A program made the position numbers and the translations under genes. Positions 1 to 64,000 of a DNA stretch of 64,000 bases are shown in pieces; the first letter of the stretch is position 1; the number at the start of each line of letters is the position of its first letter. The notes under the pieces are model-generated. The model was not told the DNA's origin. It was given only the letters and a program-made list of their open reading frames with translations, and searched no databases. This DNA comes from Dictyostelium discoideum. Its lineage: Eukaryota. Where the stretch lies: positions 5,088,001 through 5,152,000 of the forward strand of contig CM000152.2 of NCBI GenBank assembly GCA_000004695.1, read 5' to 3'.

Positions 1-115
1 TTTTTTTAAAAATTTATAAAGGAGTGTATTAATTTGGTTTATGGTTTGTGATTTGTAAATTTTTTTTTTGTTTTTTGTTTTTTTGTTTTTTTGTTTTTGG
101 ATAATTTTTGGTAGT

Positions 116-1966
116 CTACATTGCTTCCAATCTTTTAACGATTTCTTGGAATGAAGGTCTTTGTTGTGGATCTTCAGACCAACATTCAGTGATAAGACGT
201 GTGAATGGAGCTGATACTTGTGGTGGTACGATTGGTCTTAATTTATGTTGACCAACAGAAATTACAATTTGGAAAGTTGGCATACCTTGATATGGATCTT
301 CTCTTGTTACAATTTCCCATAAAACAATTGCAAATGAGAAAACATCAGCTTTCTCAGTATATGGGTCATTTCTTAAAACTCTGTTTAAAAAAAATCATAA
401 TAAATAATAATAATAAAAATAATAAAAATAATATATATTAATATATATTAATAATAATAATAATAAAACCCTTTCTATTATTAATAATAATTATAAAAAA
501 ACTTACTCTGGTGCAGTCCAACAAGGTGTACCAACAGGTGTCATTGCAGTCTTTTTATCTAAATGTTTCTTAAATCTAGTTGAAAGACCAAAATCTGAAA
601 TTTTAACTCTATAATGTTCATCAACTAAAAGATTATGACTCTTTAAATCTCTATGAATAACAATTGGATCACAACAATGTAAATAATTCTATTTTTTTTT
701 TTTTTTTATAAAAAAAATAAAAAAGTATATTAATATTTTAAAAAAAAAAATAAAAAAAAAATTGTGCTATCTAAATTGAATTATTATATATATATATATA
801 TATATATTACATACCATTCCTTTTGCAATATCTAAAGCCATTGATTTCATTCTTGGCCAATCTAGAGAAATTGAAGGATCATGTAAAATTCTATAGAGAC
901 TACCTAATGGCATATATTCCATAACTATTAAAATTTCAGGTGGATTATTACAAGTACCTAAAAATTGACAAATATTTGGATGTCTTAATTGACTCATGAT
1001 TGTAGCTTCTTGAGCCAATTCATTTAAAAAGTCTTCATCGTCTTCATTCAATAATTTTGCCTTTTTAATTGCAACAATAATACCTCTCCATGTACCTGTA
1101 AATACTTCTGCACAACTACCTCTACCAATTCTATTTTGAACTACAATCTCTGATATATCAATTGGTTTAATTTCAAATAATGTTTTATAATCTAAAAATA
1201 ATTTAAAAATAAATTAAAAATAAAATTAGTATTATTATTATTATTACTATTACTATTATTATTATTATTATTAAAATTAGATTAAATTCTAAATTACTTA
1301 CCAGTTTTTAATAATGGTGATCTTTCATCATCATTTATACCAATTGGTAAAGCATGTTTACTACCATTTAATCTCTTATTTTTAATTCTTAATCTAATGA
1401 TGAAATAGATACCAACGGCAATGATTAATAAAACAGCGATACCAACACCAACGACGATATAGATAATTTTTTGATAATTTGGACTTGTTGGTTTAACAAA
1501 AGGTATAGAGGCAGCAGTATAAATGAAAAAGGTAGTATTTAAACAAAAACTTGAACCACCATCCTCACTTAATTGAATGGTTACATTGTAATCACTTGGT
1601 GTGGTTGAATTGGATTGAAGCATTGGTGGTACAACACAAGAGGCACAAGTTGAATTAATGTATGTACCCGTTGATATTACCGTACCAAATTTACATTGAA
1701 TTTGTGATGATTGATAAAATTGTTCACCAATAAAATAAACTGTTTCACCACCTGTAGATGGTGCTGTATTTGGTACCACACTATTCACCTTAAATGCAAC
1801 TGGTCCATAAAATATATTTGCTGTTACCTTACCAATACATGCTACATCAGTTTCAAATAAATTAAATATAATTGAATTATTACTACCATATCTAAAAATA
1901 TATAATAAATAAAGAATTAATTAATTTATATTGTACAATTGATATATTGGATAAAAATATATATAT

Positions 1967-2031
<65 letters not shown>

Positions 2032-2852
2032 TATATTATTTACCTATATGATGCTAAACCATTTGGATCAACATCTGGTAATGTACGAGGTGAAAAAGAT
2101 ATTTGACAATTTGGACATTGTGAAGGTGAACTTTTAGAAATGAAAAAGATACCAGCATTTTCTTCACCATTTACCAATGAAAAAACCATACTAGTTGGAG
2201 GTATAACATTGAACATACCAGTAAAAGTTACAACGATCTTATGTACTACAAACAATCCAGTTGGTGGTACAGGATCATGGAAAACATAACCATTTGCCCA
2301 TGCTGATGATGTATTACAAAGGTAATTTTGTGTGAAAACTGATGGACTGTTACATGATTTTGGGTCACAAACCTGTTCTCCACCTGTCATATAACCAGAA
2401 AATGTTAAATTAGATTGAATGGCTGGTGCTGAATCATCACTACTACTTTTTTTATTTTCCTCACTAAATGATGATGATGATGATGATGTTGATACTTGAT
2501 CAGTCCTATCTGCTGCTTTCATCATCATCATCGCTATGTCCATCTCCTCCTTCATCTCCATCTTTTTCTTATTATTCCTCGTTAATAGTTCTTGTTCTAT
2601 CTCTAATTTTGGTTCTAAATCTACTATTGCTACATTATATAATAATTTGTTTTTATTTGTTTTTTTTATTTTTTTTATTTCTTCTTTCCCTTTTTCTAAT
2701 ATTTGAGATGATGATGATGATGATGATGGTGATGGTGATGATGATAATGATAATACTTTATTTTCATTTATTCCATTAATTTTATATGATATTGAATATC
2801 CTGTACAACATATCAATATAAAAAATGAAAATAATATCGCTATTTTATTCAT
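116..2852 (-). CDS. Receptor-like protein kinase (TKL-type) with an IPT/TIG-like ectodomain; multi-exon gene
   Basis: Minus-strand exons are approximately 2040-2852, ~1294-1893, ~816-1195, ~509-700 and 116-380. Donors are GTAAAT, GTAAGT and GTATGT; acceptors are AG. The N-terminus carries a signal peptide ([16 protein letters not shown]). The extracellular region contains an IPT/TIG-like motif ([23 protein letters not shown]). One TM helix follows ([23 protein letters not shown]). The catalytic domain shows GRGSCAEVF...[24 protein letters not shown] and [12 protein letters not shown], and ends LEAM-TAG at 116-118. An alternative upstream ATG lies at 2879. Confidence 0.8.
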
Positions 2853-3551
2853 CCGTATATATTTATTTATTATTATCATTTTTTTTTTCTTTTTTTTTTT
2901 TTATTTATTTATCTATAATCTATTCTTTTGTTTTTTAAAATTAATTTACTATTACTATTATTTATTATTATTGCTATTATTACAAATACTTTTATTTATT
3001 TCACTATTTTTTTTATTTTTTTTTTTGAAAAAAAAAAAAAAAAAAATTTTAGTAAAAGAAATAGATATATGTTTTTAATAGCAAAAACAACAACTACAAT
3101 AGTACATTGATTTTAATTATTTGTCGTTTCAATTTTATTATTATTATTATTTTTACTATTTTATTTAATTATTATTATTTATTTATTTTAACGAAATAGA
3201 TTTTTTTTCGAAAATTTAAAAAAAAAAAATTTTTAAAAAAAAAAAAAAAAGATTGGAAAAAAAAAAAAAAAAAAAAAAAATAAAAAATCAAAAAAATTAA
3301 AAAAATAAAACAAAATAAAAAAAAACAAAAAAAAAAAAAAAAAAAAAATAATATAACCAAAAAGATATTTTTAATATATTGATAACTCTTAAATTATCGA
3401 TAATTTTTTTTTTCAGTAATTAAATATGTAGATTTTATTATTTTAGTTATTATTATTATTATTTTTTATTATTCTATAAATTAATTTTTTTTAAATTAAA
3501 TTAACACTTTGGTTTATTATTGCCAAACTTTTTTCCCCCAGGCTTTTTTTT

Positions 3552-3601
<50 letters not shown>

Positions 3602-3772
3602 ATATTTTTTTTTAAAGTGGTAATAAGATATTTTAAAAAAAAAAAAACCCCCTTTCATTTTATTAATTAATATCATTATAAAATATCAATAAAAGTAAAA
3701 ATAAAGATGTAAAAATAAAAGTAAAAATAAAAGTAAAAATAAAAATAAAATGGGATTAGTTTTTTTTTATGT

Positions 3773-3807
<35 letters not shown>

Positions 3808-3808
<1 letters not shown>

Positions 3809-5614
3809 TAATCACTATCATCTTTAAAATTTGCCATTGGATCATCAGATCTTTTTCTTTTTAAATTATAAGCTTCCATTTGTTCCTCTGATACATTATA
3901 ATCATCAGCAGATAATGAATTATATTTAATATTTCTTTCATCTTTTTCAACTGATTTCTTATTTTCTTCATCTTGATCTTTTAATGCTTTTTTTAATTTT
4001 TCTTCTTTTTCTTTTCTTTCTTTTTTATCTTTTCTTTTTCCTTCTTTTTTATTATGTTTATCATTATCTTCATTTGATTTATTTAAATGTTGTTCTAATA
4101 ATGAGGTTGTGGTGGTAGTAGTTGTAGTTGTAGTATTATTATCGTCATCATCTTGTTGATTTTCTTGTTGTATATGATGTTGTTGTTGTTGTTGTAATTG
4201 TTTTTCACGTAATAATTTACCTTTTTCACCTGTACAATAAGCATTTTTAATTAATTGTCTGCAACAAGCGAAACCCCATTGACCATTTTCCCAATATGAA
4301 CCCCAAATTGATTTATGATTATTTAAAAATACATCCTCTTCATATTTTGATTTTACAATTTTCTCTTCACCCTTGATTAATTTACCAGAGGAACTGTATT
4401 CGGTGTAAATTTCCGATTGTGGTACTTTATCGATTTCCTCCTGTTTCAAGAGATGTTCTTCACCACCATATTTAGTTAAAAGTTGATTTCTAGTTTGTTG
4501 TTTTAATTGTTCTTTCTTTCTAAGGAAATCGGCATGTAAGAGGGCAGCTTGTGATGGTGCACTAGAGATATCGACATCTTGACCCTTTTCTTGTGCTTCC
4601 CAAGCGAATCTTTGTAAATCTCTAAACTCTTTAGTCTCACCACTTGTACGTGCAAAATTATCACCAGCAAATTTAATATCGTTTGGATTTGCATTAGGTA
4701 ATGGGTTATCTCTCATTGAACGACTCTTTGGTTCGTAGAATGCAGAGTTTACATCTAAATTATACAAATATTTTGCAGTATCTTCACGAATTCTAAGATT
4801 TCTAATTGTGGTTCTTGACTTTTGATCTAATTTTTGTATTGGTGCAACGGTTTCACTATCATATGATCCCTCCTTCTCCTCATTATCCATCAATTCTTTT
4901 GATAATGTTTCATCAACATCAGGTGTCTTTTTATCACCACCACCACCATGTTGTTTAATTAATTCTTGTAGTTTCTTTTTCTTTCTTTCTGTATCTGCTT
5001 TTTCATAGATATCCATCACCTCTTTGTATGAGGATGGGTCGTAACCATTGTATGGATCACGTTTACTATCATAATCCAATTCTAACTTTTGAATGACCTC
5101 ATCTGGTTTTATATCATCATTTGTAAATTTTGCACCCAACTTTCTTGGACGCTCACAACAATCTTTGGTTTTATGAGTCATTGCACCACAATTTTCACAT
5201 GCACCTTTTCTGAATTTGGTTGCTGCTTCACCAGTGGTTGCACCTCTTAAATACCATCCTTTATCCATCTCCTTCTTTGTAACACCACGTTGATGTTTTA
5301 AACTTGGTTTATTTGCATTTAAATACCATGGTGCTTTAAGAATATACTCTGGAATATGTGGATTAATCTCTTTACCCTCTTCATCTAACTCTGCTGGTGC
5401 ATTACCAGCTTTTCTTGCTTCATCTAATTCTTTCTCTTTCTTATACTCATCTCTTGTTTTTCTATGACCTTTTTTTTAAAAGAATAATAATAATGTTAAA
5501 ATCTTTTTTTTAATAATATAAAAAAACAAAAAGAATAAAAAAAAAAAATAATAATTTATTATATTATTATATAATAAATTAATTAAATAAATACTTACTT
5601 ATTGACGATGCCAT
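3808..5614 (-). CDS. slu7: Pre-mRNA splicing factor SLU7 homologue (2 exons)
   Basis: Exon 1 is 5599-5614 (ATGGCATCGTCAATAA, MASSI) and is followed by the donor GTAAGTAT. The intron is 5469-5598. Exon 2 is 3808-5468. The CCHC zinc knuckle KGACENCGAMTHKTKDCCERP is present. Conserved SLU7 blocks include NAPAELDEEGKEINPHIPEYI, RNLRIREDTAKYL, YEEDVF.NNH..IWGSYW..G.WG..CC and a C-terminal ...KRKR.DDPMANF, co-linear with metazoan SLU7. Confidence 0.9.
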
Positions 5615-6299
5615 AATTTTGGGAACTTATAAAAAAAAAAAAAAAAAAAAAAATTTATTTTTTATTTTTTTTTTAAATTTTATTTTTTTTTTATTATTTT
5701 TTATTTTTTTAATTTTTTTTTTTTAATTGACTATTTTTCAACAAATATATATTATTATTATTATTATTATAATTTTCTTCATTTCCTAGGTAATAAAAAA
5801 AGTTAGTGATAAAAATAAAAATAAAAAAAATAAAAAAAAAATAACTCATTTGTGAATTTGGTTCTATTAAATGTCCAAAAAACATGGAGTATCCAATTAT
5901 AGTAAAGAGAAACTTTACAATAATTGTGTTTATTTTTAGAAAATGTTTGGGAATAAGTAATTGATAACTATTAAGTTTTGTTATTTTGGAAATAATCATA
6001 AATAAAATCACAATTAGGATTAAATAAAATCACAATTAGGAATAATCATAAAATATTTTATGTGAAAAGAAGAACTTGGAAAACCCCGGGGTTTAAATTA
6101 TTCATTTTAAAATTACCAAAAAAATAAAAAAATAAAAAAAAAAAAAAAAAATTCAGACGAAATTGGATTTTTATTTAAAATCGAGAAATCTCTTGCAACT
6201 GTTCAAAAAATCCATTTTTGAATTCTAATTTTTTTTTATTTTTTTTTTTTTTTTATTTTTTTTTTTTTTAATTTTATTTTTTACCCCAAAACTTGCATT

Positions 6300-6333
<34 letters not shown>

Positions 6334-6399
6334 ATTTTGTTAATATATATATAAAAAATCTAACTAAAAAAAAAAAAAAAAAAAATAAAAGAGTAGTAG

Positions 6400-7085
6400 A
6401 TGTCAGTAAAAAACAGAAATAATACAAATAAAATGACACCTAATAGATCACCATCAATAACAACAACAATACAACAACCACCAAATTCAAATACAATAGA
6501 CCCAAATGTAATACCATCATCACAAAATAAATTAAAAATAGATTTTAGGGCGATATCAATCTTTTCATTGTTTTTATTTTCAGGTGTAGCAAATACACTA
6601 TTAGTTCAATTAATTTATAATAATATTTCATTTAGTATGTTTTTAAAATCTAAATTAGATTTTTAATTAATAATAGCATAATGGTATATGGGATAATTTA
6701 TTAATTCAAAATTTATTTTATTTTAAGATCCTAAATCAATGTTAACAAACATTTGTATTTTTTTAGGATATGCACTTTTGAGTCTCTTTAAGGATCCAAC
6801 AAAAAATATCAATAATAATAATAATAATACAAATATCAATATCAATAATAATAATATTAATAACACATTAAACGCAACAACATCACCAATCAATTCAACT
6901 ACAATACAATTGGGTACCTCAACAATAAACACTAAAAAACAAAATTTCAATCATATTAAATATATACTATTAGCGTTATTTGATTGTTTAGCCAGTTTAT
7001 TAACCACAATTGGTCAAATTGCTGTTGGAAGTGGTGTATGTAAATAATATTTAGTTTTTTTTTTAAAAAAAAAAAGTTCATACTA

Positions 7086-7131
<46 letters not shown>

Positions 7132-7945
7132 TTATAACTAGTTATTTCAAGTTTTATTTTCATCAAAGATTATTTTTGCGGCAATTTTAACAAGATTTTA
7201 TTTAAAATCATATGTATCACCAAAGAAATGGATATCGATTCTAACCATTTTCTCTGGTTTATGTATTGCAGTTTTTAAAATTTCATCACATTCAGTTCAA
7301 AATAATGATGATACAAATAATTCATGTAAGTTATATTTATATATATTTAAATTATTATAATTTAATTTAATTTTATTAATTAATTTTATTATTATTATTA
7401 AAAAAAAAAAAAAAAAAAAAGATTTATATTTTGGAACATTTTGCGTTTTATTTGCAGCATTTGTATTTTCAGCAAGTCATATTTTTGCAGAATCAGCTAT
7501 AAAGGCATATGATTTAAGACCTTATGCATTTGCAGCAAAATATGGTACTTATAGTGTAATAGTTTGCGTTTTTTATATTTTAACAGTAACATTTTATAAT
7601 AGAAAAGAATGGATTGAAATCCCAATTGAACAAACATCATCAAGTGATATCAAATTGGTATTGTTTTTATTTATGATTTTAATGATCACAAGTGTTGTTA
7701 GATCAAGTAGTATGTACACAGTTTTAGCTGAACATGGTACAGTTTCAATGGGTGTTTTATATGCATTACAATCAATCATTGTTTTCTTTTCAAGTGCTTT
7801 CTTTTTATGTGATCCAAATCATCCAACAAAACAAAATCAATGTTTATCACCTCCAAAATTACTTGGTTCAATCATTGTAATTTTTGGTGTTTTCATGTAT
7901 AATAAAGCAAATAATTTAAAGCAAACTCAACATATAAAAATTTAA
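6400..7945 (+). CDS. Multi-pass membrane transporter, DMT superfamily (SLC35F/CRT-like); about 4 exons
   Basis: Exons are approximately 6400-6648, 6727-7033, ~7144-7325 and ~7422-7945. Donors are GTATGT or GTAAGT; acceptors are (T)nAG. Nine to ten hydrophobic helices are predicted. The segment LLALFDCLASLLTTIGQIAVGSGVLFSSKIIFAAILTRFYLKSYVSPKKWISIL resembles the EamA/SLC35F core, including the 'L.DC' motif. Family assignment is by memory only. Confidence 0.55.
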
Positions 7946-8067
7946 AATTAAAATAAAAATAAAATAAAAATAAAATAAAATAAAAATAAAAATAAAATAA
8001 AAATAAAAAAATAGCGTCACAATCACTTCACTAGATATTTTTTTTTTTTATTCCAATAAATATCCAA

Positions 8068-8129
<62 letters not shown>

Positions 8130-8178
8130 AATTTTTTTTTTTTTTAATATTTCAATTTTATCAACAATAATAATAAAA

Positions 8179-8182
8179 ATGG

Positions 8183-8272
<90 letters not shown>

Positions 8273-9381
8273 TATTTTGGAAAATTTGGAAAAATAATTT
8301 ATTAAAAAATAAAATATTTGGGTATATTTCAAATAGATATTTAGTTAAATCAATTAGAGACTTAAATATAACATTTAAATATGAAGAGATAATTAGTTTT
8401 GGATGGATGTTAAAAAACAAACATTTTCAATTATTGTTTGATAAAGTTAGAAATGGTGAATATTTAGTATTTAATGATAAAGTAGAATATGGTAGAATAA
8501 TTGGAAATAATAATAATTACCAATCAATTAAAGGTTTCGAATATTTCAAATATTTTGAAGGATCATGGTTATCGAATAATGAAGAATTCTTAAAGAATTT
8601 ATTTACAAATTATTCAAATTCATTTAAACTCACAACAGATATAATCGATACAACTATAAAATGTTTAGTATTTTATAAATTACCAATGGCTTTAAAAATA
8701 TATTTACAACAAACTTTAAATCAATTTGAAATTTTTCAAAATAAAAGTTATGAATTTATTACAAATAGCAATGGTATTGGTAATAGCATTGGCAATAGCA
8801 TTAATAATAATTATAAAAAAATAAAGTATAGTATTATTGAATATTTTAAATCATCAACTGGTTTTGAATTATTAAAAATTTCAATTTGTAGTAATTCATT
8901 TGAATGTTGTGAAATTGTTTATCAATTTTTACAAACATATTGTAATTATACACCATTAGAAATTACATTGAATATTATAGATTCATTGAAAATCATTATT
9001 ACAGTTGATTCAGATTGTCGATTAAGATGTAAACAAATTGATTTCATCTTTAAAACATTTACAATTAATAAAACAAATTTTAAAATTAAAGGTTTATTCA
9101 ATAGAATTTATTTATTTAATCAACCAATTTCAAAATTATTAAAAATGTGTAAATGTATAATAAAATATAAAGATTATATTAATTTCAATTTCAATGATAT
9201 TAATAATAGATATGATGAAGTTGAAGAACAAAATAGTAATAATAACTCACTTGGATATGGCAGTTTTATAACTAATAATAATAATAATAATAATAATTAT
9301 GAATTATTAAAATTAGAACAAATTAAATCATTTAAAGAATCGTTAAGAAATGAAAATAAATTAGATCAATTTATTTTATGA
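8179..9381 (+). CDS. Hypothetical Asn-rich protein (400 aa); possibly the 5' part of a single gene with the next ORF
   Basis: Single long ORF with an ATG at 8179. It begins with an (AAT)n poly-N tract and has typical dictyostelid low complexity. No recognisable domain. Confidence 0.45.
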
Positions 9382-9421
9382 ATTTAGCAATGATTATGAA
9401 AATGTTAGATTAGTTTATAAA

Positions 9422-10987
<1,566 letters not shown>

Positions 10988-11223
10988 AAATATTTCTCAT
11001 TATCTAACTTTAAAATTAAAACTAAAAATAGAATCACCAAAAAATAAAAATAAAAATAAAATTATTAAAATGAAAAAAAAAATAAAAAAAAAACTTTTTT
11101 TTCCCTCCTTTTTTTCATAAAAATTTTTAATGAAAATTTTCATTTAAGTGCTTTTTTTTTTTTTTTTTTTATTTGTAAATTTTAGTGCGATTGTTATTAC
11201 AAATAATAAACATTAACATTTAA

Positions 11224-11358
11224 ATGACTTCGACAACTTTAAAGAGGAAGAAAGGGCAAGAAAATGAAATAAATGAAAATATTAATAATAATGAAAATGA
11301 ATATATTAATAACAATAGCGATAATGATAATGATAATGATAACCTCAATAAAGATTTA

Positions 11359-11416
<58 letters not shown>

Positions 11417-12183
11417 GTAATGAAAATGATAGTAATTATTTCAATAATTTATCAACTAAAACTCAACCTTCTTCAATGATTATTGATAATGAAATTAGTT
11501 CATCACCTCCACAACCTTCTCAACCAATTCTAAAAAGACCACCAACAAGAGAAAGAAAGCAAATACATAAACTATTTTCATTATCCGATGATGATGATGA
11601 TGATAATGATGATGATAATGATGATGATAATGATGATGATAATGATAACGATGATAATAAAGATGAAAAAAAAAAAGAAAAAAAGGAAAAAAAAGAAAAA
11701 AAAGAGAAAAAACCAAAACAAGAGAAAAAACCAAAACAAGAGAAAAAACCAAAACAAGAGAAAAAACCAAAACAAGAAAAAAAGTCAAAACAAATTCAAG
11801 AAGTTCAAGAAATTCAACAACAGCAACAACCACAACAACAACTTGAAAAAGAAGAAAACAAATTGGAAGAAAAAGAAAAAGAAAAAGAAAAAGAAAAAGA
11901 AAAAGAAAAAGAAAAAGAAAAAGAAGAAGAAGGAGAGGAAGAAGATAATAGTAAAAAAAAAAAGAAAAAACAGAAAATTGAACCTGACCAACCAATTAAG
12001 AACTCAATCCCTAAAAAACCACCAACAACTAGTAGTAGAAAATCAAAGAATAAACCGCCAAATAATAATAATAATAATTGTAATATTTTATTAAATTTTT
12101 TAAATCCTACATCAACCACTGCCGCCACCACCACCAACACCACCACCATAGATACAACCAATACAACCAATACAACCAATACA

Positions 12184-12220
<37 letters not shown>

Positions 12221-14620
12221 GTAATAATAGTACACCAAATATAATAGAATCAATGTCATCACCAACATCAGAAGATGATTCAAAACCAATTCACCCATTC
12301 TTTGGAGAACAACAAAAGAAGAAAGAAAGAAAACAGAGAATAGAATCAGTGAAATCAATTAATGATGATCCAATACTATTGGAGAAAACTAAAAATGCAC
12401 CATTACCAGAAATGTTTTTATCTAAAAAAGAAAAAGATGAAATCTATACAGCTGCTCAACAAGAGAGATTTAGATTAGATATTATGAAATCAAATGAAGA
12501 TCATGAAAAAATTTTAGCTGGTAAACCAGTTCATCCTTTCTTTTTTTCACCACCCCCACCTCAATCCTCTTCAACAAATTCAAATTCCTCCTCCTCCTCA
12601 TCTTCTTCAGACACAATACCAACAACATCATCGTCATCATCATCAATAATTATAGATTTAGAAGAAAAGAAATACCAAATTAAAAGATTACTTGAGTTTC
12701 CAGTTGAAGAATCACATATAGGTTGGTATGATATTAACCAAGATGAAAGTATTAAATTATCTTTACCACCTTCAAATAAACAACTTTTAGATAAATTTAA
12801 AAGATCAAATTTAAAAACTTCAACTATTGATTGTAATAGTTTAATCATTCATAATCCAAATCAATTAATACCAAATTTCGATAAAATGTTAACAACAATT
12901 GAACAACAATTTCCTTTCCTATCTTCACAACATAGTTCAATATCTTCTATTAATGACTCACCTTTAAAATCATTATCACAACAATCTTCTGAAATTATTA
13001 TAATTGATAATGATAAAAACAACAACAACGACAACAACGGCAATAACGACAATAATAACAATAACAACGATGAAATTGAAATTAATGAAGATAAATTATT
13101 TGAAAATATATTAAATTATTATAATAGTATAAAGAATGATGATAATGATAATGATAATGATGATGATCAAGATGATGAATTTAATAATGATTCAAATTTT
13201 ATAAGAATAGATAATTTTAAAGATATTAGAGATATTAAATATATTTATAATGAATTTTTAAATAGTTTAAGTAATAGTGGTAGTTTTGGTATTAATAATG
13301 TTCAAGGGAATTTATTATCAAATAGATACTATTCTACAATTGAAAATTTAAATTTATTTAATGAATTAAATCATGAAGTAATAACATTTTTCAATCAATG
13401 GGTTGTAGGTTGGAAAGACAAATTAGAAAAGAAAGCCAACAAATGCAGTACTAGTGGTAAAATTAAAAAATCTTCAAAAAAGACTGAACTTGATGAAATT
13501 TTAAAATCTTCAATACTTATTGTTGGTCCATTTGGTTGTGGTAAGAGTTCATTGGTCAATATAAAATCAAAACAAAATAATTTCACAATCTTAGAAACTA
13601 ATCCATCTTGTAAACGAAGTGGTAAAGCTATCACTGAACTATTAGGTGAAGCAACTCAATCAAAAGCTTTAAACATTTTAAAGAAATCAAATAATGAAAA
13701 TAATCAAAATAATAATAATAATAATGATGATGATACTTCTCAAAACTCATCGCCACAACAACAACAACAACAAACAATAACTTCTATAACTTCAAAAAAA
13801 AGAGGTAGAAAATCAATTTCATCTTTAAATAATAATAATAATAATAATAATAATTGTGAAATTGGTGAAATTAATAAAAATTTAATTCTAATTGAAGAGA
13901 TTGATATTCTATATGAAGAGGATAAAGGTTTCAATAATTCAATTTGTACATTATTAAATAATACCAAAGTACCAATAATTATGATTTGTAATGAATTAAA
14001 TCCATCAATTAGTAATTTAATTCAAGAAAGTGGTATCATTTCATTGTATATGTCAAAACCTACAACTCAATCATTATCATTGTATTGTTGTTTCATTCTC
14101 TTGAAAGAGAAAAAGTACAAACTTCTTTCATCTCAAAATACTTTAAACTCTTTAAATATTCATTCTTTTATCATTAATAATCAAATTGATATTAGAAAAT
14201 CTTTAAATAATTTAGAATTTATAGTTAATCATAAAAATCAACATCATCAAACTATTTACAATTTAACATTCTATATGTTTAATGATTTATTTAAAAAATA
14301 TAATTTTAATTTTTTTAATATTTTATTTAAACTACCAATTAAAAATAAAGATAATCTTGATAACGATAATCATGAAATTATAGTTGAAAAAGAAATAGGT
14401 AAGTTTTTTAATTTAATTGTTATTACTAAAATATAAAAAATACTAATAATATTTATAAAAAAATAATAATAATAATTAGAAAATAGTGAAGAAATAGATG
14501 AATTTGAATTATTTAATGATAAATTCAATTTTGTTAATACTTCATTAGTTGAATTTGATATCAATTTATATTTTAATAATTATTTGGAATATATTAATAA
14601 TAATCAACACAACAACAACA

Positions 14621-14697
<77 letters not shown>

Positions 14698-15045
14698 GAA
14701 TTATTGGAGGATATTTGGGAATTATCAGAAACATTTTCTACAAATGATATTTTATTAAAAAGAAATTATCCTTATGATCCAACATCTGAAACTGTATGTA
14801 TTACAACTAATTTCTTTTTTTTTTTTTTTTTACCTCTTTATTAACTTTTTTGGAAATAATATATAGGGAGAGAATGAAATATTTGAAATTTTAGAGAATT
14901 CACCGACATATATTACACAACCACAATCATTACATTATGATGACTACTCTTATAAAAGCTACTTTCCAAATTCATTAGATTTTAGCATACCAACCTGTAT
15001 TTCCATTCAATCAATTGAAAATTATTTATTAAAACAAAAAGAAAC

Positions 15046-15088
<43 letters not shown>

Positions 15089-15373
15089 TATTCTAAATTT
15101 AATTTATTGAAAATTGAAGACCAATATAAGGTTATAAAGAAAACAACAATTGAAAATTCAATTTATAATGAAATTAAAGATCAATTTTCACTTAAACATG
15201 GTTTCATTGCATCCAGTAAAATGTATGTAGAGTTTACACCATGGCTATCTGATATTTGTTATTCAGAAAAAGTGAGAAAATTAAATAATCCAAAGAGAAG
15301 TAACAGATTTACTCATTATTTAGATTATACCCAAAATCAGATTGATATATTATTAAAATTCCGAATTAAATAA
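11224..15373 (+). CDS. ELG1/ATAD5-like RFC-family AAA+ ATPase (3 exons, about 1,311 aa)
   Basis: Exons are 11224-14398, 14549-14793 and 14867-15373. Donors are ATAG|GTAAGT and ACT|GTATGT. Walker A is LIVGPFGCGKSSLV, followed by ILETNPSCKRSGKAITELLGEATQSKAL; this matches the ATAD5 block EVNASSQRSGRQILSQLKEATQS. The arginine-finger/box region is LILIEEIDILYEEDKGF. An acidic D/N stretch and a KPKQEKK repeat lie N-terminal. Confidence 0.7.
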
Positions 15374-15476
15374 TAATAATAATAACAATAAAAAAACAAA
15401 TAAAAATAGAATACAACATTTTTAATTGCAATATTTTTTTTTTTTTTCTTTTTTATTTATTTATTTTTGTTTATTT

Positions 15477-15513
<37 letters not shown>

Positions 15514-15543
15514 ATTCTATTCTATATTTAATTAAAGTTTCTA

Positions 15544-15576
<33 letters not shown>

Positions 15577-15619
15577 GAAAATTAAGAAAAGAAATAATTA
15601 TTATTATTTATATTTAATT

Positions 15620-17863
<2,244 letters not shown>

Positions 17864-18778
17864 TTCGTTTTTTTTACTTAATTAAAATTTCTATAACAAT
17901 AAATGAAATTAAAAAAAAAAAAAAAAAAAAAAAAATAAAAAAATTCGTGAAAAAAAAAAAAATTCAATTTTTAAAAAAAAAAAAAAACGAAAATTATTTT
18001 CAAGTTTGATGGATGTGTTTTCAAATATTTAATATGCAAAAAAAAAATAAAAAAATAAAAATAAAAAATAAATCCAAAGTTAAAGTTCTATAATTTTTTA
18101 AAATACAACAATACTAAAAAAAATAAAAAAACATAAAAAAAAAAAAAAATAAAAAAAAAACTATAAATCATTTTTCTTTTATTTTTTTATTTTTTTTTAT
18201 TTTTTTATTTTTTTTTTATTTTTTTATTGTTGGATAAAATAATTTAGTAAAGATTAATGAATCATTATATTAATATTAATAAAACTATTAATATTATTTT
18301 TTTTTTTTTTTTGTTGTATAAAAAAAAAAAAAATCCAGTTTTCATTTACGCATTTATGTCTCTTTATAAGCTTTATTTTTTTATTTTTATTTTAATATTT
18401 ATTTTCATTTTATATCTTTTTTTTGAAATTAATTTTTTTAAAGATCTCTTTATCTAAACGCAAAAAAAAAAAAGTTTTTTTATTTTATTATTATTATTTT
18501 TTTTTTTTCAGTTAGAATTGTTTTTTTTTTGTTTTATTTTTAATTTTTAATTTTTATTTTTTTATTTTTTAATAATTTTTATTTTTTACTTATTTTTTTT
18601 TTTTTTGTTTTTTTGGTTTAAATATTGACAGCGTGTTATTTGTGTTTTTTTTTATTTTTATTTTTATTTTTTATTAAAATTATAATTTTATATTTTTTTT
18701 ATAAAATTTTATAAAAAAAAAAACTCTTTGTAGATTTTTTTTTTTTTTAAATTTTCTCCAACCCATTTAATCTCGATC

Positions 18779-18810
<32 letters not shown>

Positions 18811-18918
18811 TTTTTTATTTTTTTTTTTTTTTATTTAACCAAAATTTTTTTATATATTTTTTTTTTTTTTTATAATCATATCAACCTTTTTATTAAAAAA
18901 AATAAAAAGACCAAAACC

Positions 18919-20104
18919 ATGGTTAATAAAAGAGTCGAAAATATCAATAAAAATGAAATAAAATTTAAAGATGAAGAAATTATTAAACAACAATATTTAT
19001 CACCAGACGAAAATGAATTTCAAGTAATATCATCAACTACAACAAAGAATAGAAAGAATAAAGCAATTGTAGAAAAAGAAAAAAATAATAAAGTACATGA
19101 AATCATTATAGATAATACAAATAATACAGTAATCACTAAAACTCCACCACCATCATCACCAAAAGGTAATAATAATAAAAATAATAATAATAACAATAAT
19201 AATAATAATGATAATAATGAACATATTGAAAATAGTAAATCAAAAAAATCAAAAAAATCAACATCAGCAGCAGCAGCAGCAGCAACAACAATAGTAAATA
19301 ATAATAAAAAAGAAATATTAGGATCATTTAACAATAATTTAAAATTTGTTAGGGCAAGTGGCATTTTCATGTTTTTATATTATTTAACAATGATGTATGT
19401 ACGTTATCAACATAGAGGAGCAATTGGATTTGCTGATACATTATGGTTATGTAATTTATCGATTGTATTTGGATTCATTTCGATCGCAGTCAATAAACCA
19501 ATCTTTTTAGGTATCGCTTGCAATTGTACATTAATAGTTCATGCATTATGGGTTGTTGATGTTGTGGCTTGGTTAATCACTGGTTCCTTCCCATTGGGTA
19601 ATGCAGAATATATTAGTTGGCCAACTATCACTTGGGGTGAAATTATCACTACAACTCATCATGCTTGGTTCGTACCATTATCTATGATTTGTCTTCATAG
19701 AAATGGTGGTTATCCTTACGGTGCTTGGTCAGGTTCAATGTTATGTGTAATACCAGTAGTATATTTATCAAAATTATTCCCAAAGATTTTAGTTTTACCT
19801 GATAATTCAACTTTTTATTTAAATATTAGTAAGTTTTTTAGCCATTTATGGTAAAACTGGAAAAAAAAAAAAAAAAAGAAAAAAAAAGATTCTAATTCTA
19901 TTATCATTTTTTATTTTATTAATTTATTTTTAAATAGATATGGCCCACGAATGGTGGAGTGATATGAATGGCTGGCCATTTTCTTTAATTCCAAATGATC
20001 CAGCCCAATATTATTTCTTTTTACTTAGTTTTTCATTAGTATTATTTACAACTGCTCATTTCTTAATGAGATTAGTTTGTTATATCGTACTCAAAAGAAA
20101 CTAA
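18919..20104 (+). CDS. Hypothetical multi-pass membrane protein (2 exons)
   Basis: Exon 1 is 18919-19828 (donor A|GTAAGT), the intron is 19829-19937, and exon 2 is 19938-20104. A hydrophilic N/K-rich N-terminus is followed by 6-7 hydrophobic helices (FMFLYYLTMMYV, LWLCNLSIVFGFISIAV, IACNCTLIVHALWVVDVVAWLITG, ...). No family recognised. Confidence 0.5.
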
Positions 20105-20113
20105 ATGTAGAGT

Positions 20114-20151
<38 letters not shown>

Positions 20152-20422
20152 TAGAATTATATATATATAAAAAAGAAAAAAAAAAAAAAATATAAAATAA
20201 AATAGAAATAAAAATTGTTTTTTTAGTTATTATTGTATCACCATAGATAAATTTTAAATGATTTATCATTAAAAGAAAGAAAAGAAATAAAAATAAAAAA
20301 AATAAAAAGAAATTAAAAACTACTAATAAATAACTAAAAAAAAAAGAGATATATTATTATTTTCTATTTTTATTATTTTTTTTTCTTTTTTTTTTTTTTT
20401 TTTAAAAATATTATACAATTAT

Positions 20423-21952
20423 TTAAACAACTAAATCGGCATATCTTTTATCATTGATTGCAGCTTCCATTAAATCCTTTGGAGTGATGGAAGAGGATTC
20501 ACCAGTTTCAATGACAGCTTTTAAGATTGATGGTGAGAAACCAGAGATTAAACCAACACCTTCAGTTTTTGAAGAGTCAGTAACACCACATTGAGAGTTA
20601 CCATTTACATTCCAGTAAATGAGTTGTGGTGGGACGTAACCAGCATCTTTGTATTGATCAATCATAGCATCATGGTTGGATTTCTTTGAGTATTTTCCAT
20701 CGGCAGTATCAAAAGCCATATCAGAGATTACGAATAATTTCTTTGGCATATCTTCTTGTGGCAATTTATTTTGTTTGGCTTTTTCCAAGATCATCTCGAA
20801 AGCACGGTTAAAGTTTGTTGAACCACCCCAAGGAGCAGCAGCTAAATTTGAAACTTTATCACGTAAAGAATCACCTGTGACCTTGTGGAAAGTTGGTGTT
20901 TCATGGAAAGTGATAACTAAATCTTTGAATGGTGGTGCGACAACTGATGAAATCAAGATACCGAGTGCAATTGAAACTTCCATTGGTGTACCACTCATAC
21001 TACCAGAGACATCACTGAGGACGAGAGCATCCTTGAGGGAACCTAATTTTCTAACTTCTTGTTCCAATACTTTCCATTGCTCTTCGAGGATGTCATCCTT
21101 TGCAATACCTTTGAGATATTCCTTAACGATCTCGTGTGGGAACAATTGTTTAGCGTTTACTTTGGTTTCACCCTTCTTTAAGGATTCGATATATTCAGCG
21201 AATAAACTTGGTTCATGACGTTCGAAAGCTTTACGTTGTAATTTCATACAACGTGATGGTACCTTTGAGTAACTAATTTCATTCCATTGGTTGGCAGACA
21301 TTTTACGTTCTACAACATCGAGATGTTTTCTTAATGGTACTAAATAATTCTTTCTATAGTCTTTCTTGGCGGTGGATTTATTGGCAGAAAGTAAGAGGGC
21401 AATCTTTTTACAGGCTTTTGATGAGGTTGGATCAGAGTGACCTTCAGTTGGTGCCCATTTTGCAGCTAATGAAATCTTGGCCTTCTCTTGATCCTTTGAT
21501 AAACTTTCAACATCTTTTTTCAATTGGGTGGTAATTGACTCCAATGCTAATGGCTCAACGGTGGTACCAATTAATTGGACGACATCTTTCCATGATCCAA
21601 ATTCTGGTACATGTTTAAAGTTTTTCTCAACAGTGCTTGGTGATACACCATTCATCCATACCAAACTTTGTTGGAAAAGGGTACGTTCACCTTTACCACC
21701 ACGACAATCACGTAATTGGAATACTAATTTCAAGGTATCCAATGGTGATACTTCCCAAGATGCTTGTAAAAGTTGATTCAATTCTCCTTGTTCTAAACCA
21801 CGTGCTGACTTGAAGAAAAAGTTAACTCTTGCGTCATCTGTACCTGCTGGTGTATTTACATGTTTTGGGAATACTTTTGCTACTTTAGTTTTCTTGTTTG
21901 GACCATGTTTATATTTTTTACCCAATGATTTTGATGAAGCTGATGATGACAT
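20423..21952 (-). CDS. vWA-domain protein with a MIDAS motif, DUF2828 / TROVE-vWA-like family
   Basis: Single exon, with an ATG at 21952. The upstream part of the computed ORF is poly-F from the A-rich promoter. The MIDAS motif is LVLSDVSGSMSGTPMEVSIALGILIS, followed by a second-site AAPWGGSTNF. Overall the protein resembles plant and amoebozoan DUF2828 proteins. Confidence 0.7.
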   Translation of the reverse strand: MSSSASSKSLGKKYKHGPNKKTKVAKVFPKHVNTPAGTDDARVNFFFKSARGLEQGELNQLLQASWEVSPLDTLKLVFQLRDCRGGKGERTLFQQSLVWMNGVSPSTVEKNFKHVPEFGSWKDVVQLIGTTVEPLALESITTQLKKDVESLSKDQEKAKISLAAKWAPTEGHSDPTSSKACKKIALLLSANKSTAKKDYRKNYLVPLRKHLDVVERKMSANQWNEISYSKVPSRCMKLQRKAFERHEPSLFAEYIESLKKGETKVNAKQLFPHEIVKEYLKGIAKDDILEEQWKVLEQEVRKLGSLKDALVLSDVSGSMSGTPMEVSIALGILISSVVAPPFKDLVITFHETPTFHKVTGDSLRDKVSNLAAAPWGGSTNFNRAFEMILEKAKQNKLPQEDMPKKLFVISDMAFDTADGKYSKKSNHDAMIDQYKDAGYVPPQLIYWNVNGNSQCGVTDSSKTEGVGLISGFSPSILKAVIETGESSSITPKDLMEAAINDKRYADLVV

Positions 21953-22360
21953 TTTATAAATTGTTTTTAAAAAAAAAAAAAAAAAAAAAAATTTGTTTGT
22001 GTGTGAAAAAAAAAAAAATAAAATAAAATAATTGAAAAAAAAACTGAAAGATAGCAAATTGAAAAAAAAAAAATTAAAAAAATCTTTAAGTACATTTTTT
22101 TTTTTTTTTCAAATCGGATTAAAAATGAGAAAAAAAATCGAATCAATGGTGGTTCGTTGAATTAATTTTTTTTTGAATTTTTATTTTTATTAATTTTTTA
22201 TTTTTTTTTTTTTATTTATTTTTGTTAAAATTAAAATAATAATTTATAGAGATTGTTTATCTCTTTCTTGTTTATTTTATCAAAATAATAACTTTTTTTT
22301 TTTTTTTTTTTTTTTATTTATTTTCTCAAAATTAATTAATTATCCAAAAAAAGTTATTTG

Positions 22361-22415
<55 letters not shown>

Positions 22416-22613
22416 ACTAAAACACTAAAACACTAAAAAATTGATCTTGTATCCAATTAAAAAGATATCATTTTGAGTTGAACTATTGTATAATAAAAGA
22501 GACAAACACAACATATGTGAAATAATATATTTTATTTTATTTTTTTTTTTTTTTAATATTCAAAAATTTTATAAAAAGAAAAGTTGAAAGTTTAAAAAAA
22601 GAAACCAATTTCA

Positions 22614-23234
22614 TTATAAGCCACAAATTCTATCTGTTTCAGATTTATTAAAAACCAATTCTAAATGAACACGATTTTTCCTGCATTCCCTAGCAAATTT
22701 ATTCAAATGATCTTTTTCTAACAAAATCATAACAAGTTCCAATTTGTTTGGACTGTAATATATTGGTTGATTAAAATAATTTTGGGTTTCAATAATAGAA
22801 TTATATTGATGTTGATTATTATTTCCATTATTGACAATAACTGTTTTTTTAAAAATTTGTTGACATGGTGAATAATAAAATAAAGATTTATGAGTTCCAT
22901 CAACTTCATAATGAACACATCCAATTAATTTAAAATAGAAACATAGACTTAAAAATGCACAAAAAAGGTTCAAAAAATTCATTGTAAACATATTAAATAT
23001 TGGATTAAATTGAAAATCAGATGATGGTTCCCAAAAAAAGAAAGGTTTTTTTAAATGAATCTTTATAAATTAGTGCTTGTACTATTAAACTAGTGGTACA
23101 TGTTATCATTCCAATTATAACAACAATTAATACACCTATTTTATTTCCATATACACTATCAACTGGAGCTAATGAGTTAAAATAAGATGATTCTATACTT
23201 AATCTTCCTTCATCCTTTTTTAAATCATATTCCC

Positions 23235-23295
<61 letters not shown>

Positions 23296-23690
23296 AAAAA
23301 AAAATTATTAAATTTATTAATAAACTAAAGATTAATTTTATTATTTAATTATTTAATTATTTGATTATTTTTTATTAAAATGTATAAAAACTTACACATT
23401 AAAGCTTGTCTGCCAAGGAGAATAAAAAAGTTCAGTCCTATTGTTAGAATAGTAGCCCAAAAACAAGACATATTAATGTTTGAAAATGCAGCAACAGCAA
23501 CACCAAAGATTATATAATCAAAACCATCAAAAACTCCCCTCCAATATATGGCTTGGTCAGGCCAAAACTTTATTTTTCCTATATCATTTGGTTGTTTTTC
23601 ATGTTTTTTTAAATTAACATTATCTTTTTTGTTAATTTCTTTTATAACTGTTTGGCAATGGATACAATGGCAAGAAATATTGTTTTGCAT
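22614..23690 (-). CDS. Hypothetical transmembrane protein; 2 exons plus an apparent frameshift, so possibly a pseudogene or a sequencing error
   Basis: Exon 1 is 23398-23690 (MQNNISCHCIHCQ...GRQALM, donor T|GTAAGT). The acceptor lies near 23231. Exon 2 reads ...EYDLKKDEGRLSIESSYFNSLAPVDSVYGNKIGVLIVVIIGMITCTTSLIVQALIYKDSFKK. The reading frame then changes within the A7/T7 runs at about 23020-23050 and continues in the long frame of ORF 22614-22991. Confidence 0.4.
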
Positions 23691-24757
23691 TTCTTTTTTT
23701 TTTATTTATTAATTAAAAGAGAATTATTCAAATAAAATTTCTTTTAAATACACAAGAAAAGTTTTTTTTTTTTTAAAAATAATACAAAAATAATTTAAAA
23801 TTAAATTTTATTAAAAATAAAATTATTTTGAGGTTAGTTTATTAAAGATACTTTTTAAATAGGTTGAAATCAAAGAAAATCACATTTTTTTTAATATGGG
23901 ATTGACTTAAAAAATTAAAAAAACATTGATGAGTTTGATTTTAATTTTTTTTTTAAAAACAAAATCACTCTAAAAATTCCATAAAAATTTTTTTTTTTTT
24001 TCATTAAGGAAATAATCTATTAATCATTAAATTTTAAGTGCTCTAAAAATAAATATTTCCAATAAAAAACAAAAAAAAGAAAATTTTTGATTAAAAATTA
24101 TTAGTGTTTATTAATAGCACAATAAAAAATTTATTTTTGATACAAATTTTTTTTTTTTATTACATAAATGGATAAAGATTGAGTGTTTATGTGGTTTTTT
24201 TATTGGGGTAAAATAATTAAATATCTTAATAATTTAAAAAAAACACAAAAATAAAATTAACCAATTTTTTTAATTAAAAAAATTAAAAATTAAAAATAAA
24301 AAATCTATTAATTTAATTTATTATGTACTTTTTATTATTACTAGTTATTTTAATTATATTCTTTGTATCATTCACTTGTGAAAGTTAAATAATTTGAAAA
24401 ATACTCTGATTCATCGCTTTATTCTTCCTCCAATTCTGGTTCAGTGCCAGATGATATTTAAATAATCTCTCATTCTTGTGTTTAAATCAGGTTTTTCTAT
24501 ACTTGATTCAAATGATATATTATCAATCTCTTTTTCTTCTTTTTCACTGCAACTTTTTTTTTTTTTTTTTTTTTCTTTTTATCTTTAATTTAATAAAGAT
24601 CGCTAAACTTGAAAAATTAGAAAATTCTATATTTCAAATCATATTTATACTCAATTTTCTAATTTTTTTTTTTTTTATATTTTTATATTTTTATATTTAT
24701 TTATTTAATTTAATTTATTTATTTAATATTATATATATGTTAAATTTTTTTAAAAAT

Positions 24758-27700
24758 TTAATTTTTAAAACCACCAACTAAGATTGCTTTACATTGTTTT
24801 GCTCTTTCTAAGAAAAGAGAAGATTCATTTGGAAAACCTCTTTCAATTAAAAAGTTTGCATAAGCGGTTAAACAACGATAATTATTTGAATCAGCTTCAA
24901 GAGAACGAAGGAAATAATCTTCAGCTTTTTCATAACGTTCACAACGAACTAAAAAGTTTGCATAAAAGAAGAGAATGAGGGGACCTTTAGTATCGGCATC
25001 GATAGCACGTAAGAAATAACGATCAGTATTTACCACGACACGATCAGACATTGAAAATCTAACATTGGACATATTTTTACCTTGACTTGCACTAAATTCC
25101 AAAATTTTACACCAAGCTTGAGCACATAGTTGTAAGGTTTCCTTATTGTTTGGATTTGAAATTAATGCCAATTCAAAGAATTTTCTAGCTTTATGTAATA
25201 AATGAATGGCGGTACCAATTGAACGTTCAGTCATTGCTTTAGCATAAAAGAAGGTACCTTCAGCATTTGTAACCAAATCAGTATGTTTAACACGTACACC
25301 AATCTTTTTCAAATCACTAGTATCGAATGGTTGATAATGATTCCAAAGATTTGATTGAGTATCGGCCACTTTTTCAATGGTTTTCTTTCTAAATTTCAAA
25401 TGAGTCATATCTCTGAATCTAGTGAACAATAAATGACGACCAATCACTGGATCATAATTGTTACCCTCTAGTTTCTCATAGAGAATTTCTTGAAGTTTCC
25501 AACCATTTGTACTTGCTTGTTGTTGAGCTTGTTGTTGAGCTTGTTGTTGTTGTTGAGTTTGAGTTGATTGAATAGTTGGTGATGCTGGAGCCAATGGATA
25601 TTGAGTTGATTTTCTAATACCACCATCTTTTGACGATGGTGTTGTCGGATATCCACTACCACTATTATTTAAATTACCATTTCCATTGGTTGTTAAATCT
25701 AAAACATTATCACTACTTGTATTTGTACCTAAACTACCACTACTACCATTCTGTTGTTGTTGTTGTTTATGCATCGTTAAAACCGTTGGAATATTAATAA
25801 TATAGAATTTTGAAGCCAATTCATTCTTTACTGTTACATTCCAAAATTCATTAGTATCGAAATCTGTCAATGTTGAAATACCAAAAACCATATTTAAGAA
25901 TTTAGTTGTCAAATCAATATAAGGTGCTGATAAGGGTTGATTATAACGTTTCATTGCACTTCTTAATCTTCTACGTAAATCATTTTTAAGTACTCTTGCA
26001 ATGGCTTCGATGAGTAGTACAAAGCAAGCATCTCTATCATCCATAATCACCAACATATGACCTATCCAACGCATATTAATACCTTGTCTATGGAATTGTT
26101 CTGGAATATGAACATCACCAGTCAACAAAGTACCATTGTTTAGTGATTCTTTAATCATCCACTTTAGACGAACTGATAGACGTGGAATTAACTCTGTTAA
26201 CAATCTATTGGAAGCTTCTTTTACCTCTTGATTATGAATCAATCTATCTTTATCATTCTTTATAAAACCACTGAATGCATCGGAGCATAATGGTTTTGGA
26301 TGATTCTTTAGGAACTCTGGTCTAAACAATTGGAATAAATGACCACCTGGTACATTTTCATCTGGATAAGTTGGTGGAAAGGTACGAGAGAAATCTATTA
26401 AATAAAATCTACCATCGGTACCGATATGACCTTCGATATCTGTGGCGGAATAAAGTAGAGTGGGTGGAACTGATGTACCACCTAAATGAGGTTTCAAATT
26501 TAACATTTGTGATAATGAATGCATAATTGGTAATGCTTTTTCATTTGCATGAACTGTTTTACCCATATCACTTGAACCATAGACGATAGTTGATTTTTCA
26601 CCACTTGAAATGATTGGTAAGTAGCTCATTGCAATCAAACGGAAACCCATAAAATCTACTAAAGCCATCAAAGGTACACAAAGACCACCGATTGGACAAT
26701 TTAAAGTTGCCATACAACCTTTTAATTCTTGACCACCAACTTTTGCTCCACCCCATTCATCATAAACATTTGAACTTCCAGAGAATTTAAAGAGTACATT
26801 TCTTACAATATATTTATCACCACCTAAATGACCACCAATTGAACGACTTTGAATGGTTTTCTCTTTTAAATAACGTTCTTCAATGATAATTCTACCATAG
26901 GTTTTGACAGTATGTATAAAATCTTGAGAAATATGTAATAAATCTGTACAAATCTCTTGTAAGCGATAAAGATTTGTATCCAATGATGGAAATTCTCTAA
27001 ATCTAAGTACAACTTTTTGAAATCTTTCATTCAAATCTGATTCATCATCTAATTTAGATTCATCATCATCATCTTCTTGTTTATTTTTTCTTTGATTTGT
27101 TGGTGATGATGAATTTGGTGTTAAATTTCTATTGCTATTGCTATTGCTATTATTGGATTGTTTATTTTGTTGAATTTCATATGGATCAATATTATCTGGT
27201 TGTTGTAATAGTTTATCACTACTGTTTGATTTTATATCATCTCTTAATGGTTGAGAAGTTTGTTTATTATTACTACTATTTACACTTGTTATAAAATTAC
27301 TTTCAGCTCTATTTAAAACCCTATCACCACGAGACGGTGATTGAATTGAGAAAGTGGATGTTGATCTATGAATTGTTTGCTGTCTAGATTCTTCATTCTC
27401 TGAATCGTACTCTGATAAATCATCTCTATCATAACCAGAAATAATCGATTCAGTATCATATGGATTTTGATTATTTTGATTTGGTGAATTTGGATTATCT
27501 ACAGCTGAAAATATTGCCATTGAATTTGATGATAATGACATTCCAGTCTTTGCTACACTATTAATATTTAAAAATCCATGTTGTTCACCAACTACACTTG
27601 TATTCATATTAGCTCTATTTAATGTAAAATTATTAACAATTGCTATTGGTTTAGTAGTTCCATTATTATTATTATTATTATTGTTATTATTATTAATATT

Positions 27701-27842
27701 ATTATTAATATTATTATTATTGTTATTATTATTATTTTCATTCATATTATTTAAAAATGCATTTAATTGAGAATTTAATGTTGATGCTGTCACTGTTCGA
27801 GTTAATGTTGGTGGTGGTTCAACAATTGTTACATTGTTATCA

Positions 27843-27907
<65 letters not shown>

Positions 27908-29448
27908 TTTATTATCATCATCATCATTATTATTATTATTTTCATTATTATTAATATTATTAATAATATTATTATTGTTATTATTATTATTGTTGTTTTG
28001 ATTATTACTAATGGTTATATTTGATTGCATTATACCACCTAAAACTACACTATTACCACGATTAATTGGATCTCTTGAAGTTGGAAATGCTTTATTAAAA
28101 CCAATTCCATTCGTATTGTTTATAATATTATTATTATTATTACTATTATTATCAATTGGTTGTATAGTTGTAGAATTAACAATAGAAGAAGGTGTTGGAG
28201 GAGGTGGTTCTCTTGGTAATGCACTTGAATGTCTTAAACTACTTTTAGAAGCAATACTTGGTAATACTTCCAATGTATTACGATGCCAATTTTTTTGTTC
28301 GTCTTCAGAAGGTTGAAAGCCATAGGCCTGATTATAGGCATTGTCATAATCAACCTCTGGTGATGGTGACGATGATATCTTTATTGGTGGTTGTTGTCTG
28401 AGTTGATCTTGTTGAGATTGCGTTGGTGGTGGTGGTGGTACAGGTGTTATAAATGATGGTGTTGATATTATAACTGGTGATCTATTAAGTTGTTGTTGCT
28501 GTTGCTGTTGCTGTTGTTGCTGTAGTTGTTGCTGTAGGTCATATTGATGTTGTTGAGCTTGGGCTTGAGCCAATTGCTGAGCCAATTGTTGAGCCTGAGC
28601 CTGTTGTTGTTGAAGATTTAAAGCATTTACATAGTTATGTAAATTATTTATATTAGTACTACTATTTAAATTGAATGGTTGATTTACAGATAAGGAGGAA
28701 GAGGTTGGAGTTTGTGGTGGTTGTAATTGATTATTGTTATTATTATTATTGCTATTATTATTATTCGTTGATGATACAGTTGATGTTGTGGTTGTGGTTG
28801 TAGTTGTAGTTGTTATGGATATAGTATTTATATTTGTGCTACTACCATCAAGGGTTGGTGAAGTTGAAGTTGTATTTAAACTATTTGCAACTTCATTTGA
28901 ACAAACCCTATAATAATTGATTCTTCCATTTGAATCTTTAAACGGAGGTCTTGATGGGAATGGTACACTAAGAATTTGATGTCTTCTTCTTTTGAAATTT
29001 TCTTCGGTCGTTGTTGGTGTATTACCAATGCTACTACCACTACTACCCATACCATTATTAAAAAACCCACTATCCTTTATACTCGTGGTACCATTGTTAC
29101 CATTATTATTTGGTAAAAATGATGAATTTAAATTTATTGGTAAAATATTTTTTGGTGATGTCACACCTTTTGCATTTTCTTTCTCCTTTTCTTTTTCTCT
29201 TTCTTTTTCTTTCTCTTTCTCTTTTTCTTTTTCTTTTTCTTTTTCTTTATCTTTTTCTTTATCGCCTGAATTTTTTAAATTTTTAAATACACCTTTCTTT
29301 TTAATTGATCCATTACTATCATTTTTATCATTTTTATTGTTACCGCTGTTATTATTATTATTGTTATTCATGTTATTATTATTATTATTACTACTGTTAT
29401 TATCAGTATTGATATTATTATTATTAATATTATTATTACTACTACTAC

Positions 29449-29529
<81 letters not shown>

Positions 29530-29538
29530 TAATGCTAC

Positions 29539-29605
<67 letters not shown>

Positions 29606-29672
29606 GTTGTTATTATTAATGCTATTAGTGTTATTATTATTATTATTACTATTATTATTATTGTTATTGTTA

Positions 29673-29748
<76 letters not shown>

Positions 29749-30171
29749 TATTATTATTATTTATATTGTTACCGCTATTATTACTATTTATACCGCTCGT
29801 ACTATTTTCGTTTATATTAATATTATTATTATTAATAATATTATTATTATTCGTATTATTCGTATTATTATTATTATTTATATTTATATTATTGTTAACA
29901 TTATTATTATTAATGCTATTAGAATTATTAGAATTATTATTTACACTCGAATTACTTGAAGTTAATAGATTACTGCCGCTACTAGTTGATGATACACTAT
30001 TAACACTACTAGCTAAACCACTATTACTATTTACACTCAAGCTATTGCTATCTTGTTCTCTTAAGCCATTACTGCTTAATAGTTGATCCCTATTCGAACC
30101 ACCACTTATACTTCCACTAAATATATAATGATTACTAGAATTTAATGGTTGTAAAGATGGTGATGATGAAC

Positions 30172-30223
<52 letters not shown>

Positions 30224-31163
30224 GCTATTGTTATTATTATTATTATTATTATTATTGCTATTGCTATTACTTGAAGATGAAGAAAAAAATTTATTAAAAA
30301 GACCTTTTTCTTTCTTTTTTGGATCCTTTTCTTTCTCTTTCTCCTTTTCTTTTTCTTTTTCTTTCTCTTTTTCCTTTTCTTTTTCTTTACCTATATTATT
30401 GCTATTGATTAAATTCATACCACTACCACTACCAAAACTACCACTATGATCTCTTTTAGAAGATCTTGCAGATGGTGATGATACTGACATAGTTGTAGTA
30501 CTATTTGTTGATGACGACGATGATGATGTGATTGTTGGTGTTATTGAATTATTACCAACCAAACCAAACTGGTGTGGTGTAATAATCATTTTTGCAATTG
30601 TAAGGAATATTAAATCTATATTTTCATTTCTTAATGCTGAACATTCAATACCAATAAACTTATTTAATAAACAAAAACTTCTAACCATTTCTGGTGGAGT
30701 CTTTTTCTCTAAATCTGATTTACATCCAACAACTAATATAGGTGTATTTACTGGTACATATCTTTTGGCCTCTATTGACCATTTTGATGTTATCTTTTCA
30801 AATGATTCTCTATTTGATGAATCATAAACAATAATTAATCCTTGTGCTCCTCTTAAAAAAAAAAAAAAAAAATTAATTAACATTTTTATAATATTTTTAA
30901 AATAAAAAATTTAAGCTTACTTGTAAAAACTTGATGTTAAATTTGATATTTTCTCTTGCCCAAATGTATCCCCCTATAATTAAAAAATAAAAAAAAAATA
31001 AAAAGTTAAAAAAATGACTTAATTATAGTTATAATTTTATTTTTTTACATACAATTTGAAGTTTATGTGATTTACCAGCAACTTCTACTGATTTAAATTT
31101 CTAAAATAAAAAATTAAATAAAAAAAAAAAAAAAAATAAAGTTAATTTCTTATTTAAAATAAA

Positions 31164-31223
<60 letters not shown>

Positions 31224-31385
31224 TATAATTATAATTATAATTATAATTGTACATACGGCTTCAAGAAGTACAGTTGGTTCATTTGGATTAAAAACACCAT
31301 CAGTGAACCTTAATAATAATGATGTCTTACCAACGCCATTATCACCGATAATCAATATTTTTAAACTTTTGTCTAGTTGTTGCAT
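24758..31385 (-). CDS. Giant (~2,100 aa) Ras/Rab-like GTPase fused to a CLU-homology domain and TPR repeats; 4 exons
   Basis: Exons are 31257-31385, 31053-31100, 30921-30973 and 24758-30851. G1 is IGDNGVGKTSLLLRF, G3 is GDTFGQE, G4 is VVGCKSDL, and a SAL/SAK-type motif ECSALRNENI follows. Low-complexity regions are a (GAGAAA)n EK-repeat, (AAT)n/(AAC)n poly-N and (CAA)n poly-Q. The CLU-type core is HIGTDGRFYLIDFSRTFPP. The C-terminus carries TPRs (YRCLTAYANFLIERG, YEKAEDYFLRSLEAD). Confidence 0.7.
29440..29760. repeat. Long (ATT)n / (AAT)n coding microsatellite: poly-Asn tracts of the GTPase-CLU gene
   Basis: About 320 bp of near-pure ATT on the plus strand, equal to AAT codons on the minus strand. 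Rare ATTG or GCT interruptions occur. Confidence 0.9.
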
Positions 31386-32602
31386 TGATTATTAGCTGAT
31401 GTTGGTTAATGAATATTATTTATTTATTTATTTATTTAATTATTTAATTTATTTATTAATTAATTTATTATTACAATTTGTTGGTTTTTTTTTTTTTTTT
31501 TTTTTATTTTTTTTTTATAAACTTATTTTATTATGTATGATAGTATTATTTATTATTGTTGGTGGCTGTTGTTGTTGTTGTTGTTGTTGTTATTGTGGTT
31601 TGTGTGATTATAATGTTTTTTGATAAAAGTAAAAAAAAAAAAAGAGAAAAAAAAAAATAAAAAATAAAAAATAAAAAATAAAATTTATTATTTTTTTTAT
31701 TTAAAAAAATAAAATAAAATTAAAACAATTTTGAATGTGTGTGTGGTTTGGGGGTTGGAAATTACTATATGCTTTCTTTTTTAAGTTTATTTTTTTATTT
31801 TCTTTTTTTGATTATCTTTTTTGAGATAAAGGGATTAATTAAATTATTATTATTACACTTTTAATTTTATAATACTACAATAAAAATTTTATATTTATAT
31901 ATATATAGTGCGGAGTAAGGAATATATTAAATATAATATTAAATAAATTACTAATGAAGTGTGTTATTTTATTATTATTATTATTACTTTGTTTTTATTT
32001 TTATACTATTATTAATGATATTGTAGTTTAAGTATTAATTTTATGTGTGATGACACTTTTATTTGAAAATTTTTTTTTTTTTTTTTTTTTAATAAAAAAA
32101 ACAAAATTAAAAAAAATTAAAACAAATTGATAAAAAAAAAAAAAATTTTAAAAAAAAAAAAAATTTTAAAAAAAAAATTAGAAATTAAGATTTATTGTAA
32201 TTCAAATCCGACCACCCTTATCATTCAAATGTCTAGAAAGTAATTTTTTTCTTTATTTTTTTTTTGTGCTCTTAATTTTTTATTTAATTTCATTCAATAT
32301 TAATTTAATGATTAAATCATTTTGATTAGTTTTTTTTTTTTTTTTAATTTTTAATTATTAAATTTTTTAATTTTTTAAATTTAGTGCTTTTTATTTGAAT
32401 TGGTATCACCATATTTGGTGCAATCAAAAGTTTTTTTTTTTTTTTATGATTTAATTACATTTTTTTTAATTTTGGATTTAAAATTAAAAAAAAAAAAAAT
32501 AAAAAAATAAAAAAATAATTGATAAAATAACCACAACCCACAGAATTTTCTTGTGATATGACAGTAAAAAATAATTTACATTTTTATTAATTTTTATTTG
32601 TT

Positions 32603-32641
<39 letters not shown>

Positions 32642-33102
32642 CCTAAGGATATACTTATTTTAAACCAATCCATTTCATTTTGTTTTTTTTTTTTTTTGTT
32701 CAATCTAAAAAAAAATTGATATTTTTAAAAATAAATCTTAACTTTAGAGTTAATGCCAGTTTTTTAAAAAACCATAAACTTTCAAAAATTAAAAAAAACA
32801 AACAGTTTATTTTTTTATTTTATTTTTTTAAAAAAAAAATATATATAAATATAAATTTTATAATAATTATTAATTATTTCATTATATTTAAAATAAAAAT
32901 TTGTTATAATTACTATTGTAAAATTATTTATAAAAAAAAATATTACTCTTTCTTTGTATTATTACTTAATTTATTTATTTATTTAAAAATTATTTATTAT
33001 TGTAATATTATTATTATTTCCAAAAAAAAAAATAATAAAAAAAATAAAAAAATAAAATAAAAAAAAAAAAAAAAAAATAAAGAAAAAAAAATAAAAAATA
33101 GA

Positions 33103-34056
33103 ATGGAAAATATTAAAACTATTAAAGAATATATTGAAATTGGTAAAGATAGAAGTGGTAATAATTCACCAATATTTAAATTATATTATGAAAGTTATGG
33201 TGAAATTGAAGCACCAATTAAAATTATATTCATTGCAGGATTTATGTCAAGTGGGAAGAACGATTATTATAAACAAGTGGAATATTTTATGAAACAAGAA
33301 CTTGTTAATAAATGCTACCAAATTGTTATATTTGATAACCGTGGTTCTGGCAACTCTGGCACTCCCAATAAATTTTCAACATTCGATATGGCATTGGATA
33401 TGATAGAATTAATGGACCATTTAGGATGGGACTCTGCACATGTCATCGGTGCGTCCATGGGCGGCATGATTGCGTTGGAATTGGCAACGGTTATACCCCC
33501 ACAAAGAATTCGCTCACTTACATTAGCAGTAACCCACGCAGGCCATACAATTACACCCATCAAAGGTACAAAAGCAGTAACAAAATCAATTTTCACATCT
33601 GATCCAATTAAAAAATCACAAATTACAATTGATTCGTTATATTCCAAAGAGTATTTATCGAAATTGTCCATCGAAGACCCAAGTAGGTCAAATAAAGATG
33701 TTTTGACAGACATTTTCGTCGACAGATTAAAAACCTCAAAAAAACCATCACTAAATGCAATTATGGGTCATTTTAAATCAGTGTTAACTCATTACATATC
33801 TGAAACTAAATTAAAGTATATTAGTAATCAAGAATTTCCAATACAAATAATCACTGGAACAAATGATCATTTAGTTGATCCAAAGAATTCGTTTTATTTG
33901 AAATCCAAATTAAATCCTTGTGAATTTACAGTTTTTCAAGGTTGTGGTCATGCTGTAAATACTGAAAGATTAAATGATTTTAATAATTTAATTCAATCCC
34001 ATATAAATCGTTTTATACCTGATCATAATATTTTAAATCAATATTTAAAAAAATAA
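33103..34056 (+). CDS. Alpha/beta-hydrolase fold protein (317 aa)
   Basis: Single exon. The nucleophile elbow is GASMGG, preceded by VIFDNRGSGNSG (HG/oxyanion region). The late conserved block GTNDHLVD...GCGHAV is consistent with the Asp/His of the catalytic triad. Confidence 0.8.
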   Translation: MENIKTIKEYIEIGKDRSGNNSPIFKLYYESYGEIEAPIKIIFIAGFMSSGKNDYYKQVEYFMKQELVNKCYQIVIFDNRGSGNSGTPNKFSTFDMALDMIELMDHLGWDSAHVIGASMGGMIALELATVIPPQRIRSLTLAVTHAGHTITPIKGTKAVTKSIFTSDPIKKSQITIDSLYSKEYLSKLSIEDPSRSNKDVLTDIFVDRLKTSKKPSLNAIMGHFKSVLTHYISETKLKYISNQEFPIQIITGTNDHLVDPKNSFYLKSKLNPCEFTVFQGCGHAVNTERLNDFNNLIQSHINRFIPDHNILNQYLKK

Positions 34057-34666
34057 AAATAATTTATCAGTAATGAATTTTTTTTTAAACTCTGTTTTAT
34101 TTTTCATTTTTTTTTAGAAATTCAGCTTTAAAATTTAAAACCATATATTAGAAAATTTTCAATTTTATATGGAAAAAAAAAAATAACTTTGAGAAAATAA
34201 AATTATATGATACATGATAACCCATCCATCCAGGTGGTGACCATTTATGCACATATCTCCCCATTCAATGTCAACCAACTTGTAAATTTCAAACGAGATA
34301 TGAATGCCAATGTGGTATACCTATAAATCCTAATTGTTTTCAAATTTATCATAAAGTACCTTGAAAAAAAAAAAAATGAAATAAAAAAAAAAAATAAAAA
34401 TTATTGGTTTTTCTGTCAGAAAATGAAAAAAAAATAAATTAAAAATAAAATTTTAAAACACTATGAGATTGTTTTTATTTTTTTTATTTTTTTTTTTTAT
34501 TTTTTATTGTAATGGTTGTTTTATAATAATTTTATTTTATTTCATATCACTTCTCATTTTTATTTTTTTTTTTTTTTTTTCTAATTTTTTATTTCTTTTT
34601 TTTTTTTTTTGTTTTTTTTTTTGAAAAAAAAAAAAAAAAAAAAAATATTTATTTGTCATCAAAATT

Positions 34667-35845
34667 ATGGAAGAGAAATTATTTGTTAGGTTACCCGCAT
34701 GGTTTTCAAATGATGTATCAAATGAATTTAGGACACTTTGGTGTATGTATTTTTACAAATTTATTTTTAAATAAAATTAATAAATTACTAATTTTTTATA
34801 TTTAATATATTAATGACATTATCAGCTGATAATGGTGGTATTGAAACAATTAGTGCAAGTTCAGCATATTTTATGTTTATAGAATACCCAGGATCAAAAG
34901 AAGCATATGAGCAAATTATAGATAAGGATCATCAATATATTGGATTATCATGTATATATGCTAATTGGATTAAAGATAGTATTAAACATGGTAGAATGTT
35001 ACCATGTAGTAATTATACAGCCGATAAAGAGGATATTGAACATATATATAAAGATCAATATATACAATCATGTCAACAATACTATGAAGAACAAGAAAGA
35101 GAATATAAAAGAAATAAAAAAGAAGAGGAATCAAAACTTTATCAATCATTATATACTGGTGCTACATCATTTAAAGTGCCTAGAAATATTAAACAAAATT
35201 ATATAAATCCAAATTCTACAAGTTTAGTTGACTTGAAAGATTTTATGAATGTTTTAGATTTAGCTTCTTCATTTAATAATAATAATAATAATAATAAAAA
35301 TAAATCAGTTTATAATTCAATAGATTTAAATCGTGAATGTGTAAATTTTATACCACCAGATACTAGTCCTAATGTTAATAGTAGGCTTAATGGAAGTAAT
35401 ATTGTAACAAGATCAAGTAAACAAACTACATTAGATTTTTTCCTATCACCAACAAATAAAAAAACAATTTCAACTACTAGTAATATAAATGATGATGAAA
35501 ATAGAAATTATAAAAATAAAAACAACAATAATAATAAAAATATTAGTGTTATTGATGATATTTCAGGTGAAGATGATGAAAATATATGGATTGATAATAA
35601 TGGTAAAAGTAGTAGTACTACAACATCAAAAATAAAAAATAATTCATTTTATGAAAAACAATGGAATTTAGATCCCACTCCTTCTAAACCGATATCTAGT
35701 GGAATAATTAAACCTGCACCACCAAAAATGAAACCTCAAAATGATTTACCTGAAAGTGCTGAGGATGAGTTTTCCGATCCAGAAAAAACTCAACTTGGAT
35801 CAAATATACCTGTTTCACCGATTGCTGCTTATAAAAGATCAGCTT

Positions 35846-35894
<49 letters not shown>

Positions 35895-35952
35895 TATAAA
35901 TAATAATGATAATAATAATGATAATAATAATAATGATAATAATGATAATAAC

Positions 35953-36050
<98 letters not shown>

Positions 36051-36147
36051 TAATAGTGATAATAATAATAATAATATAAATAATAATAATAATATAAATA
36101 ATATAAATAATAATAATAATAATAAAGAAATTGTTATTTTGGATTAA
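34667..36147 (+). CDS. BRCT-domain protein with a long poly-N C-terminus (2 exons)
   Basis: Exon 1 is 34667-34742 (MEEKLFVRLPAWFSNDVSNEFRTLW, donor T|GTATGT). The intron is 34743-34825. Exon 2 is 34826-36147. The BRCT-like core is YFMFIEYPGSKEAYEQIIDKDHQYIGLSCIYANWIKDSIKHGRMLP. The 3' third is (AAT)n. Confidence 0.55.
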
Positions 36148-36820
36148 CATCTTTATGTAAAATTTGTTAGAACAATTTAATAATTTAATGTATAGTAACT
36201 TTTTATTTTTTTTAATTTTTATTTTTCCAACCTTGTGATTTGGGGATTCCTCCCGATAACTTTGATTTTTCCAAATTTTTTTTTTTTTTTTTTTTTTTTT
36301 TCACTCCGTTTCTTTTTTTCTTGACTTTTTGTAAATTAAGAAAAGAACATCAAAAAGTCACTTTTATACCTCCATTACACAAAAAATCCACTTTAAAACG
36401 GAGTGATGTATCCATTACATATTATTATTATTAAAAGTTAATTTTCTGAGGAAGCTGCATAGAAAATAAATAAAAAAAAAGAGGTGAACAACCAACCAGC
36501 ACCACATAAAATTACTTTTCACCACTTCATTGATTGAATTTTTATATTTTGCACTCCTCTTTTTTTTTATTTATTTTTTATTTTCTGTTCGGCCAACCAA
36601 ATTTAAATTTTCAATCAAAAAAAAAAAAAAAAATTATATAAATAAAAATAAAAAAAAAAAATTGTTTAAAAAAATAAAAAAAAAAAAATAATTAATATTA
36701 ATAATCATTAAAAATTAATTTTTTACAAATAAATATATATATTAGTCATTAATATTATTTTTTTTTATTAATTTTTAATTTTTTTTTTTTTTTCAAAATA
36801 AATAAATAAAAAAAAAAAAA

Positions 36821-37936
36821 ATGTCAACATCAAAAGAAGTTTTTAATAATTCAAGTGATTGCCAAAATGAATATGATTTATTATTTAATAAATATAATAA
36901 TTTATTATTGGGATTAAACAATGGAAGTGGGAGCGGTAGTAGTGATGAATGTTCAAGAGACTCAAATATTGAATACACAAGACCACTTCATATTGGTGCA
37001 ATTTTTATAATTCTAGTTGCTTCTTTTATTGGAACTGGTTTACCAATTTTGGCAACAAATATTAAAAAATTCCAAATTCCAAATTATTTAATTATTTTTG
37101 GAAAATCAATTGGTATTGGTGTAATATTAGCATGTTCTTTAATTCATATGTTACAACCAGCAGTTGAATCTTTATCATCACCATGTTTACCAGAGTCGTT
37201 TACAGAGGATTATGAAGCGTATCCATATCTATTTGCATTATTAGCTGGCATTGTTATGCATTTTTTTGACTTTTCATTTTTATCATATATTATTTATAAA
37301 AATAATAAAAAACTAAAAAATTCAAATGATAAAATTTCAACATCTTCTTCAAATGGGTTAACACAAAGTGGTAATGAATTAACAAATTCTTGTAGTGGAG
37401 GCGGTCATTTACATGGTGGATTAATATTAATGAATTCAGAATCTTTAAAAACAATTGAAGCTTATTTATTAGAGTTTGGTATAACTATGCATTCAATATT
37501 TATTGGATTAACTGTGGGTGTTGTTGATGATATTGGTTTAAAGTCTTTACTTGTTGCACTTTCATTTCATCAATTTTTTGAAGGTGTTGCTTTAGGTTCA
37601 AGAATTTCAGATGCAAACTTAACTTCCCATTGGCATGAAGCACTATTAGCTAGCATTTTTTCATTTTCTGCCCCAGTTGGAATCGCTATTGGTATTGGCG
37701 TTGTTTCATCAATAAATGTAAATGGAGAAACTTTCTTATTCGTTCAAGGTATTTTCGATGCTGTTTGTTCTGGAATTCTTTTATACATTGGATTTAATTT
37801 GTTATTTAAAGATTTTCCTGAGGATATGGAGAAAACTTGTAATGGTAAAAAACATCAATTCATTTTAAAAATGGGTCTTTTCTTTGCTATTTGGTTAGGT
37901 GCTGGATTAATGAGTTTTATTGGTAAATATTTATAA
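36821..37936 (+). CDS. ZIP (ZRT/IRT-like) metal-ion transporter
   Basis: Single exon, 371 aa, 8 predicted TM helices. ZIP signatures are LEFGITMHSIFIGLTVGV and the TM5 motif HQFFEGVALGS. A variable cytoplasmic loop includes a histidine cluster (GGGHLHGG). Confidence 0.85.
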   Translation: MSTSKEVFNNSSDCQNEYDLLFNKYNNLLLGLNNGSGSGSSDECSRDSNIEYTRPLHIGAIFIILVASFIGTGLPILATNIKKFQIPNYLIIFGKSIGIGVILACSLIHMLQPAVESLSSPCLPESFTEDYEAYPYLFALLAGIVMHFFDFSFLSYIIYKNNKKLKNSNDKISTSSSNGLTQSGNELTNSCSGGGHLHGGLILMNSESLKTIEAYLLEFGITMHSIFIGLTVGVVDDIGLKSLLVALSFHQFFEGVALGSRISDANLTSHWHEALLASIFSFSAPVGIAIGIGVVSSINVNGETFLFVQGIFDAVCSGILLYIGFNLLFKDFPEDMEKTCNGKKHQFILKMGLFFAIWLGAGLMSFIGKYL

Positions 37937-38103
37937 ACTATTATAAATAAATAAAAAAATTAAGGTTTTAAAAATTATAAATAATGCCAAATCATTGTTT
38001 TTGTTATTTTATTTATTATTATTATTATTATAATCATATATCTCTGCAAAATTGAGTTTGACATTTTAATCCAATTGACAAGCCTTATTTTTAAGTAATA
38101 TCA

Positions 38104-38114
38104 GACATCGAACC
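38104..38114 (-). promoter_or_regulatory. Extra B-box (ex-B) Pol III element 32 bp downstream of the tRNA
   Basis: Minus-strand GGTTCGATGTC matches the B-box consensus GGTTCGANTCC. It lies just 3' of the tRNA-Arg, as is characteristic of dictyostelid tRNA genes. Confidence 0.5.
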
Positions 38115-38145
38115 TACGATCTATATTTTTAGGATTCTAAAAATT

Positions 38146-38218
38146 CACCCATTGTGGGTCTCGATCCCACGACCTGCAGCTTAGAAGGCTGCCGCAATTC
38201 CAACTTTGCTAAACGGGC
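38146..38218 (-). tRNA. tRNA-Arg (anticodon UCU), 73 nt, intron-less
   Basis: Reverse complement: GCCCGTT-T-A-GCAA-AGTTGGAA-TTGC-G-GCAGC-CTTCTAA-GCTGC-AGGTC-GTGGG-ATCGAGA-CCCAC-AATGGGT-G. The acceptor stem is 7 bp with two G·U pairs. The D-loop carries AGTTGG. The anticodon loop is C-U-UCU-A-A. The T-arm is GTGGG/CCCAC. The T-loop reads A54...A60 rather than the usual T54. Confidence 0.8.
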
Positions 38219-38417
38219 TTTGATGAAATTATTGTTTATAATACTAAAAATTATTATAATTTATTTAAAAAAAATTTTAAACAATTATTATTGGGGTTAT
38301 AAAATTGTGTATAAAAGACTTTAAAAAAAATAAAGAAAATGATTCAATGTACACTTAAATATAATTAAATAATAAATATAATAAACATTTAATAAATATT
38401 AAATAACATTTTAAAAA

Positions 38418-41400
38418 TTAATTAAATTTATTTAATTTATTTAAAATTAAATCCTCAACGATTTCATCATTTGGTTTAAATTTGAAGTTATTGATCCAAG
38501 TATCCCTTGGGTCTCTATAAACAATGATATTTGGTTCATGTTTATGAGTAATATTACCTAAAGTTGCTGAATGTATAAGGTTTTTACATTGTAAGGATTC
38601 ACAATAATTAGAAATGGATGATGGACATTTATTACAATGATATTTTAAATTCTCACCACAACCACATTTTTCATCATCGGTAACTACTGTGACTTGATCT
38701 TTTATATTTTCTTGTTGTTGATTATTAGTTACTTTTTCCTCCTCTTTTTTAATTGATGGTGGTTTAATTAATTTATTTTGGTGTGAAGTTATTAAAAATT
38801 CATTAAATTTAAATAATAAATATTTATAATATTTTAAAATTAAATATAATAAAATTAAAAATAGTATAAAAGAGATTGGTACTAAAGTTGAAATTAATAA
38901 AATTTTATCATTTTTTTCATTTGAATAAATTGTCGTTTGATTATTTAAATATTTACTATCAAAAGGTAATTGAATATATTGAATTACTGATTTACCATAT
39001 GGATTCCAACATTTTTCTAAATTTACAATTGATGATACTTTACACATAATCATTTCATTATCCTTAATAGATTTTAGATTTGATGGGTAAGGTGATTTAT
39101 CTGATACTATAATTTTAAATTTAAAATTATAATAACGTCCTGCTGGTATATATGAAACAATTTCATCATTCTCTATTGAAATAAATTGTTTTATAGTACC
39201 ATTACCATTATCACATGCTAATCTAAATATAACTACACCACCAGCATCTCCCATATTATAAATATAACCTGTTAAATTTATGGAATAAAATTGATGTTGA
39301 TTTAATGAATTTTCATTAAAACTAAAATTATAGTTTTCTAGTGTATCTGTTGTTAATTTATACCAATTTGAAAATTTTAAATTTAATACATTATTAGAAT
39401 TTTGATAATAATTTAAATTTCCAATAATATATTGATTTGGATAAATTAATGAAACTTGAGGTGGAGTTGTATAAATTGGTGTTGATAAATTGGTTGACAA
39501 TAAAGGATCCCATCCACATGGTAAAGTTGGTAATTTAGAAACTATTAAAATTTCAATTGTTTTATTAATTGTTGACCAACATAATTTTGGTAAAACTAAA
39601 AATTGAATTTTAATTTCTAAATCATTAAAATTTAATAAAGAAGAGGATGAAAAGGATGAAGAAAATTTATTTGGTAAAAAACCAAATAAAAATGTAAAAG
39701 TCCAATATGAATTTGATTGAATTTCACATTCAATAATTGATTCATTTAATATTAAAATTACAGATGGATTATTAATTTGAACTAATGATTTAACTAATCC
39801 ATTACCATTTCCATTATTCTTAATCATAATATTTTTGAAAGAATAATAAATTAAATTATTTGATGTTGAATTATTCATTCCATATAAAAAATAATCAAAA
39901 TATTCATTAATAATTGTTTTTAAACCCCAATCTGATGAATAAATATATTCAATTTGATTATTTGTAGTTGTTGTTAAAAATACTTCATCAAATGTATTAG
40001 TAATACAAGGATCAATAAATTTAAATAATTTAAATGAACTTTTAATTGATTTACCAGAATTTGTCCAACAACTTTGAATTGGTTCTTCAGAATCTTTAAT
40101 TTCAATTAATAAATTACAATCGATAATATCTAAAAGTTTTTGATCTGGAGTTGTTGGTAAACTTGATATTCTCCAACCAATAAAACAAGATGAATTCTCT
40201 GAAATAAAACAACTTGATTTTTTTGAATCATAAAGTACTGTAGTTGTAAATCCAACATCATTACATGTTAAAGTTGAAATAACATTACCATACCCATATT
40301 CAACATTTTTAACTTGTAATGATAAATCTTGGTAATAATAATTTGGTTCAATAATTGTATTTTCACCTTTATAATAATTCCATTTTCCAATTTTAAAATT
40401 TAAATCTGAAAATTCCAATGTGTTATTGAGTAGTAAATTTGAATCCCAAAAACTTAAAGGTTTAAATAATGATGGTTCTAACCAATTACCAGCACATGGT
40501 AAATAATGTGGATAAACTAAGAATGGATTTTGTAAAAATGATTTACCAAGATCACTTTGACATTCTTGATGATCAGTTTTAATTGATAATTGACATTCGA
40601 CACTATAGGATTTAATATTTGTTGGATAAGAAAATACTTGAAAAATGAATTTTCTAATTTCACCTGATGGAATTGTAATTGTATATGAATCAGCCCAAAC
40701 AAAAACACTATCTGAACAATTACCAATATCAATTGTAAAATCACCAGATTTACCACCACCATTTTTAATTACAATCGATGGAAATTGGTTATATAATGTA
40801 TCAACTGGCCCAAATCTAATACTATTTTTATTTAATGAATTCTCTAAAACTTTTAATGGATGTTTTTTTGGTAATGGATTACTATCCATTGATGGAAACC
40901 ATTGGCTTACACCAAATGAATAATTTGGTATAGCATTACCATTACTATATTCAAATAAACTATATTCAATCAATGGCTCTTTGCCTGTATTATAAATTTG
41001 TACACATTTATCATATGGATATAAAAGATTAAATGAAACTAAATTCTCTTGATCATAATTTAACCAACAAATTGTATTTGGTTTATAAAGTTTAGTTTTA
41101 ATTTTACAAGTTAATTGTATACCATCGATTGGTGATGATTCACCATATAATAAAAATTGAACAATTGAAGTTTTTGATTTTTCCAATCCTTTTGTAATTA
41201 TAAAATTTTCATCATTTATCATAAAGATATTTACATTAGCTGGTGGTTGAATATTTGATTGACAATCTAATGTTGAAATGAAATCACCAGTATTATTACC
41301 AATATTTTTAATTTCAATTTCAATTGTAATTGAATTTAAAAAATTACCTAAATTATTCCAACCACTATATTTAATTATTGGTTGTAAATCTTTTGAAATA

Positions 41401-43888
41401 ATTGGTTCACTATTTATATTTAAACATGGATCTGGTATATTACAACCATTAAAAATTGGTATTTCAACCATTTTTTTAATTGATTTATTAATTGAACTCC
41501 AAATTGGTCTATTTTTAATATCAATCCACATTGAAACATTACATTGAATCATTTTAGATTTATAAAATTTTTCAATACCAACATTTACAAAAAATGAACG
41601 TTTTTGATTTGAATCACCCGGTATAATTTGTGCAAAATTTACAATTTCCAAATAAACATCTTGAATACAATCGATATCAAAATTTACAATTGAACTTTCT
41701 TTACCAAAATTAATAATATCAAATTGAAATTGACCAAAACATTCTTTACCAATTGTTGTACCTGCTATACCAACCCAAGTTAAATTATCTGAATGAATCA
41801 TTGGTTCAAAAAATTCAAATTCACTAAAATAAACTTTAAATAAAGCTTGATTTGAATTAAATTTCATTAATAATTCTGATGAAGTTGAATTAATAATTGT
41901 ACGATCGCCACCACCACCATTACCTTCAATTGATTGACCACCAACATTTATCCAATTTGGTATCATTAAATCTAATGTATATCCACCATCTTGAATATAA
42001 TGTTGAATTTGATTTTTTACATTTGAACCATGTTCTTGATTACAAAATCCAACAGCTTGTTGTTTATACCAATCTGCAACATTTAAACCAATTTGATTCA
42101 TACCATTACCAACACTCGATTTTGGTATAATTAAACCATTTCCATTTAAATCTTTTGAATCTGGTACAAATAAAATACTATTTGCCAATGATTGATATTG
42201 ATTACTTGAAACTGTAAAATCTACAAATACTCCAACCAATAAATCTTTTGTCAAATAATAATCACTTTTACTATTATTATTATTCATTTTAATTTTAATT
42301 GATTCATCATCATCATTTATATTATGTCCAAAATTAATTTGTAAATCTCTATTAATTTTTAAATTTTCTAATTTGAAATTAAAACCTTTATATGGATTTA
42401 AAAATCCTAAACTATGAATAGTTGGTTTACCATGATTAACCGTAAATGAATTTCTTAATGAATTTTGTGGACATTGAAAATAATCTTTATAAAATTCATT
42501 TGCGTTTTCACCAATTAAAATATAAATTTCTTTAATCAAATTATTAGTTGTTGATTTAAATATAAAATTTGATTTATAATTTTCAATTAAAAATTTTGAA
42601 TCAATACTTGACTTTTTTTTTTCCAAACATATTAAAAAAATTAATATATACCCAAAAAAAAAAATATATATTTAAATTAATTATTATTATTATTATTAAC
42701 TTACATTCATATTAAAAATTTTTAAAACATTTTCATCACCATATAAAACTTGATTATAATAACCACTATTATAAAGTGAAATATAATTATCTAAAGTTTT
42801 AAAATCAATTACATTTAAATCTTGATAAGGTGCATTTTGAGGATCAGAAGTTAATTGAACTTCATAGGGTGGTGAATAACTTTTTATATAATCAAGTGGT
42901 ATAGAAACTGAAATATCTTGATTTGTTTGAATTTTAATTTGATAATCTTTAAACTTATATTGAAAACCTTGATATGTTACACTATTTAAAACAGTTGAAA
43001 CAATACCTTTACCAACTGATACTGGTAATACTAAGGAATAATAAAATTTTTGATTAGATCCAGAACAAATTTTACTACTTGATTTTATTGAATCACTTAT
43101 AGTTGAACATAATTCTACTTTTAATGTACTTGGATAAATTTGTGTACTACTTGGATTTTTAAAATTCCATATTGGTTCTACTCTTTTAGAAATTGGACAA
43201 CTTGAAAGGAATGGATTAACCTCTAATTTTGGTGGTGCTACTGAATTACTTGAATAAACATTTATTGATCTAGCTCCAATTAAATATCTATTTTCACTTG
43301 ATAAACCAATATTACTTTGAAAGTATAAACTATTTGAAATTGGTAAATTTATAAATGTTAACCAAATTCTATTACCAACTCCCTTTGTTTTTGATGAATT
43401 TGGTAAATATGTTTTATTTGTAATTTTATCCCAAAAATTCTAAAATATTTTTAAAGTTTATAAAATAATTAATATTTAATTAATATTTTTAAATTAATTA
43501 TTAGATTTAATAAAAATTAAAAAAAAATTATAAAAAAAAAACTAAAATAAAATAAAATAATAATAATAATAATAATTACAAATATAGGTAATCCTGTAAC
43601 ATCTTGATATTTAAAAAATGACAATAATTCTATATCTGATACTGAAGTAGTTTTTGAATAACTAACACCATCAAATATATAAATTGGATTTTGATTAAAT
43701 TCCACCATTAATTCAAATGAATTTGGATTTAAAATAATTGTACCTGATGGTGGCTCAACAATATATGAAAAACATCCTAAATCTAATGATGATTTAACAT
43801 CATTTATTTGTGAATTTACAAATAAATCATTATATTTAAATATTATTGAAATTATTGCCAATACAAAAAAATAAAAATTAATTTTCTG

Positions 43889-43891
<3 letters not shown>
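38418..43891 (-). CDS. Large (~1,746 aa) type I transmembrane glycoprotein with a Cys/His-rich cytoplasmic tail; 3 exons
   Basis: Exon 1 is 43580-43891 (signal peptide MQKINFYFFVLAIISIIF; donor TTT|GTAATT). Exon 2 is 42705-43439. Exon 3 is 38418-42611. All phases are 0. The ectodomain has many N-x-S/T sites and Cys pairs. A single TM helix (ILLISTLVPISFILFLILLYLIL) lies about 150 aa from the C-terminus. The tail contains CGCGENLKYHCNKCPSSISNYCESLQCKNLIH. No family recognised. Confidence 0.6.
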
Positions 43892-43920
<29 letters not shown>

Positions 43921-44436
43921 CAAACCAATCAAAAAAAAAAAAAAAAAAAAAAATCTTTTTTTTGATTTTGTTTTAAAAAAATTAAAAAAGGTTTTTTGAT
44001 TTGGAGAACTCAATTACTGTGTGAAAAAAAAAAAAAAATGGCAATGGGAAAAAAATGATTAGAAAAAAAATAATAATAAATCGTTTTTTTTTAGATATAA
44101 AAAAAAAAAAAAAACAATAAAAATAAATCTCAATTAGATATAAATAATTATAAAGATATTAAATTAATTTTTTAAATTTTTTTTGGCTTTTTTATTTTAT
44201 TTTTTTTTTTGGTTTTGTTTTTTTTTTTTTTTTTGGGTCATGTTTTTTTTTTTTTTGTGGTTTAGATATATTATAAATAAAATTTTTTGAAAGTACTATT
44301 AAAAATATCATTATTACATTATATGTTTAATATGGTTGAAATTATATTGCAGGAAAAAAAAAAAATTTTTTTTTTTTTTTTTTTTTTTAAAAAGGGAATT
44401 ATATATTATATTTTAAAAAATGAGTGATCAAATGAT

Positions 44437-46280
44437 TTACCATGAACCTTCACTTCCACCATTTCCACTACCCCAATTACTACCACCATTATTACCATAA
44501 CCACCACCACCACCATTTCTATTACCCCAGCTACCACCGCCGCCACCACCATTTCTATTATTACCCCAGTTACCACCACCGCCACCACCATTTCTATTAC
44601 CCCAGCTACCACCGCCGCCACCACCACCATTTCTGTTATTACCCCAGCTACGGCCACCACCTCTACCACCACGACCACCACCACCATATCTAGAGATACC
44701 TTGTCTTGAGTGAACAGCGAATTTCTCTAAGAAATCTGGGATCTTTTGATTGGTTCTTTGTAAAATTTTAACTAAATCACGGAGGTTTGGTGTTTGGGTA
44801 GTAACATAAGACCAAGCGTCACCGGTCTTTCCAGCTCTTCCAGTTCTACCAATACGATGTACGTAATCTTCAATGTTACCTGGTAAACGATAATTGAATA
44901 CAGCTTTAACTGATGGAATATCAAGACCACGAGCAGCAACATCTGTTGCAATTAAAATACGAATTCTATGATCTCTAAAAAGTTTAAGACCAGATTCACG
45001 CATACGTTGATCTAAAAATAAAATAAAAATATAAAGTTAATATAATATGTTTTTTTTTTTTTTTATAAATATATAAACTTAATAAAATAATTACCTTTTC
45101 CACTATGTAAAACAATTGATTTAACATTTTTTTGAGTTGATAAATAATGTTGGAAATCATCACATTTATATTTTTCATTACAGAAAACAATGACAGTATT
45201 TGTTGGATCAGCGGTGAGAATTTTATTAATTTCATCATAAATGAGATCATCAGATTGGAGATCGGATAAATCATCAATATTGACAATATGTTGAGTTACA
45301 TTGATTGAACCAGTTAATTCTTGACTACCAACGGTGATTTTAATTGGATCTTTTAAGAATTTTGAAGCGAGTAATTTGACTTCTTTTGGCCAAGTTGCAG
45401 AAAACATGAGTGTTTGACGTTCTTTTGGAATTTGATCAATGAGTGATTCAATTTGAGGCATGAAACCCATATCCAACATACGATCGGCTTCATCGAGAAC
45501 TAAATATTGAACAGATGATAAATGATGTTTTCTCAAGAGATCATTGAGACGACCTGGTGTACCGATGACAATGTCTACACCATTACGTAAGATTCTGGAT
45601 TGATCGATTTTACCTAAACCACCATAGGCGCAAAGTTGACGAATTGAAGTACCACGAATTGATGTTTTACAGACTTCTTCGATTTGTTGTGCCAACTCTC
45701 TAGTTGGTGCCATAACGAGTACCAATGGGGTGGCACCGTAGGATGGACGTTTTGGAAGTGAAATGATCTTTAATAATGCTGGTAATAAGAATGCCAATGT
45801 TTTACCTGAACCAGTTGCTGCTAAACCAACCAAATCATTACCTCCTAAAATAATTGGCCAACTTTGACCTTGAATAACAGTTGGTGCTGTAAATCCTTGG
45901 AAAATATGTTGAAACATTCGTGGGAATTCATAATCTGTAAACTTTTGGAATGGGTTTGGTTGTGATTTACCCTCAATTAAAACATTATGTTTCTTTCTCC
46001 ATTCAGTTGGACTTAAAACAATATCTTCTTTGGTTTCTTCTTTAACTTCTTCTTCTTTATCCTCTTTTGATGATGATGATTTCTTTTCAGATTTCTTTTC
46101 TTCAGATTTACTGGACTTTTTAATTGATTTTGATTTTGATTCAACTTCTGAGTCTGATGATGATGATTCGTCTGATGATTCGTCACGTTTACTCATTTTT
46201 AATTTTTTTGAACTTGATTGTTCAACTTTAACTTCTAAACTTTCATCTTCTGTTTTTCTTTTACTTGATGTTGAAGGCAT
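44437..46280 (-). CDS. DEAD-box RNA helicase, DDX5/DDX17 (p68)-like (2 exons)
   Basis: Exon 1 is 45095-46280 and exon 2 is 44437-45011, with an 83-bp intron at 45012-45094 (G|GTAATT ... TTAG|). The Q-motif is [14 protein letters not shown]. Motif I is AATGSGKT, motif Ia is PTRELA, and motif II is [26 protein letters not shown] and ARGLDI are also present. The C-terminus carries [15 protein letters not shown] repeats of 36-42 bp. Confidence 0.9.
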
Positions 46281-46910
46281 TTTTTTTTTTTTTTTATATT
46301 TCTTTTTAGATTAACTATATAATTAATAAAATTCGAATTAGTAATTAAATAAAAAAAAAAAAAAAAAAGAGTGGTGTGTGGAGAAAAAAAAAAAAAAAAT
46401 GTGAGAAAAAAAACGAAAAAATTGAAAAAACTGGATTATATAACAAAAAAAAAAAAAAGAAAATAATAATAATAATTAATCTTACATTTAATTAGTTAGT
46501 TGAAGTTTATTGGATTTTTTTTTTTTTTTTTTTTTTTGTTTAAAAAATATTTAAAATCAAAGAAAGGTATAAATAAATAAATATTTAGGGTTTTCTTTGT
46601 TGAACGAGTGTGAAGACTAAAGAAAAAAAAAAAAAAAAATAAAAATAAAATAAATTTTACAACTTTTTGGCGAAAAAAAAAAATTAAAAATAAAATTTAA
46701 TTCAAAATAAATAAAATAAAAAAAACGAAAACCGACGGTTATGGTTGGATTTTTTACAAAAAAAATAAAAAAAAAAAAATAAAAAAAAAAAAAAATAAAT
46801 AAAATAAAATTTTTTTAATTCTTTGTTAGGAAACAATCTTTGTCAAAAAAATAGAGAGAGAGAAAAAAAATAAATAATAAAAAAAAATAATAAATCCTCG
46901 TGAGCCTTTT

Positions 46911-46942
<32 letters not shown>

Positions 46943-47308
46943 GTAAAAAATCCGACTATAACCGTTGGTTTTTTTAAATGTAATATTATTCAAAAATATT
47001 ATTCTAAAAATATTGGAAAAGATAATGATCCTTAAAAAAAAAGAAAAAAAAAAAAAAAAAGGAAAAAAAAATAAAAAAAAAAGGGAAAAAAAAAAAAAAA
47101 AAACAATTTATTGGAAAAGATAATAAAAAAAAAAAAAAAAAAAAAAATGTGTTTGTATTTTTATGGGCCTACTTGTTTGAAATTCTAAATAACACACAAA
47201 AAAATAATTTTTTGGTAATTCCAGATTTTTTTTTTTTATTTTTTGTTTTGCATTCTGAATAAAAAAAAAATCTTTGCCATGATCAGAAAAGGAGGAGATT
47301 AAAAAAAA

Positions 47309-47355
<47 letters not shown>

Positions 47356-47546
47356 AAATCAAAAACCAACTATTAAAATTGTTAAAAAAAAACAACAATT
47401 TTTTCTTTTTTTTTATATTAAATATAGCCCACGAAAAGATATAAATAACACATATCATATTAAATAAATAAATACATACACATACATACACATACATACA
47501 CATATAAATATACATTACATTATTAAAATATTATAGATCCAAGAAA

Positions 47547-48097
47547 ATGTCAAATAAAAATCCATTAAATAATAGTAATGGTAGTAATAGTTCAACAATA
47601 GTTAATTCAGATAAATTTTTAGTTAAGATTCATTCATTGAGTGTATCACATACATCAAAGAGTTCAAATATTTATTTAGTTGGTGATTTCGATCAATTTA
47701 AACAATTTAAAACTGAAACTAAAAAATCATCATCAACACATGGTTCTTGTATCTATAATGAATTTGCAATGGAGTTTCAATATGAAACTAAATACATTCA
47801 CAAATTGGACCACAAGCATTTTAAAATCTGTGTCTATAAAAAGAAATCAATTGGTTCTGATAAATATATTGGTAGTTTTGGTGTCGATCTTTATACATTA
47901 GCAACTGGTCCAATCTCTCATGATGTTGTCTTTCAAAAGGATAATACTGGTGTTGGTCGTTTACAATTTAGATTAGAAATGAATCATATCACTGATATTC
48001 AAATTTCTTTTAAATCAATTTTATTATCAAATTTAATGAAACAATCAAATTATCAAATTGATTATTCTTTAAAGTAAGCAATATATTTTAACAATCT

Positions 48098-48130
<33 letters not shown>

Positions 48131-48793
48131 TTATAATTATAATTATTCCTAACTTTTTTTTTTTTTTTATTTTAAAAAAAAAAAGTAAAATTAATCCATT
48201 AAAATCATCAATTATTGAAAATACAATTTGTCCAAGTTGGTATAACCAATCATCAATATTAATGAATATATCATTAAAGGATTTAGTTGATGGTAGTATA
48301 TTTTTTAATTTAAAGGATACAAAAAGTTCAAAAGTAATTGGTGAATTGAAATTACCAGTGAAATCAATATTCTCATTTGTAGAGGGTGATATAAAGATCG
48401 TTAAAACTTTATTATACAATGAAAAGCAAAATAAGATATGTGATGCTTGTATCGAAATTCAATTTAATAATATACCACAACTAGCTCAACTTAGAGGTGG
48501 TATTCAAACTGAACAAGGTATTAGAGGTGCAGAATCATTTTTCTCTGGTGTACCATTACCAAAGATAATAGGTGAAATTTCAAATGCTTCAACTTCTGAT
48601 GGTTATAGTAAAGAAGCTCAATTACAACATGTTAAATTACCTGATGGTTGGGAATCTAGAATCGATCCTGTCTCTGGTAAAGTTTTCTATTTAAATCATA
48701 ATAATAAAACAACTTCTTGGATTTCACCTTTAGAACATGCTCCAGTTAAAAAAAGAACTCCAACTGTTGTAATTTCAAATACAACTATACTTG

Positions 48794-48862
<69 letters not shown>

Positions 48863-49365
48863 TAAATAATACAAATAATATACAACAAAAACAACAAGCT
48901 CAACAACAACCAGTACAACCACCACCACAACCAGTACAACAACAAGTCCAACAACCACAACAAAAAGAAAAAGAAAAAGAAAAAGAAATTAATGCAGAAG
49001 ATTATAAAATAAGTAGACCAAAGAAAACACCAGCAACACCAGAAGAGGCAGCAGTTATTATACAAAGAACATTTAGAAATCATAAAAAACAAAGTTATAA
49101 TAAGACAATTAGAAATTCAAAGACAATAATACCTCCAAATAATGTTCAGCAACAACAACCACAACAAACTGAAAAACCAAGTATTTATCAAGTATTTGGA
49201 CAACAGATTGATCAAGGTTTACCAAATGGTTGGGAAGTTCGTCAAGATCAATTTGGTAGAGTATTTTATGTTGATCATATCAATCGTGCCACTACTTGGA
49301 CTCGTCCAACTGTAAAACATCCAAAACAACACCAACAGGCTACACTTGTACAACAAAGAAAATAA
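47547..49365 (+). CDS. C2-domain + two WW domains + IQ-motif protein; NEDD4-like architecture lacking the HECT domain (2 exons)
   Basis: Exon 1 is 47547-48073 (donor AA|GTAAGC). The intron is 48074-48185. Exon 2 is 48186-49365. Two C2-like beta-sandwich regions are predicted ([11 protein letters not shown]...IYLVGDF...; [10 protein letters not shown]...ELKLPV). WW1 is [31 protein letters not shown]. The IQ motif is [16 protein letters not shown]2 is [31 protein letters not shown]. The stop is at 49363-49365, and no downstream HECT-coding sequence exists. Confidence 0.7.
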
Positions 49366-49705
49366 AAAAGTTAATTTTTTAAAACATATATATGTTATTT
49401 GTAATCACAACATTTTATTTTATTTAAAGATGGTTTATAAAATTGTAAAAATTAAAAAATTTCCAAAAAAAAAAAAGACAAATAAATTGACATAACTGTT
49501 AATTTTTTGAATTTAAAAAATTTTATTCAAAAAGCGCATTGGTATTTTTTTTGAATTTTTATTTTTATTTTTTTCATTTTTTTTTTTGCTTCATTTTTTT
49601 TTTTTTTTTTCATTTCATTTACAAATTTTAATTAATTAGACGAAAATAAATTATTTTTAGGATCAATTGATTCCTACATGTTGAATTAATTTTTTTTTTT
49701 CCCAA

Positions 49706-49736
<31 letters not shown>

Positions 49737-49845
49737 ATTTTTTTATTTTATATGTGAAAAATCAAAAATCACATATGTATTGTACTCATTTTTATAAAAA
49801 TTAATAAAATAAAAAAAAATTAAATAAATCAATTACTTTTTAAAA

Positions 49846-63854
<14,009 letters not shown>

Positions 63855-64000
63855 AAAAGTAATAATAATTAAATAAATAAAAATAAATAAAATAAAATAA
63901 AAATAAAAATAATAATCGTTTTTTTTTTTTTTAGATCATTAAATTGAATAATAATTCATCAAATTAATTATTTTTTAAAGAATTCACTAATAAAACTATT

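Follow-up and report, generated by a model that had tools for sequence, protein, structure and literature searches.

A Rab-like GTPase joined to a CLU-domain and TPR scaffold in a single Dictyostelium discoideum gene, most probably comB

Introduction

The canonical CLU proteins (CluA, yeast Clu1/TIF31, Drosophila Clueless, human CLUH and Arabidopsis FRIENDLY) contain a CLU domain, an eIF3_p135 (CLU-C) domain and TPRs, in the same relative order as in the protein described here, and a 2026 preprint still called the central CLU domain uncharacterised. Dictyostelium has a separate cluA, and also the non-canonical CLU proteins CldA and CldB, which are rich in simple-sequence repeats and are linked to signalling and gene regulation rather than to mitochondrial dispersal (PMC2906285). 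Both bind LrrB phosphotyrosine-dependently, one and the same set of genes is misregulated in cldA- and in lrrB-, and in the lrrB mutant the authors saw no mitochondrial clustering (PMC2906285). Sugden et al. 2010 also name ComB, predicted to be a Rab GTPase, among the proteins with a Clu domain (PMC2906285). ComB stands for communication mutant B (Kibler et al. 2003, as cited by Sugden et al. 2010), and expression profiles of a comB- mutant are among those present in dictyBase (PMC2686522). ComB is not reported to interact with LrrB.

We analysed a 64,000-nt stretch of D. discoideum DNA (GCA_000004695.1 CM000152.2:5088001-5152000; hereafter the window, from whose first letter all positions are counted), in which an original prediction had placed a Ras/Rab-like GTPase fused to a CLU domain and TPRs. 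As far as a comparison by description goes, ComB has the architecture of the window protein, with no difference known between them, and the window's genome is Dictyostelium-like in composition. CldA resembles the window protein in its C-terminal TPRs but has an SH2 domain where the window protein has its G domain, whereas CldB has no further recognised domain besides CLU.

Results and Discussion

The gene runs from start to stop codon over 24758..31385 on the minus strand, both ends coinciding with those codons (stop at 24758-24760), and encodes a 2,107-aa Rab-like GTPase / CLU / eIF3_p135 / TPR protein of the comB type. All four exons lie on the minus strand: exon 1 (31257..31385, aa 1-43) holds the start codon, the G1 P-loop and the switch I Thr; exon 2 (31053..31100, aa 44-59) is bounded by a TTTTAG acceptor and a GTATGT donor; exon 3 (30921..30973, aa 60-77, the last codon partial) carries G3 as G-DTFGQE; and exon 4 (24758..30851) extends from the second half of the G domain through to the stop codon. 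The three introns are all GT..AG (donors GTATGT, GTATGT and GTAAGC; acceptors TTTTAG, TTATAG and TTTAAG), the predicted spliced CDS of 6,324 nt is in frame, and exon 2 aligns at its junctions with the orthologues and with Ypt1 free of gaps. Within exon 4 the first stretch (30572..30851, minus strand, aa 77-170) matches positions 68-160 of Ras PF00071, and this G4/G5 half of the G domain forms one 2,041-codon ORF with the CLU domain, the chance probability of such an ORF at the local base composition being ~10^-83. Because the two share an uninterrupted ORF, the fusion is independent of splicing and the G domain is not a separate gene. An alternative explanation would be a mis-joined model, with the GTPase exons forming a small Rab gene of their own that precedes a second, CLU-encoding gene, and the part of the G domain before exon 4 does require removal of three small AT-rich introns; but exon 3 breaks off within a codon and contains no stop, the Ras positions 68-160 that include G4 and G5 lie within the CLU-bearing ORF, three orthologous single-gene models have the same order, and an independent gene call covers the whole region, so that this explanation is effectively refuted. 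The locus is one real gene in which a Rab-like GTPase is joined to a CLU-domain/TPR scaffold. On this point the in-frame spliced model and the orthologues bear out the original prediction, the separate GTPase gene that it had also contemplated being disfavoured by the place of the G4/G5 half in the CLU ORF, and the motifs that it quoted (GDNGVGKT, DTFGQE, GCKSD(L), EK repeats, poly-N/poly-Q, IGTDGRFYLIDFSRTFPP and C-terminal TPRs) were all located. The exact 2,107-aa sequence had no record in the protein collection in which it was looked up.

In a second D. discoideum assembly, 99.9% identical, one gene is called over the whole span from the same ATG, giving 2,140 residues and a 3′ end different from that of the 2,107-aa model. 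Repeat-length polymorphism was ruled out as the source of the longer call because the gene regions in the two assemblies are equal in length and differ by one mismatch; adding one 3′ GT..AG intron to the three introns gave in-frame solutions of 2,089-2,147 aa, none exactly 2,140. The mismatch is at position 30973: the window has G and the second assembly T, so that residue 60 is Gly in the one and Trp in the other. The G3 box had been read as lacking the canonical Trp-Asp and as hinting at an atypical or inactive switch; the Trp is absent, through this single base, but the Asp is present (G-D-T-F-G-Q-E), and the atypical look of the box is largely due to one strain-specific base. If real, the difference between the assemblies offers two natural alleles with which the importance of the G domain could be tested.

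In the Pfam profile check that had been proposed, the spliced N-terminus matched Ras PF00071 almost in full (E=1.4e-38, over positions 1-160 of 162 in the profile), and the best solved-structure relatives of the G domain were Ypt1, Rab1, Sec4 and Rab11 (E=1e-33 to 1e-28). Judged by these sequence comparisons the G domain is of the Rab family, nearest to Rab1/Ypt1. When the alignment was compared by eye with the RabF motifs (IGVDF, KLQIW, RFRSIT, YYRGA and LVYDIT), KLQI(G/W), FYKGA and IVYDSS were recognisable, and VLLEA and KISNLT had diverged. The P-loop (G1, GDNGVGKT, aa 14-21, 31323-31346), the switch I Thr, DxxGQ and the guanine-specificity Asp are retained, and G5 reads ECSAL (30632-30646); G3 carries Phe at the position equivalent to Ras Ala59, and G4 (GCKSD, 30713-30727) has the lineage-conserved form CKxD, with Cys for Asn in all orthologues (all three motifs on the minus strand). 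A C-terminal Cys prenylation motif is absent, ~1,900 residues following the G domain and the protein ending in ...VGGFKN. The Roc profile also matches the G domain, at 81.8 bits, more weakly than Ras.

The large exon matches CLU PF13236 over profile positions 1-222 of 225 (E=5.6e-50, Pfam search), a strong similarity in favour of the fusion, the lack of one having been named in the original prediction as a refuting result. The domain (26369..27037, aa 1349-1571) is conserved in relatives and includes a Gly-rich loop, GGHLGGDKY (26810-26836), and the motif DIEGHIGTDGRFYLIDFSR (26384-26440), all on the minus strand, as are the features that follow. Its AF2 model has a pLDDT of 87. The modelled CLU core appears to resemble protein-kinase-like folds, and a near-invariant constellation of polar residues is carried by the core across relatives. 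Downstream lie an eIF3_p135-type helical segment (25874..26101, aa 1661-1736), with the same domain in the orthologues, and a conserved C-terminal helical region (24761..25513, aa 1857-2107) with the TPRs (24794-25021, aa 2021-2096). Here too the suggested profiles exceeded their cut-offs, marginally and with the segments scored in isolation: eIF3_p135 at 23.2 bits against 22, TPR_17 at 27.4 against 24.4 and TPR_14 at 25.7 against 23.5. Between the G and CLU domains is a low-complexity, disordered linker of ~1,150 residues (27068..30526, aa 186-1338; 32% Asn, with EK repeats, poly-N and poly-Q), interrupted by three conserved islands (28904-28996, aa 696-726; 28286-28351, aa 911-932; 27491-27541, aa 1181-1197).

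An orthologue search in other Amoebozoa, as had been proposed, found the fusion conserved in three other dictyostelids, Tieghemostelium lacteum (KYQ93681.1, P0036), Synstelium polycarpum (EP01133_P016333, P0037) and Acytostelium subglobosum (XP_012751068.1, P0038), only one Rab+CLU orthologue being found for each of these sampled species. Each has Ras, CLU, eIF3_p135 and TPR matches in Pfam in the same order in one polypeptide; in the C-terminal 769 aa they are 74–82% identical to the window protein, and whole-protein alignment gives 35–46% overall. Like the window protein they read CKxD in G4, carry the three islands in the linker and share its C-terminal end; they differ in having shorter linkers (totals of 1,402-1,723 aa), Trp where the window protein has Gly60 and, in each, another residue at the G3 position of Ras Ala59. 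These orthologues were recovered by exhaustive representative search and not by word-indexed search; the latter, over the CLU region, gave only 35–50%-identical relatives with no GTPase, and the idea of a unique fusion was dropped once the exhaustive search had been made. Acytostelium P0012, which lies directly downstream of a TOG/CLASP gene and has no G domain, was rejected as an orthologue and is a paralogue.

The original prediction knew of no described protein with this domain order, a claim that does not survive the 2010 remark on ComB (PMC2906285), the annotations in three dictyostelids, among them ‘Rab GTPase domain-containing protein’ for T. lacteum KYQ93681.1, and the JGI name of a metagenomic relative, ‘Clustered mitochondria/Ras family/eIF3 subunit 135’. 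The fusion is not new: it is conserved, annotated in relatives and was mentioned in print in 2010. From the published description we infer that this conserved dictyostelid gene is most probably D. discoideum comB (probability about 0.8 for identity and architecture taken together). As gene architecture the Rab-CLU fusion adds little, coming from a model-organism genome with annotated relatives and the 2010 mention; leads that could help in studying ComB function are the predicted kinase-like CLU fold with its polar residues, the interchangeable modules and the Trp/Gly base difference.

The encoded multidomain protein would be large and cytosolic, with a role in signalling or as a scaffold. Because its G domain has no C-terminal prenylation site, it would be unable to act as a membrane-anchored Rab, and the G domain, in which nucleotide binding is predicted, would most likely be a built-in GTP/GDP switch: in one nucleotide state it would dock either on the CLU/TPR module of the same polypeptide or on a partner protein, thereby controlling the binding of ligands by the scaffold. 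Docking might be mediated by the three conserved islands in the linker, and the output might be developmental signalling rather than CluA-type mitochondrial distribution, by analogy with the paralogues CldA and CldB and given the ‘communication mutant’ name. We put this mechanism forward tentatively, as possible but short of probable. It is also possible, if unlikely, that the G domain is a pseudo-GTPase, constitutively nucleotide-bound or empty, serving as a non-cycling structural or targeting module in a static scaffold. This would fit an unconstrained Ala59-equivalent position in G3 (F/S/L/C), the Acytostelium sequence WNTCGQE, in which the G3 Asp is lost and Asn stands instead, the Cys that replaces the G4 Asn in all orthologues, the Gly in place of a conserved Trp in the window allele, and the clear loss of DxxG in a more distant Ras+CLU relative, P0082. 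It fits less well with the finding that four species, despite 35–46% identity, have all kept GxxxxGK[ST] in the P-loop, Thr in switch I, the catalytic Gln, Asp in KxD and SA in G5; in Rho-family GTPases, too, G4 can begin with a residue other than Asn (TKxD).

The original prediction correctly set the window protein apart from canonical CLU proteins at its N-terminus, which has a Ras-family domain and no CLU_N. Neither CLU_N nor GSKIP gave a Pfam match in the large ORF (E up to 1) or the spliced N-terminus (E up to 0.01), and in place of these canonical domains there is the Rab-like G domain with its disordered linker of 1,150 aa. CLU cores recur beside interchangeable modules (Ras, SH2, WD40, C2, Mob1 and DEP/PH), and in these comparisons the window protein is a member of a Cld-type subfamily, whose proteins combine a CLU core with different signalling modules, and not a canonical CluA/CLUH orthologue. 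It had further been proposed that the fusion puts a CLU/CLUH-type scaffold for mitochondria distribution and mRNA binding under GTPase control. The CLU central domain, eIF3_p135 and C-terminal TPRs common to both groups would favour this, as would the canonical-type relative P0034, which retains part of the conserved residue set but does not have E212 and H214 (modelled-piece numbering), conserved in the Cld-type core. Against it stand the missing CLU_N and GSKIP, nearest relatives that are Cld-type with other signalling modules and not CluA-type, the existence of the separate cluA, and the lrrB- mutant, which has lost the partner of the paralogue CldA and for which no mitochondrial clustering is reported (PMC2906285). 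Other non-canonical CLU proteins, trypanosome FLAM3 and the Toxoplasma conoid proteins, are cytoskeletal components. We therefore regard the mitochondrial proposal as very improbable.

A sequence-profile link between the CLU core and kinases was rejected, no kinase family in Pfam matching the core even at E up to 10, and the canonical VAIK/HRD/DFG motifs do not occur there, the Gly-rich loop, Lys, Glu and D...DFS being suggestive but non-canonical in spacing. It is nevertheless conceivable from the model, although we consider it improbable, that the Cld-type core is an unrecognised protein-kinase-like, nucleotide-binding and possibly catalytic domain, the residues cited being the Gly-rich loop, Lys94, Glu114, Asp210-x-Glu212-x-His214, Asp218 and Asp225-Phe-Ser; ComB-type proteins might then be ROCO-like enzymes with G and kinase-like domains, and the central domain of CLUH/Clueless a degenerate relative of an enzyme fold. 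Membership in the ROCO family itself (Roc-COR-kinase; LRRK2 and the Dictyostelium Roco family) was ruled out, since a Pfam search of the large ORF and the spliced N-terminus gave no COR match; the window protein also has no canonical protein kinase domain, and its G domain is Rab-type rather than Roc-type and is set apart from the rest by the long disordered linker. The likeness, by analogy only, is that of a Ras-superfamily G domain within a large multidomain protein, accompanied here by a domain of predicted kinase-like fold.

Results and Discussion

The present analysis examines a minus-strand gene at 24758-31385 of the window, in a region of dictyostelid-type composition with approximately 13% GC in intergenic sequence and coding repeats rich in AAT and CAA. 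The ATG at 31385 opens a short first exon (31385-31257), followed in the spliced model by exon 2 (31100-31053), exon 3 (30973-30921), and exon 4 (30851-24758), the last lying inside an ORF of 2,041 codons, whose occurrence by chance at the local base composition has a probability near 10^-83. All three small, AT-rich introns have canonical boundaries (donors GTATGT, GTATGT, and GTAAGC; acceptors TTTTAG, TTATAG, and TTTAAG), and the joined exons give an in-frame coding sequence of 6,324 nt, or 2,107 codons. Splice sites were independently supported because G-domain alignments with Ypt1 and with orthologues had 0 gaps at exon junctions. In a second assembly of the same species (GCA_054883475.1, CM142509.1, 6.43 Mb), 99.9% identical to the window and with the region placed via a neighbouring gene, one single gene is called, starting at the same ATG. 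This call (1340-8284 of L003, the stretch carrying the counterpart, equivalent to window 24441-31385) has 2,140 residues ending ...IIWH* and extends 317 nt beyond the stop used in the 2,107-aa model. It was not reproduced by our exon modelling, and orthologue C-termini favour the stop at 24758-24760, with no support for the 317-nt extension.

The gene model is sound and the fusion of a GTPase with a CLU region is correctly observed; every motif named in the original prediction was found. That the GTPase and CLU are instead two separate genes is effectively excluded, since positions 68-160 of the Ras profile, including G4 and G5, sit with the full CLU domain in one large ORF, making the fusion independent of any intron prediction, and the single call in the other assembly agrees. 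The Pfam Ras profile was covered along its length by the spliced N-terminus (positions 1-160 of 162, E=1.4e-38), with Ypt1, Rab1, Sec4, and Rab11 as nearest solved structures of the G domain (E approximately 1e-33 to 1e-28). The CLU assignment was likewise borne out, the large ORF alone containing the full PF13236 domain (E=5.6e-50). When segments were scanned separately, eIF3_p135 narrowly passed its cut-off downstream of CLU (23.2 against 22 bits), as did TPR_17 and TPR_14 at the C-terminus.

With the C-terminal 769 aa as query, an exhaustive search returned 4,177 relatives. The best full-length matches were from Tieghemostelium lacteum (KYQ93681.1, annotated “Rab GTPase domain-containing protein”, 1,723 aa, 82% identity), Synstelium polycarpum (1,402 aa, 75%), and Acytostelium subglobosum (XP_012751068.1, 1,543 aa, 74%), each with Ras at full length, then CLU and eIF3_p135, followed by TPR matches in T. 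lacteum and A. subglobosum. Two Dictyostelium proteins with a Clu domain, CldA (SH2, Clu, and TPR) and CldB, are defined in the study of Sugden et al. 2010 (PMC2906285), which also describes ComB, “communication mutant” B, citing Kibler et al. 2003, as a predicted Rab GTPase containing a Clu domain. We infer that the window gene is comB because this description matches and because one Rab-CLU orthologue was found per species in the three further dictyostelids sampled. Expression profiles of the comB- mutant are displayed by dictyBase. The Rab-CLU architecture is therefore already known from ComB, from annotated orthologues, and from database names, one more distant metagenomic protein with a Ras-like domain (P0148) carrying the JGI name “Clustered mitochondria/Ras family/eIF3 subunit 135”; the earlier statement that no protein with this domain order had been described does not hold.

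Across the four dictyostelids compared, the P-loop GDxGVGK[ST], the switch I Thr, and the catalytic Gln are conserved, G5 is ECS[AS], and G4 is CK[SC]D in all four, with Asn replaced by Cys. Within G3 the position of Ras Ala59 varies freely (F, S, L, or C), and the Asp is Asn in Acytostelium. Over the 6,945-nt gene region the sole difference between assemblies is the first base of exon 3 on the minus strand (30973), which is G in the window (GGG, Gly60) and T in GCA_054883475.1 (TGG, Trp60); this position lies in the conserved WDTxGQE motif and is Trp in all orthologues. The G3 box was originally read as possibly atypical and lacking Trp-Asp; Trp is indeed replaced in the window but Asp is there, and because 30973 is the only difference, the atypical G3 comes down mainly to a single-base allele or assembly error. 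Three origins of Gly60 are conceivable: an error of assembly, a mutation in a laboratory strain, or a polymorphism.

Like its orthologues (...VGGLK), the window protein has a matching C-terminal end, ...VGGFKN; it carries no prenylation motif, a feature that would rule out a classical membrane-cycling Rab role. The nucleotide-binding motifs of the Rab-type G domain are largely intact, and a long disordered linker, with approximately 1,150 residues (32% Asn) up to the CLU core, tethers this domain to a conserved CLU/helical/TPR module. Within the poly-N/S sequence of the linker, three short islands are kept in all four dictyostelid orthologues, at aa 696-726 (28904-28996, minus strand), aa 911-932 (28286-28351, minus strand; AYNxAYG[FY]), and aa 1181-1197 (27491-27541, minus strand). 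The second is rich in tyrosine and might, speculatively, be a candidate phosphotyrosine/SH2 docking site. It is plausible that the G domain is a non-cycling module, i.e. a pseudo-GTPase. Under the scheme we propose, the G domain would be an internal switch, and its nucleotide state would control what the scaffold binds, whether within the molecule or on partners; the islands would serve as docking motifs, and the output would be developmental signalling, in line with CldA and CldB and with the name “communication mutant”.

On sequence comparison, the window protein is not a canonical CLU protein; Pfam profile scans found no CLU_N or GSKIP domain in it. Its nearest relatives form a “Cld-type” group that combines a CLU core with eIF3_p135 and a short stretch of TPRs and carries varying added modules: WD40 (P0039), C2 (P0074, Phalansterium), Mob1 (P0046), or DEP and PH (P0084, Planoprotostelium), while CldA has SH2 beside Clu (PMC2906285). 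Another more distant metagenomic protein (P0082) has a Ras-like domain that has lost DxxG, and P0176 is also among the proteins combining this core with signalling modules. Acytostelium has an additional GTPase-less paralogue adjoining a TOG-domain gene. The range of added modules suggests that the CLU, eIF3_p135, and TPR core is widely reused in protists and accepts interchangeable signalling modules. Mitochondrial distribution under GTP control, as originally envisaged, is not supported because the relatives are of Cld type, and Sugden et al. (PMC2906285) did not observe clustered mitochondria in lrrB-, a mutant without CldA's partner. A canonical mitochondrial role is unlikely, and the gene does not encode a CluA/CLUH under GTPase control.

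The main interest of the gene lies in the Trp/Gly allele and in the CLU core; a 2026 preprint calls the central CLU domain uncharacterised. Modelled with AlphaFold2 from 23 sequences, aa 1339-1772 gave a confident predicted structure (pLDDT 87, pTM 0.86), and Foldseek returned two CLU-type matches and then kinases only, with non-significant E-values. In the modelled piece (protein number = +1,338), a polar set is 85–100% conserved among approximately 135–180 relatives per position: G82, G83, K85, K94, K109, E114, D138, G141, R143, H194, D210, E212, H214, D218, Y222, D225 (in “DFS”), R228, R249, E251, and D263. Most of these residues also occur in a canonical-type CLU protein, E212 and H214 being the exceptions. 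Motif spacing differs from the canonical kinase pattern, Pfam sequence profiles gave no link from the CLU core to kinases, and a literature search found no connection of CLUH with a kinase-like fold; the modelled resemblance is a lead and not a result. The solved structures closest to the CLU core are PDB 9ya0 chains EA and JA, the Toxoplasma pre-conoid ring components CGP (TGME49_240380) and PCR10 (TGME49_298010). Trypanosome FLAM3 is also counted among Clu-domain proteins, so that CLU domains outside the canonical type are found repeatedly in assemblies of the cytoskeleton.

Elsewhere in the window, a Tra1/TRRAP homologue (50427-63854, plus strand) with Pfam matches to Tra1_central, Tra1_ring, and FAT runs across three consecutive ORFs (50427-53672, 53881-61896, and 61893-63854). 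The third has no Pfam match and overlaps the second by 4 nt, so there is probably an intron or frame change at their junction. Ordinary neighbours are Slu7 (3808-5268, minus), a DUF2828/DUF7788 protein (20423-22057, minus), an alpha/beta-hydrolase (33103-34056, plus), a ZIP transporter (36821-37936, plus), tRNA-Arg(TCT) (38146-38218, minus), and a DEAD-box helicase (45063-46280, minus).

Follow-up and report, generated by a model that had tools for sequence, protein, structure and literature searches.

An inverted repeat made of two 30-nt cores occupies the spacer between two divergent genes of Dictyostelium discoideum. The reading that we favor, with confidence a little short of even, is that it represents a lineage-specific, solitary inverted duplication formed at the level of DNA, which carries hairpin potential and any function of which is putative; the window (the whole stretch of DNA analyzed) comprises 64,000 nucleotides. 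On its inner side, each 30-nt core adjoins a long homopolymer run, which is A-rich for the left core and T-rich for the right one. Complementarity between the arms has a sharp outer edge, ending abruptly at 46728 and 46972, and fades inward into low-complexity sequence. Judged from this anatomy, the complementary A and T runs may have provided microhomology for a fold-back or template switch during replication or repair. Such an event would have produced an inverted copy of the unique 30 bp next to the runs, and the two copies would then have diverged at three G:C sites, most simply through three plus-strand C-to-T changes. A C-to-T history fits the roughly tenfold G/C-to-A/T mutation bias of the species, and complementary tracts would always have been close at hand, since T or A homopolymer runs of at least 12 nt number 119 in the 64-kb window.

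Sequence and setting of the inverted repeat

The left arm has a complex 30-nt core (AAAACCGACGGTTATGGTTGGATTTTTTAC, 46728-46757) that was read directly and whose partner is its only other copy in the window; the right-arm core (GTAAAAAATCCGACTATAACCGTTGGTTTT, 46943-46972) stands in inverted register to it and matches at 27/30 positions. Arms, extensions and loop are given here without strand. The initial annotation had reported these inverted copies, and both its coordinates and its letters proved exact. It had also described all three core mismatches as transitions that pair as G·U on the plus strand and as A·C on the minus strand, which we confirmed. The mismatches lie at arm positions 7, 16 and 19 and read G/T, G/T and T/G on the plus strand (46734 G with 46966 T, 46743 G with 46957 T, and 46746 T with 46954 G), and at each of them one arm retains G or C. 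The arms also feature internal dyad symmetry (AACCGACGGTT, as well as CCGAC-N7-GTTGG on the plus strand of both); inside the left arm, AACCGACGGTT forms an 11-bp palindrome at 46730-46740.

The inverted repeat is real and beyond chance, given that it is unique in the window, is not matched in shuffled sequence and provides the top self-match. A 20-nt core searched with at most 3 mismatches hit the two arm sites and nothing else in the 64-kb window, with zero matches in 100 dinucleotide-preserving shuffles, and the arm pair is the best blastn self-match of the window (E = 1e-18). The 64 kb were moreover scanned for inverted repeats whose arms measure 22 nt or more, include 7 or more G/C and are no more than 600 bp apart, and the arm pair was the sole complex one besides an ACC/GGT coding trinucleotide repeat; any inverted repeat of this description appeared in 3/30 block shuffles.

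Two other candidates were rejected. A second inverted pair, ATAACCGT at 33335 and 33487, was judged to be chance and is coding sequence of a hydrolase-like gene, and a possible third, degenerate copy at ~47364 (AAAACCAAC) is a 9-mer expected ~0.6 times by chance in the window. The window is ~20-25% G+C and full of homopolymer runs. It contains no paralogous duplicates by which transitions could be calibrated against transversions, the remaining self-matches being low-complexity throughout.

Pairing runs inward past the 30-nt cores to give 66-nt arms (46728-46793 and 46907-46972) with 6 mismatches in total. ACAAAAAAAA pairs with TTTTTTTTGT, after which a long A-rich tract faces T16-C-T19: the A-rich extension of the left arm at 46758-46793 pairs with the T run at 46907-46942, which on the plus strand directly precedes the G at 46943. 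The extension mismatches are not wobbles. They comprise U·U at 46766 and 46780 (stem positions 39 and 53) and A·C at 46777 (stem position 50), the latter being a G·U on the opposite strand, and the register of this inner pairing is uncertain because the sequence is low-complexity. The perfect 30-bp plus-strand stem described previously thus holds, but its length was understated, since the plus-strand stem is unbroken for 38 bp and the arms extend to 66 nt. Likewise, the 185-nt A-rich loop of the earlier description stands as a spacer of 185 nt (51% A, 37% T), but extended pairing leaves an A/T-rich loop of 113 nt (46794-46906) interrupted by two small islands of G/C, GAGAGAGAGA and CCTCGTGAGCC. 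AATAAA hexamers number eight on the plus strand of the 185-nt spacer, whereas its minus strand has none; from their sequence, these hexamers may terminate plus-strand transcripts ahead of the second arm.

The repeat lies in a divergent spacer between a DEAD-box helicase gene and a C2-WW domain gene, as had been proposed, and this spacer measures 1,266 bp. The helicase gene (44437-46280, minus strand) was called from ORFs and splice sites as two exons with a GT...AG intron at ~45015-45083. Its ATG (46280-46278, minus strand) is 448 bp from the left arm, and its 405-aa reading frame has a Pfam DEAD match on the gene call from a matching Logan contig. Those Logan contigs that carry the helicase exon-1 ORF end 27-90 bp upstream of the ATG; neither the C2-WW exon-1 ORF nor two spurious ORFs that lie within the repeat or next to it are on record. 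The C2-WW gene (47547-49365, plus strand) was called from ORFs and an intron, and its orthologs carry Pfam C2 and WW domains. Its ATG at 47547 (plus strand) is 575 bp from the right arm, with TATAAATA close by at ~47440, and a search with its protein gave the D. purpureum ortholog as the closest annotated relative (61% identity). The center of the repeat, at 46850, is 64 bp off the center of the spacer.

Gene order shared with D. purpureum begins precisely at the C2-WW start codon and runs on into the Tra1 gene, such that the spacer falls on a synteny break with that species, in which the upstream neighbor of the C2-WW ortholog is a UBX/FAF1 gene. In T. lacteum and C. fasciculata, too, a different gene lies upstream of the C2-WW ortholog. 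None of these three species has a counterpart of the spacer at that place, so the spacer is young or rearranged. With up to 7 mismatches allowed in 28 nt, no arm-like sequence occurs at the C2-WW loci of D. purpureum, T. lacteum, C. fasciculata and P. violaceum, the P. violaceum contig covering 633 bp upstream of the ortholog. Comparable inverted repeats that are unrelated to this one occur in other loci, one in 13.7 kb of T. lacteum and one in 13.7 kb of C. fasciculata.

Folding and the wobble-only mismatches

The initial annotation had set a well-paired plus-strand stem against a mismatched minus-strand one. Folding of both strands bears this out in degree: the hairpin forms on either strand and is better on the plus strand by 9-12 kcal/mol. 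For a 301-nt stretch, the minimum free energy is -74.7 kcal/mol on the plus strand (z = -8.4) and -65.7 kcal/mol on the minus strand (z = -7.0). The duplex of the 30-nt arms has -42.5 kcal/mol on the plus strand versus -30.4 on the minus strand, and that of the 66-nt arms -65.4 versus -56.3 kcal/mol. When folded in 563-nt and 1,241-nt contexts, the arms pair with a mean probability of 0.99 on the plus strand and 0.88 on the minus strand. These models predict that a Pol II transcript spanning both arms, from either strand, would fold into a hairpin of 38-66 bp. Since any transcript through both arms is predicted to fold, the locus would be raw material for a hairpin RNA. Published criteria for precursors of D. 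discoideum miRNAs ask for a folding energy per nt lower than -0.2 kcal/mol and for pairing of 60% or more of the duplex (PMC6161686). The plus-strand hairpin falls within both limits, at ~-0.30 kcal/mol per nt (over ~245 nt) with all 30 core positions paired. Equally stable precursors are known, one with -88.47 kcal/mol being given under the ddi-mir-1183 entry (PMC11014262 supplement).

The initial annotation had further argued that the wobble-only pattern is what selection on RNA produces and is not to be expected of a decayed DNA repeat. The pattern is suggestive, but the claim, though not empty, was overstated. The probability that three transitions all fall on one strand by chance is 0.25. 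Mutation accumulation in D. discoideum yielded 11 transitions to 26 transversions with a tenfold G/C-to-A/T bias (PMC7466956), and 3/3 transitions have a probability of ~0.03 under this laboratory spectrum, or of 0.13-0.30 for long-term transition fractions of 0.5-0.67. Taken together, the two properties have a probability of ~0.007-0.075, computed for the stem core from n = 3 sites; the laboratory spectrum of 37 mutations gives ~0.009, and transition fractions of 0.5-0.67 give 0.03-0.075. The mutation spectrum of D. discoideum shifts the surprise value of the wobble pattern ~tenfold. Among structure-preserving changes, for which the comparison is limited to the two arms, 3/3 mismatches in the core give plus-strand G·U pairs, whereas the inner extension, with two U·U and one A·C, departs from the preservation of plus-strand pairing. 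A plus-strand C-to-T bias or strand-biased deamination would mimic the pattern left by selection. As an example of how plain decay can look, although a single case, an unrelated 38-nt inverted repeat in the C. fasciculata locus has 3 transversion mismatches and 1 transition. The core mismatches thus suggest RNA-level selection without proving it; three wobble mismatches are too few to justify the claim.

Alternative origins and roles

The properties of the plus-strand hairpin raise the question of whether the locus is a young precursor of a miRNA-like RNA or of hairpin siRNAs, functional or at least processed, which we consider unlikely but deserving of weight. Transcription by Pol II would begin near the T23-G at 46538 and proceed through both arms, yielding a 38-bp stem with three G·U pairs and an A:U extension, and DrnB (Dicer-like) together with RbdB would cut this hairpin into RNAs of ~21 nt. 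The candidate Pol II start is a T23 run followed by G (46515-46538, plus strand), 190 nt upstream of the left arm. This position is within the range published for D. discoideum, in which miRNA loci are mostly intergenic, as is the site here, and the first base of pri-miRNAs is a G that follows at most 26 nt of T-rich sequence and lies 116-281 nt ahead of the mir-5p (PMC6161686). However, the T-run-G motif is unspecific: sites with 12 or more T before G number 17 in the window, 4 of them in the helicase/C2-WW spacer. The fold itself speaks for a hairpin RNA, with -74.7 kcal/mol on the plus strand (z = -8.4), an arm-pair probability of 0.99 and an energy beyond the precursor threshold, as do mismatches confined to wobbles (chance ~0.007-0.075). 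The same pattern, nominally unlikely under neutral decay at ~0.007-0.075, tells against a DNA-level duplication, as do the 38 bp unbroken on the plus strand and the pri-miRNA-like T23-G motif 190 nt upstream. Yet the informative sites number three only, the inner extension contains U·U and A·C, and eight AATAAA and a long A tract come after the left arm in the plus-strand direction. An A tract of this kind, here directly adjoining the arm, marks transcript 3' ends in D. discoideum, much as their 5' ends are marked by poly-T (PMC3371697). Neither arm core appears in the miRNA supplementary files of Meier 2016, Liao 2018 and Edelbroek 2024, and a full-text literature search with arm 13-mers gave no relevant match, its single match being an unrelated turbot feed paper. 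In Rfam, nothing overlaps the arms at E <=1 and gathering thresholds are not reached; at E <=10, the best matches in the spacer reach 11-25 bits where 41-100 would be required. Absence from the miRNA supplements argues against a known miRNA, and is still compatible with a heterogeneous hairpin-siRNA locus: strict miRNA calling demands precisely processed 5p/3p pairs and would discard such loci (PMC6161686). Of the two products, the anatomy would suit the latter better. A near-perfect 38-bp stem with an AAUAAA-filled loop of >110 nt presumably resembles an hp-siRNA locus more than a miRNA precursor. The stricter proposal that this is a newborn hairpin-RNA gene, transcribed from the plus strand, its stem already under selection and feeding the DrnB pathway, seems to us distinctly unlikely.

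Sharp outer edges are equally expected from a transposon origin, and the initial annotation had offered a MITE-like element as its alternative. The repeat would then be the remnant of a small non-autonomous DNA transposon of 245 bp with 30-bp terminal inverted repeats, inserted into the spacer, which is in our judgment improbable. Terminal inverted repeats do bound a short non-coding unit that is gene-proximal and has an A/T-rich interior; coding capacity is missing, the interior ORFs being spurious and low-complexity. A divergence of ~10% between the arms would suit an old insertion, and the spacer sits at the D. purpureum synteny break. The suggestion holds for the terminal repeats and the small non-coding unit, but no target-site duplication of 2-12 bp adjoins the repeat ends, the sole matches being 2-4-bp A/T matches further out at shifted boundaries, no further copy or half-copy of the repeat occurs within the 64-kb window, and the inner parts of the arms are mere A and T runs. 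A degenerate 19-mer covering both arms was also compared with metagenome and prokaryote genome contig collections, giving 20 and 14 matches. All lie in prokaryote-like contigs that are not A/T-rich and lack A/T flanks, the locus of the window is not among them, and we attribute them to chance, since ~35 are expected in 596 Gb. A full-text literature search found no paper describing MITE families in D. discoideum, and to our knowledge the published repeat inventory of the species contains DDT, Tdd and thug elements and no MITE family. A last reading, and a very improbable one, takes the arms as a DNA-level regulatory feature of the divergent promoter, either paired divergent starts or factor sites, with the internally symmetric core CCGAC-N7-GTYGG or a Myb-like AACSGTT as candidate sites. 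The dyad symmetry inside each arm, and a repeat center 64 bp from that of the spacer, would agree with such a role. The right arm contains CAACGGTT, which we take to be a canonical Myb-type site, but an arm-to-arm mismatch falls inside this Myb-like core, so the left arm has no Myb site. Both arms follow a T run when read outward (T-run-GTAAAAAATCC on each strand), and in Dictyostelium a sense-strand poly-T tract ends ~2 bp before the TSS (Chang et al. 2012; PMC3371697). T runs are, however, ubiquitous (119 in 64 kb), the helicase and C2-WW genes have T runs of their own near their ATGs, TATAAATA among the sequence near that of C2-WW, and starts at the arms imply 5' UTRs of ~450-600 nt. Moreover, Chang et al. 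2012 describe for the Dictyostelium core promoter a sense-strand TATAAA(A/T)(A/T) whose center precedes the TSS by ~29 bp. This element is missing ~29 bp upstream of both 46944 (plus) and 46756 (minus), where the sequence consists of pure T runs. The arm motif is absent around the C2-WW orthologs. Were the arms the first bases of two divergent transcripts, no single RNA could hold both.

What the locus signifies depends on which of these readings applies. Should the repeat be no more than a DNA-level quasi-palindrome or the relic of a transposon, it is what an extremely A/T-rich, homopolymer-laden genome ordinarily yields and of little importance. If it is expressed and processed, it would be a very young addition to the ~29 miRNAs of D. 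discoideum and would show a route by which they originate in amoebozoans. A newborn gene would capture the moment at which a miRNA or endo-siRNA gene is born via inverted duplication in Amoebozoa. The question of origin has already been opened by a study of D. discoideum versus D. firmibasis (PMC11014262).

Comparison with known systems

MITEs resemble the repeat in being gene-proximal, A/T-rich and non-coding units, here of 245 bp with 30-bp terminal repeats, that would form a hairpin if transcribed; unlike them, it has no target-site duplication, no extra copies in 64 kb and no assignable family. With the DrnB/RbdB-dependent miRNA precursors of D. discoideum, such as mir-1176 and mir-1177 (Hinas 2007; Avesson 2012; Meier 2016; Liao 2018; Edelbroek 2024), it shares an intergenic position, a long and very stable predicted hairpin and a same-strand T-run-G 190 nt upstream, but its arm cores are missing from the supplements searched. 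The miRNAs of Amoebozoa arose independently of those of plants and animals. In plants, according to a model reportedly put forward by Allen et al. in 2004, young MIRNA genes and hairpin-siRNA loci are born by inverted duplication; we know of no documented case of miRNA birth by this route in amoebozoans. Like young plant MIRNA loci, the repeat consists of two nearly perfectly complementary, inverted copies of one short unique segment, is absent from the related genomes examined, and has few differences, which preserve pairing on one strand; unlike them, it has no parent or target sequence within the 64-kb window and an amoebozoan host. The favored DNA-level duplication finds its counterpart in template-switch quasi-palindromes. 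Classic examples have short spacers, unlike the 113-185 nt seen here, and the mechanism is in this case one that we infer. The likeness lies in an inverted copy of a short unique segment beside pre-existing complementary tracts, with a sharp outer boundary, at a single locus and free of transposon hallmarks.

Inner symmetry of the repeat arms

The inverted repeat upstream of the C2-WW gene, whose 30-nt arms (46728-46757 and 46943-46972) match at 27 positions, carries a second level of symmetry, in that both of its arms are individually near-palindromic. The left arm includes a perfect 11-bp palindrome, AACCGACGGTT, at 46730-46740, and a CCGAC-N7-GTTGG dyad lies on the plus strand of both arms, at 46732-46748 and 46951-46967. 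Because both arms read CCGAC-N7-GTTGG on this same strand, two of the three mismatches between the arms sit at corresponding positions in the inner dyad. A Myb-type consensus, CAACGGTT, is also present in the right arm.

T-run motifs and other sequence features

Motifs of the form T(12 or more)-G, an arrangement reported at D. discoideum pri-miRNA starts, number 17 in the window, and 4 of them fall in the single 1.27-kb spacer between the divergent helicase and C2-WW genes. Two lie on the plus strand (46515-46537 and 46924-46942) and two on the minus strand (46445-46458 and 47310-47342), and the form T-run-GT(A/T)AAAAAAT (families D3 and D4) is common to three sites. A homopolymer inverted repeat, T30-CAAACCAATC-A23, occupies 43891-43953 around a 10-nt core, within the spacer on the downstream side of the helicase gene.

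A GT-rich island, GAGTGGTGTGTGGAG (46369-46383; CA-rich on the minus strand), sits between T runs, with the helicase ATG approximately 90 bp downstream of it. The island resembles the G-box/C-box sequences bound by GBF in Dictyostelium promoters. An ACAT/ACAC microsatellite (acatacacatacatacacatacatacacat) at 47466-47505, just upstream of the C2-WW ATG, is probably inside the 5' UTR of that gene. The sole tRNA gene in the window, tRNA-Arg(TCT), is on the minus strand at 38146-38218; tRNA genes of D. discoideum are landing sites for the TRE and DGLT-A retroelements.

Synteny and comparison with other dictyostelids

Comparison with the D. purpureum locus (L001, 5034-6000) places a synteny break at the repeat-bearing spacer (46281-47546). 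From the C2-WW ATG into Tra1 the window is collinear with D. purpureum. Upstream of the C2-WW ortholog in that species, a UBX/FAF1 gene stands in place of the helicase. The upstream neighbors of C2-WW in T. lacteum and C. fasciculata are different again.

An intronless C2-WW homolog of 505 aa, with 57% identity to the window's C2-WW protein, was found repeatedly across several environmental samples (L002-L007, JGI and Logan contigs); these contigs look metatranscriptomic and appear to come from a dictyostelid-like organism.

Unrelated inverted repeats were also observed in the T. lacteum locus (L043, 11276-11333), as a perfect 28-bp palindrome whose arms are 2 nt apart, and in the C. fasciculata locus (L044, 1114-1229), as a 38-nt inverted repeat whose four mismatches include three transversions.
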